This document shows, piece by piece, positions 1 to 64,000 of a DNA stretch of 64,000 nucleotides. The DNA is taken from contig OY821645.1 of NCBI GenBank assembly GCA_963682135.1, positions 544,001 to 608,000 on the forward strand. Reading direction: 5' to 3'. The notes under the pieces were generated by a model. The model searched no databases. It was not told the DNA's origin and saw only the letters and a list, made by a program, of their open reading frames with translations. The position numbers and the translations under genes were made by a program. The stretch's first letter is position 1. Each line of letters starts with the position of its first letter. This DNA comes from Methanothrix sp. GTDB lineage: Archaea > Halobacteriota > Methanosarcinia > Methanotrichales > Methanotrichaceae.

Positions 1-924
1 CTGGGCGAGATGCTGGGCTGTCCGGACGCCTCGGGCTATGTCTCCACAGGCGGCACGGAGTCCAACATCCAGGCCATCCGGGCGGCAAGAAATGAGGCAG
101 GAAGAAAAGACGGCAATATCGTAGTTCCCGCCTCTGCCCACTTCTCTTTTGACAAGATCGGAGACCTCCTCTGTCTGGAGGTGCGAAAGGCCGAACTGGA
201 TGAGAGCCTCAAGGTCGATTTATCGTCGGTCGAGTCTTTACTAGACGAGAAGACTGTAGCACTGGTGGGCATCGCCGGGACAACTGAGTTTGGCCAGGTG
301 GACCCGATAGAGCAGTTAGCAAAAATGGCATCAGATCTGGGTATTCATCTGCATGTGGATGCGGCATTCGGCGGTTTTGTCCTACCCTTCCTGGAAAAGA
401 AGTTCGCCTGGGATTTTTCTGTGCCCGGGGTCTCCTCCATCACCATCGATCCGCATAAGATGGGCATGAGCACGATTCCCGCCGGGGGACTGCTCTTTCG
501 CGGACAGGAATGCCTGAGCGCCCTGGAGACGGAGACTCATTATCTCACCAAAGCCCGGCAAGCATCTCTAACCGGCACGAGGAGCGGAGCTGCCGCCGCA
601 GCCACTTATGCCGTGATGATGCACCTGGGCCGAGAAGGCTTCAAGGAGACTGTCGACTACTGTATGGACCTGACGCATCATCTGGTGGCAGGTGCCAGAG
701 AGATCGGCATTCAGCCGACGATCGAGCCTATCATGAATGTGGTGGCATTAGAGGTTCCCTCTCCGGCTAAGGTGCGCGAGGAGCTGATGAAGAGGGATTG
801 GCACGTTTCCATGACCCGTGAGCCCAACCGAGCACTGCGGCTGATACTGATGAAGCATATGACACGAGAAAATATAGATCTGTTTCTGGAGGATCTGCAA
901 GTAGTTTGTCGAAAACTGATTTAG
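1..924 (+). CDS. mfnA: L-tyrosine/L-aspartate decarboxylase (group II PLP decarboxylase), 5'-truncated by window edge
   Basis: Motifs STGGTESN, AHFSFDK, LHVDAAFGG and DPHKMG (PLP Lys); frame open to position 1. Confidence 0.9.
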   Translation: MGEMLGCPDASGYVSTGGTESNIQAIRAARNEAGRKDGNIVVPASAHFSFDKIGDLLCLEVRKAELDESLKVDLSSVESLLDEKTVALVGIAGTTEFGQVDPIEQLAKMASDLGIHLHVDAAFGGFVLPFLEKKFAWDFSVPGVSSITIDPHKMGMSTIPAGGLLFRGQECLSALETETHYLTKARQASLTGTRSGAAAAATYAVMMHLGREGFKETVDYCMDLTHHLVAGAREIGIQPTIEPIMNVVALEVPSPAKVREELMKRDWHVSMTREPNRALRLILMKHMTRENIDLFLEDLQVVCRKLI

Positions 925-989
925 TTTGTAACGAAGCTTCTCAGACAAGCCTTAAAGAATCAAATAGCTGAGGCGAAAGCAAGAGACGG

Positions 990-1403
990 GTGAGCATATT
1001 GTATCTGATATTTATTAGCCATGCTGGCTCTGATACATGGATTGCAAAAAGGATTTCCGAATGCATTGAGAAAAACGGTGCAGATACATTTCTTGATGAG
1101 GCGCAGATAGCTGTTGGCGATGACTTTGAAGATAGAATCTTAGAAGCTCTCGATAAAGCCAATGAGCTACTTGTATATTTTACTCCATGGTCCCTTTTGA
1201 GACCGTATGTCTGGACAGAAATAGGTGCTGCGTGGGGCAAAAGGTTGCCTATAACAGGTGTCCTGCATGGCATAACCCCAGAGGAATTGAGCGCCAAGTC
1301 AGGAATCCCTTTGATGATAAAACAGAGAAACTTAATTGATATAAACGATTTCAGCAAATACCTTTCACAATTGCCCGAAAAAATACAGAGGAAGATATCA
1401 TAA
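990..1403 (+). CDS. Stand-alone TIR-domain protein
   Basis: IFISHA box 1, TFLDE..I..GDDF, and YVWTEIGAA with catalytic Glu; start could be GTG 990 or TTG 999. Confidence 0.85.
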   Translation: MSILYLIFISHAGSDTWIAKRISECIEKNGADTFLDEAQIAVGDDFEDRILEALDKANELLVYFTPWSLLRPYVWTEIGAAWGKRLPITGVLHGITPEELSAKSGIPLMIKQRNLIDINDFSKYLSQLPEKIQRKIS

Positions 1404-1474
1404 TAAACGAGTATGTATTGCTCAGAAATTCATGCAAGGGCTATTTGCATTTAACATAGTCCTAGATTGAATGT

Positions 1475-1945
1475 TTAGCCGCAGGGATGCAGAGAACTGG
1501 CCGCATCCGCAAGCACTGATTTCAATTTACCTGGCTTGTCTTTCTGAGGTATCGAGACAATGCTTCTCGCGATCTCCTCCGCGGTCGATTTGGGGTCTCC
1601 TTTTCTTAGAAATCTTCTCGATCTTACTGGCCCGGGAAGGTCTTCTATCGGCATATCCTCTGAGACAATAGGTATGAGTACTTTTTTCATGGCCAGAGCA
1701 GCACCTAACTCCGCCGCAGCCCAATTTGAATTCACTGTATCAGGAGTTAATAGCATTACGATGTATCTGCTATCTCTTAAACCTTCTTCCAGCCCACCTA
1801 GTATCGAATCACCAGGTTTGATATTGGTCTCATCATACCAAACACAGAGGCCCTTATTGGATAGTGCTTCAACGAGACTATTTACCCAATCTCGGTCTTT
1901 GTTTGCGTAGGAGATGAAAACGTCGTATTTCTCAGACATCATCAA
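1475..1945 (-). CDS. Stand-alone TIR-domain protein
   Basis: YDVFISYA..D, VWYDE..IKPGDSI, and SNWAAAELGAA with catalytic Glu. Confidence 0.9.
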   Translation of the reverse strand: MMMSEKYDVFISYANKDRDWVNSLVEALSNKGLCVWYDETNIKPGDSILGGLEEGLRDSRYIVMLLTPDTVNSNWAAAELGAALAMKKVLIPIVSEDMPIEDLPGPVRSRRFLRKGDPKSTAEEIARSIVSIPQKDKPGKLKSVLADAASSLHPCG

Positions 1946-2109
1946 TTCTCCGAATCATACCACCTTCAACGAATTTAGCATTGGATACTTAGGTGGTTCA
2001 TTCTGCCTATTAATTAAACCTATGCGCTTGTATTATTATGTACCTGCTAAAACAAATATGTACTGGTTGGAGAAAACCAGTGAAACCAAATAGACCATTA
2101 AAATACAAA

Positions 2110-2331
2110 TTAGACCTTATGACCGATGGCAAAGCGTCTCATTACCTTCTCGATCTGGATCTTGACAACGTCGCCTACCTTGGTATCGGCCACGAAGATC
2201 ACAAATCCTTCTACTCGGGCAATGCCGTCGCCTTCTCGGGCAATGTCCTCAATATTAACATCGTACTCTTTTCCGACCTCTACCGGGGCAGGAGTGCCCA
2301 TGGCGGATCGATCTGCGTTATAATCTGCCAA
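2110..2331 (-). CDS. Single TRAM-domain RNA chaperone
   Basis: APVEVGKEYDVNIEDIAREGDGIARVEGFVIFV is the archaeal TRAM signature. Confidence 0.92.
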   Translation of the reverse strand: MADYNADRSAMGTPAPVEVGKEYDVNIEDIAREGDGIARVEGFVIFVADTKVGDVVKIQIEKVMRRFAIGHKV

Positions 2332-2523
2332 AATACGTCACCGTCCTTGAAAAGCAATCAGATTTTATGGCCTCAGGCGAAGCGCAACATTGCCATTCTT
2401 CACTATCCTTAGCGATAAGCCACAAGATCATATTTCGCGATCAGCTCCCTCGTTATCCGACTATTAAATCCTTTTGCTCATCCTATGCCAATTTATTTCT
2501 GCTAGGATGCTGCTCTCTCGTAT

Positions 2524-3420
2524 ATGGACTACCTGGATAGATACAGGGAAATTGTGCCGGATTATGCTGCCTTCCGGTCCATTCAATGCCTGCCTCTCTA
2601 CAATTCCGCCCGCATCAATACTCTGAAGATAGAGAGAGAAAAGCTCCTGGAAAGGCTGGAAGAAGAGGGCGTGCTCTACAAGAGCTTTCCATGGTATAAT
2701 CTGGGCCTGAAGCTGGATATGGAGAGCCCCGGCAAGCTGCTGGAAAACCTCCAGGGGTTCATCCACATCCAGGAGGAGCTATCCATGGTCCCGCCCCTGG
2801 TGCTTGACCCACAGCCCGGTGAGAGCGTCCTGGACCTGTGCGCCTCTCCCGGCAGCAAGACCACGCAGATCTCGCAGATGATGGAAAATCAGGGTCTCGT
2901 AATCGCCAATGAGCCATCTTTGGCAAGAGTTGCTCCCCTGCGCTCGAACTGCGAGCGGTTGGGAGTGATAAATGTGGCAGTCACCCGCTATGATGGCCGC
3001 AATTTTCCTCGCGGCCCATTCGACAGGGTTCTGGTGGATGCCCCCTGCTCCAGCGAGGGCCGGGAGAGAAGAGGGCCTGGGGTTTTATCCAGATGCAGCA
3101 GGGAAAGATCCCTTGATTTGGGGATACTGCAGATCTCTCTTCTCAAGAACGCCCTGCGCCTGACCAAGCCGGGTGGTGTCGTGGTCTACTCCACCTGCAC
3201 CTATGCCCCGGAAGAAAACGAGCTGGTAGTGCAGGAGGTACTGGAGGATACAGAGGATCTCCGATTGGAGAAGGTCAGTATTGCTGGCCTTCGGGAGTGT
3301 CCGGGAATCACAGAGTGGAACGGCAAAAGGCTGAACGATGCCCTTTCATGCACCGCCCGCTACTATCCACATATCAATGATACGGGAGGTTTCTATGTCG
3401 CCAAGATCATCAAGAATTAG
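2524..3420 (+). CDS. RsmB/NOP2/NSUN family RNA m5C methyltransferase
   Basis: VLDLCASPGSKT, VLVDAPCS and VYSTCT..PEENE motifs. Confidence 0.92.
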   Translation: MDYLDRYREIVPDYAAFRSIQCLPLYNSARINTLKIEREKLLERLEEEGVLYKSFPWYNLGLKLDMESPGKLLENLQGFIHIQEELSMVPPLVLDPQPGESVLDLCASPGSKTTQISQMMENQGLVIANEPSLARVAPLRSNCERLGVINVAVTRYDGRNFPRGPFDRVLVDAPCSSEGRERRGPGVLSRCSRERSLDLGILQISLLKNALRLTKPGGVVVYSTCTYAPEENELVVQEVLEDTEDLRLEKVSIAGLRECPGITEWNGKRLNDALSCTARYYPHINDTGGFYVAKIIKN

Positions 3421-3889
3421 GAATATATTTGAGCCGCTGGATAAGTCTCTCGTAGCAAAGGTTTGGCAAGAGCGGTTCGGCTTTTCAGATCAGGCATTTG
3501 CCGGATGCAAATTCTTCCGGAAATCTAACAGCATCTGGGTTATTAACGATGTAGATCTGCCCGCTCTCAGCTACGAATCTTTGGGAATGCGCATCATGAG
3601 CTGCAAGGATCGCCCGTGGAAGCCTACCACCTCGGCTCTGCAGATCTTTGGCAGATATGCCACCAAGAATATTATTCATCTTAATCGAGAAGAAGCCATG
3701 ATTTTCCTGGAGGGAGGCAGTCAGCCTATCGAATCGGAATGTGAGAATGGCTATGTGGTGGTTTTTTATAGAGGGGATGTGCTTGGGTGCGGTCTATACT
3801 CACACGGCAAGCTTGTCTCTCAAATTCCCAAAGAAAGAAGAATGGCAAGCAGTGTCAAGGGCGCCGAATGTGAAGCTTGGAGAGAGTGA
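3338..3889 (+). CDS. RsmF C-terminal/NIP7-PUA-like accessory protein (true start probably ~3395)
   Basis: Overlaps the methyltransferase end; KPTTSALQIFG..ATKN and GYVVV...GDVLGCG resemble a PUA-like region. Confidence 0.65.
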   Translation: MPFHAPPATIHISMIREVSMSPRSSRIRNIFEPLDKSLVAKVWQERFGFSDQAFAGCKFFRKSNSIWVINDVDLPALSYESLGMRIMSCKDRPWKPTTSALQIFGRYATKNIIHLNREEAMIFLEGGSQPIESECENGYVVVFYRGDVLGCGLYSHGKLVSQIPKERRMASSVKGAECEAWRE

Positions 3890-3898
3890 GAATCCTAA

Positions 3899-4957
3899 AT
3901 GACCTCGGAAGTCTCGGATACTGCGGAAACGGTCTTATTTCCTGCAAAACCATATTCCGATCAAATTGAACTGAAAAAGCTTTGGCAGCAGCCCCTGCGC
4001 CTCTTTCGCCTGGCCAATGCCCTGCGGGAAAAAAGCTGTCAGGATGCCGTTTCATTTGTCATAAACCGAAATATCAACTTCACCAATGAATGCACTGGGA
4101 CATGCAAATTCTGCTCTTTCAAGCACAGTAGCATCTATTTCCTTACAGATGAGCAAATTTTGCAGCGCACCGGGGAGGCTGAGAAGCTGGGTGCAACAGA
4201 GATCTGTCTGCAAGGTGGGCTTGCCCCAAAAATGCATCTGGAGGACTACTGCCAGATCCTGGAGCTTATACATCGCGACTTTCCCAGGATGCATCTGCAT
4301 GCCTACTCTCCCATGGAAGTGCTGCACATGTCACAAAACTCCCGTGTTGAGGCAAAAGAGGCCATGCAGGAGTTAAAAAGAAGTGGCCTTGGCTCCATGC
4401 CGGGAACTGCCGCTGAGATTCTTGTCGACTCTGTGCGCCAGAAGATCTGCCCGAATAAGCTTAAGACTGAGAAGTGGCGGCAGATAATCACCGCTGCGCA
4501 TATGCTGGCAATTCCCACCACCTCGACCATGCTCTTTGGCCATGTTGAGAGTCTGGAGGATCGCCTAAGCCACCTGCAAATCCTAAAAGAGATCCAGTGT
4601 GAGACGGGAGGATTCACAGAGATGGTTCTGCTTCCCTTCATTGCGGATAATAATATGCTCGGCAAGATTGCCAGAGGTGCCGATCTCTTGGATCGTCTTA
4701 AGATGCATGCTCTGGCCAGGGTTGCTCTTTATCCCAACATCACCAACATCCAGGCAAGCTGGACCAAATTGGGCCGCGAAGCCGCTGCTGCCGCTTTGGA
4801 TTGGGGAGCCAATGACCTGGGCGGCACGCTCATGGATGAGGGAATCGCCCGCAATTCCAAGGAAGCACCCAGTATTTCTGCAGAGGAGCTCTCAGAGCTG
4901 ATAGAAGGACGGGGAAAGAGGGCGGTGCAGAGGACTACCCTTTACGAAAGAGCATAA
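3899..4957 (+). CDS. cofH: FO synthase subunit 2 (radical SAM, CofH/MqnC family)
   Basis: NRNINFTNECTGTCKFCSF, SMPGTAAEIL, NIQASW, GANDLGGTLM and QRTTLY. Confidence 0.85.
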   Translation: MTSEVSDTAETVLFPAKPYSDQIELKKLWQQPLRLFRLANALREKSCQDAVSFVINRNINFTNECTGTCKFCSFKHSSIYFLTDEQILQRTGEAEKLGATEICLQGGLAPKMHLEDYCQILELIHRDFPRMHLHAYSPMEVLHMSQNSRVEAKEAMQELKRSGLGSMPGTAAEILVDSVRQKICPNKLKTEKWRQIITAAHMLAIPTTSTMLFGHVESLEDRLSHLQILKEIQCETGGFTEMVLLPFIADNNMLGKIARGADLLDRLKMHALARVALYPNITNIQASWTKLGREAAAAALDWGANDLGGTLMDEGIARNSKEAPSISAEELSELIEGRGKRAVQRTTLYERA

Positions 4958-5043
4958 TCTGTGCGTCCGTCATCTGTGTGTCTGACCGACTGATTTTCAT
5001 TTATTGAAATGATCGTAAAATGCGACGATAAGCTTTACATATT

Positions 5044-5889
5044 TTGACGATACACTTCCTCATGGTGGGGCTCATTAGAAAAATAATAGTCATCATGTTA
5101 ATCGCTTTGCTTGCTTTTATCAACACATGGTCGGTATCTGCTAAGGATGTCACCGTCTCAGGATCATCAACCGTGATGCCTTTGGCTGAGGTTGCGGCAG
5201 AGGAATTCAATATTCAGCAGAAGGATTATGTGGTGACGGTTTCCGCCGGAGGGACTGGTGCCGGAATTCTGGGCATTGCCGAGCGCAAGAATGACATCGC
5301 TATGGCCTCGCGTGAGATAACCGAGGACGAAAGGAAGAGATTTGGCGATTCCTTTGAGGAGTTCCTGGTGGGCCTGGACGGCATCAGCCTGGCGGTGAGC
5401 GATGAGGTATATCAGTCCGGCGTCAAGGGATTGAGCAGAGATCAGGTCAAAGATATCTATTCCGGAAACATCACCAACTGGAAGGAGCTCGGCGGCCCGG
5501 ATACAGATATCTATGTGATATCACGTGAAGAGGGTTCCGGAACTCGCGACAGCTTCAATGAGGTCGTCTTGGGCCGCAAAGATGCCGAGATGCCGGGCGT
5601 TGATACCGTGGCCTTTGGTGGGGCCGAGGTCAAGACTGCTATTTCGGGAAGCGACAAGGCAATAGGCTATCTGGGTTTCAACTATTTGGGGGGCGGAGTT
5701 GCAGGCATAGCCTTTAATGGAATCACGCCCACCTATGAAAATATAAAGTTGGATCTCTATGAACTGCATCGGCATCTATACTTCTATACCTTCGGAAAGC
5801 CTACAAACGGGGCTCAGGCATTCATAGACTTTGTGCAAGGGCCAGAGGGCCAGAAGATCGCTGCGGATGAGGGTTTCATACCAATCTAA
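5044..5889 (+). CDS. pstS: Phosphate ABC transporter substrate-binding protein
   Basis: Signal peptide; SGSSTVMP, GGTGAGI, DIAMASR and REEGSGTR. Confidence 0.88.
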   Translation: MTIHFLMVGLIRKIIVIMLIALLAFINTWSVSAKDVTVSGSSTVMPLAEVAAEEFNIQQKDYVVTVSAGGTGAGILGIAERKNDIAMASREITEDERKRFGDSFEEFLVGLDGISLAVSDEVYQSGVKGLSRDQVKDIYSGNITNWKELGGPDTDIYVISREEGSGTRDSFNEVVLGRKDAEMPGVDTVAFGGAEVKTAISGSDKAIGYLGFNYLGGGVAGIAFNGITPTYENIKLDLYELHRHLYFYTFGKPTNGAQAFIDFVQGPEGQKIAADEGFIPI

Positions 5890-5927
5890 ACATCAACCTT
5901 ACATAATAGTATGGCAAATCACATCTG

Positions 5928-6761
5928 ATGAGAGCCGAAAGCATGCTGTCTATATTGTTGCTGTTTTTCATCATGGCCATAGCGCCCGGTGAAGCCAGAG
6001 AGGTAACGGTTGCAGTTTCAGGGTCCAGCACGGTCATGCCCATGGCAGAGCTCGCTGCCGAGGAGTTTAATATGCTGCAGGACGATTACAAAGTAAATGT
6101 GAAATCGGGTGGCAGCGGTGTAGGCATCGTAGACGTAGCTGAAGGCAGATCGGATATTGCCATGAGCTCCCGAGAGATCAAACTGGAAGAGCGGCAAAGG
6201 TATGAGACACCAATAGTCCGTTTTATGGAGATACCGGTAGGTTTTGATGCCATATGCCTGGTGATCAGTCCGGATGTTTATAATGAGGGAGTGACATCGC
6301 TCACCAAGGATGAGGTTAAACGGATCTATTCCGGAGATATAACCAACTGGGAAGAGCTTGGCGGGCCGAACACGGAAATATTCGCTATTGGCAGAAGGCC
6401 AGGCTCGGGAACCAGAGATACCTTCAATGAGATCATAATGGGAAGCCGAGAAGCTGAAACTCCTGCAGTATCTTATGATGCAGGGGAGAGCTCGGAGGTT
6501 AAGTTCAGTACGCAGCGCAGCCGCAATGCTATCGGCTATATGGGGTACAGCTTCGTCATGAAGGGAGACACCAAGGTGATTGCTCTTGATGGCGTCCAGC
6601 CCTCGATTGAGACCATAAAGAGTGGTGCTTATCCGCTGGCCAGAAAGCTATTCTTTATCACTTTGGGAGAGCCCTCCCCCGGTGCCAATGCTTTTATCGA
6701 TTATCTTCTAAGCCCTGAAGGTCAGCAGATAGCTGTAGATAACGGTTTCATACCGATCTGA
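5928..6761 (+). CDS. pstS: Phosphate ABC transporter substrate-binding protein, paralog 2
   Basis: SGSSTVMP, GGSGVGI, DIAMSSR, RRPGSGTR and YPLARKLF. Confidence 0.88.
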   Translation: MRAESMLSILLLFFIMAIAPGEAREVTVAVSGSSTVMPMAELAAEEFNMLQDDYKVNVKSGGSGVGIVDVAEGRSDIAMSSREIKLEERQRYETPIVRFMEIPVGFDAICLVISPDVYNEGVTSLTKDEVKRIYSGDITNWEELGGPNTEIFAIGRRPGSGTRDTFNEIIMGSREAETPAVSYDAGESSEVKFSTQRSRNAIGYMGYSFVMKGDTKVIALDGVQPSIETIKSGAYPLARKLFFITLGEPSPGANAFIDYLLSPEGQQIAVDNGFIPI

Positions 6762-7085
6762 GATCGGCGCGATCTAATTTTTTCTGATCATTCCGGAGCA
6801 CTTGCAGAATCAGAGCGGTGGCATCTATTATTCATCTTCGATCTGCTCTCTGCTCTTTTACGCAAAGCTATATCTAGAATTCACGCTTATTATTCATGTA
6901 GAACAGGGAATACCTTGATAAATAATCGCGGATAATAGTATAGTCAATCTGTAAGTGGTGTTCACGGATCGGTTCAATAGATTCATGCCGTCGGTTATTG
7001 TCAATCATGCACCTCATCCCTCATTATTACACTGGAAAACATAGCCTGAGAAGGACCGACGCTTTGGAGGAGCACCCGGCAAAAA

Positions 7086-7916
7086 ATGCTATCTGCAAAG
7101 GAGATGAATAAGATGCAAATAAGAAAATGGTTCGGAGCGTCTCTGCTTTTAATATTTTTGGCTGCACTTGCACTTATCCCATGGTTGGCATGCGCTCAGA
7201 CTTCATGCCCTGAGGGATGCAGCTGCATCACTGTGGCCGGCGCAAACCAGCAGTTCGGCGAAGGAAATTTTGATAGGTGTCAGGCAAATCCCTGTGGTGA
7301 AGAGAGGTCACCTACTGGAGCTATGCTTCTTAAGTATTGCTTCAAGTCCAAATGTCCCCAGGGCTGCAGTTGCATGACCGAGGAGAAGGCCAAAGAGATG
7401 GGATACAACCTCTGTTCCGGTCAGAGGATTCCCTGCGGTTATGACCAGTTTAAGAGGCCATTGTATTGCTTCTCGCCCGCCGTCCGGTGTCCGGATGATT
7501 GCCAATGCCTGACGGAAGAGGGGGCCAAGAAGCTGGGGTACGATAAATTCTGCGGGAACGAGAAGAAGGAATGCGGCAAAGATCCTCGCGGATACCCGAA
7601 ATTCTGCTATCAGATTCCCCCCGTCGCCTGTCCTACGGGGTGTGTCTGCGCCAGCAAAGAGGAAGCCGCAGCAAAAGGACTCAAGGACAACTGTCTGGAT
7701 GCCAATGGCAAACCAATTGTCTGCGGCACAATAGACGTCCAGGCAGGATTATTCAGGTACTGCTTTAGGGCGCCGGAGCCGCTCCGGTGCTGGTACGACT
7801 ACTCCTTGGGAAAATGCGTGGGCGGCTGCTCTGACGGAAAGATGTGTCAGTTGAATACTATAAAACGGGATCCCAAGACCATGAAGGTGACATTCGCGGA
7901 GTGCCATTGCAAGTGA
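7086..7916 (+). CDS. Secreted cysteine-rich repeat protein (likely start 7113)
   Basis: Signal peptide followed by four CPxxCxC...A...G...C...CG...YC units. Confidence 0.75.
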   Translation: MLSAKEMNKMQIRKWFGASLLLIFLAALALIPWLACAQTSCPEGCSCITVAGANQQFGEGNFDRCQANPCGEERSPTGAMLLKYCFKSKCPQGCSCMTEEKAKEMGYNLCSGQRIPCGYDQFKRPLYCFSPAVRCPDDCQCLTEEGAKKLGYDKFCGNEKKECGKDPRGYPKFCYQIPPVACPTGCVCASKEEAAAKGLKDNCLDANGKPIVCGTIDVQAGLFRYCFRAPEPLRCWYDYSLGKCVGGCSDGKMCQLNTIKRDPKTMKVTFAECHCK

Positions 7917-7966
7917 TGATATCGAGGGGAGGTTCTCACCCAGATTTTTTCATATTATCATCTTTT

Positions 7967-8116
7967 CTATTTTTCCAGATCTCCAATATCCAATCCAGCT
8001 TGTTTTAAAATTCCATTCAATGTCCCTTTCTTCAATTCGTCATGAAGTGGAACCGAAAAAACTTTTTCATTCTTTATCAATTGTATGCCCGAGAGGATCG
8101 GCAATCTAGCAGACAT
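7967..8116 (-). pseudogene. hicA: HicA-family toxin with internal deletion (49 aa, not in ORF track)
   Basis: My translation: MSARLPILSGIQLIK/NEKVFSVPLHDELKKGTLNGILKQAGL. HicA N- and C-terminal motifs are present, the central GF..RQxGSH segment is missing, and it overlaps the hicB stop. Confidence 0.75.
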
Positions 8117-8327
8117 CTGCAAGATCTACCTGGAAGACCTCAGCATTGGTTCGATTCAGGCTTTCCATATCTTCTCTCAGCAATTCCAGAATAAAACCGA
8201 TGGCCTCCTTTATGTTCTCGATGGCTTCCCACCTGGTCTCGCCTTGAGTAATAGCGCCGGGAAGTTCCAGGCAGCGGGCTGTAAAGCCGCCTTCGTCCTG
8301 AGGTTCAAGAACGACCGTGTATTTCAT
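8106..8327 (-). CDS. hicB: HicB-family antitoxin
   Basis: YTVVLEPQDEGGFTARCLELPGAITQGET..EA..NIKEAI. Confidence 0.9.
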   Translation of the reverse strand: MKYTVVLEPQDEGGFTARCLELPGAITQGETRWEAIENIKEAIGFILELLREDMESLNRTNAEVFQVDLADVC

Positions 8328-8393
8328 GAACCAAGCCTTAGTCTCCTTGGAATTTAAGAATTTTCATGGATGAGGAAAAATGGAAACGACTTT

Positions 8394-8845
8394 TCAGCCC
8401 GGCCCATCGATAAGCCGCAGGTAGCACACCACCGAGACCACCAGCGGCGCAAACCCGGCCAGGAGGGCCCAGTAGGCCCGCTTCAGATTTCTGTGCTTGT
8501 AGCCTACCAGTTCCCGGTAGAACTCTTCGGCAAGCTGCGGCGAGCTCTGGTTCGTCTCGTAATTCTTCGGCGTGAATACCCGCACGGCAAAAAAGAGGCA
8601 GACCAGCCACAGGACGATAGGCAACACAAACAGGCCGATCCGAAGCCAAGCTTCCGGGCCCTGCACGACCATGACCTTGCGCAGGTCGCTAAAGAGATAG
8701 CAGCAAAGTAGATGCCTTCTACCAGGGTCACGGCTGCGATGAGCTGCTTGGCCGCCTCCTCCAGAGAGGCGACTGAATCACGCACCGCGGTGCGGGCAGT
8801 CTCCAGCCAGAATTCGTCCATCTCGGTGACGGGCTAGGCGATACC
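8394..8845 (-). pseudogene. Degenerate duplicate of the 3-TM gene at 9386-9862
   Basis: Near-identical DNA to 9386-9840, with a 1-nt deletion near 8690, GAG>TAG near 8835 and no start codon. Confidence 0.9.
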
Positions 8846-8903
8846 GTGCATCTCTCTCTTCTTTTCGCAATCCTTATAGCCTAACAGCGAGAGATTACCT
8901 ATT

Positions 8904-9068
8904 ATGGCAGGAGCAACAGAGAAAGCCGTCATCCAGGATGTCAATGAGGCCGCCCTACAGGAGTTTGAGGCGGGCCTTGCCCGAAGCATCAAGCAGTACA
9001 AAGCAGGTCAGGTCAAGACATTCAAGACCAAAGAGGAATTCATAAACCATCTCAAGAACCTTGAGTAA
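8904..9068 (+). CDS. Putative RelB-like antitoxin (54 aa, not in ORF track)
   Basis: My translation: MAGATEKAVIQDVNEAALQEFEAGLARSIKQYKAGQVKTFKTKEEFINHLKNLE; ends 5 bp before the RelE-like gene. Confidence 0.7.
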   Translation: MAGATEKAVIQDVNEAALQEFEAGLARSIKQYKAGQVKTFKTKEEFINHLKNLE

Positions 9069-9073
9069 GATAC

Positions 9074-9364
9074 ATGGATTACGATTCCACACCAGAGTTC
9101 GATGATCAGTTTTTGAGTCTCACCCGGAAGAATAAAGCTCTTGAAGCAAGACTTCTCAAGAAAATCAACCAGATTTTCCATAATCCTTTCATCGGCGATC
9201 CAAAACGTCACGAATTGAAGCACGCCCGCGGCTCTCATGTGGACCCCTATGTAATCGTCTATGTGGTTAAGGATGACATAATCACATTTCTATATGTAGA
9301 CCACCATGATTTTGTCTATGGCAAAGCTGCAGAAATCATGAAGAAATGGGAAAGTGAGATTTAG
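9074..9364 (+). CDS. RelE/YafQ-superfamily toxin
   Basis: TPEF...F..L, KINQIFHNP..G.P...LKHARGSHVDPYVIVY and DHHD.VY. Confidence 0.8.
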   Translation: MDYDSTPEFDDQFLSLTRKNKALEARLLKKINQIFHNPFIGDPKRHELKHARGSHVDPYVIVYVVKDDIITFLYVDHHDFVYGKAAEIMKKWESEI

Positions 9365-9385
9365 CCCCCCCACCTGTGGAAGCCT

Positions 9386-18212: not shown

Positions 18213-18368
18213 GCAAACACCTGCCTGCTGGTCTAATGCATAACAGATATAAACTAGCCCGTTGAGAGGAGAAGGTTATTTATTCCTTTGAGTGAGAATT
18301 TATAAATGGGAAAAGCAGTTGGATACTAACTATATCAAAATCTGGCGTATGCCGTCGTGTGGTGTTAG

Positions 18369-19955
18369 ATGAGGCAGATATACCCGATTATTATTCTATT
18401 CCTGCTGATTGCCGCCAGCTCTGCCCAGCTGGAAGCAGACAAGGAAAGATTTGATGTTGTGCTCCATTCCGGTGACTTGGAGGAGAGAACGCTTAAGGTA
18501 ACCAATATAGGAGATGCGACGATCTTCAAGATATCAAAAACCGAGATGAGTGGAACTGCCAGAGATTACATATTCCTGGGCATGCCGGAAGAACAACCAC
18601 TTAAGCCTCAGGATAAGGCAGAAATTAAGATATACTTTGCCTTACCACCGGAGACGCGACCCGGATCCTACACAGGATTTCTGTATTTGCTGGATAGCGC
18701 CCCTCCCTCGCTTCCCATGAGAATTGACTTTAACCTGACAGTCATCGGACAGGAGAGCTACGGCATAAGCATGACCATAGATGATGCCAAGTCTGCCCAG
18801 CTATCTGCCAATGCTAACGACATAGCTCAGTTCGATCTGGCTGTCAAGAATTTGGGCGTTTTTAGAGATGTAGCCTCAATCGATGCCGGAACGCTCCCTG
18901 ACGGGTGGAGTGTGACCTTGCTCGATGGAGAAAAAACGCAAAGTCTTCCCTATGATGTGCCTCTAGACCCGGGCATAACCCATACCATGAAGCTTCAGGT
19001 GCAAACATCATTGCCTGGCAAGAAAGCCAGCTTGGCAATCCTAGCCAAATCGTTAGGCAACCAGTCCAAGAATTCTTCTGTTGAGGCGGAGGTTGATTTT
19101 GCCGCGGAAGTTAGGGGATATAACGTGGATATCAAGGTTCCGGAAAAGATTGTAACCAACAAAACCTACAAGGGCTCCTTCAATATCATGCTGGATGTTA
19201 AGGAAAAGGTGATGGTTGGGATAGTAACGCCTCCTGAGCTTATGGTTATACCTTTAGCTCAAACGGTAGAGGTCACACCACTAAATCCCGGAATCGCCAA
19301 TTTCACCATGCTGGCATCAAAGAGCGGCGACTATCCGCTAGTCTTCCGTCTCATGGACTCCCAGGGCATTCCCATGCCGGAAGAGGTAGCATCCATCAAG
19401 GTGATCCTGCCGCAGGGTATGGTCATTCTTACGGGGGATGACTTCCTCTACAGCACTATCGCATCAGTATCCACTATGGGCAATGGAACAGCCGATTTCG
19501 ACCTAATAACAATACCTCCTGGAAAGATAAGCGAAACAGATCAGGAGAAGCTGCAAGACTATTCCAGGGTCTTGATATTGGGCAATCAATCCATCGTCAC
19601 TAAAGATGCGGAAACGTCATTGAAGGGTGTGGAAATCAAGCGTATTGACACAGGCAGCCTTTACGAAGAATGCTGGCTGTTTGCCGCAGAGGTTTGGCGG
19701 AATGGAACGGCCGAGGTGGTCTTATCCAGTCCTCTGCCCGCTGATATCTTCAGGGCCTATGAGATGGCCAGGGTGGCGGGAGCGCCAATAATAGTATGCG
19801 AGGGCGATGTGACTGAGAAGGTCAATACTGTGATCGCGGAAATGACAAAACGAAATATTACCCTCTCCAAGGCGCTTCTCATAGGCGAGATTGGAGCGGA
19901 ATATGCAAAGCCGCTGCAAAGTGCAGGCATCAAAACCGAAGAGGTGAAAGCGTGA
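18369..19955 (+). CDS. Secreted surface protein with Ig-like domains and a cell-wall-binding-repeat-like C-terminus
   Basis: Signal peptide; NEW3-like VKNLG...D......LPDGWSV; stop overlaps the start of the next gene. Confidence 0.7.
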   Translation: MRQIYPIIILFLLIAASSAQLEADKERFDVVLHSGDLEERTLKVTNIGDATIFKISKTEMSGTARDYIFLGMPEEQPLKPQDKAEIKIYFALPPETRPGSYTGFLYLLDSAPPSLPMRIDFNLTVIGQESYGISMTIDDAKSAQLSANANDIAQFDLAVKNLGVFRDVASIDAGTLPDGWSVTLLDGEKTQSLPYDVPLDPGITHTMKLQVQTSLPGKKASLAILAKSLGNQSKNSSVEAEVDFAAEVRGYNVDIKVPEKIVTNKTYKGSFNIMLDVKEKVMVGIVTPPELMVIPLAQTVEVTPLNPGIANFTMLASKSGDYPLVFRLMDSQGIPMPEEVASIKVILPQGMVILTGDDFLYSTIASVSTMGNGTADFDLITIPPGKISETDQEKLQDYSRVLILGNQSIVTKDAETSLKGVEIKRIDTGSLYEECWLFAAEVWRNGTAEVVLSSPLPADIFRAYEMARVAGAPIIVCEGDVTEKVNTVIAEMTKRNITLSKALLIGEIGAEYAKPLQSAGIKTEEVKA

Positions 19956-22900
19956 GGCTGCAATATCTAATACTATTCATAGCAATCATGTCCATTTCAG
20001 GGCTATGCTTCGCAGAGGACACGCCCTTGGAAAGAGGTGTTAAGGGCGACCTGGTGGATGTGGTTATGGTTGGAGCAGACGATTGGCATGCAGCCATTGC
20101 AGCTACTCCTCTGGCCATCTGGTCTGAGGAGAATCAGACTCGAGCTTTGCCCATGTTGATTCTTCCCAAAGCGGTCCAGGCTGGTGACCGAAATGGCTGG
20201 GTAGAAGAGAACGATCTTCAGAAATATGGTGTATCCGCTATCCTTAGCACATTCAAAGCGGCAAATATCAGCGCCATAACTATCCATGCACCAGCTGGAG
20301 ATCTAGTTAAATCTCTGGTTGATGCCGCTCACAAAGACGGGCTGAAAGCTTATATTACAGCAACTCTTGAGGTTCCCGTTATCGCCGAGCCGCTGGCGGC
20401 AGAAGATATCAAAGAATTGCCCCAGGCCAGGAAAGCCATGCTTGCACAAGCCGGCCTAGACCTTGCCGTGTCGGACGATTCAAAAATCGACAAAAGTTTG
20501 CTGCAAGTGGCAAATCCCGATATAGGTGGCAATGCCACACTTTACTGTCCGGCAAACCCAGAGACAAAGGAAAATCTCTACAGTCTTATTGAAACGCTCA
20601 TTGACGACTACAAGGCTGACGGCATTGTCCTCTATAATTTCGGCTTCCAGGATGAGAATTATTGCTACTGCAATATCTGCAAGGAGAAGTTCTATCAGGA
20701 TACTGGAATTGACCTGAGTAAAGCCAATATCAATAGCTACAACCAGGAGAGATGGACGCAGTGGAAGCAGGATCAGCTCATAGAGATTGTAAATTATGCC
20801 CGGAATATAACCAATGATTTAGGTCCCGTAAAGCTTGGCGCGGCTTTTGATAATCCTGCCGATCGCAGCCGCGGCTACAACTTCGCCGAGATCTCAAAGA
20901 TAACGGACTTTTCCATAATATCTCCCCTTTCCGCTCAGGATGCGGGACAGGTTTGCCTTCTCAGCAAGAAGCCGGTTTATGTCCGTTTGAGTGACGATTA
21001 CCTTGGATATGTTCTCTCCACACTGAATGTGGAGGGTGCAGTTGAGTATATCGAGGACCTCGTAAAATCCGGCTCAGCAGGTGTTGCTTTCGAGTATAAC
21101 GTCGTTCATACACCAATCTGGTCGGAATTGCAGCCCGCATCAAAGGCTTCTCAGTGGCTGCTGGGTCAATTGGGCGGAAAGACTCTCGCCATTGGAAACG
21201 TCTCCTGGAAATGCGATGCGAGAATAGCCGCAAACAGCAGCTTTGAGATGGCGGAAAAGATAAGCCGGTTTTGGAAAAGCTCGCCGGGAGCCGTAATCGT
21301 AGGCGAAAATTACAGCGCGGCTCTAACCGCGACACCAATTGCCTCTTATCTAAATTGGCCACTGCTCTTTGTGAACAGTATGCTGCCCAATGAGACTGCG
21401 GCTGCATTATCACGTCTGGATGTAAAAGAAGCGATCATCGTAGGTCCAATCTCGCCAATTGTGAGACAGAACCTGAGCCAGATGAATATCACTCTGCTGG
21501 ATGGAAGCCCGGAATTTCTCACCCAGCAGATGCTCAAAAGGGGAGATCATCCGAATATGGTTGTCTTTACCAACTCTCATGATCTCTCGCTTCTACCACC
21601 CGTGCCAAATCCTGTGGTAAAGAGAACACTTGTTAACGATCTGCTGATAAGAACCGAAATGAGCCCAAGCCAGGTACCGGCCGAGGAGCTGGGCGAGATT
21701 GTGAGACTCAACATAACCATGAGCAATACCGGCAAAGAAATGCTGAAAGATGTGCGATTGCTGGACGTCTTCCCCATGGGTCGGTTCATAAAATGGCCGC
21801 GGCCGCAAATAGGTGAAGCAAATATTACCGATCCCTATAGCGGCAAGCCCTCGGATGCCATAAATTCATTCCTCAATGGGTCCATGCTTCGCTGGAATAT
21901 GAACCGGCTTGATCCAGGAAAGTCTGCCAGCCTCAATGTAGAAGTAGAACTGCTCTACCCCATGGATTCCGGTTGGAAAGAGAGGCTGGACACAGGGGCT
22001 ACAGCCGCATACGAGGGATTTTCCTACAACCATACAATTCAGAATCTGGATGACGGGCCTGTAATCAACCTGACCTATCCTACCTGGATCTACTCGGGCA
22101 GAACGAACATCAGCTGGAACCTCGACCGGGAAGCGAGTTACACTGCCCTGAACCTCTACAGCCCGGAAAAACGAACCGGAAGCATCAGGATCGCAGAGAT
22201 CAAGCCTGATAAACTCTATGAAGTGAGAGTGCAGATGCTAACTCCAGGCAAGTGGATCTTCAATATCGAGGCAGGCAATGGTTTTGTCCATACTACGAAG
22301 AACTACACCATCGATGTTCGCTCCAATATTGAGGCTCTGAATATTACTGCATTCAGCCACACCAAAGTCCCCCGGCTATCACTGGTTGCAGCAGCGGCAG
22401 CCGCAGCACGCCAGGCAATTTTGCTGGATGTGGCCAAGGATCCGCAGCAAATTGATCCTCTGATTGAGGAGCAAGCATTGAGGCAGAAGGTTGAGGATCT
22501 CATGCTTTCACCTCGCTATCTGATGGTCGTGGGCGACCCTGGGTCGCTGCCCTTCATGTCCACCGGCCAAATTCAGAGGCTATCAGAGGTCATGGAGTAC
22601 GAGGTCTACAGGGACTATCAATTGCCCATGAATGATGAGAATTACAGCAGCGTAGCCGTAGGCCGAATCATGGGGCTTTCCGTTTACGATGCGTCTCAGC
22701 TTCTGGCTCGCACCCTGGCCTATGATCGATTGAACGGATCCTGGAAGAATAATGCCCTGGTCATATCTTCGCCGCCCCTCTCTTACCCTCAGGCTCCTAT
22801 CGCCATGAGAATCAGAGACTATTTGGCAGAGGCAGGGCTGCAAGTCAAGGACCTGCGTTACGAGGAAGCCACCTACCAGCAAGTCATATCGCAGATGAAT

Positions 22901-24310
22901 AACGGCAAGAACATTGTGCATTTTGATCATCACGGCAATGAAAACGCATGGCAGTTGTCTGATTGGTCGCTGATGGATTCTGCGCTTACGCAGGCGCATG
23001 TGAAGGAGTTGACTCTTTCACCCCAGACGACCACCTCCAGTGCCTGTGTTACTGCAAACCTCAAGGGATACTATCTCAATGTAACCGGCACCAGGATGTA
23101 CATCCCAATTAACCTGGAGGATTCCATTGCCCTGGCCTTCATAAGAGCTGGATCTGTAAATTATATTGGTGAGTCAGCTCTATCCTGGATCTTCGTTTCG
23201 GATGACTTCCTAAAGAGTCTCTATCAATCTCTGGTCTTTGAGAATGCTACCGTTGGTGAGGCAGCTCTTGAAGCAGATAACCTCTACCGATTGAAGTTTC
23301 AGGGTGCAGGGAACATCAAGGAGATCTCCGATTACGATGAGGCCTTGCCGGAATGGGATACCTCAGTCTCCGAGATGCTCAATCAGACGGCCTACATGGC
23401 CGTCATGCTGGGAGACCCCAGCTTCCGGCCAACTCTGCCCAAGACACCAATTCGTCCCTACAGCACCGTGCTGCAAACCGCCAACACCACAGGCGAGAAC
23501 AAGAGCATAATCAAGGCATCCGTAACGCCAATAAACGAGAGCGCAACCGACTGGATCTACTGGATCGAGACAGATAGCACCAGCGGCAAGCTCAATCTAA
23601 ACGCACCGCCTGCCATCATCGGTGAGGTATTGCTGCCTAAAGATGCAGACAAGATCGTCGTTAAGGAAAACGGACTTTCTGTGTGGCATGACGAATATAC
23701 ATTTGGCGAAAACAAAAAGGTGATGTGGCCCATATTGCGACCCAGGCTTGCTGAGGAGAGGGGCTTTGAGATAGAGTATGTGATCATTCCCGGCCAGGTT
23801 CAGCGCATCAATATAACCGCAGGCTGGAATGCCATCGCCGTATACCTCAAGCCGAAAGATGCAACTGCCTCCAAGTACCTGGCGAATAAGCCCTATCGGA
23901 GCATATTCTCCATCGCCGGCGAGGGGTGGGATTTTGGCATGAAGGATGGGAGCATGATCAATGTGACTCGTTTTTCACCCGGTGAAGGCTATCTCATCGA
24001 CAGCGCCAACAACTTCACCATGGAAATATCCGGCAAACCGGTCGATCTGCCTTATCGCATTAATTTGCATGCCGGATGGAATATGATTGGTCTTCCCGTG
24101 AACAATACGGTAGATTTAGGCAACATAACCGTGAATGCCGAGCATAAGAGGTACAAGTATCAGGAAGCAGTGACGAAAGGCCTGGTCTCGGCTTTCGTCT
24201 GGAAGTATGAGAAGCAGGGTTGGACCCACCTGGGCGAGAATGAGACTCTGGTCCCGGGAATGGCCTATCTATTCGAGGCAATGAACGAGGCCAAGCTGGA
24301 GTTCCGCTGA
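19952..24310 (+). CDS. Large secreted multidomain protein with a peptidase C25 (gingipain-like) domain
   Basis: YLMVVGDP, AVGRIMG, HFDHHG (His), SSACVT (Cys), LGDPSF and twin L.AGWN.I C-terminal units; N-terminal GH-like region with YCYCNICK. Confidence 0.8.
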   Translation: MRLQYLILFIAIMSISGLCFAEDTPLERGVKGDLVDVVMVGADDWHAAIAATPLAIWSEENQTRALPMLILPKAVQAGDRNGWVEENDLQKYGVSAILSTFKAANISAITIHAPAGDLVKSLVDAAHKDGLKAYITATLEVPVIAEPLAAEDIKELPQARKAMLAQAGLDLAVSDDSKIDKSLLQVANPDIGGNATLYCPANPETKENLYSLIETLIDDYKADGIVLYNFGFQDENYCYCNICKEKFYQDTGIDLSKANINSYNQERWTQWKQDQLIEIVNYARNITNDLGPVKLGAAFDNPADRSRGYNFAEISKITDFSIISPLSAQDAGQVCLLSKKPVYVRLSDDYLGYVLSTLNVEGAVEYIEDLVKSGSAGVAFEYNVVHTPIWSELQPASKASQWLLGQLGGKTLAIGNVSWKCDARIAANSSFEMAEKISRFWKSSPGAVIVGENYSAALTATPIASYLNWPLLFVNSMLPNETAAALSRLDVKEAIIVGPISPIVRQNLSQMNITLLDGSPEFLTQQMLKRGDHPNMVVFTNSHDLSLLPPVPNPVVKRTLVNDLLIRTEMSPSQVPAEELGEIVRLNITMSNTGKEMLKDVRLLDVFPMGRFIKWPRPQIGEANITDPYSGKPSDAINSFLNGSMLRWNMNRLDPGKSASLNVEVELLYPMDSGWKERLDTGATAAYEGFSYNHTIQNLDDGPVINLTYPTWIYSGRTNISWNLDREASYTALNLYSPEKRTGSIRIAEIKPDKLYEVRVQMLTPGKWIFNIEAGNGFVHTTKNYTIDVRSNIEALNITAFSHTKVPRLSLVAAAAAAARQAILLDVAKDPQQIDPLIEEQALRQKVEDLMLSPRYLMVVGDPGSLPFMSTGQIQRLSEVMEYEVYRDYQLPMNDENYSSVAVGRIMGLSVYDASQLLARTLAYDRLNGSWKNNALVISSPPLSYPQAPIAMRIRDYLAEAGLQVKDLRYEEATYQQVISQMNNGKNIVHFDHHGNENAWQLSDWSLMDSALTQAHVKELTLSPQTTTSSACVTANLKGYYLNVTGTRMYIPINLEDSIALAFIRAGSVNYIGESALSWIFVSDDFLKSLYQSLVFENATVGEAALEADNLYRLKFQGAGNIKEISDYDEALPEWDTSVSEMLNQTAYMAVMLGDPSFRPTLPKTPIRPYSTVLQTANTTGENKSIIKASVTPINESATDWIYWIETDSTSGKLNLNAPPAIIGEVLLPKDADKIVVKENGLSVWHDEYTFGENKKVMWPILRPRLAEERGFEIEYVIIPGQVQRINITAGWNAIAVYLKPKDATASKYLANKPYRSIFSIAGEGWDFGMKDGSMINVTRFSPGEGYLIDSANNFTMEISGKPVDLPYRINLHAGWNMIGLPVNNTVDLGNITVNAEHKRYKYQEAVTKGLVSAFVWKYEKQGWTHLGENETLVPGMAYLFEAMNEAKLEFR

Positions 24311-24576
24311 AGGCAATATCAGCCGAACTCCTTGCCATAATTTTTTAATATAGGTGTTCAGCTGCCGATCACCCCATCCGAGCCGCTCCCACCCATCCCT
24401 GGCCATCCATCGCGGCTCGCTGGTCATCGGATCGGTGCAGGAAAAGAGATCAACTGTCTAGGAAGCGCTTGCGAACCTCGAAGAGACCACACAGGCTTTT
24501 CTACCCATTTCAGGCCTTAAGTGCCTGTATGGCCTATTTCGCATTTTTTGCCTCCCGAACTCTCAATTTCCAACTA

Positions 24577-25440
24577 TTACGCACCCATACTAAAACGTTG
24601 CCATGTTATATATGATATATCGACAGTTCCGGACCATTTATCCAGAGTCTCATGGATGCTGACCTTGGACCAGCCGCCTTGATCAGTATTTACCCAAATG
24701 TATTTCTCCTCCGGCCATTTGCTTATGTCAATATTGGTGTTGGGGTCAACCTTGATACCCAGCCCATCAGGCCAAAATGGATAGTCACTCTCATTCGATA
24801 CAATTGTTGCACCATATACCGGAATAATCCCGATATCTGCAGTGAATGGTGCCTTGAAATACCCTCCGTAATTGAGGTCAGAAACTGGGTCGGAATTATC
24901 ATCTTCGGGATCTGCATCATCGAGGTTGAGGTCCAGGTCTATGCCTCTTCCTTGAGCTAGCCCATTCACTTCTAAGGTTATATTTCCATTCGCGTAGCAA
25001 TATGCATCCAGCACCTCCAGACGGACGGAATCAGCTACCTGCTCAGTTCCATTCATCGCGGTAAGACTGTATTCCGTTGTCGTTTCCGGCGAGACTAGTA
25101 AAAATCCTTCAGGGTCTACTTGAAGCAGCCCAGGAAGTATGCTAACTTTTTTGGCGCCAGAGACCGCCCAGCTCAAATTTGAGCTATCACCTTTAAGGAT
25201 CGTAGCATAATCCAAATGGAAGCTATTGATCTTCAAGGGTTCATCTATAGAAGGTTCTACCATAACAGGCTCCGGTATAAGATTATCCTGTTCTGACCCA
25301 TCATCATTGCCTTGCCAATCAATTGCGGTCAGTAATCCACCCACAGCAGTTAATAATGCAGCCACTCCCGTCAGGATGCCGGGCAGCGTGGTCCAGAAGG
25401 ATTTAGTATTATCGTCGTTGCTCATTATTTCCCACCTCAT
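24577..25440 (-). CDS. Membrane-anchored hypothetical protein with an Ig-like domain
   Basis: N-terminal SFWTTLPGILTGVAALLTAVGGLL anchor; LSWAVSGA...P..TTEYSLTA. Confidence 0.7.
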   Translation of the reverse strand: MRWEIMSNDDNTKSFWTTLPGILTGVAALLTAVGGLLTAIDWQGNDDGSEQDNLIPEPVMVEPSIDEPLKINSFHLDYATILKGDSSNLSWAVSGAKKVSILPGLLQVDPEGFLLVSPETTTEYSLTAMNGTEQVADSVRLEVLDAYCYANGNITLEVNGLAQGRGIDLDLNLDDADPEDDNSDPVSDLNYGGYFKAPFTADIGIIPVYGATIVSNESDYPFWPDGLGIKVDPNTNIDISKWPEEKYIWVNTDQGGWSKVSIHETLDKWSGTVDISYITWQRFSMGA

Positions 25441-25620
25441 CTATCGCCAATTGAATTATATTCATTTAAATATCCATTTTTTCGCAGAAAGGCCAAAATG
25501 ATTTGTACCGGCCTAGGTTAAAAATTTTTCGATCGTATTTTCTGATTGAGGAACAAATATAATATTAGATCATCATGAATGGATCCGATGATCTTTTTCC
25601 GCTTCTTTTGGCTCTTTTTG

Positions 25621-26550
25621 CTACTTCTTTCGGTGCAGCTCTCGAATCATCTCCCGGTGCATCGAGGCCATCATATCTCCCTGCATGCCGATCAGAAATA
25701 GCTGGAAGCCTACGATAATCAGAATGGCTGTAAGGATTGTGAGGGGAATGTGTTCAATGCGCCAGTAGAGCCAATCCCTGGCCACAAATAAGCCGATGAT
25801 AAATCCGGCCATACCAAAGAGTGATCCGATCAGGCCGAAGTAGAACATGGGATTTTCGGTCTTGGCCATGCGAAAGATGGTAAGTATGATCTTGAGGCCG
25901 TCGCGAAAAGGATGCAGCTTGGTCTTGGTGCCGGCTGGACGGGGCATGTAGGTTATGGGAACCTCAATGATGCGCAGACCCTTCTTCACGCTCTCAATGG
26001 TTATCTCCGATTCGATCTCAAAGCCCGGAGTAGAGAGGTCCAGGCGGCGAATGCCTTCTCTGGTGAACGCCCGGTAGCCGGAGAGAATGTCGCTCAAATG
26101 AACGCGATAGATGGTGGCGAAGAAGAGATTGATCATCTTATTGCCGAACATGTTCAGACCCTTCAAGGCCCCAACTCGTACATTGCCCAGCCTGTTCCCC
26201 ACGACGTGGTCGGCCTTTCCCAGCAAGACCGGCTCCAGGACGAGAGATGCTTCAGCCGGCAGGTAGGTGCCGTCCCCGTCGATGAGAAGGATATATTCCT
26301 CTTCGATCTCTTCGAAGACCTCTTTTAGAGCCTGTCCCTTGCCAAAGCCGGACTGGATAAATATGCGCGCTCCGGCGGCTTTCGCTTTGGCGACAGTAGC
26401 GTCGCTGCTGTGGCCGTCCGCCACCAGGATATTTTCGAAGCCCAGGGCTTTGAATTCCCGAATGACGGGCTCGATCGATTCCTCTTCATTGAGGGTAGGA
26501 ATGAGAACGCAGACGTCTTTGTGGCTCACGCGAAGATCAGCTCTGTACAA
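25621..26550 (-). CDS. aglJ: GT2 glycosyltransferase, S-layer N-glycosylation AglJ type
   Basis: VLIPTLNEE, DGHSSD.T, IDGDGTY, DILSGYRAF and GFEIESE; two C-terminal TMs. Confidence 0.8.
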   Translation of the reverse strand: MYRADLRVSHKDVCVLIPTLNEEESIEPVIREFKALGFENILVADGHSSDATVAKAKAAGARIFIQSGFGKGQALKEVFEEIEEEYILLIDGDGTYLPAEASLVLEPVLLGKADHVVGNRLGNVRVGALKGLNMFGNKMINLFFATIYRVHLSDILSGYRAFTREGIRRLDLSTPGFEIESEITIESVKKGLRIIEVPITYMPRPAGTKTKLHPFRDGLKIILTIFRMAKTENPMFYFGLIGSLFGMAGFIIGLFVARDWLYWRIEHIPLTILTAILIIVGFQLFLIGMQGDMMASMHREMIRELHRKK

Positions 26551-26610
26551 TGGTTATCAGCCAATACGATTGTGTCGGATTAAATAGGTTGCTTTGCCCA
26601 AAAAATTGAT

Positions 26611-27924
26611 TCATGCCTTCATGGCTCTATGTATGATCTTCTCATAGCGTTCCTCCAGCTCTGCCATGTCGCCTGCCGCGGTCTCGATGTAGAGCCTTAA
26701 GATGGGCTCGGTATTGCTGGGCCGGATGAGAACGCTGTAGCTATCGGTGGTGATCTTAAGTCCGTCCAATGTATTCGGCTCCATTCCGGCGAGGGCATCC
26801 TTTAGCCTCAGCATTACTCCAGCCGGATCCTCATTGAGGCGTATGCTGATCTGCTTATAGGGATATTCGGGTATCTCGTCCGCGAGAACAGAGAGCTTCT
26901 CGCCTTTGGAGATGATCTCGGCGATGGCCAGGCTCATGGCGAAGGGATCGTCCGAGTACTGGAATTCAGGCAGGAAGAAGTGGCCGCTGCGCTCAACACC
27001 TAAAACAGCATTCTCATTCTTCACCCGGTTGGCTACGAAGACATCGCCCACCCTCTCCCGTAATATCCTGATGCCGTCCTCTTGCAGTTCGCGTTCCAGC
27101 ATCATAGAGCAGTCAAATCCGGAGATGACCAGATCGTCGCGTTTGTATCTTCTCCTGGCTATGATGATGGCTACCTTCTCAGGCGGCAAAACCCGACCTA
27201 GGTCATCGATGATGATACCTCGATCTGCATCAGGATCAAATCCAACCCCAAAATCTGCCTGATTTTTTCGTACCTCCAGGCAGGCGGGCTGCAGGGACTC
27301 TTCATTGGGAGCCGGGCCGCGACCTGGGAAGTGGCCGTCCATGATGCCGTTGATCACAGAGCATTTTAAACCCAGTTTTTCATAAAATGAGGCCATTGTG
27401 CAGGCAGAACCGTTGCCCATGTCCAACACAACTCTCAGTGGGCGCTCTAAGTGTAGCTTATCTGCCACATAGCGGCGGTACTCGTCGATAGCTTCCCCAG
27501 AAGAACGATCCTCTACTCTTCCAATTCCCGAGAGAAAGCCGCCTTCTCGATAGTATTTCATAATGGACGACTCCTGGTAGAGCAGCCCATAGCCATCACC
27601 AGTTCTAAACCGCACGCCATTGTACTCCGGTGGGTTATGAGAGGCAGAGATGTAAGCTGCAGCTTTCAAGCCATTTTTGCGGGTAATATAGCTCAGAACG
27701 GCAATGGGAATTATGCCGTAGCTATACACCTGGCAGCCCGTTCTTAAAAGGCCTTCCAGGAAGGCCTTCTCCAGAGACGGGCCGCTGATTCGCGTATCCC
27801 TGCCCAAAGAGACACTGCCCCCTCCCGCAAAAGATCCGAAGGAGACACCCACTCGCCTGGCCAGATCCTCTGTCAAATCGGTGCCGTAGACACCTCGAAC
27901 ATCATAAGCTCTAAAGACGGTCAC
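26611..27924 (-). CDS. Phosphomannomutase/phosphoglucomutase
   Basis: FRAYDVRG, SASHNPPEYNG, FDPDADR and RPSNTEP. Confidence 0.92.
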   Translation of the reverse strand: MTVFRAYDVRGVYGTDLTEDLARRVGVSFGSFAGGGSVSLGRDTRISGPSLEKAFLEGLLRTGCQVYSYGIIPIAVLSYITRKNGLKAAAYISASHNPPEYNGVRFRTGDGYGLLYQESSIMKYYREGGFLSGIGRVEDRSSGEAIDEYRRYVADKLHLERPLRVVLDMGNGSACTMASFYEKLGLKCSVINGIMDGHFPGRGPAPNEESLQPACLEVRKNQADFGVGFDPDADRGIIIDDLGRVLPPEKVAIIIARRRYKRDDLVISGFDCSMMLERELQEDGIRILRERVGDVFVANRVKNENAVLGVERSGHFFLPEFQYSDDPFAMSLAIAEIISKGEKLSVLADEIPEYPYKQISIRLNEDPAGVMLRLKDALAGMEPNTLDGLKITTDSYSVLIRPSNTEPILRLYIETAAGDMAELEERYEKIIHRAMKA

Positions 27925-28049
27925 GAGACTTCTTTAGACTCGAGCATTTAAATTATTTTCTGCCAGGCAGCGACTTGCCGGAACAATAGTGGAGCAATTA
28001 TAATCAACGCAAAAGGCTATAGGGGAAAAAATCATCCGTCTAAACTGAG

Positions 28050-28595
28050 ATGATTAAGAAGATGATTTCAATGCCATACGTCCTGGCGGCTGCAATCGCC
28101 TTCGCCATCCTCTTTGCTAATGCCGTCCAGGCAGAGGAGACAGATATGAAGAGTCTTGTTGTCAAATTGGGTTTTGACCGGTTTCCCGATGAATCTACCT
28201 GTCAGGGAATGGATGTATCGCCAATGATCGAGATTAAAGGGCTTAATGCCACATCCCTGGCCGTGATTATTGACGACCCGGACGCGCCCTCTGCCGTCTT
28301 CACTCACTGGCTTATCTGGAATATCCCGCCGACGGAAATCATTCCCAGGGCGATAGCCAAAAAAGCCAATATCAATGAGCCCTTCATCGCAGTGCAAGGC
28401 ACGAACGACTTTGGCGAGATTGGATATTCCGGCCCATGTCCGCCTTCCGGAAAGCCGCACAGATATTTCTTGCGTGTCTTTGGTTTGGACCGGATGCTTG
28501 ACCTTCCGGCGGGCGCCTTTGCCGCTGATTTGCAGAAGGCAATGAAAGGCCATGTGATGCAGAAGGGAGAAGCAATGGCAACCTACGGGAGGTGA
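28050..28595 (+). CDS. YbhB/YbcL (PEBP) family protein
   Basis: DDPDAP, FTHW, Y.GPCPP and HRYF. Confidence 0.92.
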   Translation: MIKKMISMPYVLAAAIAFAILFANAVQAEETDMKSLVVKLGFDRFPDESTCQGMDVSPMIEIKGLNATSLAVIIDDPDAPSAVFTHWLIWNIPPTEIIPRAIAKKANINEPFIAVQGTNDFGEIGYSGPCPPSGKPHRYFLRVFGLDRMLDLPAGAFAADLQKAMKGHVMQKGEAMATYGR

Positions 28596-28639
28596 TTCTC
28601 TCCTGCGGTCTTCCCTGATTTAAAAAATACCAAAAAAAG

Positions 28640-28671
28640 TAGGTGCGGCCCAACTCTTATGACCGCACCTA
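28640..28671 (-). terminator. Hairpin between convergent genes
   Basis: TAGGTGCGG...CCGCACCTA inverted repeat followed by a T-run on the minus strand. Confidence 0.55.
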
Positions 28672-28691
28672 TGGTGAGACTTCCCCTTATC

Positions 28692-30710
28692 TTAAGGCTG
28701 ATTTATGATGGTTGCACCTTTTACCAGCCCGTTTATGAGTGAGAATCCAACACCATTAGCTCCCGGACTTATGGGCCTAATCTCTATCCCCCAATTCCCC
28801 TGAGCGGCATTTCTCAGGAAGTAGTAATCATAGTTCGAACCAATAAGGTGTATCACATTCCCATTATCTCCCTGGACAGGAAGAGCGCTTCCATTCGGCT
28901 GGATTAGAGTCATAGTGAAGCTTGCAGCATCCTTCCAGGAGAGACCAATCATCTCAGAGCGTTCCGAGATAGAGGGTTCTGTTTGGTATCCTGAGATGGC
29001 CTGACCTTCTAAGCCCAGCGATCTCACAAACTTCAAGGGTGATGCGCCCGGATATGCTACTGCGTTCTCCACCTTCAGCGTATTCAGAGCCGTAACCGAG
29101 CCGGCCCAGGGCAGTGTTATGGCCGTCCCGGCAGGAATTGTATAGGATTGGGCGGCTGGAATGGCACTGGCCGTGGGTGCGACATATGGCTGATAGTAGG
29201 GATAATAGGGCGTAGCATAGGGATAATACAGATACTGACAGACGCCATCAATGCATGTCTTACCTGGCGCGCAGACAACGGGTTTATGCAGGCATCCCCG
29301 GATCGAATCGCAATAGTCTACTGTGCAGGGATTGCCGTCGTCGCATTTCCAGGTACTGATACAGCTGCCGGTCTTGCTGTCGCATTTGTCGGATGTACAT
29401 GGGTTGCCGTCATCGCAGTTCTTGGGCGTATGCACGCATTTTCCATCCTTGCAGGTATCAATGGTGCAGGCATTGTGATCATCACAATTCATGGGCGTAT
29501 GCACACATGCGCTACCATTGAACGAATCGATGGTACAGGGATTTCCATCATCGCAATTTGTTGTAGTATTGTGGCAGACCCCTTCGAAGCAGTAATCGTA
29601 TGTGTTGGGATCTCCATCATCGCAATTTTTCGGTTTATGCTCGCATTCTTTGCCATTGAAAGTATCCTCTGTACAGAGATCATGATCATCGCAGCTCGGA
29701 TGATGAGCGGCTAAGGGCGCCTGGCTTGAGGATAGGTTAGTACTATTATTTTCGCTAGGGATGCTGACGCTATCCAGGGGCTTATTAATGCAAGCGCCGT
29801 CCATGCAGGAATCCAGAGTACTATCATTTCCGTCATCACAATTCAATGATGTATAAACGCAGTTTTCGCCATCATAGGAATCTGTTGTGCAGGGGTTGCC
29901 GTCATTGCATACCGGCAGCAATTCTTCTACTTCTACGACCTCTTGAGAATCATTGGTGGTCGTATTCTCTTCTGCAGCTTCATTTTTTATTTCTGATTCT
30001 ATGGGGCTGGGAGATTGCACTAATTCGGTCTTGCTGCTTTCTCCAAGCAATGGTATATTGATGCAACCCGATGAACTGCACTGGTCAGATGTGCTTGCAT
30101 TTCCGTCGTCGCAATTCACTGGATCGTGAACGCAGCCGTTAGCTCCGCAAGAATCCGTTGTGCAGGGACTTCCGTCATCGCAATTCACTGGATCGTGAAC
30201 ACAGCCGTTAGCTCCGCAAGAATCCGTTGTGCAGGGACTTCCGTCATCGCAATTCACTGGATTGTGAACGCAGCCGTTAGCTCCGCAAGAATCTGTTGTG
30301 CAGGGACTTCCGTCATCGCAATTCACTGGATTGTGAACGCAGCCGTTGGCTGCGTAAGAATCACTGGTACATGGGTTGTTATCATCACAACTTATGGGTG
30401 TGTTGACAGCTTCATTTGATGCAGAAACCCCCTGTGGCTTTTGAACTGGAGTCTCAGCATTTTTTGGGGTGCTGTTAGCGCCGCTGCCTAATGACACACC
30501 TGCCGCGGAATTTGCATTATCGCAGCTCTGAGGAATATGTTGACAGGTCGCGGCTTCGCACAAGTCCTTGGTACAGGGATTATTATCATCACAATCACTG
30601 CACTGGGCAGAAACCCAGCTTGATAATAATAGGAAACTTACAATAAATATGGCGAAAGATAAGCAGCGCTTATCTCTTCTCATTTGTTTATCCACACATT
30701 TCACTCCCAA
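28692..30710 (-). CDS. Secreted Cys-rich protein with CDDGNPCTxDxC (Dictyostelium-type) repeats
   Basis: Signal peptide, ~15 repeats, a Tyr/Pro-rich linker and a C-terminal beta domain. Confidence 0.85.
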   Translation of the reverse strand: MGVKCVDKQMRRDKRCLSFAIFIVSFLLLSSWVSAQCSDCDDNNPCTKDLCEAATCQHIPQSCDNANSAAGVSLGSGANSTPKNAETPVQKPQGVSASNEAVNTPISCDDNNPCTSDSYAANGCVHNPVNCDDGSPCTTDSCGANGCVHNPVNCDDGSPCTTDSCGANGCVHDPVNCDDGSPCTTDSCGANGCVHDPVNCDDGNASTSDQCSSSGCINIPLLGESSKTELVQSPSPIESEIKNEAAEENTTTNDSQEVVEVEELLPVCNDGNPCTTDSYDGENCVYTSLNCDDGNDSTLDSCMDGACINKPLDSVSIPSENNSTNLSSSQAPLAAHHPSCDDHDLCTEDTFNGKECEHKPKNCDDGDPNTYDYCFEGVCHNTTTNCDDGNPCTIDSFNGSACVHTPMNCDDHNACTIDTCKDGKCVHTPKNCDDGNPCTSDKCDSKTGSCISTWKCDDGNPCTVDYCDSIRGCLHKPVVCAPGKTCIDGVCQYLYYPYATPYYPYYQPYVAPTASAIPAAQSYTIPAGTAITLPWAGSVTALNTLKVENAVAYPGASPLKFVRSLGLEGQAISGYQTEPSISERSEMIGLSWKDAASFTMTLIQPNGSALPVQGDNGNVIHLIGSNYDYYFLRNAAQGNWGIEIRPISPGANGVGFSLINGLVKGATIINQP
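30100..30390. repeat. Intragenic 69-bp tandem repeat (~4 copies)
   Basis: GCAATTCACTGGAT(C/T)GTGAAC recurs every 69 bp, encoding NCDDGSPCTTDSCGANGCVHxPV. Confidence 0.9.
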
Positions 30711-30771
30711 TAAATTAATGAGTTCGTTTTATATCTAATTTTCGCTCATCGAAATCCAATATTTGATGAGA

Positions 30772-31935
30772 TCAAGAGAAAGAGCTTAGCGTAGTCTGTC
30801 GTGATTTGAGCTGCTCCTTTAGCAGGTCGCTTTGCTGGATGAATTTCTTGAGAGGCATCTGCAGCTTGCTGCAAATATACCATAAAGCACTCTTCATATC
30901 CTCAAAAGGTAAAGCAGTCTCTTGCATAGCATTTCTCACATTCTCCCTTACGTTAAAGACACCCAATGGCACATACCCGGAATAAGCTTCTCGCAAGATG
31001 ATCGCACCTGCCTGTTTCTTTTCACGGGCCAGAGCCTCCAAGACAGCCATTTTGCAGGAATAGTAGCATCCTCCCACTCGAGAATAGCCCTTCTTGCCTC
31101 CATTCTTCTCATAGTCTGAGAATATCAGCTCTTCATTTCCCAGGATACGCAAAAAGGCCTCCATCCACTCGTATTGCCATAGTGTAGGCAGGAGAAGGAC
31201 CGCATAATAATTGTTGAGACTGGAGAACTCTCTCACCTGGCAGCAATCGATGGTGTCGTATTCCCTGACCTCTTGCAGAAGCCGATTGCCCAGAATGCTG
31301 TCGCAGGCAGTGATGGACCAGCGGGTGGGAACCAGGCGTCGTCTCTTCCGGATGCCCATGGTTCCCATGGAGAATGCCTTCTGAATGCAGGAAAATGGCA
31401 TACCCTTCTGGTGCAAATCGACAACCGCGTCCCCTGCCAGTAGATCGCCGTCGTAATAGACCTTCTCTAAATTCGGCTCCCATTTGGCACTGCAGATTTC
31501 CAGCCGGTCCAAAGGTGCACTGGGGCCGAAGGGAGTATGCTCGTCACTAAATGACATGCCTTTCGGAGAGTGGGAAAACTGTGCTTCGCTCTCAATGGAG
31601 CAAGCAGATAGAGAAATATCTCGTAGCTTATCTATGTAGCGATCTTGTAGGCTTGTGACTCTGACGGATCTCTTGCCTCTGATCAGATTCAGCCGGTATC
31701 TTATGATCTCTTCCTGGGTCTTCTTCTCCGGTATCCACGACTCGGGCCGGTCCATGATAATGGTGTCTCCATGCACAGGTGCAATCATGGGACCGGCATA
31801 AACCTTAGGATAATTCCAGCTCCCAATGAAGACTGAGGGAGGTGAGCTGCCATCAAGATTTGTGCCTACCTCCTGAGAGGGAATATACATATTGGCCGTC
31901 AACTTCTTCAAATAGGCTTCTTTGCCTTTGATCAC
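30772..31935 (-). CDS. nreA: Nre-family PCNA-interacting DNA repair protein
   Basis: [26 protein letters not shown] and C-terminal PIP box QTTLSSF. Confidence 0.85.
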
Positions 31936-32086
31936 AATTGATGCCGTCTGACAAATTCCAATAAAAGCATAATGGACGCGGGGCGAAAGTGTTTTTTTGC
32001 AGTTTCTCTTTTCGGCTCGTATCTCCCGGCCAGCAGGGTAACATATTTACATTAAAGAAGCCAATAAATTATCGAGGTGTCCTCAG

Positions 32087-32818
32087 ATGAAATGGACGGT
32101 TTTAATTATAGCATTAATGATCATGTTTTGTACCAATGCATTTGGACAGATGAACCCGTATTCCAGTAACGCAGCTGGCGGCGCACCCACACCCATTGCG
32201 CCCAGCAGCGCAGAATCTCTGGGTCTGCAAGCGCCAACGGATGTCGCCGGGACCCAGCAAGCCCCAAGCGCGCAGGAGAGCACGCAAACTCTGATGAGCG
32301 CAAGCCAGGATGCTGCTTATGCCTCTGCACCTGCCGCATCAATGGCCACCACGACCAATGCGGTCTATAACCAGATGATTGTTCCCACAGGAGGCTTTGC
32401 GCCCAACAATCTCTATATCTCCTATGCACCGCGAACCGTCGCAAGCTGCAATCTCTATGGCAATTTGCCTTTATGGATGCAGACCACGGGAAGAGGCAAT
32501 ATATGGTTTTATGAATGGTATCCGAGCGGCATGCTTGATACTCAGTATGCCGGATATGTCAATTATCCGGGCTGGTTTAAGAGATGGTTCTTTGCCGATA
32601 CTCCGGGCTGGCACGTTCTCCAGTACTATTGCGGCGGCTGGAGCAATTATGCTTACATTTATGTCTCCGGCCAAAGTGGTTACTGGGTCAATCCAAACCC
32701 GGATCGCAATCCTGTGCCATATCCGTACCCCAACTGGGACAGCCCTATAACCTACACATATCCACCCACCGGCCATACCTACTACTCCTATAAATGGACC
32801 TCATCTTCCGGGATCTGA
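32087..32818 (+). CDS. Secreted Trp/Tyr-rich hypothetical protein
   Basis: Signal peptide; YEWYPSG...WFFADTPGWH domain shared with 53256-54377. Confidence 0.75.
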   Translation: MKWTVLIIALMIMFCTNAFGQMNPYSSNAAGGAPTPIAPSSAESLGLQAPTDVAGTQQAPSAQESTQTLMSASQDAAYASAPAASMATTTNAVYNQMIVPTGGFAPNNLYISYAPRTVASCNLYGNLPLWMQTTGRGNIWFYEWYPSGMLDTQYAGYVNYPGWFKRWFFADTPGWHVLQYYCGGWSNYAYIYVSGQSGYWVNPNPDRNPVPYPYPNWDSPITYTYPPTGHTYYSYKWTSSSGI

Positions 32819-32880
32819 TAGCGGAGAGTAAAATTAACCGGAAAAAAAAGAGCTTAGCTGGCAAAAACCATTGATAATCG

Positions 32881-32899
32881 TCCCCTGCCGGGCAGGGGA
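32881..32899. terminator. GC-rich hairpin between convergent genes
   Basis: TCCCCTGCC-G-GGCAGGGGA, with a T-run downstream. Confidence 0.5.
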
Positions 32900-32947
32900 T
32901 GAGAATCTTTTTCGATACCCCTGTCCAGTGCTACGAAAATTTTGGAT

Positions 32948-33166
32948 TTAATCGATGGCTATCATCACATGGCTGGCCTTTATTACTGCATAAACCTCCT
33001 TTCCTTCTGAGAGCTCCAGATCTTGCGCTGAGGCTCGAGTTATAGTCGAGACTACTTCCTCGCCTCCGGGTAGCAGAACAGTCACTTCCGTATTCACAGG
33101 CCCATTCACCAATCTCTTTACTTTTCCTTTCAGGATATTTCTGGCACTGACCTTCATAATTCTCAC
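32948..33166 (-). CDS. Molbindin (Mop/TOBE) molybdate-binding protein
   Basis: MKVSARNILKGKV...GPVNTEV...VSTIT..S...L.L..G..V.AVIKAS. Confidence 0.92.
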   Translation of the reverse strand: MRIMKVSARNILKGKVKRLVNGPVNTEVTVLLPGGEEVVSTITRASAQDLELSEGKEVYAVIKASHVMIAID

Positions 33167-33253
33167 CTCTAAACTTCAACAAGTAGGTATTCTGGCGATG
33201 TTCATATTATCCTTTGCGCTCTGGGATACATCGAAAAAAAGATACACCCGTTG

Positions 33254-33937
33254 CTACAACTGCTCTTCATGGCAGGAGGGGGCACCTGTCACCAAAAGGC
33301 CGAGCAGTCTCTTTACATCTTCGCGAAAATCATCAAGGTTGCCGTCATTTCTCAGCTTAATGTCGGCGACTTTCATTGCCTCGCACATTCCCCATCCCAT
33401 CTCCCGGCATTCCCTCTGTTCGAGAGCTGCGGCTGCCTGGCGGTTCGGCTCTTTGCAGTGGAGAATGATCTTTGGATCAATATCGTTCTCCTTGCCATGG
33501 GCAGACATATTCTTGCCATCGTTTGTCTGGCTCTTGCCCGGATCATCAGGTCGCCCGCGGGCTGCCAGCCATTTCAGCCTTGCTTGCGCCGGTGCACAGA
33601 CTTCAACCAGGTGAAATTCATCGGCATGAGAGCGAAAGAAGTCCGCCTCTTCCCGAGAGCGCAGACCGTCTATCACTACTAGATCCTTTCCAGTAGCCAG
33701 TGCCATCTCAAAAGCCTTTTTAGCCACAGCGTCCGGGCCTTGTGCGGCTCGCAAGGCATTGCCGATGCGGCCTAAATTCTGGTCGGTAGGCTCCAGACCC
33801 TGCTTAGCCGCTTCCTGGCGTATCACGTCTCCCATGACCACAACCGCAATACCCAGAAGCCTGGCAATCTGAGAGGCTTCCCCCTTGCCTGAGCCGGGCA
33901 GACCCACAAAACCGATGATCTTCATATTATTCATCAA
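33254..33937 (-). CDS. UPF0200/archaeal dephospho-CoA-kinase-like P-loop protein
   Basis: IIGFVGLPGSGKGEA, MGDVIR, IDGLRS and RE..WG. Confidence 0.8.
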   Translation of the reverse strand: MMNNMKIIGFVGLPGSGKGEASQIARLLGIAVVVMGDVIRQEAAKQGLEPTDQNLGRIGNALRAAQGPDAVAKKAFEMALATGKDLVVIDGLRSREEADFFRSHADEFHLVEVCAPAQARLKWLAARGRPDDPGKSQTNDGKNMSAHGKENDIDPKIILHCKEPNRQAAAALEQRECREMGWGMCEAMKVADIKLRNDGNLDDFREDVKRLLGLLVTGAPSCHEEQL

Positions 33938-33964
33938 TCGCTGCCATATTGCACATCTGATTAT

Positions 33965-34804
33965 CTAGTTTTTCCAGAGTTTATTGGGTGTGGCTCGAAT
34001 GCGAACCTGGAGTTTTGTCCCGCCATCGATCTCGCAAGCCCTGGCCATCTCCTGCAGAGCTTCCATCGAGACCGGTTCAAATCTGGTCTCTCCCTCGCGC
34101 GGCATTCCCTGTTGCAGTATCATGCTCTCCAATCGATTATCCGGATATTGCGCCTTCAGGCGACAGAGCGTTTCGGCAATATCCACCAACTGGGAAATGG
34201 TTGGCATATCTGGAAAGATGGTGCAGCGTACGTCCAGCGCCACGCCTAATTTAAAGCAGATCGCCAGGCTTTCGGCCACACGTGCCGCGTTGCCGGCTCT
34301 GCCTGTAGCCTTTTCGTAATCCGGCTCCAAAAGAGCCGTTTTGAGATCGAGAAATACCTTATCCACCAGCCCTTTTGCCAGCAGGTTTTCCAGACCTCCG
34401 GGAAAACAGCCCGAGGTCTCCAGGCCCGTGGCCAGTTCCAGGCTCCTGGCCAGCCGAAAGAGCCGGCTGATGGCCTCGACCTGGAGGAGCGGCTCGCCTC
34501 CGGATAAGACAAGGGCATTGACAAATGGCTTGCTGCTTGCCCTTTGTGATGCATCTTCAAGGTTGATCTGCAGAGAATGCTCGTCCAGAGTTCCGGCCCA
34601 GGGGGCCGTAGGAAAGCCCTTGACCTCAGAGACAATGCGAGACGAGATCAGATGAAGCGAAACCAGACGTTCTCCGGTTTGCAGCACCTGGTTGTGGCAA
34701 TGAGGGCAGCGCAATGGGCAGCCTCGCAAAAAAACCACCATAGCGGCGCGTCCCAGCCAGTCCACTGTGGAAAGAGGAACAATCCCCCCGAAGTTTACCT
34801 TCAT
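33965..34804 (-). CDS. nrdG: Anaerobic ribonucleotide reductase activating protein (radical SAM)
   Basis: GGIVPLSTVDW.G..., FLRGCPLRCPHCHN and SGGEP. Confidence 0.8.
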   Translation of the reverse strand: MKVNFGGIVPLSTVDWLGRAAMVVFLRGCPLRCPHCHNQVLQTGERLVSLHLISSRIVSEVKGFPTAPWAGTLDEHSLQINLEDASQRASSKPFVNALVLSGGEPLLQVEAISRLFRLARSLELATGLETSGCFPGGLENLLAKGLVDKVFLDLKTALLEPDYEKATGRAGNAARVAESLAICFKLGVALDVRCTIFPDMPTISQLVDIAETLCRLKAQYPDNRLESMILQQGMPREGETRFEPVSMEALQEMARACEIDGGTKLQVRIRATPNKLWKN

Positions 34805-36078
34805 CTCCTTCCTGAGGATAGATCGAGCTTTATCGGCTTTCCGGCAATCCTGGTCAACCTCTCTGCCAGTTCTAACTCGTCTGACGCGGCCTTTTCCTCT
34901 AATGAAGTCAAATCTTTTTTGGCTTTTTCCAGTGCCGCCTCCAGGCTCTTTTTGCTCTTTCTGGCCAGGCTCATCTCTTCCTTCAGACGCTGGCCATCGC
35001 GGCTTATCTCTTTTATTGCAGACTCTTTCTCCCTGATCTCTCCATCGATCGCCTGCAGCCTGGCCCGAACATCTTCCAGCGCCCTTCTCTTTATGAGCTG
35101 GTCGATATGATCGAGAACCTTCTCCTTCTTTTTGTCCTTCAAACCCAAAGTTGCCAAATGACTTTGCAGTTCCTTTAGAGATCCGGCGATGTCTTTATCC
35201 TGGACGGCGGAGGGTGAGACAGAGAGCTGCTCAAAGACGTTTTTATGCTGCAGATTGATTCTATCGCTTGATCCTTGCTTCATCATTCTGGCCAATGCCT
35301 TGTTCAGAGGTGCAATAAGATCATGAAGCTCAACCTCGGCCTGAGATTTTTCTTCCTTCTTCTTCTCCAGGGTGCTCTTCAGCTCCAGCGTTCTTTTTCC
35401 TTCATCGCTAGCCTCCAGACTCTTAGCCTCCTCTTCCAGGCTCGACAATTGGGACGACAAATCCGAGAGCTTTGCTTTGTCCTGCATCGTTCTCTCTGAG
35501 AGATCGTCGATGCTTGATAGCTCTTCTTTCAGCCTTTCGGCAATCTCTTTGGAGTACCAGCTCTCCTCTTGCATCTTTCTCCTCTTGCCAATCACCTGCT
35601 CCAGATCCACCAGGAGGCGGCTTATCTTTGTCAGGTCGGAATTGATGCTCTCAATGTTCCTGGGAAAGAGGGCTGCGACATACTTCTGTGCTCTGCCGAA
35701 GGTGGTAACAGTTCTCTCCAATCCTTTGACAAGCGTCCAATGATGCTGAAATACGGAATCCAAATCATTTTTCTTGGGAGACACCAGCTTTGAAGAGAGC
35801 GTTTCCAGCTGCTTTACGACCTCACCCCGTGCTGCCAGGCCCGCCCGCAGAAGCTTGGGAGGAGTAGCGTCATCAAAGCTTGCCGATTCCAGTGCCGATA
35901 TGTCTTTAGAGAGCGTCTTTCCCGCATCATCCATGCGGCCATAGATCTCTTTGCAGGCAATGGCAAAATCAGATTCCTTTGCTCTCTCTTCCAGCCAGAA
36001 ATCAGTTTTTGATAGCTGCAGGATGGCCGGCTCTTCATTGGCCGACTTTTTCCCAAAAATCTCTTTGAGCCACTTCAA
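34801..36078 (-). CDS. Coiled-coil hypothetical protein
   Basis: 425-aa E/K/L-rich heptads; overlaps both neighbours. Confidence 0.75.
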   Translation of the reverse strand: MKWLKEIFGKKSANEEPAILQLSKTDFWLEERAKESDFAIACKEIYGRMDDAGKTLSKDISALESASFDDATPPKLLRAGLAARGEVVKQLETLSSKLVSPKKNDLDSVFQHHWTLVKGLERTVTTFGRAQKYVAALFPRNIESINSDLTKISRLLVDLEQVIGKRRKMQEESWYSKEIAERLKEELSSIDDLSERTMQDKAKLSDLSSQLSSLEEEAKSLEASDEGKRTLELKSTLEKKKEEKSQAEVELHDLIAPLNKALARMMKQGSSDRINLQHKNVFEQLSVSPSAVQDKDIAGSLKELQSHLATLGLKDKKKEKVLDHIDQLIKRRALEDVRARLQAIDGEIREKESAIKEISRDGQRLKEEMSLARKSKKSLEAALEKAKKDLTSLEEKAASDELELAERLTRIAGKPIKLDLSSGRR

Positions 36079-38243
36079 GGCTGTATCTCCTCTATTTTCT
36101 CTTTTTTTATCTGAGAGATGACTTTCTCGACAATCTTGGGGCCGAGGAGGCGGACAAGTTCTGCCTGATCGGCTGCTAACAGCTTTTCTATGCTGGTTAT
36201 GCCGGACAAATGGAGCTTTCTGGCCCGGACGCGGCCTATTCCCTTCAGATTTAGCAGAGCAAGAAGATCCTGGCCGGCACCGTAGTGAATGCGCTCTGCC
36301 AGTTGCTCTGTTTTGAAGGTTATGCCCAATTCAAGATGCTTGGACAGCTCGGCTATGGAGTGCATGAGCCACTCTGCCGTCTCAGCCGAGCGGCGAATGT
36401 CTCCCGGTCCGATGCGATATCTGCTGGCAATCTGCTCCTCATGAACCTCGCCGATCCAGTCCATGAGCATGGCAGTTGTTTTAGCCTCGCGGAGCAGAAA
36501 GTCATAGTTGTCCTCGTCAAATAGCTCTAGCTGGTGCTGATCGATGAACTCCTCCACCCATACGTCTGCCGCCTGGATATAGAGCAGATTCATATCAGGA
36601 GTCATAGTAATGAGATGAATGAGGCCGAGGTCCGAGGGCCTTCTCTGCGCGGCCCGGTCCGTTTCTAAGGCATCCTTTAGGCCGGCATGATCCATCTTTT
36701 TCCGTTTCCCCAGGTTTTCCAGCATGATAACGGCGCTCAGTGGATCGATGTAGAGCTTGGAGACCAGAGAGCCGAGTCTGGTGGGCTGCAGACTGCCATC
36801 ATCGCTCTCCTGTATCATGCCGTTATCCTTCAAAAAGGCAAGAACCTTTTCGAGTGTCACATCCAGATGCCAGGGGTCCTGCTGCTGGGCATAGAATGTG
36901 GTGGCGATGAAAGCCTTTAGCTCCGGCTCATTTCTGGCAAAACAGGCGGCGAATGTGGAGAGGAGATGAGTCCTTAGAGCGCTCTCGCTGGCCAGCTTCG
37001 ACCAGATCTCTTCCGGATCGCCGTGAATGTAGTGCTCCATGAGATCCTGCATCTCAGAAGCGCTCTTGGCCATGAGAAATGATTCGCCATGAGGATCAAG
37101 CCCCGGTCTTCCTGCCCGCCCGGCCATCTGGCGGTACTCGATTACGGAAATGGGCGCCATTCCCCTGCCATACTCATATCTCTTGTAGCTCTTGATGAGC
37201 ACTCTTCTGGCCGGCAGATTAAGGCCCGCGGCCAGGGTGGGAGTGCTGGCTATGATCTTGATGTGGTTGTCCCGAAAGCCCTGCTCCACCAGTTGCCTCT
37301 GCTCTGAGAGGAGGCCGGCGTGGTGGAAGGCAACGCCGCGAGATACGCAGGAGGCGAGACGAACTGCGGTTTCGCTCTCCCCTGTCGCCAGAATGCCCGC
37401 CGAAAGACTCTTTGTGGCGGCATCTTCTGGGATCAGGCCGCAGAGCTTGAGGGCCGCAGCTTCGGCGTTCTTGCGGGAGTTCTCGAAGATCAGGATCTGG
37501 GCGGACTGGGAGAGGGTATCCTTGACCAGAGCCAGGGCCTCGTCCTTCATAGCCTGCAAAGGGATTTGCCCATCATCGAATACTAGTTTTCCACTACAAA
37601 TGATGCCTTCACGCAGTTGAATGGGGCGCCAGTCGCTGCTTACCATCTCCGCCTTCAGCCATTGGGCTATCTCCCGGCCATTGGCCACGGTGGCGGATAG
37701 GCCAATGACCTGCAAATTGGGATTGCAGTGTCGCAGCTTGGTGATGGTCATCTCCAGAGTGGGGCCGCGACCCACGTCGCTAAGCAGGTGTATCTCATCG
37801 ACTACCAGAACGGCCAGGTCCTGCACCCAGGAGGCACCGTTTCTCATTAAAGAGTCGGCCTTCTCTGAGGTTGCGATTATTATCTGATTCTTGCCCAGGC
37901 GTTCGTCTCTCTTGTCAAAGTCGCCGGTGCTGATGCCCACAGAGACCCCCAGGGCCCTGAACTTTTTAAATGAATCGTACTTTTCCGTGGCCAGGGCGCG
38001 CAAAGGAACGATGTAGAGTGAGCGGAGACCATGCAGAGCGGCTTTGAGCATGGCCAGCTCCGCCAGCAGGGTCTTGCCGGAAGCGGTAGGCATAGCCAGT
38101 AGCATGCTCTTGCCCTCGAGAAGGCCCCTCTCCAGAGCCTCGGCCTGAGGCGGATAGAGCTCTTTAAAACCGCGGTCCTCGTAATGCTTGACTGCCTCCA
38201 AAGAAAGCCATGAGGCAAGGTCCTTTATCTCCAGCATCTGCAT
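36075..38243 (-). CDS. hel308: Ski2-like DNA helicase Hel308
   Basis: PTASGKT, DEIH, GLSAT, TPTLAAGLNLPA, QMAGRAGRPG and C-terminal HhH GIGRVRAR. Confidence 0.93.
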   Translation of the reverse strand: MQMLEIKDLASWLSLEAVKHYEDRGFKELYPPQAEALERGLLEGKSMLLAMPTASGKTLLAELAMLKAALHGLRSLYIVPLRALATEKYDSFKKFRALGVSVGISTGDFDKRDERLGKNQIIIATSEKADSLMRNGASWVQDLAVLVVDEIHLLSDVGRGPTLEMTITKLRHCNPNLQVIGLSATVANGREIAQWLKAEMVSSDWRPIQLREGIICSGKLVFDDGQIPLQAMKDEALALVKDTLSQSAQILIFENSRKNAEAAALKLCGLIPEDAATKSLSAGILATGESETAVRLASCVSRGVAFHHAGLLSEQRQLVEQGFRDNHIKIIASTPTLAAGLNLPARRVLIKSYKRYEYGRGMAPISVIEYRQMAGRAGRPGLDPHGESFLMAKSASEMQDLMEHYIHGDPEEIWSKLASESALRTHLLSTFAACFARNEPELKAFIATTFYAQQQDPWHLDVTLEKVLAFLKDNGMIQESDDGSLQPTRLGSLVSKLYIDPLSAVIMLENLGKRKKMDHAGLKDALETDRAAQRRPSDLGLIHLITMTPDMNLLYIQAADVWVEEFIDQHQLELFDEDNYDFLLREAKTTAMLMDWIGEVHEEQIASRYRIGPGDIRRSAETAEWLMHSIAELSKHLELGITFKTEQLAERIHYGAGQDLLALLNLKGIGRVRARKLHLSGITSIEKLLAADQAELVRLLGPKIVEKVISQIKKEKIEEIQP

Positions 38244-38368
38244 CTCCAGAATACAAATCTCAAAGCATATTCTCCCCAGGTTCCTCTAATCTTAAATACT
38301 ACGTGAAAGTAGTACCTGCCAGATAGTAGTCACAATCATATAAATGCATCATCCATGGAGAGAAACTA

Positions 38369-39520
38369 ATGTATGCCGATCGGATAAAAAATCTCCCGCC
38401 ATACCTCTTTGCAGCCATTGATAAAGCAAAGCAGGAAGCCAGAGCAAGAGGCGTGGATGTAATTGACTTGAGCGTGGGCGACCCCGATTTGCCGACGCCG
38501 GAGCACATTATCAAGGCTCTGAATGAGGCGGCCAGCGATCCGTCCAATCACCAGTATCCCTCCTACGAGGGCAAGCTGGCCTTCCGCAAGGCTGTGGCAG
38601 ACTGGTACAAGCGGACATTTGATGTCAACCTGGACCCGGCAACTGAGGTGCTGACCTTGATCGGCTCCAAGGAGGGAATTGCTCACGCGCCCCTGGCATT
38701 CATCAATCCAGGGGACGCTGCCCTGGTGCCTGATCCTGCTTATCCGGTCTATCGCACAGCCACACTCTTCGCTGGGGGCGAGCCGGTGATCATGCCGCTT
38801 CTTCGAGAGAATAAATTCCTGCCTGACCTGGAGGCCATAGCTCCCGCTGATGCCCGCCGGGCCAAGATCATGTTTCTCAACTACCCCAACAATCCCATCG
38901 GCGCATCCGCGGATAGGAGCTTCTTCAAGAAGGTAATCGACTTCGCCAAAGACTACAATATCATTGTCATGCACGATAATCCCTACTCTGAGACCTACTA
39001 TGATGAAGAGCGGTCGCTATCCATTCTGGAGATGGAAGGAAGCAGGGATGTGGCGGTGGAGTTTCATTCGCTCTCAAAGACATACAACATGACCGGCTGG
39101 AGGATCGGGTCGGTCGTCGGCAATGCCGGTGTGGTAGCCGGCATCGGCAAGATCAAGAGCAACATCGACTCGGGAACTTTCGGAGCGGTTCAGGATGCGG
39201 GAATTGTGGCCCTGAGCAGCCCGAAGAAGGTAGTCGACGACATCAGGAAGGTCTACCAGCACCGCATTGAGATTCTCTACAAAGCCTTGCGGGATCTGGG
39301 GTTGCAGCTGGAAAAGCCGCGCGCCACACTCTACCTCTGGGCCTGGGTAGGTGGAAGCTCTATCGAATATGCTGGAAGGCTTCTGGAGAAGACGGGCATT
39401 GTGGCCACGCCTGGTGTGGGCTTCGGCCAGTATGGCGAGGGCTATGTCAGGTTCTCCATCACTCAACCCACCAAGCGGATAGAAGAGGCAGTGGTGCGGC
39501 TGGAAAAAATGGGCAAATGA
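38369..39520 (+). CDS. dapL: LL-diaminopimelate aminotransferase
   Basis: LPPYLFA, LIGSKEGIAH, LNYPNNP and HSLSKTYNMTGWRIG. Confidence 0.85.
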   Translation: MYADRIKNLPPYLFAAIDKAKQEARARGVDVIDLSVGDPDLPTPEHIIKALNEAASDPSNHQYPSYEGKLAFRKAVADWYKRTFDVNLDPATEVLTLIGSKEGIAHAPLAFINPGDAALVPDPAYPVYRTATLFAGGEPVIMPLLRENKFLPDLEAIAPADARRAKIMFLNYPNNPIGASADRSFFKKVIDFAKDYNIIVMHDNPYSETYYDEERSLSILEMEGSRDVAVEFHSLSKTYNMTGWRIGSVVGNAGVVAGIGKIKSNIDSGTFGAVQDAGIVALSSPKKVVDDIRKVYQHRIEILYKALRDLGLQLEKPRATLYLWAWVGGSSIEYAGRLLEKTGIVATPGVGFGQYGEGYVRFSITQPTKRIEEAVVRLEKMGK

Positions 39521-39658
39521 GGATTGGATTCCTCATATCTATGCTCTTTGCGCATTAATGTCTTTGTGACCTGTGAGGAATCGCTGACCGAGCGCTCAAT
39601 CACAAACGCTCACCACAAAGACACAAAGATTATACATATATTCCGGAGGGAATTCAAG

Positions 39659-42511
39659 TTGTTGGAAAATTATTCGGCTAAGGAGATCGAGGCCAAGTGG
39701 CAGAAGACCTGGGAGGACAAAGCGGTCTTCCAGCCCGAGCCCGACTCCAGAACGAAGTTTTTTTTAACCATACCTTATCCTTATCTCAATGGAAATTTGC
39801 ATGCCGGGCATACGCGCACCTTTACGATTGGCGATGCTGTGGCGCGGTTCATGCGCATGCAGGGCAAGAATGTTCTCTTTCCCATGGCCTTTCATGCCAC
39901 GGGAACGCCCATCGTGGGCCTCAGCGAGCTTATCGCCAAGCGCGACCCGATGATCTGGGATGTTTACACCAAGCTGCACGGCATTCCTGAGGCGGAGCTC
40001 TCGGAATTGAATACGCCGGAGAAGATTGTGCTCTACTTCCGCAGGGAAGCGAAGCGGGCCATGCAGTCCATCGGCTACTCCATCGATTGGAGGCGGGAGT
40101 TCACCACCACCGATCCGGCTTACAGCAAGTTCATCGAGTGGCAGTACGGCATCCTGCGCCGCCTGGACTACGTGGTCAAGGGAAGCCATCCGGTGCGCTG
40201 GTGTCCGCATGATCGTAACCCTGTGGAGGATCACGACATTCTCAAGGGTGAAGACGCCACCATAATGGACTTCTCTCTGATCAAATTCCGCATGGGTGAC
40301 AAAATCCTGCCCTGCGCCACACTGCGCCCGGAGACGGTCTTTGGAGTGGTCAACCTCTGGCTAAATCCAGATGTCAATTATGTTCTGGCCAAAGTGAACG
40401 ACGAGACCTGGGTGGTATCCAGGGAGTCTTATGAAAAGCTGACCTTCACCGATCGCACCGTGGCCTTGGCCGGGGAGATCTCGGGAAAGGAGCTGATCGG
40501 CAAAAGGGTCACCAACCCCCTCACCGGTACCGAGGTTCTCGTGCTGCCCGCAGCGTTCGTAGACCCGGACAACGGCTCGGGAATCGTCATGTCCGTTCCA
40601 GCTCATGCGCCTTACGATTATCTGGCGCTCAAGGATCTCTACGGCAAGGACCTGAGCAATTACGGCATCACTGAGGACCTGAGAAATATCAAGTTCATAT
40701 CCCTCATCGAGTCGCCCGGTTATGGAGAGATGCCGGCGGTGGAAGCGGTAAATGAGCTTAAAGTCAAAGACCAGAATGATCCTAAAGCGGAAGATGCCAC
40801 CAAGATGGTCTATCGGCGCGAGTTTCACAACGGCGTTCTCAAGGCCAACACCGGCAAGTATGCGGGAACAGCGGTCAGCAAGATCAAGGACATTCTGCTG
40901 GCCGACTTAATCGAGCAGGGCATAGCCGAGATCTTCTATGAGTTTTCTGAGACGCCGGTCATCTGCCGGTGCGGCACGCGCTGCGTGATCATGATGGTGC
41001 GGGACCAGTGGTTCCTGGAGTACTCGGACCCGGAGTGGAAGGCCAATGTGATGCGCTGCCTGGCAGGCATGAAGATCATACCCGAGGAGTTTCGGGTGGA
41101 GTTCATCAACAAGGTGGACTGGCTCAAGGACAAGGCCTGCGCCCGCAGGAAGGGCCTGGGAACTCACCTGCCCTGGGACAAGGAGTGGCTCATTGAGTCG
41201 CTGGGCGACTCGACGATCTACATGGCCTACTACATCCTGGCCAAGTATGTGAACGCCGGGATGAAGATTGACAGCTTGCCGCCCGAGTTCTTCGAGTACA
41301 TCTTCATGAACAACGGCGACGCCACCGGCATAGCCGCTCTCACCGGCATCCCCCAAGAGACCGTGCAGCAGATTCACGACGATTTCGCCTACTGGTATCC
41401 GGTGGATCTGCGCACCTCTGGAAAGGACCTGGTGGCCAATCACCTGCTCTTCTTCCTCTACCATCATGTGGCCATCTTCCCGGAGAGGCTCTGGCCGCGG
41501 GCGATCGCGGTCAACGGCTTCGTCTCCCTGGAGGGGAAGAAGATGTCCAAGTCCAAGGGGCCGATTCTGACCCTGCGCCAGGCTGTGGCCGAAAACGGGG
41601 CTGATGTGACCAGGCTCTACATTTTGGGCAATGCGGAAGGAACGGCGGATGTGGATTGGAGAAACGATGCCGTGCAGACCGCTTATGCTCAACTGGAGAG
41701 GTTCTACAATCTGGCCCGAGAGATTTTGGCTGACAGCAGCATTGATGAGGCCGCTGAGAAGACGCTCATCGACCGCTGGATGCTCTCCCGGCTGCAGCGG
41801 CGCATCGCTGAGGCAACGGAGGCCCTAGAGGCCATCCAGACCCGGCGGGCTTTGCAGAGCGCCTTTTACCTGCTCTTCAACGATCTGCGCTGGTATCAGC
41901 GCCGGGGCGGCAAAAATCAACTTCGGGCAGTGCTCAGCGCCTGGGTGAGGATGATGGCGCCCTTTACGCCCCACGTTTGCGAGGAGATCTGGTGCTCCGG
42001 TCTGGGCGAGGGATACGCCTCGCTGGCGGCCTGGCCGGTGGCCGATGCCTCTCTCATCGACGAGAAGGCGGAGAAGGCGGAGGACCTCTTGGAACGCACT
42101 CTCAAGGACGTGCAGGAGATTGTGAGCGTAACCAAAGCCACGCCGGGGAAGATCACGCTCTACACTGCTCCTGCCTGGAAGAAGGAGATGCTGCGCCTGG
42201 CCGTAGCCGCTGCGCAGGGCGGCAAGCTGGACATGGGAGCGCTTATGAAGCAAGCCATGGCATCGCCGGAAATTGCGCCCTTCAAGAAGGATGCGCCCAA
42301 GTATGCCCAAAAGCTGGCCAAGGCGGCGCACTCGCTCTCGGCTGAGGCGCTGGGCCTTGACGAGTTCGAAACCCTGCAAAAGGAGAAAGCCTACCTGGCA
42401 ACAGCCTTCGGAGTGCCGGTGGAGGTCCGCTCAGCGGACGAGGCGGGAGAGGACCCCAAGGGCAAGAGCAAACAGGCGGAACCGGGGAGGCCGGCGATTT
42501 ATATTGAGTGA
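39659..42511 (+). CDS. leuS: Leucyl-tRNA synthetase (archaeal type)
   Basis: PYPYLNGNLHAGH, TLRPET, KMSKSKG and PGRPAIYIE; TTG start after a GGAGG RBS. Confidence 0.95.
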   Translation: MLENYSAKEIEAKWQKTWEDKAVFQPEPDSRTKFFLTIPYPYLNGNLHAGHTRTFTIGDAVARFMRMQGKNVLFPMAFHATGTPIVGLSELIAKRDPMIWDVYTKLHGIPEAELSELNTPEKIVLYFRREAKRAMQSIGYSIDWRREFTTTDPAYSKFIEWQYGILRRLDYVVKGSHPVRWCPHDRNPVEDHDILKGEDATIMDFSLIKFRMGDKILPCATLRPETVFGVVNLWLNPDVNYVLAKVNDETWVVSRESYEKLTFTDRTVALAGEISGKELIGKRVTNPLTGTEVLVLPAAFVDPDNGSGIVMSVPAHAPYDYLALKDLYGKDLSNYGITEDLRNIKFISLIESPGYGEMPAVEAVNELKVKDQNDPKAEDATKMVYRREFHNGVLKANTGKYAGTAVSKIKDILLADLIEQGIAEIFYEFSETPVICRCGTRCVIMMVRDQWFLEYSDPEWKANVMRCLAGMKIIPEEFRVEFINKVDWLKDKACARRKGLGTHLPWDKEWLIESLGDSTIYMAYYILAKYVNAGMKIDSLPPEFFEYIFMNNGDATGIAALTGIPQETVQQIHDDFAYWYPVDLRTSGKDLVANHLLFFLYHHVAIFPERLWPRAIAVNGFVSLEGKKMSKSKGPILTLRQAVAENGADVTRLYILGNAEGTADVDWRNDAVQTAYAQLERFYNLAREILADSSIDEAAEKTLIDRWMLSRLQRRIAEATEALEAIQTRRALQSAFYLLFNDLRWYQRRGGKNQLRAVLSAWVRMMAPFTPHVCEEIWCSGLGEGYASLAAWPVADASLIDEKAEKAEDLLERTLKDVQEIVSVTKATPGKITLYTAPAWKKEMLRLAVAAAQGGKLDMGALMKQAMASPEIAPFKKDAPKYAQKLAKAAHSLSAEALGLDEFETLQKEKAYLATAFGVPVEVRSADEAGEDPKGKSKQAEPGRPAIYIE

Positions 42512-42530
42512 AGCCTCCTCTTTACTCTTT

Positions 42531-43049
42531 TTATAGGTCAGCTAAGCTGAGAATTGAGCTTAAGTGGTTTGAATCTATTCTTAAATTTTTACAAATATTA
42601 AATAATGGAAAGTCCTGTGTTAATACACATGCACGATTATTTTTTGCACATAAAATTAATGATGAATCTGTAAAGCCGAATTTCCATGCATTCGAGCTTA
42701 AGTATTTATCGAAAAGGATTTCATTTTTTGATACGTAAACTTCATTAATTAGTTTAAAATATTTGTTATTAACATCGAATATTTCCTTTTTATCTTTTTT
42801 ATTACTAATATCATTATCTATAAGGTTCCATGCCTCTGAAAGAATTCCGGGAGTAATCAGCCGCTCCGCTGTGCAGTTCAAATACTGCTTTAAGATATCG
42901 TAATGTATCTTATTGCAGGGCATCCCTCCATATTTTATTCGTTTCATTTTAGGAATGTATTCCGGATCATAATTTCCTATGAGAAATAATAGAAGCGGAC
43001 CAGTATCGATTACTACTTTAGCAGGGACTTTGATCAATCTTTTCAACAT
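42531..43049 (-). CDS. PIN-domain protein
   Basis: VVIDTGPLLL, ILSEAWNL, FGFTDSSL and VLTQD; AT-rich. Confidence 0.85.
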   Translation of the reverse strand: MLKRLIKVPAKVVIDTGPLLLFLIGNYDPEYIPKMKRIKYGGMPCNKIHYDILKQYLNCTAERLITPGILSEAWNLIDNDISNKKDKKEIFDVNNKYFKLINEVYVSKNEILFDKYLSSNAWKFGFTDSSLILCAKNNRACVLTQDFPLFNICKNLRIDSNHLSSILSLADL

Positions 43050-43245
43050 CCATGATTTCTCCTTCATTATCCACGATTATCTTGAACTTTTTAGCTTCTT
43101 CATCAAACAAATCTTGAACCATGCAAATTACTATCCACTTATCACCGTCTCTTTTTACAGAAATAGTTTCAAAGATAAATTTTATAAGAGACTTCGTCTC
43201 TTCAAAATACCTCTTGGCAGCTATACCAGCATCTTTAGCATTCAT
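43018..43245 (-). CDS. Small protein coupled to the PIN gene, putative antitoxin
   Basis: 75 aa, overlaps the PIN start; preceded by a GAGGTG RBS; has a decayed paralog at 43604-43828. Confidence 0.7.
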   Translation of the reverse strand: MNAKDAGIAAKRYFEETKSLIKFIFETISVKRDGDKWIVICMVQDLFDEEAKKFKIIVDNEGEIMDVEKIDQSPC

Positions 43246-43315
43246 AATCTCACCTCAATATGGTCTCATTATGAGCTATACCTTTTTAAATTATCCCCAG
43301 AAATTGGAGAGGCAG

Positions 43316-43666
43316 ATGAATTCTGATGCCCATTATTGCTGCAGCGCAGGCAGGATGCGTGAAGGGAGGCATGATTTTATGGCTAGGGCAGGAGATGAGA
43401 TCCTGGTCATCAAGGATGTTCCGGCTCTCATCTGCGATACCTGCGGCGAGGTCGAATACGCGCTGGAGGTATCAAGAGAGATCGATGTGATCATGAAGGA
43501 TTTCTTCGCGGGACGGCTGCTGGCAAAGCCCCTGGCGGCGGGGGAGAATGGCATTCAAGCCCCAACGGGCGGATTCGATGGTATGTGCATAGTCTGGAAT
43601 GGTTCAGATGGGACTTTTGTCGAGCATTTCGACTTCCATGATTTCTCCTTCGCCATTCACGATTAG
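43316..43666 (+). pseudogene. YgiT/MqsA-type zinc-finger antitoxin, probably degenerate
   Basis: C..GRMREG...ILVIKDVPALICDTCGE; the natural stop appears lost and the frame reads into the next remnant. Confidence 0.65.
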
Positions 43667-43828
43667 TCTGAACTTTTTGTCTTCATCTTCAAATATCTTG
43701 GACCAAGCAGATGATCACCCAATTATCAGAATCTCTTTTGCGGAGACCATCCCAAAGATGAACTTGGTTAGGGTTTTGGTTTCTTGAAAATATTTCTTGG
43801 CGGAAATTGCGGCATCTTTGGCATCTAT
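43604..43828 (-). pseudogene. Frameshifted paralog of 43018-43245
   Basis: My translation: IDAKDAAISAKKYFQETKTLTKFIF...WVIICLVQD...KKFRLIVNGEGEIMEVE; ATA in place of ATG and two frameshifts. Confidence 0.8.
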
Positions 43829-44141
43829 GTCATCACTCTTGGTTCATTATGAGCAACACATTTATCAATTTCCCCAAAGATTGTGCAGAGAGACCTGAAT
43901 CATGCAATACTGCGCATGACCTGCCCAAGGGGCCCGTTTCCTGAGCGCGAAAGCAACGAGAGGCACGGACCACAAGCGCACACCCGCGAGGGCGCGCGTG
44001 CGGGCAGACGGTGGCACTAGAGGAGGGCTGCTCAGCGGCCACCGGTTGGAGCGGCTCAAATGACGAGGGTAGGCGAACGTAAATGGTGGAAGGCGATATG
44101 CAAAGAATAAATCTATAAATTTTTTTATATAGGTGATATGT

Positions 44142-47100
44142 ATGTCCGATCTAATAAAGGCTTTGGCTTCCAATATCGTCGTAAGAAAGCAATCAGCTTC
44201 AGAGCCTTATGTAATGCTACTCGGAGCAGGAGCATCAATAAATTCCGGCTGTTCTTCGATGAATCAAATCATAAACGATTTGCTCAGTACTCGTGAGCCA
44301 ACGCGATTTGCCGAATGGGAAAAGAAAATTAATGACGCTAACCTGGTTAATGCTCAATTCGGGGCCCTCCTAGAAAAAGATCTTGCGTCAGAAAAGGTTA
44401 CGCTATTTTATGATATATGGGGCCATCTTGATCGTGATTCTCAGTATTCAATACTAAGAAAGCATTTATGGGAAGGCAAAAGACCTTCAGAAGGTTATAT
44501 TATACTAGCGAATCTTATAAAAAATGGTTATGTAAAAATAATTTTAACAACAAATCTTGATAATTTACTTGAGAAATCCTTGAATAGTCTAGGATTATAT
44601 CAACCAGAAAATTTTATCGTTATCACAAATGGGAAAGATAAACCGGAGGAAATTCGAGAACAGATTGAATCCGAACGTATACCTTTTAAATTGATCAAAT
44701 TACATGGAAGTCTAGAATCGCCTCTGAGTTTCGCATTTACTCCTAGAGAAGTATTTGATTTTGAGACTGCTATCAAACCAAGCTTATCTAGAGTCATTAA
44801 TCAAAGCCTCATAATTATAGGCCATAGTATGCAGGATAGAGATATCGATATGCTCTTTGAAGAAGATGGAAAAGAGATATATTTTATTAAACCAAGCCCT
44901 CCTGAGCCGATTAGTAGAATGGATCTGATCTTAAGGGTGCGAGGATTAGGAAGCGTAATCAGTGGTGATGAAGGCAAATTTGATGATTTCTTAAAAGAAT
45001 TAATAAACTGCATAAACATGGAATTTGAGGAAAGAATTATATCAAATCTTGGCTCATCTATAGAAGAATTCCTACAAAAAATTGGATATGGTCATGAGCT
45101 CAAGGTGCCAAGAAGCCGTTTTAAAAACTTGCCCGAACTTTACGTAAAGCCGACAGAATATGATGAGATTTGCTCAAAATTAGATCGAGAACATATTATA
45201 TTTATAATAGGTGAACCACACCTTGGCAAAACCTATACAGCTCTTTATTTATTATGGGAGTACCATCAAAAGGGGTTTGAGCCATTGCATATAAGTCATG
45301 ACAAATTAATAGCCCTTTTGCACCAAAATGACGGGAATATAAAAAGTGTTTTTTTGAATTTATTTAGCAGCAACGAGGCAACTCCACGAATAGTCCATTT
45401 TGATGATCCATTTGGCGAAACTATGGAGCGTAGATCCGATGCTTTCACAAAAGAATTGGATCTATTCTTGAATCTAGCTCAGGAATTTGAGCATTTGAGG
45501 ATAATAGTAACAACAAGGTTGAATATATTTAGGGAGGCTCTACAAATTGTTCACAATTCTAAAAAAATAGAAAATTTGGAGAAAGATATTAGAGTACATA
45601 CATCATATCGACGAGACATTTTGCTTGATATCTTTCGTCGCTATTCTAAATTCTACAAGCCATTGTGGGCAAATGATAGCAAGATTGTTTTAATACTTGA
45701 TGAGAAGCTGCCTGAACTCCTCCCAGCCCCCCATAATATTGAATTTTTTGTCAGAACTTCAGAGAGACTAACTTCATTAGATGATGTATTGCGTCATGTT
45801 GATACTTCTAAAGAAATGATCAAAGCGCTAGGTGAATGGATGGCATCTCTGCCGGATTATGAACAAATATTCTTAATATGGCTGGAAGTCTGTTCAACGT
45901 CTGACGCCATTTTTATCAATATAAATCCTACCAAGATCAATTTAGAAGAGGAATATAACTCCACCCTAGCTCATATGTTCCTTAAAAAATCTTTATCAGG
46001 AATCCCTTCAAATCCATTCTCTCGTGCAATAGATAAATTTAATATGATCCTTTTAGAAAGTCACGACAATGGCGGTATTGTCAAAATAAATTTTATACAT
46101 CCCTCGTACCATGAGGCTTTTTGGTATGCAGTTAAGAGAGATCTTTCTTTGGCACGATGGTGGAAATTAATAAAAGAAAGTATTCTAGATATTACGCGAA
46201 GGATAGATCCAATTCAATTAGGAATGATAGAACGCTATGGTGCGATAAACAGAGATTTAAATCAGGTATTATTAATCTATGCGGAAAGCGACAACTTAGA
46301 CGAGCAGATGATTTCTTTAATGCATATGTCTAAGAAACTATCAGAGTTTATGGATTTGCCCCAATTTTTAAATAGCATAAATTCAATATTAAATAATGGT
46401 TCGTATATTCACAAGTATAATCTATTGACTATTATTGAAGAAGATCTCATACGGTTGCCACAAGAGATACAAATCAATTTAACACAATTAGCTTTCGACT
46501 CAAATTCCATAATTCGCGGCAAGACTGAAAACATTTTGATTAATAATCATAAAAAATTTAATCTAGAAGTTAAATCATCAGAAAAGTACCAAACATGGCA
46601 AACAATTAAGCAATTATATAGAAAATCAAAAGATTTCTTAAGAAAGAACGAAAAAATAAATAAAAGAACGTCAGGAGATGCGCCTTCAAAAGAGATACCT
46701 TTATTTCTCGAAGAAAAATCACTAACTTATAATGTAATTGATGAGTTAAAGGAATATTATGAAAATTATGATATCTTTTATTTGATAAATACATATCCAG
46801 ATATAAATATAGATACAATCATACTGAACAGATTTATTAATATGGATGCTAGAAATATTAAATACATATTTAGTATAGAATCTGCAGTGCATTTATCCTA
46901 TATCGCAAAATTGATAGTTAGAAACTATAAAAAGATACCATTGGATCATAAACAAATGCTCTTTAGCAGTTCGATTAAAGTATCAGATGCTATAAGTAAT
47001 TATTTGGATGAAGAATTTAAGAAGATAAATGAAGAGATACTATTAGAATTCTTATTGTTTCCTGGATTGGTGCAATATAATTTATTAACACTAATGATTT

Positions 47101-47504
47101 TGAATTTCGCTAAATTATCAGCTGAGACAAGACATATTGTATTCAAAATTATTAGAGACTCATCGAGTCAATGGATAGGGGGATCAATAGGCCAGTTGAC
47201 TATGAAAGGTAATAAGAATAAGATTAAAAGTACGTTGCCTTTAATCCATGAGATTATAGAACTTAAAAAAACCAATAAACGATTTATGGGTGCCTTTTTA
47301 GCGGAGATGGCACAAATGGACTACGATTCAGATCTTGTTTTAGCTAAGAATTTTAAACCGATTCTTTTGAGAATATCAATAGATCCAGAGATAGTCAAAT
47401 ATGCCGAAGAATGGATGGATTATCAAATGAATAATTTTTCCGCATTTAACAAAGAATATTGGCTAAATGTAAAAGGATATTTAAATAATATAAATCAAAT
47501 TTAA
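44142..47504 (+). CDS. SIR2-like NADase + STAND NTPase (nSTAND3-like) + helical-repeat sensor; Avs-like antiviral protein
   Basis: LLGAGAS, TTNLD, KLHGS and IIGHS.QD (SIR2_2); GEPHLGKT and HFDDPFG (NTPase); strongly AT-rich. Confidence 0.85.
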   Translation: MSDLIKALASNIVVRKQSASEPYVMLLGAGASINSGCSSMNQIINDLLSTREPTRFAEWEKKINDANLVNAQFGALLEKDLASEKVTLFYDIWGHLDRDSQYSILRKHLWEGKRPSEGYIILANLIKNGYVKIILTTNLDNLLEKSLNSLGLYQPENFIVITNGKDKPEEIREQIESERIPFKLIKLHGSLESPLSFAFTPREVFDFETAIKPSLSRVINQSLIIIGHSMQDRDIDMLFEEDGKEIYFIKPSPPEPISRMDLILRVRGLGSVISGDEGKFDDFLKELINCINMEFEERIISNLGSSIEEFLQKIGYGHELKVPRSRFKNLPELYVKPTEYDEICSKLDREHIIFIIGEPHLGKTYTALYLLWEYHQKGFEPLHISHDKLIALLHQNDGNIKSVFLNLFSSNEATPRIVHFDDPFGETMERRSDAFTKELDLFLNLAQEFEHLRIIVTTRLNIFREALQIVHNSKKIENLEKDIRVHTSYRRDILLDIFRRYSKFYKPLWANDSKIVLILDEKLPELLPAPHNIEFFVRTSERLTSLDDVLRHVDTSKEMIKALGEWMASLPDYEQIFLIWLEVCSTSDAIFININPTKINLEEEYNSTLAHMFLKKSLSGIPSNPFSRAIDKFNMILLESHDNGGIVKINFIHPSYHEAFWYAVKRDLSLARWWKLIKESILDITRRIDPIQLGMIERYGAINRDLNQVLLIYAESDNLDEQMISLMHMSKKLSEFMDLPQFLNSINSILNNGSYIHKYNLLTIIEEDLIRLPQEIQINLTQLAFDSNSIIRGKTENILINNHKKFNLEVKSSEKYQTWQTIKQLYRKSKDFLRKNEKINKRTSGDAPSKEIPLFLEEKSLTYNVIDELKEYYENYDIFYLINTYPDINIDTIILNRFINMDARNIKYIFSIESAVHLSYIAKLIVRNYKKIPLDHKQMLFSSSIKVSDAISNYLDEEFKKINEEILLEFLLFPGLVQYNLLTLMILNFAKLSAETRHIVFKIIRDSSSQWIGGSIGQLTMKGNKNKIKSTLPLIHEIIELKKTNKRFMGAFLAEMAQMDYDSDLVLAKNFKPILLRISIDPEIVKYAEEWMDYQMNNFSAFNKEYWLNVKGYLNNINQI

Positions 47505-47677
47505 GTTAGAAATCATGCAGCAGAAAACTGATTATCAAAATAACAAAACTTAAAGGCAAATTATCATTTATTGTTTTCCTACCACCAGCACCTAGAAAAA
47601 AAATGCCAGATGGAAACCAACTCCTCTCCTTCACCTCAGGCCGACCGGCCTCCTGCTTTCTGCAAGAGCGATTGCTA

Positions 47678-48300
47678 TGCAATCCATCCCGCCCTGGCGA
47701 CATCGCCGCAAGCTCTGACGGCCCGGCCCACGGGCAGCGGCCACGAGCCCGCCCGAGATGCCGAGACGCGGCGATGGGCTGACGGGGCGCGGCTGCCGGT
47801 GGCCCCGCAAGAATCGCCAAGCCGGTCTTCGTGCGTCCTTTGTGTCTTCGTGCCTTTGTGGTTGGCCCGTTGCTGCTTGGTTATAATTATCAGCTAATAA
47901 TAACCGCAAGTCGCCGCAGTTTCCAATAGTCCAGCCCCCTAAAAAGCCGCCCAGCCGGTTACCGGCTCCACCTGGCACGATCGCTTACCAGGCAATCCAG
48001 CCCGCCCGGATGACATTGCAGCAAGCCCGGGCGGCCCGGCCCGCAGGTGGCAGCCACAAGCCAGCCCGAAGAAACGACGCGACACGGGCGATGAGCTGAC
48101 CGGGCGCGGCTGCCAGCAGGCCCGCAAGGAATGCTAAACAGAAGATTGCCTTGGACTCTGCCAAAAGTCTCTGTGCCTCTGTGGTTCAGTTCGTAATTGC
48201 TTTGATTATCAGCTAATAGTAACCGCAAATCTTCATTATTTCTCAAAATCCAGCACCCACAAAGACCGCCTAATCGGAAGCCAGCTCAGCCCGACATCAG
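47678..48300 (+). repeat. GC-rich interspersed repeat, block 1 (two tandem units, second degenerate)
   Basis: Shares GCAAGAATCGCCAAG, CTTTGTG..CTTTGTGGTT, the TTATAATTATCAGCTAATAATAA core and AGCCGGTNACCGGCT with the other blocks. Confidence 0.9.
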
Positions 48301-48566
48301 GTCCGACCGCCATCCTACGCTCCTGAGCGAGCGCGTTTGCATATGGGGGCACCAGTCAGCAACGTAGCGCTGGATGGCAGGCCCAATGATGGCAAGGATG
48401 GATATATTCTGGCCTGACCGGAGCCCTTCATCAGTTATCAGATGATAATATATTATATAGTAATATTTATATTTAATATATACTAACTTAGATTAGGTAA
48501 ATCTTAAGAATCGTGTTTATAACTACATGTCAATGTTCTGTTCCGAGAATCGAGTGGTCAAGTCGA

Positions 48567-49679
48567 TCATGTCGCATCACTTTGAAAAAATTCTATCACA
48601 TTTGCCATTATGAAGAAGGAACTGCCAATGATACCTATTACCCCTTTAGGAGATAACTTTATGATTTTAAATATAAAATTTGTAAAATTAATTAGTATAT
48701 TCTCTGACATAGGTGATACATATGTCAAAATCTTTTCTAAAACAAAACCGATAATCAAATTGAAAACAAACCAAAACAATGATGATAAGAATAGATTCCA
48801 TAGTTCATAGCCATGAGGATTATTTAGATTTATATCCCAGATCATGTTGGATGGATCATCAATTTTAATGATAAAAATGAGTATATAAGAAATGATAAAT
48901 ATGGATGTCATAGACACAGTTGCGATGTAACTTTTTATTATAACAAAGGTTGAATAATTTATTTTTAAATTTCTAATTACAGCATTATGTAACAGTTTGA
49001 ATAACTTAAAATATATAATACCTAATAATAAATAAAAAGAAAATCCTATTAAAATAGGGAGGATAACTGAGCACGCATTAATTGAAATATCACCTAGGAT
49101 CGTATTATATATCAGATCCAATGATATATGAAATTTGTATATTATCAAAAAATTTATGAAATAAATAGTTATTAGCCAAAAAACCGTCCTAATATACGTA
49201 TTTATAAATATAGATACAATTCTTTTATATTTTTGAAATATTAAAAATCTTGAAATTAAACAATTAGATAGATAATTTAATGCAAAATACAATATAAAAC
49301 AAATTATTGAATATAAAATAAACATCTCTGAATCTATTGCACCTCTCGGCTTAACTCCAAAATTGTTTAATAATTCTGGTAATGAACTTTTGTAAACTGC
49401 AAAATTCATCATCAATCCTAATACAAAAATCGTTAATAGCCTACTAATATCAGGCGCTTCCCTATTCATTCGGTTGAAAACCAACCTAGTAAAATGATCT
49501 GCTCTCTCATTAAGGCTGTCGATTTGACGTTTATTCAAAAAAAACTCTAGGCCCATCAATAGCCCTGCAAGTAGATTTAATAATATGCGTATTTGGTCCA
49601 ATGACAGAAATGGCATGTTTGACGGATCTAGAATATCTTCCCGTATAAAAAGGATCCGAAAACAGTCCTGGTTTACCAT
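48567..49679 (-). CDS. Very AT-rich polytopic membrane protein (likely start 49616)
   Basis: About 8 hydrophobic segments; lies between repeat blocks. Confidence 0.65.
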   Translation of the reverse strand: MVNQDCFRILFIREDILDPSNMPFLSLDQIRILLNLLAGLLMGLEFFLNKRQIDSLNERADHFTRLVFNRMNREAPDISRLLTIFVLGLMMNFAVYKSSLPELLNNFGVKPRGAIDSEMFILYSIICFILYFALNYLSNCLISRFLIFQKYKRIVSIFINTYIRTVFWLITIYFINFLIIYKFHISLDLIYNTILGDISINACSVILPILIGFSFYLLLGIIYFKLFKLLHNAVIRNLKINYSTFVIIKSYIATVSMTSIFIISYILIFIIKIDDPSNMIWDINLNNPHGYELWNLFLSSLFWFVFNLIIGFVLEKILTYVSPMSENILINFTNFIFKIIKLSPKGVIGIIGSSFFIMANVIEFFQSDAT

Positions 49680-49789
49680 TATATAAATATTTTGATTTTC
49701 TAATATTCGGCCATATTCTCAACTCAAGAGGCAACCATGCAGCTTAATGTCCAACTTCCAACGCGTCCTAGTGCAGGCAAGTTCCCAAC

Positions 49790-50410
49790 AAACGAACCCA
49801 CCTGGCGACTGCATCGCAGTCCACCGCACAGCCCGGTCCACTGGCAACTGCCATGGGACCAAGCCCGAGGCGCGGCGATGGGCTGACGGGGCACGTCTAC
49901 CGGTGGCCCCGCAAGAAGCGTCAAGCCGTTATTTGTGCGTCCTTTGTGAGCTTCGTGTGCTTTGTGGTTTAGCCCGTAGCTGCTAGATTATAATTATCGG
50001 CTAATAATAACCGCAAGTCACCATCGTTTCCAATAGTCCAGCCCCCCTGAAATCCGCCCCGCCGGTGACCGGCTCCACCTGGCACGAGTGCTTGCCATGC
50101 AATCCAGCCTGCCCGGACGACATCGCAGCAAACCCGGACGGCCCGGCCCACAGGTGGCGAAAGAGTGTCCCCTCTCATCGAAGACTTCGCGGCTTCGCGC
50201 CTTCGCGTGAGCCCGTGATCTTTGGCCCGACCGGCCTCCAGCGCCCCCGAGCACGCGCGTGCAGGCAGGCCCACCCGGCGAGCACAGCCCAGCGCGCTCC
50301 GGCCCAACTGGCAGCAGCCACGAGCCCGCCCGAGGCAACGACGCGATGCGGGCGATGGGCCAACGGGGCGCGGATGCCGATGGCCTCGCAAGAATCGCCA
50401 AACTGCAGAG
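49790..50410 (+). repeat. GC-rich interspersed repeat, block 2
   Basis: Core at 49986-50012, same orientation as block 1. Confidence 0.9.
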
Positions 50411-50481
50411 CCACATAAACAAGTTCTATGAAAATGAGATCCGAGAAAAGCCGTCAGGAGCGCCAGTACCGGTTAACAATG

Positions 50482-50865
50482 CTAATCTCGATCTTGATTA
50501 CCCATGGCCGCAAACCGAGATCTAACAAAATCCATGAACTGCCGCAAACCTATACAAGGATCGTCATCAATCTGGCTCTCCTCGACTGCATCTTGAGAGC
50601 CGCTATGAAAATGCTTGGGGAAAGTCGATACTCTTTTCCAGTTTGTGTCTGGAAAATTATCATGACGATACATTGTGCCGTCGATATGCCGTCGCTCCCA
50701 ATGATATGAGAATCGCCCTAAAACCTTGAAAGAGAACCATACGTCGATAAACGAGCCGTCTTTAACAAATGCCCTGAGCTTGCCGCGAAAAATGATTGAG
50801 TCTGATAGAGTGTCAGCATATTCAGTATCTACGACCCGCTTGAGCGCCTTCAGGTCTATTACTAT
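50482..50865 (-). CDS. DUF6516/TumE-like toxin, lacking a canonical start codon
   Basis: Frame open from ATA 50865: ..KLRAFVKDGSFIDVW...FSYHWERR....YRHDNFP....STFPKHFH. Confidence 0.7.
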   Translation of the reverse strand: MVIDLKALKRVVDTEYADTLSDSIIFRGKLRAFVKDGSFIDVWFSFKVLGRFSYHWERRHIDGTMYRHDNFPDTNWKRVSTFPKHFHSGSQDAVEESQIDDDPCIGLRQFMDFVRSRFAAMGNQDRD

Positions 50866-51143
50866 TGCGGAAAGCTCTTCATCGCCGCTAATATTTCATC
50901 TCTCCTAACTTCCAGAAAGTCAAGTTCCTGGAAATCGTCCAAGACATCTGCTTCCCGTACTTCACCTCTTTTCAGCTTATCGTCCAGCTCAAAGATGGAC
51001 CTTATGCCATGCTTTGCACCGATCTCGAATATCTCTGCCTCGATACATCTCAGCTCTCTCTCCAGAAATACCTTGATACTTGCTCGAGCTAGAATGTCAC
51101 GATCCATATTCAAGACACTCGCAACCTCGTCGATAACTTCCAT
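50862..51143 (-). CDS. Putative antitoxin partner of the DUF6516-like toxin
   Basis: 93-aa acidic helical protein whose stop overlaps the toxin frame start. Confidence 0.7.
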   Translation of the reverse strand: MEVIDEVASVLNMDRDILARASIKVFLERELRCIEAEIFEIGAKHGIRSIFELDDKLKRGEVREADVLDDFQELDFLEVRRDEILAAMKSFPQ

Positions 51144-51284
51144 GATCTGATACCATCTGTATATCTGCCATTAAGATATTTTAATCCTCTTGTTTCCATA
51201 GTGCAAGTTCTGTCATGATTGCCTGGACGCTTCCTGCCCTCTGGATACGACCGCTTCTTGTCAAGTGAGCACACATGGCGAAAA

Positions 51285-51745
51285 TGAGCCGCAAGCTCGC
51301 ATGGCCTGGCCCGCAGGATGCGGCTACAAGCCCGCCCAAGGCAACGACGCGATGCGGGCGATGGGCCGACGGAGCGTGGCTGCCGGTGTCTCTGCAAGAA
51401 TCGCCAAGCTGGTCTTTGTGCGTTCTTTGTGAGCTTCGTGCGCTTTGTGGTTTGGCCCGTTGCCGCTTCGTTATAATTATCAGCCAATAATAACCATAAG
51501 TCGCCACAGTTTCCAATAGTCCAGCCTCCTGAAAAGCCGCCCAGCTGGTGACCGGCTCCACCTGGCACGAGCGCTTACCAGGCAATCCAGCTCGCCCTGA
51601 CGACATCGCCGCAATCCCAGACGGCCCGGCCCGCAGGCAGCGAAAAATTGTTCCATCTCATCGGAGACTTCGCGTCTTCGCGTGAGCCCTTGATCTCGGG
51701 CCAACCGACCTCGCCCCCGAGCGCGTGCGTGCAGGCGGGCTTGCC
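51285..51745 (+). repeat. GC-rich interspersed repeat, block 3
   Basis: Core at 51469-51495, same orientation. Confidence 0.9.
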
Positions 51746-51903
51746 GCACAAACCTCTTTCCAATCGACAAAGGTCCACAAAGAAGAAAAACTTAAAAATG
51801 CGGCGCTCAAATCTGAGCCAGTATCTCCGTTCCCTTATCTATTTAAGTATAGAGCTACCAAATACAGGAATTATATCTGATACCTTGATAGAAAGGAGAC
51901 CTA

Positions 51904-52206
51904 ATGAATCGATTTGAGGACCTGAGGGATAAAGTTTTGCCATTGCTCAGGCCCTACGTTAAGCGCATTGCCGTCTTCGGGTCTTTTGCTCGGGGCGAGG
52001 AGACACCAGAAAGCGACATCGACCTTCTGGTGGAACTAAGAGCCGCAGACAGCCGTCCCCGACTTGGGCTGGCATGGTTTGGCCTGGAAGAAGAGCTTGG
52101 CCGCGTTCTGGGAAGAGAAGTGGAACTTATAGCTGAAGGCTCTCTAAGTCCATATTTGCGACCCTACGCAGAAAAGGATCTGGTTCTGCTCTATGAAGAA
52201 AGATGA
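51904..52206 (+). CDS. Minimal nucleotidyltransferase (MNT) antitoxin
   Basis: VFGSFARGEETPESDIDLLVE. Confidence 0.92.
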   Translation: MNRFEDLRDKVLPLLRPYVKRIAVFGSFARGEETPESDIDLLVELRAADSRPRLGLAWFGLEEELGRVLGREVELIAEGSLSPYLRPYAEKDLVLLYEER

Positions 52207-52552
52207 CTCGGTTTATCTTCGCCATATCATGGATGCCTTCATGCAGATAGAGCACTACACCGATGGCGTCTCTCATGAAGAGTTTATGAAAGACAATCTG
52301 ATTCAAGATGGAGTAATTAGACAGCTAGAGGTTATGGGAGAGGCTGCTCGCAATCTATCCGATGACCTGCGTGGCGATTACCCGCATATTCCCTGGCGTC
52401 AGATGATAGGCCTTAGAAACCGCATGATTCACGCTTATTTTAACGTAAACCTGTAGATTATCTGGGAGATCGTTCAAGGGGATATTCCAAATCTAAAGCG
52501 AGAGACGAAGCGCGTGCTTGAGGATATTGGTCAGGAAAGCCGACATATATAG
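52193..52552 (+). pseudogene. HEPN (DUF86) toxin interrupted by an in-frame TAG
   Basis: IPWRQMIGLRNRMIHAYF (Rx4H), then TAG at 52454; frame continues IIWEIVQGDIPNLK to 52552. Confidence 0.85.
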
Positions 52553-52604
52553 CGGCAAACGTTTTCCCGGGGCCGGAGTCCTTTAAAGCAGCATCCACGG
52601 CTTT

Positions 52605-53080
52605 AGCGCGGCTGCCGGTGGCCTCGCAAGAATCGTCAAGCCGGTCTTTGTGCGTCCTTTGTGAGCTTGGTGCGCTTTGTGGTTTGGTGCGTTGCTGCTC
52701 CGATATAATTATCAGCTAATAATATCGCAAGTCACCATCGTTTCCAATAGTCCTGCCCCCCGAAAAGCCGCCCAGCCGGTGACCGGCTCCACCTGGCACG
52801 ATCGATTGCCTGGCAAGCCAGCCCGCCCGAAGCAACGACGCGATGCGGGCGATGGGCTGATGGGGCGCGGCTGCCGGTGGGCCCGCAAGAATCGCCAAGC
52901 TGGTCTTTGTGCGTCCTTTGTGAGCTTGGTGCGCTTTGTGGTTTGGTGCGTTGCTGCTCCGATATAATTATCAGCTAATAATATCGCAAGTCACCATCGT
53001 TTCCAAGAGTCCAGCCCCCCGGAAATGCCGCCTAGCCGGTGACCGGCTCCACCTTGGCACTAGCGCTTACCAGGCAATCA
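52605..53080 (+). repeat. GC-rich interspersed repeat, block 4 (two tandem units, 259-bp period)
   Basis: Cores at 52701-52727 and 52960-52986; units are near-identical. Confidence 0.92.
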
Positions 53081-53170
53081 GAAAGCTGCCAATAAGCTCG
53101 GATTTCAGATGGTGAGGCAAAAAGGAAGCCACACCAGATGGAAACATCCCGATGGCCGAGCGACTACCAA
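53081..53170 (+). pseudogene. hicA: HicA toxin fragment
   Basis: KAANKLGFQMVRQKGSHTRWKHPDGRATT; truncated at both ends and abutting the repeat end. Confidence 0.8.
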
Positions 53171-53255
53171 TTGTCAAGGTAAAAGGAAATTCCATCAAAT
53201 GGAAGGTTCAATCAGTTCTATAAAAAAGATTGTAAAAGGAGAATGGATTACAGCC

Positions 53256-54377
53256 TCAGCCATCATTGCCAAGATCAGCTTCGCCGCCTCCATTATTGCT
53301 GTAATCGTTGCTGCTTCCCAGTCCCATGCAATTGCATCTGCCATTCGCATAGTAGCATCCATCAGGGCAATCAGCTACCGGATTTGGTACAGGATTAAAT
53401 GGTCCCGGCTCAGGATTTGGATTGGGAACGGGCCCCGGCATGGGTTCGGGATCCAGCCCGCGGCAGAGGCACTGGCCGCCGACATAATCGCAGAGCGGAT
53501 TACTCTCGCACTCCGCCACGGGATTGGGGGCCGGCTTCATGTAGCACTGGCAGCTTCCGTCACGCCATTCGCACGTTTGTGCATCGGAACTTCTGGCCTC
53601 GCACTCCGCCACAGGATTGGGAGCCGGCTTCATGTAGCACTGGCAGCTTCCGTCACGCCATTCGCACGTTTGCGTATCGGAACTTCTAGACTCACATTCT
53701 TTCCTGGGGTCTGGAGTTGGCCTGGGAACAGGTCGGATTGTGGATGAATAGACATCGATGATTACGGCATTGCTGTATCCGCTGTTGGTCGCAAACAGGT
53801 TTCTGTGCCGGCCGGGCAGATCGGCATAATACCAGATATAGTAGTATCCGCTCTGCACCAATCCCAGGCTGTATCCCATAACATAGCCGCTGGGATAGAT
53901 CTCGTACATGGTGACGGGAGATGCCTGCGGCACATAGATCAGCTCTCGCGTCCATCCGCCCAAAGGCAGTGTGGCATATAGCGTCCAGCTGACAGCTCTT
54001 TCTATCCACAATCCCGGATTATTGGCAGGAAATGTATTGGTGAAATCATTCCAGGCTAGATAGTCTCCGTTGTAGTACATATACCTGGGCGGATTCGTAA
54101 GGACTGCCGAGGGCATCAGCGTCTTCAGATCAGCAATAGGAGGGGCCTGCTCGGTGTAAGCGGCAATCTCCGTTCCTGCTTCACCTGAAGTTGCCTGCGG
54201 TGCGCCGGTGTCAACAAAGGCGCTTTCTAAATTACCAGCAGGAACCAGGGCGTCGAATTCGGAAATAGTCAGATTCTCTGCACCAGAATTTCCGGACTGG
54301 TCCAATCCCCCCAATGATATGCTGCAAAGGAGGAGTGTGGCTATGGCAATCCGAAATAGCAAATAGTCGGCTTTCAT
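53256..54377 (-). CDS. Secreted protein with a YEIYPSG/YADLPG domain and Cys/Pro-rich repeats
   Basis: Signal peptide; 27-aa duplication CE.RSSD.QTCEWRDGSCQCYMKPAPNPVAE. Confidence 0.78.
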   Translation of the reverse strand: MKADYLLFRIAIATLLLCSISLGGLDQSGNSGAENLTISEFDALVPAGNLESAFVDTGAPQATSGEAGTEIAAYTEQAPPIADLKTLMPSAVLTNPPRYMYYNGDYLAWNDFTNTFPANNPGLWIERAVSWTLYATLPLGGWTRELIYVPQASPVTMYEIYPSGYVMGYSLGLVQSGYYYIWYYADLPGRHRNLFATNSGYSNAVIIDVYSSTIRPVPRPTPDPRKECESRSSDTQTCEWRDGSCQCYMKPAPNPVAECEARSSDAQTCEWRDGSCQCYMKPAPNPVAECESNPLCDYVGGQCLCRGLDPEPMPGPVPNPNPEPGPFNPVPNPVADCPDGCYYANGRCNCMGLGSSNDYSNNGGGEADLGNDG

Positions 54378-54523
54378 ATTCCCTCACAATTATTTTGGTA
54401 CCAACAAATATTTTCATAATTTAAATTGTTCGGAACTCACACAGCATTCTCTCCTTTTCTTGCCTATAAATTTTTTGTACGGTTAGGCTGTTACCAGAGA
54501 CTTATGCTGCCAATTGCTCGGCC

Positions 54524-56239
54524 TCAGGCTAAAAGGAGATGCAATGTTGTTCCTACTAAGAGCGCCGCCACCAGCCTCAATGCTACAGATTTAAGTGTTC
54601 CGAGAACGCCCAACTCCTTTAGCATCACCATAAATGTGGCCACACAGGGAAAATACAGTGCCAGCACCACAGATGCAATTACCAATTGCGCTGCAGTCAT
54701 ATCCAGGGGCGCGAACATGCCAATGCCCACGTCTTTTCTCAAGAAACCGATGATCAACGCCGTAGCGGCGTCGCTTGGCAGCCCCAGAAGTCCGGACACA
54801 ATCGGTCGCATTGTCTCCCCTATGAGGTGCATCAAGCCGGAGAGGAAAAAGAAGTTCATCACTATCATGCCTAATGCAATGTAGGGCACAGCCTCTTTCA
54901 AGAATTCTCGAATGCGAATGAAGGTCTTCTTGAAGAGCGAAAGTAAGTTAGGCATGCGGTAGGGGGGGATCTCTAAAAAGATTTCAGGAGACTCCCCCCC
55001 GATAAACCTGTGCAGCAGGAAACCTGTCACTGCAAAGGTGGTGAAAAGCGAGAGGTAAACGGCAAGTATGTATCTCAGGCCGTAGGGTGCGAGCATGCCG
55101 AAGATCATGGCCGATTGCGAGGCGCAGGGGATGGCCATGGTCATAAGAGTGGCCGCCAGATACCTCTGCTTGGGCGACTCCAGGATGCGCACGGAGAGGA
55201 CAGCCGGCACGCTGCAGCCCATGCCCAGAACGCAAGGCAGGATGGCTGCCCCGTGCAGTCCGATTCTGTGCATGAAGGCATCCAAAATGATGCTCAGCCT
55301 GGGAAGGTAGCCGATGTCTTCCAGCACGCCCAGCACCAGGTAAAAAGGAATTAGGAAAGGCAGAACCACTCCCAATGGAATATAGAGGCCAGTGGTGAGG
55401 ATGCCGAAGGACTTGAGCAGCTGTGGAGAGGTCCCGATCAGAATGTCACGCAGCAGCGGCGAACTGATATGGCTCTCCACTACCTCGCTTATGAATTGAC
55501 TGTAGGCGATGAATATCGGATCAGTGATCTTCAATTGCAGCAGCTCTCCCGCTTCAATCACCAGGCTGAAGGAGAGATAGAGTGCCAGCATTGCAAATGG
55601 AATTCCCGTTAGAGGCTTGATGGAAAAATCCTCCAGACGGTCGAAGATTGAAGGGTGGCGGTGCATGACCTTCTGCGTCCTGGCAGCGATCTCGCCGATG
55701 CGGGCCCATCGCTGATCCGAGGAGTCGAAATGTGTTATAGGCGATGACCTTAGCTCCCTTGCTTCTTTTAAAGCATCAACCAGATCGCGGATGCCCTGGC
55801 CGCTCACAGCCACTGTGGCAACTACGGGAACGCAAAGCTCCTTCTCCAGAGCTTTTACATCAATCTCAATACCCTTTCTGGTTGCGACATCCCAGAGGTT
55901 GAGGGCGACAATCGTGGGCACACACCGCTCCAGGATCTGTAAGGTAAGGTTTAGGTTTCTCTCCAGATTGGTGGCATCGATGACGTTTACGACCACATCT
56001 GCGCCATTCAAGAAGATCTTGCGACTGACCTCTTCCACCCGGGTGGTCGGGTCCAGGGAATAGACTCCAGGAGCATCAACTAGGGTAGCCATCTGCTCGC
56101 CCAATTTCATGCGCCCTTCCGTGTATTCCACAGTGGTGCCTGGGTAATTGGCGGAGATGACATCGATTCCCGTCAGCCGGGAAAATATGACGCTCTTGCC
56201 CACATTGGGATTGCCCATGAGAAGGATCTTCACAATCAA
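54524..56239 (-). CDS. feoB: Ferrous iron transporter B
   Basis: GNPNVGKS, NYPGTTVE, DAPG.YSL, LEDIGYLPR and PCVAT. Confidence 0.93.
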   Translation of the reverse strand: MIVKILLMGNPNVGKSVIFSRLTGIDVISANYPGTTVEYTEGRMKLGEQMATLVDAPGVYSLDPTTRVEEVSRKIFLNGADVVVNVIDATNLERNLNLTLQILERCVPTIVALNLWDVATRKGIEIDVKALEKELCVPVVATVAVSGQGIRDLVDALKEARELRSSPITHFDSSDQRWARIGEIAARTQKVMHRHPSIFDRLEDFSIKPLTGIPFAMLALYLSFSLVIEAGELLQLKITDPIFIAYSQFISEVVESHISSPLLRDILIGTSPQLLKSFGILTTGLYIPLGVVLPFLIPFYLVLGVLEDIGYLPRLSIILDAFMHRIGLHGAAILPCVLGMGCSVPAVLSVRILESPKQRYLAATLMTMAIPCASQSAMIFGMLAPYGLRYILAVYLSLFTTFAVTGFLLHRFIGGESPEIFLEIPPYRMPNLLSLFKKTFIRIREFLKEAVPYIALGMIVMNFFFLSGLMHLIGETMRPIVSGLLGLPSDAATALIIGFLRKDVGIGMFAPLDMTAAQLVIASVVLALYFPCVATFMVMLKELGVLGTLKSVALRLVAALLVGTTLHLLLA

Positions 56240-56245
56240 AGGCTC

Positions 56246-57319
56246 CTATTGAAATATTATCTTCAGCCCCTCGTTATTCACCTTTGTCTCAATGGCAATC
56301 TCCAACCCTAACGGCTCGATTAGCCTTGCTACTGCCTCTTTGCTTTTTTCGGTGACAATAGCAATGGATGGCCCAACTGAGCTCATGCCCACAAATTCCA
56401 GGCCGGCCTCACGCAGCAAACTCATCTGTCGGTAGATCTCAAAGCCGTGGTGCTCTACCTCAGCTCTCTTCGAGCCGCGAAACTCTATCTCCCAGATGAT
56501 ATCACCGATCTTTTTCAGGTCTACCCGCTCCAGGGCGGGAATAAGATCCATGAGCAGAAGATATGCTTTCAGTTCCCGGTCCTGATAATCCAGGTTCCTG
56601 GCCCGGTTCATGAGCAGGTCGAATTCAGCTCTTCCTGCTGAGGATACGACTGTGGGTGGAATGGTCACAAAGACGTTTTTGCCTTCTGCAAAGCTATGGC
56701 GGTAGGCCAGCGCCAGTTCGTCGCCGGTAATGACCATGCCTCCATAGGTGGCGGCTGCAGGACCTACCCCCGTCTCAAAGCCGCTGGTCACCTGCCCATC
56801 CTCAGTCTCTTCCACATAATTGTGGCCTATTAGCAGGCGAATCTGCTCAGAATTAAGGGGTGAGCCGAGAGCAGCGTTCATGGCGTGGCCCAGGGCCAGG
56901 AGCACAGATCCGGTCGAGCCCAGGCCGACATGCTTCTTTTCGTGGTCAAAGACTGCAATCTTAAAGCCGCCTCCATAGTGTACCGTCTTTTTGAAGACCT
57001 CTGCGAAATGACGGATGATGGGCTCACGTGAGTAATCTATCTCAAGGCCCGAGGCGGTGACCTCTACCTCGGCTGAACAGTATATCTGCAGGGCAAAGCC
57101 CACGCCTCCTCCTCCCGGTCGATCGGGAGCAAAACGGTTCATGTCCAGCACAGTAAGATGAATACGCCCGGGAGCTATCGCCTTGACCGTGCCCGTATAT
57201 GGCGAGAGCTGGTAGTCTTTTTCAAATCCCAATGTGTGGATGCACTCTCCAGAGCAAAAGGGCTGGAACTCGTATTCCACCAGATCCAGATCGCCGCCTC
57301 TAATCTTCATTTTGGCCAA
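56246..57319 (-). CDS. GHMP-superfamily protein (beta-RFA-P synthase-like)
   Basis: APGRIHL, GGGVGFAL, HVGLGST and GMSSVGP. Confidence 0.75.
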   Translation of the reverse strand: MAKMKIRGGDLDLVEYEFQPFCSGECIHTLGFEKDYQLSPYTGTVKAIAPGRIHLTVLDMNRFAPDRPGGGGVGFALQIYCSAEVEVTASGLEIDYSREPIIRHFAEVFKKTVHYGGGFKIAVFDHEKKHVGLGSTGSVLLALGHAMNAALGSPLNSEQIRLLIGHNYVEETEDGQVTSGFETGVGPAAATYGGMVITGDELALAYRHSFAEGKNVFVTIPPTVVSSAGRAEFDLLMNRARNLDYQDRELKAYLLLMDLIPALERVDLKKIGDIIWEIEFRGSKRAEVEHHGFEIYRQMSLLREAGLEFVGMSSVGPSIAIVTEKSKEAVARLIEPLGLEIAIETKVNNEGLKIIFQ

Positions 57320-57348
57320 GAATACACACCCTATCTTTCAAGCTCTTT

Positions 57349-57900
57349 TCAGACCGGTCTATCAAAGTAGATGCTCTTTCCCGAGGCTTTGAGGGGCAAT
57401 CCATAGGCAACGCTGCATCCTTCCAGCCAATTCAGGGAGAGAGCTGCCGCTCCTGCGGAGAACATAACTCGGTTGTCGACATTATGCAGGCTGGCCGTCT
57501 TGGCAGCCGAGCCCAGAGCAATGCCAAGGTCAGCCATCTTGATAATGCAATTAGGGCCGTGGAAGGGTTTGTCCGGCTCATTCTCTCGGAACGGCTTTTG
57601 TGCCTCTTGCATCTCTTTGCAGGTTGCATAGCCGCATCCTCCGCAGTCCAAGCCTACGCTATCAGCGGCCTTGCTGCCCAAGAGAAGGCAGGCATCGCTC
57701 TTTTCCAGGTTGCCGGCATCTCGCAGAAAGAATTTGATGCCCCGCGCCTCGCCCAGGCGGCGCAGCTCTTTGGAAAGCTCCACCAGCTCTTTGCCGGTCA
57801 CAACTCTAATTACTAAGGAGTCCTGGCCCCGGCCTTTGGGCGCTGTACGTGCCGAGAGGGCCATGAGCTCTGCTACCATTTCCACCGCTCTGAAGGTCAT
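57349..57900 (-). CDS. Ferredoxin-domain protein (DUF2148)
   Basis: ARTAPKG.G.D, CGGCGYATC, DLGIALGSA and VDNRVM. Confidence 0.85.
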   Translation of the reverse strand: MTFRAVEMVAELMALSARTAPKGRGQDSLVIRVVTGKELVELSKELRRLGEARGIKFFLRDAGNLEKSDACLLLGSKAADSVGLDCGGCGYATCKEMQEAQKPFRENEPDKPFHGPNCIIKMADLGIALGSAAKTASLHNVDNRVMFSAGAAALSLNWLEGCSVAYGLPLKASGKSIYFDRPV

Positions 57901-57931
57901 GAAAAGAGAATTAATGGATTGCTATTTATTA

Positions 57932-58348
57932 TCAATGCCTGTCATCCATGATGGTGTAATCATCATGGTCAATGATTTGATCCTTCTGCCTCCTGCTGTT
58001 CGTACCGGAATTTTCGTCCCTTCCTCTTAATGTGCCCAGCAAGAGAGCAGCGATGGCTGAGAGTGCCGCCGGCCCGAGAAAACCGCTTCGTTTGGCAAAT
58101 CTGAGGAGCAATAATTCCATAGCTCCCTTGAAAAGAATTGAAAGAAGGTTGGAGCTATTGCTGCCTGGCGCGGACCCTGGCACCGACTTTGCGAGTTTGG
58201 TGAAAAAAGCCATTATTCCAGATCTTCTCGATGGCTGAAGCGTCCAATTCACCGATTTTATAAATGCCGCTACGAAGGCGCTCCTCATCGCTTTGTTGAG
58301 CAGAACGGCGCCAATTGCGGTCTTTATCAACTTTGCCAGCATTCCCAT
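57932..58348 (-). CDS. Hypothetical membrane-associated protein
   Basis: Fills the gap co-directionally; hydrophobic segments; C-terminal IIDHDDYTI. Confidence 0.5.
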   Translation of the reverse strand: MGMLAKLIKTAIGAVLLNKAMRSAFVAAFIKSVNWTLQPSRRSGIMAFFTKLAKSVPGSAPGSNSSNLLSILFKGAMELLLLRFAKRSGFLGPAALSAIAALLLGTLRGRDENSGTNSRRQKDQIIDHDDYTIMDDRH

Positions 58349-58380
58349 CAGAATTAATAGCTGCTTGCACGGATATATTA

Positions 58381-58644
58381 TTATCTATCGGTTTGAAATC
58401 TCTCAGGCCAGAGCATTCTCTCTTTGCTTCTCTGCTTTATCATCTCTTCTGCCTCAACCACGGTTATGCCGAAGACCTCCGCCAATATCTCCTGAGCGGC
58501 ATGAAGCTTGAGATCCATCAAATCATCATCGCTTGAGTTTTCGCGAGGCACAATGGGCTTCCTCCTCATTCTTCCCATATTGCCCTGGACTATTGCCATA
58601 TCGAAAATACCTTTGCCATTGGATTGTCTCTTTTCTGCACTCAT
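58381..58644 (-). CDS. Hypothetical protein
   Basis: Co-directional ORF; start uncertain. Confidence 0.45.
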   Translation of the reverse strand: MSAEKRQSNGKGIFDMAIVQGNMGRMRRKPIVPRENSSDDDLMDLKLHAAQEILAEVFGITVVEAEEMIKQRSKERMLWPERFQTDR

Positions 58645-58723
58645 TTGATATAAATATAATGGCTTATCAGAACTTTCCGTCCGCTAATTTGAATAAGGCT
58701 ACCCGTAATTGGATTGAATCAAT

Positions 58724-59635
58724 ATGTCCGAGAAGTTCGTCATAACTGGTGGTGCGGGTTTCATAGGCTCCAACCTGGCCGAAAGCCTCTCCAAAGACAA
58801 CGAGGTGCTTGTCATCGATGATCTCTCCACCGGAAAGATGGAAAACCTGGCCGGCCTGGATGTAAGATTCCTCAAGGGAAGCCTGACCGATCGAATGCTG
58901 CTAAAAGAGGCATTCGTTGGGGCTGCGTGTGTCTTTCATCAGGCGGCTATAGCCTCAGTCAAGAAGAGCGTGGAAGATCCTGCGCGCACTAATGCCGTGG
59001 GCATCGATGGGACTCTTAATGTGCTGATCGCTGCCAGGGATGCAGGAGTAAGCCGTGTGGTGCAGGCCTCCTCGGCGGCAGTCTATGGCAGCTCACCAGT
59101 GCTTCCCAAAAAGGAGGATATGCTGCCGCAGCCAATGTCTCCCTATGCCGTCTCCAAGCTCGCCGCTGAGCACTATGCCCGCGTCTTCCTGGATCTATAT
59201 GGCCTGAAGACCGTATCTCTGCGCTATTTCAATGTATTTGGCCCCAAGCAGGACCCATCATCCGAATACTCAGGTGTCATCTCCAGATTCATCTCAGCTA
59301 TCCTGAACGACGAGCAGCCCGTGATCTACGGAGACGGGGAGCAAACTCGCGATTTTGTCTATGTGAATGATGTAGTCTCTGCAAATATTCTTGCCAGCCG
59401 TGCTGCACCCGGAGTTTATAACATCGCCAGCGCAAAGAGCATTAGCCTGAATACCCTGGTAAATGTGATCGGCAAGATCCTGGAAAAGCCGGTTGTGCCC
59501 AGATATGAATCTGCCCGCGATGGAGATATCAAGCACTCTCTGGCCGATATAAACCAGGCGAAAAGCATGGGCTATATTCCCAGGTACGAACTAAAAGAAG
59601 CTCTCTTAGAGACGATCGAATGGTTCAAGAGATAA
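58724..59635 (+). CDS. NAD-dependent epimerase (UDP-glucose/GlcNAc 4-epimerase type)
   Basis: TGGAGFIGS, YAVSK, LRYFNVFGP and GDGEQTRDF. Confidence 0.92.
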   Translation: MSEKFVITGGAGFIGSNLAESLSKDNEVLVIDDLSTGKMENLAGLDVRFLKGSLTDRMLLKEAFVGAACVFHQAAIASVKKSVEDPARTNAVGIDGTLNVLIAARDAGVSRVVQASSAAVYGSSPVLPKKEDMLPQPMSPYAVSKLAAEHYARVFLDLYGLKTVSLRYFNVFGPKQDPSSEYSGVISRFISAILNDEQPVIYGDGEQTRDFVYVNDVVSANILASRAAPGVYNIASAKSISLNTLVNVIGKILEKPVVPRYESARDGDIKHSLADINQAKSMGYIPRYELKEALLETIEWFKR

Positions 59636-59663
59636 CATGACAACAAAATTGAATGAAATAAAT

Positions 59664-59912
59664 TTATTTCCTAAAATGAAATCCACAGGTCTGAATCGTA
59701 TCTAAATCCTCAGGCGTCAACGGAAATGCCTTGCAGATACTGGGACGAATACGGTATATCCTGCAACGCTTGTTCTTGGCATCATGGGCGAGGCAAAACT
59801 CGCAGCATTTGCCGCATCGTGCGCACTCTCCGTGCCTCTTAGCCCTCCACTCCGAGACCTGCTTATTCTTAAGGTACCAGACAATCCGTCTTCTAATCCA
59901 TCCGTCTAACAT
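59664..59912 (-). CDS. YkgJ-type cysteine-cluster protein
   Basis: CARCGKCC, C.IY..RP.IC..FP. Confidence 0.7.
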   Translation of the reverse strand: MLDGWIRRRIVWYLKNKQVSEWRAKRHGECARCGKCCEFCLAHDAKNKRCRIYRIRPSICKAFPLTPEDLDTIQTCGFHFRK

Positions 59913-60156
59913 GGGGAACCTGACTCATGGGCCCGATGATAATGCAATACTTAAAGCAATGCATTCAGCCCGGCAGTTGAAGCCACAGAAACGATTAAAA
60001 AGATTACGGCCCGCAGGCCTGTGGCAGACTTCTTGGGTTGAGGTACTCATTCGGATGAATATTGGTTTTATCCCCAAGGTTTATCTAAATGCAAAGAGAT
60101 ATGAAATAAGATCAGAGTATCATGCTTAGCGAAAAATCATTTCAGGTGATGCAAGA

Positions 60157-60732
60157 ATGAAGAGCCTTAAAGGCACCAAGACAGAGAAGAATCTGATGAC
60201 AGCATTTGCAGGTGAATCACAGGCCCGAAATAGATATTCATATTTTGCCTCTCAGGCAAAAAAAGAGGGCTACGAGCAGATTGCTGCTATATTCCTGGAC
60301 ACTGCCGACAATGAAAAGGAGCATGCAAAAGTTCTTTTCAAGCTGCTGGAGGGCGGGGAGGCAGAAGTTTCTGCGCATTTTCCGGCAGGAGTTATTGCAG
60401 AAACCAGCGCAAATCTATTGGGTGCAGCAAAAGGCGAACGATTTGAATACTCAGAAATGTACCCATCCTTTGCAAAGACCGCCCAGTCTGAGGGTTTTCC
60501 TGAGATTGCCACAACCTTCCTCAACATCGCCGTCGCCGAACAAGGGCATGAAAAAAGGTATCTAACCCTGAAAAAGAACCTTGATGAGGGTGCGACCTTC
60601 AAGAGAGAAGGCAAGATGGTCTGGAGATGTCGCAATTGCGGATATCTGCATGAGGGCAACGCAGCTCCTGATGAGTGCCCTGCCTGCAAACACGAGCAGG
60701 CATACTTTGAGGTCTTTGGAGAGGTTTATTAG
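60157..60732 (+). CDS. rbr: Rubrerythrin
   Basis: AFAGESQARNRY, EKEHA, E..HE and WRCRNCGY...CPACKH. Confidence 0.95.
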   Translation: MKSLKGTKTEKNLMTAFAGESQARNRYSYFASQAKKEGYEQIAAIFLDTADNEKEHAKVLFKLLEGGEAEVSAHFPAGVIAETSANLLGAAKGERFEYSEMYPSFAKTAQSEGFPEIATTFLNIAVAEQGHEKRYLTLKKNLDEGATFKREGKMVWRCRNCGYLHEGNAAPDECPACKHEQAYFEVFGEVY

Positions 60733-60830
60733 AGAACGCAAAGCAGACAAAAATGTCTGCCGAAATCTCCATTTTCCCGAAGCACAGCGTATTTATGTTA
60801 ATGCACCGCATGCCAGATACGGGGAATGGA

Positions 60831-61166
60831 ATGAGACGAATGATATTGATAATCGGTGTGCTTATAGCTCTGGTTCTCTTAGCGCAATGCAAACCATTAG
60901 TCAATCTAGGCGGCAAGGAAGGAAATTTGATATTTGGCGGATTGACAAACAATTCGACCCCCAATTCATCGATCAACCTCTCCCAGAACGGTTCTCTCCT
61001 GTCTCTTGGCGGAGAGGAGGGAAATTCAATGCTACAGGATTTGGCAAATGCCTCAAAAAATCTCTCCGATTGGGGATCTGCGCCACCTAAGGCACCGTTG
61101 CCTCCCACTTACGATCCCAAGCTGGAAAATACCATAGCGATATTAAAAGCGAATCATGGATTTTGA
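60831..61166 (+). CDS. Secreted hypothetical protein
   Basis: Signal peptide; LSDWGSAP motif shared with the next gene. Confidence 0.6.
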   Translation: MRRMILIIGVLIALVLLAQCKPLVNLGGKEGNLIFGGLTNNSTPNSSINLSQNGSLLSLGGEEGNSMLQDLANASKNLSDWGSAPPKAPLPPTYDPKLENTIAILKANHGF

Positions 61167-61176
61167 GGAGATTTAG

Positions 61177-61578
61177 ATGAAAGCTTCATTGGTCGCAATT
61201 ATCTGCATATGCGTCGCCCTGGTATGCATACCACTATCGTGTGGATTTCAAAGCGTCGGCGAGGACTTTGGGACTTCATGGCTGGACAAGTATGGGACAA
61301 ACCCGGTCAGCACCCTGGAAATTGCCAATAACCTATGGAACTGGGGCAGTGCACCCAAGGGATTCGGACTTCATGAAGGCGTCCTCTACCCTCCGGGAAC
61401 CGAGCCTCAATGGTATTATCCTACCAGCTATTCGGACTACACTCCGATCATTATAAATCGGACAGATTCACGCAATCTTGATTCCCAAAATGCCTTAAAC
61501 GTGGATCCCTGGCTGCTCTCCCAGCTCTCGGGAAGGCCCGTGGTTCTGGTCAAAGAGCCTAAGGGCACTCTATTCTAA
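61177..61578 (+). CDS. Secreted hypothetical protein
   Basis: Signal peptide; LWNWGSAPKG motif. Confidence 0.7.
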   Translation: MKASLVAIICICVALVCIPLSCGFQSVGEDFGTSWLDKYGTNPVSTLEIANNLWNWGSAPKGFGLHEGVLYPPGTEPQWYYPTSYSDYTPIIINRTDSRNLDSQNALNVDPWLLSQLSGRPVVLVKEPKGTLF

Positions 61579-61592
61579 AAAATTTTTCATCC

Positions 61593-62645
61593 ATGAAGAT
61601 AATTCAGATATCTCCCTATTTTCCGCCCCATGTAGGGGGAGTGGAGTATCATGTAAAAGAGCTGGCCGATGGCCTCGTCGGGAGAGGGCATCAGGTTAGC
61701 GTTGCCTCGTCTTGTGGAAGATGGACCGGAGAGATGGTTCGCATACCGAGCATTGACTTATTTTATTCTCCGATACCAATTAAATTACCTCAATTTGAGG
61801 CGGATGTCTTTCACAGCCATATCCCAAGCCCTCTCTTTGCGTTCATGCTTCGCAGGGCAACGCCGCATGTTGTCACCTACCACAATGATGTGGTGATTCC
61901 GGGAAGGGTAAATGGGCATTTAATGCCCCGTGCATTTGCCGCTTCTTTGGAGAGGATAAATGAGAGTATGGTCCGGCCAGTTCTGGAAGAGGCAGAGATC
62001 GTTATAGCTACCACAAAGAGCTATGCTTCGACCTCTCCCGTCCTCAAGGATTATCAGCATAAGCTGAAAATTGTGCCCAATGCGGTGAATGTCTCTCTTT
62101 ATCCACAAGTTCGCAAGAAAGAGAATTACGTGCTCTATGCAGGCAGAATGCTCAGCTACAAGGGAGTCGAGACTCTGATCTTTGCCATGAGCGAGGTGCA
62201 AAAGAGGACGGATCTGCAGCTTCTGCTGGTAGGAGAAGGCTATGATCGCAGCCGCTTAGAGGAATTGGCGAGACGGCTGCATGTTCGGGCAAAGTTCACA
62301 GGGAGGTTGGAGCGAAGCATGTTTATAGATACAATCTCCCGAGCTGAAATGCTTATCTTGCCCACCCAAAACCGACTGGAGGCTTTCGGCATCGTTCTCC
62401 TGGAAGCCATGGCCTGCGAGACGCCGGTTCTCGCTTTTGACACTCCCGGAGTAAACGAGGTGGCAGAAAATGGAGGCATGATCTACACCAGCATGCAGGA
62501 ACTTTGCGAGCTTATCCTGGAGCTTCATGAAAACGAGCAGCAAAGAGCGTGTCTCGGGGATAAGGGAAGGAGAGCTGTAGAGGAGAATTACTCCTGGAAG
62601 AGGGCGCTTGATTGCATGGAATCGATCTATCAAGAAGTTGCTTAG
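61593..62645 (+). CDS. GT4 glycosyltransferase
   Basis: YFPPHVGGVE, GR....KG and EAFGIVLLEAMA. Confidence 0.92.
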   Translation: MKIIQISPYFPPHVGGVEYHVKELADGLVGRGHQVSVASSCGRWTGEMVRIPSIDLFYSPIPIKLPQFEADVFHSHIPSPLFAFMLRRATPHVVTYHNDVVIPGRVNGHLMPRAFAASLERINESMVRPVLEEAEIVIATTKSYASTSPVLKDYQHKLKIVPNAVNVSLYPQVRKKENYVLYAGRMLSYKGVETLIFAMSEVQKRTDLQLLLVGEGYDRSRLEELARRLHVRAKFTGRLERSMFIDTISRAEMLILPTQNRLEAFGIVLLEAMACETPVLAFDTPGVNEVAENGGMIYTSMQELCELILELHENEQQRACLGDKGRRAVEENYSWKRALDCMESIYQEVA

Positions 62646-62654
62646 AGAGGGAAT

Positions 62655-63647
62655 TTGAGCATCAAGCTTAAAGATGAAAGGGTAAAGGCCGTACTGCTGG
62701 CAGTGTTCATGAGCCTGGCTGCAATTATCCTCATATTAAAATTTACAGATACCAATATAAGCTGGAAGATGCTCACTGTAGTTCAGGGGCGTTTTTTGAT
62801 CCTGGGGCTTGTCTTGCATATGTTCTCCTGGATATTTTATGCTGTCAGGCTCAAGCTCCTGGCCTCTCTCGCCGGACATGAAATAAGTTTTCGCCTCTCG
62901 CTTATTTCGACACTGGCGTCAAATTTCCTTGCGGCCCTCACTCCCTCTTCCGCGGGAGGGGAGCCTTTGCGCATCAAGATCCTGGCAGACGACGGCATGA
63001 GCTACGGCAGCGCAACGGCCGTGGCCGTAGGTGAGCGACTGCTGGACAGCATTTTCTTTGTCTCATCCCTGGCTTTGTTTCTTATTTTCTCCGACTTTTT
63101 GACCGGTTTCGGTCTAAAGATCGGGGCCTTCTTTGTCGTCCTTCTCTTTGTTATCCTGACATTTCTCTGGCAGCTTGTCAACCGCCCCGAGAGAATTGCC
63201 GGATTCTTGTTATGGCTGAAAAAGAAGACCGGCAACAGACCCATTATCTTTTCTTTAGAGCGAGAGATATGGCTCTTTCGCGAAGCCGGCATTCAGCTCG
63301 CCAGGGAGACATTGCGACGCACGCCGGTGATGGCCGGACTTACCGCACTCATCTGGATGTGTGATTTCCTGGTCCCATCAGCCCTGCTAATCGGCATGGG
63401 AGCAGAGCCAAAGTTCCTTCTCTCCATTACATCCCAGATTATCCTGGCCATAATTGCCATCCTGCCACTGACACCGGGCGGCAGCGGCGTAGCCGAGTTA
63501 TCCATGAGCTATCTCTACTCCATGTTTGTACCGCCTGCGCTGCTGGGGCCTCTGGTCATCCTCTGGCGCGCCGTTACCTACTTCTCCAACATTGTGGTGG
63601 GAGCGGCCTTTGCCGGAGCTTCCATCAACTGCATGAAGAAAAAGTAA
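62655..63647 (+). CDS. Flippase-like membrane protein (lysylphosphatidylglycerol synthase TM family)
   Basis: TPSSAGGEP, ERLLD, PLTPGGSGVAE and LWR..TY. Confidence 0.85.
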   Translation: MSIKLKDERVKAVLLAVFMSLAAIILILKFTDTNISWKMLTVVQGRFLILGLVLHMFSWIFYAVRLKLLASLAGHEISFRLSLISTLASNFLAALTPSSAGGEPLRIKILADDGMSYGSATAVAVGERLLDSIFFVSSLALFLIFSDFLTGFGLKIGAFFVVLLFVILTFLWQLVNRPERIAGFLLWLKKKTGNRPIIFSLEREIWLFREAGIQLARETLRRTPVMAGLTALIWMCDFLVPSALLIGMGAEPKFLLSITSQIILAIIAILPLTPGGSGVAELSMSYLYSMFVPPALLGPLVILWRAVTYFSNIVVGAAFAGASINCMKKK

Positions 63648-63682
63648 GTCCGTTGTATTTATCTTTTGAATAAAAAATCGTA

Positions 63683-63702
63683 AGGGAAGCGGTTACTTCC
63701 CT
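63683..63702. terminator. Hairpin between convergent genes
   Basis: AGGGAAG-CGGTTA-CTTCCCT with an adjacent A/T runs. Confidence 0.45.
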
Positions 63703-63703
63703 C

Positions 63704-64000
63704 TCAATTATTGCTTGAGTTGTTCATCTTGAAAGTCAGGTACGGTGTGTACACCGTGCTGCTCTTATTGGTTGCGATGTCAGAAGTACCGGTCTTCAGG
63801 AAGCATTTTACCTTCAGGCTCCTATCTGTCAGGTCGAAGATGACATCATAGAGCGTGGTCATTGGAAGGGGTCTGACGGCTCCCTGGTATTCAAGAATTG
63901 AGTTGACCATGACGGTAGATATCGCATAGGCAGCGTCTTCCTCTGAGAACTTGCCCGGATGGCTGTTGGTGAAGTTATACAGCGTCCTATAGCGATTGAA
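63704..64000 (-). CDS. C-terminal part of a probable Ntn-hydrolase (C45/C59-like), truncated by window edge
   Basis: Frame open to the edge: FNRYRTL...TTLYDVIFDLTDRSLKV. Confidence 0.5.
   Translation of the reverse strand, partial: FNRYRTLYNFTNSHPGKFSEEDAAYAISTVMVNSILEYQGAVRPLPMTTLYDVIFDLTDRSLKVKCFLKTGTSDIATNKSSTVYTPYLTFKMNNSSNN

Follow-up and report, generated by a model that had tools for sequence, protein, structure and literature searches.

A repeat-bounded array of toxin–antitoxin and defence cassettes in Methanothrix, with cargo order shuffled between relatives

The Vibrio cholerae superintegron is a sedentary chromosomal integron with VCR repeats of approximately 125 bp. In the pdif modules of Acinetobacter plasmids, small toxin–antitoxin (TA) or resistance modules are bounded by sites of a housekeeping Xer recombinase that is encoded elsewhere; these sites are 28 bp long (11-6-11), lie on plasmids and alternate in inverted orientation. 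Archaeal integrons and CALINs are described by Ghaly et al. (2022, PMC9668308), in whose account 75 archaeal genomes carry integrons and TA cassettes can lend stability to arrays of very large size. Here we describe an array from Methanothrix sp. (GCA_963682135.1, contig OY821645.1, positions 544,001–608,000 of the forward strand; this 64,000-nt stretch is termed the window). The Methanothrix arrays have in common with sedentary chromosomal integrons and with archaeal integrons and CALINs their length, cassettes of approximately 1 kb, co-oriented and lineage-conserved repeats, TA-rich content, a fixed cassette polarity, an order that is shuffled between relatives and units without open reading frames (ORFs). 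We found no published description of these repeats in full-text searches of the literature on Methanothrix/Methanosaeta arrays and on XerA/dif.

Positions 47630–53080 of the window hold a direct repeat of approximately 313 nt in four blocks on a single strand, which separate, in array order, a SIR2-STAND gene, a 370-aa protein, a TumE-type TA module, an MNT–HepT pair and a HicA fragment. The features are as follows:

44133–47504, plus strand: SIR2_2 plus nSTAND3 (STAND NTPase) defence-type protein by Pfam, 1,123 aa, GC 0.33; the proximal cargo
47630–48440, plus strand: repeat block 1, with u1 (47662–47974), a degenerate u2 (47975–48293) and a diverged A-type tail
47714–47729, plus strand: A-element anchor, its most conserved 16-nt stretch; further starts at 48027, 49824, 50134 and 51617
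47879–47905, plus strand: AT-rich core of the C-element, forming an imperfect palindrome of 27 nt (11-5-11); other 27-nt copies start at 48198 (degenerate), 49986, 51469, 52701 and 52960
48567–49679, minus strand: 370-aa ORF, GC 0.27, with no Pfam or PADLOC family
49780–50410, plus strand: repeat block 2, with u3 and then u4, which carries a 155-nt insert (50158–50312)
50185–50213: (CTTCGCG)x3 element inside the insert of u4
50482 to approximately 50860, minus strand: TumE-type toxin frame (PF20126; Pfam match 50482–50673), with 63 aa when read from its first canonical start
50862–51143, minus strand: 93-aa partner ORF upstream of the TumE frame, from translation
51270–51745, plus strand: repeat block 3, with u5 and then the start of u6, which has an insert of the block 2 type
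51904–52206, plus strand: MNT nucleotidyltransferase (NTP_transf_2) by Pfam
52193–52456, plus strand: HepT/HEPN RNase by Pfam, forming a putative TA pair with MNT
52600–53080, plus strand: repeat block 4, with u7 and u8 in tandem and the start of a third unit
53080–53168, plus strand: HicA cassette remnant, matching HicA_toxin residues 2–20 only (19-residue match at 53109)

The four same-strand blocks with six cores that an earlier note had described were recovered by repeat search, block matches and unit alignment, the last of which gave the unit length. The repeat search placed a 39-nt stretch of the repeat in six same-strand copies (47935, 48254, 50042, 51525, 52756 and 53016) and a 21-nt AT core at 47883, 48202, 49990, 51473, 52705 and 52964; a seventh core match at 49011 (76%) lies within cargo and looks like chance. 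Block-against-block comparisons gave 81–93% identity over 213–405 nt, with E values of 1e-72 to 1e-109, and the likeness of the blocks is therefore not due to chance. Two blocks (block 1, 47662–48293, and block 4) indeed hold tandem units that no cargo separates, and the 155-nt insert is present in blocks 2 and 3, in only some of the units.

The repeat is modular. Its A-element is GC-rich; a C-element, which may be absent, is made of three or four CTYTGYG iterons and the conserved AT-rich core. The core is the most conserved stretch of a 54-copy alignment, and a genome-wide search allowing up to 5 mismatches found it at 12 sites, one of them the reverse-strand self-match of the palindrome, compared with 0 in 3 shuffles. 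Its u7 and u8 copies carry paired changes in both palindrome arms; at the genus level the palindrome is not maintained. The iterons of any one copy vary together (CTTTGTG, CTCTGTG and CTCTGCG types). Across species the iterons, AT core and A anchor are 90–99% conserved, compared with 71–88% identity to the window for the housekeeping flanks. Conservation lies in primary sequence: RNAalifold placed 0 pairs in the 54 C-element copies, and sub-alignments and 95 A-elements gave at most short, weak local GC hairpins on either strand. Nothing in the window reached the gathering score of an Rfam family, 47500–53300 gave no Rfam match at E up to 1, and no tRNA or tmRNA was found. In a search of this genome, full A-elements were confined to arrays, while (CTTYGYG)x3 sub-modules occurred at approximately 23 other sites, often paired in inverted orientation, an arrangement expected to fold into hairpins, and in many differing contexts in metagenome contigs.

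All species-representative stretches bearing the composite of iterons and core (29/29) are titled Methanothrix or Methanotrichaceae. This genome has four arrays, at 591–597, 686–688, 938–939 and 1436–1439 kb. Across 39 loci we counted 147 A sites, with neighbours spaced approximately 300–450 nt or 700–1,300 nt apart. The repeats are not scattered singly, the pattern that would have counted against the earlier note's proposal. Neighbouring A-elements were co-oriented in 109 of 110 cases and homologous cargo kept the same polarity relative to the repeat in 98 of 98 pairs, two counts that overstate the number of independent events because many of the arrays under comparison are orthologues or belong to related species; neighbouring unit matches lay on one strand in 165 of 166 cases. 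The 109 same-strand A-to-A intervals comprised 28 empty units, 39 with cargo only, 38 with cargo and core, and 4 short remnants. The AT core is absent from 43 of the 109 joints, and empty units run in tandems of up to three.

Apart from the 370-aa ORF, a putative membrane protein for which it gave no family, Pfam bore out the cargo identities proposed from the letters of the window, the TA module proving to be of the TumE type. The SIR2-STAND protein also matched SIR2 models in PADLOC (best E 1.5e-14), and its slot, after the conserved leuS-side flank, is occupied by an HD-CE protein in the relative G017. The TumE cassette has a homology block common to relatives (50510–51196) and six other copies at 75–78% identity (two in G017, others in G015, G013 and G008, and a partial one in G005); in 5/5 copies with flanks examined, the window copy included, an A-element follows within approximately 80 nt. 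The MNT–HepT pair has its own AT-rich upstream region and homologous cassettes in three other arrays (L002, L021 and L052). With MNT next to HepT and TumE next to its partner, the window holds the adjacent small toxin- and antitoxin-domain genes that mark type II TA modules. The HicA remnant, which shares 91% identity with a portion of a HicA cassette that is intact in the orthologous array of G012, forms the distal end of the array; synteny with relatives breaks there, and the right flank, from FeoB onward, does not adjoin arrays in relatives. The cargo had been called AT-rich, which holds for the SIR2-STAND gene and the 370-aa ORF but not for the TA cassettes of the window, whose GC of 0.45–0.52 is close to the mean of the genome, 0.50.

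For the 119 ORFs of 10 arrays, the Pfam matches included PIN (9), HicA (6), UPF0150 (6), HepT (5), MNT, UPF0175, DUF3368 and DUF4258 (3 each), MqsA (2) and TumE (1), with few non-TA matches; judged by sequence, array cargo is overwhelmingly putative type II TA. The arrays of relatives hold the types PIN, HicA/HicB-UPF0150, HepT/MNT, UPF0175/DUF3368 and DUF4258/MqsA. The 76 cargo intervals fell into 27 families, 18 of them recurrent, and cargo lies in either direction, as had been noticed in the window (8 families plus, 5 minus, 14 unclear). With cassette family numbers bracketed in array order, the window reads [19,3,5] against [5,3,6] in L052, L050 reads [16,6,9,15] against [9,6,1,1,7] in L035, and the orthologous arrays L012 and L015 read [4,20,10,2,11] and [3,4,11,10,3,17]. 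L012 and L030 have a common flank that is 96% identical, and cassettes 20, 10 and 11 differ between them; their joint is a mosaic of repeat units, the L030 version not being a simple one-step derivative of that of L012. Segmental duplications of 1.0 kb run from repeat to repeat inside arrays. Cargo order is thus not fixed, since order and neighbours differ between genomes, also at orthologous sites, and the arrays combine fixed polarity with reordering between relatives, a trait of integrons and CALINs.

The ends of shared blocks were located in 35 cargo pairs with at least 90% identity by a rule of 30 columns at 70% identity. Of the 70 ends, 48 lay in the repeat (34 in A-elements, 14 in C-elements) and 22 in unique DNA, and they were spread over about 100 nt rather than falling on one nucleotide. 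Left ends clustered at A-model positions of approximately 100–150 and right ends at approximately 60–110, bracketing the centre of A, although the 30-column/70% rule tends to place ends at the variable centre of the repeat itself because all repeats look alike. In one three-way alignment, the shared block ran from the right half of one A-element through the cargo to the left half of the A-element that follows.

In line with the earlier note, no integrase or transposase was seen in the window: whole-genome profile scans for PF00589, PF01797 and PF00239 gave no match there, and neither enzyme was among the 25 most frequent of 77 Pfam families for the 48 window ORFs. The linked tyrosine recombinase that it suggested looking for did not appear, as no recombinase lay within 30 kb of the four arrays and no recombinase family was among the 25 most frequent of 97 families in 84 ORFs flanking 27 further loci. 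The genome positions matched by PF00589 are 721 kb (below cut-off), 912 kb and, with stops in each, 1634 kb and 2807 kb, leaving one intact tyrosine recombinase gene, at 912 kb; the signal nearest to an array is a sub-threshold match 33 kb from that at 686 kb. The repeat had no match in plasmid or phage records.

These features set the Methanothrix arrays apart from integrons and pdif modules, which are among the nearest known systems. Integrons encode IntI, whereas no IntI or other tyrosine recombinase lies near the arrays, and the combination of intI and attI adjoining an array was not found in this genome. An attC site is a 55–141-nt hairpin conserved in structure, whereas the Methanothrix joint measures 130–330 nt and is conserved in sequence; R''/R' pairing was not found, and no attC-like site emerged from a structural (RNAalifold) test, as distinct from an IntegronFinder covariance model score. 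Unlike integron cassettes, the cargo usually comes as two-gene operons, each with an upstream region of its own; block ends do not fall on one nucleotide, and several arrays per genome adjoin housekeeping genes. A housekeeping Xer enzyme encoded elsewhere, as in the pdif model, would be in keeping with the lack of a linked enzyme in these arrays. However, 28-bp sites in alternating orientation were not found, all repeats being direct, ten times longer than pdif sites and chromosomal, and the core, the sole palindromic part of the repeat, is 11-5-11 instead of 11-6-11, is missing from many joints and does not keep its palindrome across the genus.

Of the gene-capture platform on a different repeat that had been proposed, we therefore retain the cassette array, whose architecture and shuffling are shown; a dedicated capture mechanism is conjectural, given the lack of a linked recombinase, the spread block ends, the failed attC tests and the fact that no cassette was observed in circular form. 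The account that we prefer, and to which we give about an even chance, is a repeat-bounded cassette array reshuffled by recombination in the repeats, with general homologous recombination as the most likely agent. The window array is one of several chromosomal cassette arrays that are widespread in the genus, in which small self-contained modules, mostly putative type II TA pairs, sit between co-oriented modular repeats, with larger defence genes at the array end adjoining the housekeeping flank. An A-element marks nearly every joint, and a C-element is often added or can stand alone as an ORF-less 'empty' unit. Recombination inside the repeats would cause cassettes to be gained, lost, duplicated and reordered, as the general homologous recombination of the cell acts on 130–330-nt repeats of 70–95% identity, with sister chromosomes or DNA from relatives as partners; the TA cargo, being addictive, would counteract loss. 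Homologous recombination by itself leaves unexplained how unrelated new cargo first enters between repeats and why short blocks are conserved so far above the flanks, and the 22 block ends in unique DNA and the L030 joint also speak against this account.

A true site-specific system, which we think rather unlikely, would have an unlinked trans-acting recombinase, of the XerA type or an unrecognised family, act on either the A-element or the AT-core palindrome plus iterons, excising and inserting circular cassettes in the way that IntI works at attC. The strict polarity and co-orientation, the restriction of A-elements to arrays in this genome, the conserved short motifs, the paired arm changes in two window copies of the core and the intact recombinase gene at 912 kb are consistent with it, as are the block ends that bracket the centre of A and the single block running from A right half to A left half, the layout expected for a crossover within the site. 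Against it stand the lack of a recombinase within 30 kb of the four arrays of this genome or among the 25 most frequent families flanking the further loci, the ends dispersed also into C-elements and unique DNA, the joints that lack the core and a palindrome that is not maintained at the genus level. A possible though doubtful elaboration is a cassette system of Methanothrix's own, unrelated to integrons, with a bipartite site and an as yet unrecognised recombinase encoded elsewhere, in which A would be the crossover site and C an ORF-less control cassette, and TA and defence cassettes would travel with their polarity kept, both within arrays and from one array or species to another.

The mosaic unit, with its insert in only some copies, the dispersed sub-modules and the tandem empty units would instead suit a selfish non-autonomous element, or a MITE- or REP-like satellite, that piles up in gene-poor TA islands as a passenger while cargo moves otherwise. 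The short (CTTYGYG)x3 sub-module, dispersed and often hairpin-paired, does resemble REP/BIME and MITE sequences, but full units keep to cassette boundaries instead of being scattered and show no bounding inverted arms or target duplications. The uniform orientation, the cargo polarity tied to the repeat and the absence of full A-elements outside the arrays of this genome also make this origin improbable, and no likeness was found to the one insertion sequence tested, a 728-bp IS200-like element of this genome, whose ends and hairpins gave only an 11-nt chance match; the earlier note's concern that the repeats might be ends of a known IS or MITE was not borne out for that element. Conservation of sequence in place of a fold, together with iterons that vary in concert as cognate binding sites would, could mean that the C-element is chiefly regulatory, a promoter or operator with a TATA-like AT box and iterons to which a DNA-binding protein would attach, or else the gene of a small RNA without structure, which would control or insulate neighbouring TA operons, with arrays arising by duplication of the control region; the AT box may resemble an archaeal TATA element. 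We see little chance that this is the chief explanation, as the cargo modules, which point in either direction, come with AT-rich upstream regions of their own, many joints lack the core, and shuffling and the GC-rich A-element are left unexplained. A regulatory C-element is compatible with reshuffling by homologous recombination rather than a replacement for it.

Methanothrix species are among the most abundant acetate-using methanogens of wetlands, sediments and digesters, and a genus-wide array carrying the majority of their movable TA and defence modules would contribute heavily to variation between strains and to virus resistance, as one of the main sources of both. To our knowledge Methanothrix has no genetic system, and the conserved repeat would serve as homology arms or a landing pad for its engineering. 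The arrays show that an integron-like organisation, with polar cassettes, TA-rich content and shuffled order, is possible without attC or IntI, which bears on the origin of such platforms and on whether addictive cargo and long direct repeats suffice.

A repeat search of the window located four blocks of a single direct repeat at 47630-53080, all on the + strand and matching one another at 81-93% identity over 213-405 nt (E values of 1e-72 to 1e-109), which confirmed the claim of the earlier note that same-strand repeat blocks here separate unrelated modules. The repeat unit, approximately 313 nt long by alignment of its pieces, has a GC content of 0.55-0.75 against 0.50 for the genome. The same search returned six copies of a 39-nt stretch of the repeat and six real copies of its 21-nt AT-rich core; a seventh core match (76%) lies within cargo and is probably due to chance. 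Blocks 1 and 4 each consist of two tandem units with no DNA between them, as had been noticed before, and a 155-nt insert is present in blocks 2 and 3. Pfam agreed with the cargo identities proposed earlier, assigning SIR2_2 and nSTAND3 (SIR2-STAND), a TumE-type toxin with a 93-aa partner, MNT with HepT, and a HicA remnant of 19 residues. The description of the cargo as AT-rich held for two genes only, SIR2-STAND (GC 0.33) and a 370-aa ORF (GC 0.27) without a family in Pfam or PADLOC, and failed for the toxin-antitoxin (TA) cassettes (0.45-0.52). The window contained no tRNA and no Rfam match, E values up to 1 included.

Features in and around the array (window coordinates)
42531-43925, leuS to array: small ORFs without a family, the final stretch of synteny ahead of the variable region
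42983-43302 and 43610-43877: internal paralogy within that stretch, both matching one common segment in relatives
47630-53080, + strand: the four repeat blocks with their cargo
50185-50213: (CTTCGCG)x3 / (CTTTGTG)x3 element
50482-50860, - strand: TumE-type toxin frame, open for ~126 codons, with no ATG, GTG or TTG until 63 codons from its end
53256-54377, - strand: 373-aa ORF without a Pfam or PADLOC family
53505-53690: perfect-register tandem duplication of 93 nt in this ORF, 94% identical

Judged from its frame, the TumE-type toxin may be decaying or using an unusual start; the 93-nt duplication would yield a 31-residue protein repeat.

The genome carrying the window (G000; 3.04 Mb, one contig, C1) holds three further arrays at 686-688, 938-939 and 1436-1439 kb. 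Queried with the 5.6-kb region, 17 of 18 genomes of the genus gave matches, and 12 genomes representing two other families of the class gave none. Among 185,579 species, each represented by a single genome, the composite of iterons and core turned up in 29 stretches, every one of them in a record titled Methanothrix or Methanotrichaceae. Plasmid and phage collections gave no blastn match to the repeat; a core 19-mer matched four IMG/VR contigs, and a viral source was rejected because the absence of flanking similarity marks these matches as chance. Array counts used 39 of 60 sequences (59 loci and the window stretch), leaving out 10 loci that duplicate other DNA, the 4 viral chance matches and 7 loci in which an array was absent or fragmentary. 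Rather than being scattered singly, the 147 A-elements (the GC-rich part of the repeat) in these 39 loci form arrays, with a shared strand in 109 of 110 pairs of neighbours up to 4 kb apart; a unit profile placed 165 of 166 neighbouring matches on a common strand. The 109 same-strand A-to-A intervals comprise 28 empty units (core-bearing, 300-450 nt), 39 with cargo only, 38 with cargo and core, and 4 short ones. In the unit profile, the 76 cargo gaps span 473-2774 nt, the median being 769 nt; upstream of cargo the repeat ends mostly at the A end (27/76) or the unit end (31/76), and downstream it restarts mostly at the A start (46/76). Neighbours of the arrays include leuS, ilvC/uvrC, and ribosomal L15e and RNase P genes.

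The A-element, about 130-190 nt long, is present at nearly every joint across the genus, and full copies in this genome occur only in arrays. In many joints it is followed by a C-element, composed of a GC-rich lead-in, three or four 8-9-nt iterons (CTYTGYG), a ~22-nt spacer, the AT-rich core and ~70 nt more. The window core is a 27-nt imperfect palindrome, two copies of which carry paired changes in both arms; its 11-5-11 layout differs from the 11-6-11 rule for dif stated in the XerA/dif paper (PMC2958812). The genome has 12 core sites at up to five mismatches (one being a reverse-strand self-match of the palindrome) and three shuffles had none. When 54 copies from many genomes are aligned, iterons and core show 90-99% conservation, and iteron variants within one copy change in concert. 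RNAalifold predicted no pair in this alignment; sub-alignments and a set of 95 A-elements yielded nothing beyond short local GC hairpins, and thus what is conserved is sequence, not fold. Long reverse-strand ORFs that span the repeat were rejected as spurious, since single-base indels in the iterons differ between copies. Given how strongly its iterons and AT core are conserved, the C-element may serve as an ORF-less control cassette.

The (CTTCGCG)x3 / (CTTTGTG)x3 element also occurs at about 23 further genome sites (for example, G000:C1:1958938, 171371 and 1270423). Copies of this (CTTYGYG)x3 sub-module are intergenic, dispersed and often arranged as inverted pairs with the potential for a ~25-30-bp hairpin, and metagenome contigs give the window copy many different flanks; in its pattern of occurrence the element looks like a REP-type element.

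Cargo was surveyed with Pfam on 119 ORFs of at least 55 aa, some of them spurious, inside ten arrays. The families matched are almost all of type II TA (PIN 9, HicA 6, UPF0150 6, HepT 5, MNT 3, UPF0175 3, DUF3368 3, DUF4258 3, HicB-like 3, MqsA 2, TumE 1), alongside two acylphosphatases and a single IS21. Larger AT-rich defence-type genes, which differ by genome, occupy the array end that adjoins the housekeeping flank: the gene after the leuS-side flank is SIR2-STAND here, an HD-CE protein in the related genome G017 and a UvrD-like helicase in another, G012. Likewise, the ilvC-adjacent array of this genome (L018) has an AT-rich (GC 0.32) SIR2_2 gene at its flank-proximal end (5543-6715 of the locus; G000:C1 ~688.5-689.7 kb). 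In genome G006, an IS200 transposase and other AT-rich ORFs occupy the matching position.

The 76 cargo intervals fall into 27 families, 18 of them recurrent. Polarity relative to the repeat was identical in 98 of 98 homologous cargo pairs, a count taken, like those of order, from related genomes, so that its events are not independent. Gene direction varies between families. Integron cassettes show this behaviour too. Cargo order is not fixed, and neighbours vary too, even at orthologous sites. By family number, the window reads [19,3,5] and locus L052 [5,3,6]; L050 reads [16,6,9,15] and L035 [9,6,1,1,7]; L017 reads [17,3] and L015 closes with [3,17]. Arrays in G012, G017 and others have the leuS-side flank in common with the window array and are thus its orthologues, and yet the window array overlaps that of G017 only in the TumE cassette and that of G012 only in the HicA remnant; G012 and G017 have three cassettes in common, in a different order. 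In G000, G012 and G006, the arrays beside ilvC retain the distal cassette and differ in the interior, and L012 and L030, with flanks 96% identical, differ in three cassettes. Duplications of 1.0 kb, repeat to repeat, occur within arrays. Horizontal transfer between species, suggested by 98-99% identical cassettes of L012 and L030, was rejected: given a 96% identical flank at an orthologous site, this similarity is mostly vertical. The distal flank of the orthologous G012/L030 arrays lies in this genome at G000:C1:484204-487685, ~105 kb away from window 53080 onward, and the window array therefore stops at a rearrangement breakpoint, inside the truncated HicA cassette.

The engine of this shuffling is most likely recombination within the repeat. 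For 35 cargo pairs of at least 90% identity from different loci, block ends were placed by identity in windows of 30 columns, with 70% as the threshold. Left ends fell in A (21), C (6) or unique DNA (8), and right ends in A (13), C (8) or unique DNA (14); within A, they lie around model positions 100-150 and 60-110, respectively. In an alignment of L012, L030 and L044, a 97-98% block consists of the right half of an A-element, the cargo and the left half of the next A; upstream of this block L044 goes with L012, and downstream of it with L030. At the L012/L030 joint, repeat units form a mosaic rather than a clean one-step product. By these alignments, exchange is concentrated in the repeat, chiefly in A, though not at one nucleotide; the end-placing method is biased toward the variable centre of the repeat, so that block ends are compatible both with a loosely site-specific process and with homologous recombination. 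Contigs from four sequencing runs gave repeat joints with sides of 20-41 nt, or joints from metagenomes in which other arrays share the repeat; neither a circular cassette nor a strain variant could be made out in them.

Recombinase and transposase matches in the genome (G000:C1)
721 kb: tyrosine recombinase, sub-threshold
912 kb: tyrosine recombinase
1634 kb and 2807 kb: tyrosine recombinases, both broken
36224, 410374, 1037554, 1232808 and 2467492: five copies of an IS200-like element (728-734 bp, 95-100% identical) whose sole product is a 155-aa Y1 transposase; GC hairpins lie close to its two ends
878 kb and 2068 kb: two further Y1 matches

We consider general homologous recombination the most likely agent of shuffling, with an even chance of being correct. 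We regard its main rival, an unlinked site-specific recombinase, as unlikely. None of the tyrosine recombinase matches listed lies less than 30 kb from any array of this genome, and serine recombinases are absent from the genome. The 84 large ORFs that flank arrays at 27 other loci matched 97 families; the 25 commonest are housekeeping, TPR, SIR2 and similar ones, and the other 72 have few members each. A selfish repeat and a mainly regulatory one are both improbable readings. An HUH or rolling-circle origin, prompted by the iterons and AT hairpin, was rejected for the Y1 transposase family, which gave seven matches, largely from the 728-bp IS200-like element, but the ends of that element do not resemble the array repeat.

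The repeat has no Rfam match, lacks the inverted arms of a MITE and does not resemble the ends of the IS200-like element. It departs from pdif modules in being direct and long, with the core often absent, and from integrons and CALINs in having no IntI and no attC fold. Ghaly et al. 2022 (PMC9668308) describe archaeal integrons with canonical attC sites, IntI and TA-rich cargo, and the sole 'Methano' mention in their text is of a Methanobacteriota genome; the present arrays, too, are rich in TA cargo. The archaeal gene-capture platform on a different repeat that the earlier note proposed found partial support: its cassette architecture and shuffling stood, and no recombinase was found within 30 kb of the arrays of this genome or among the 25 commonest families flanking the other loci. 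In its architecture the array works like a chromosomal integron array.
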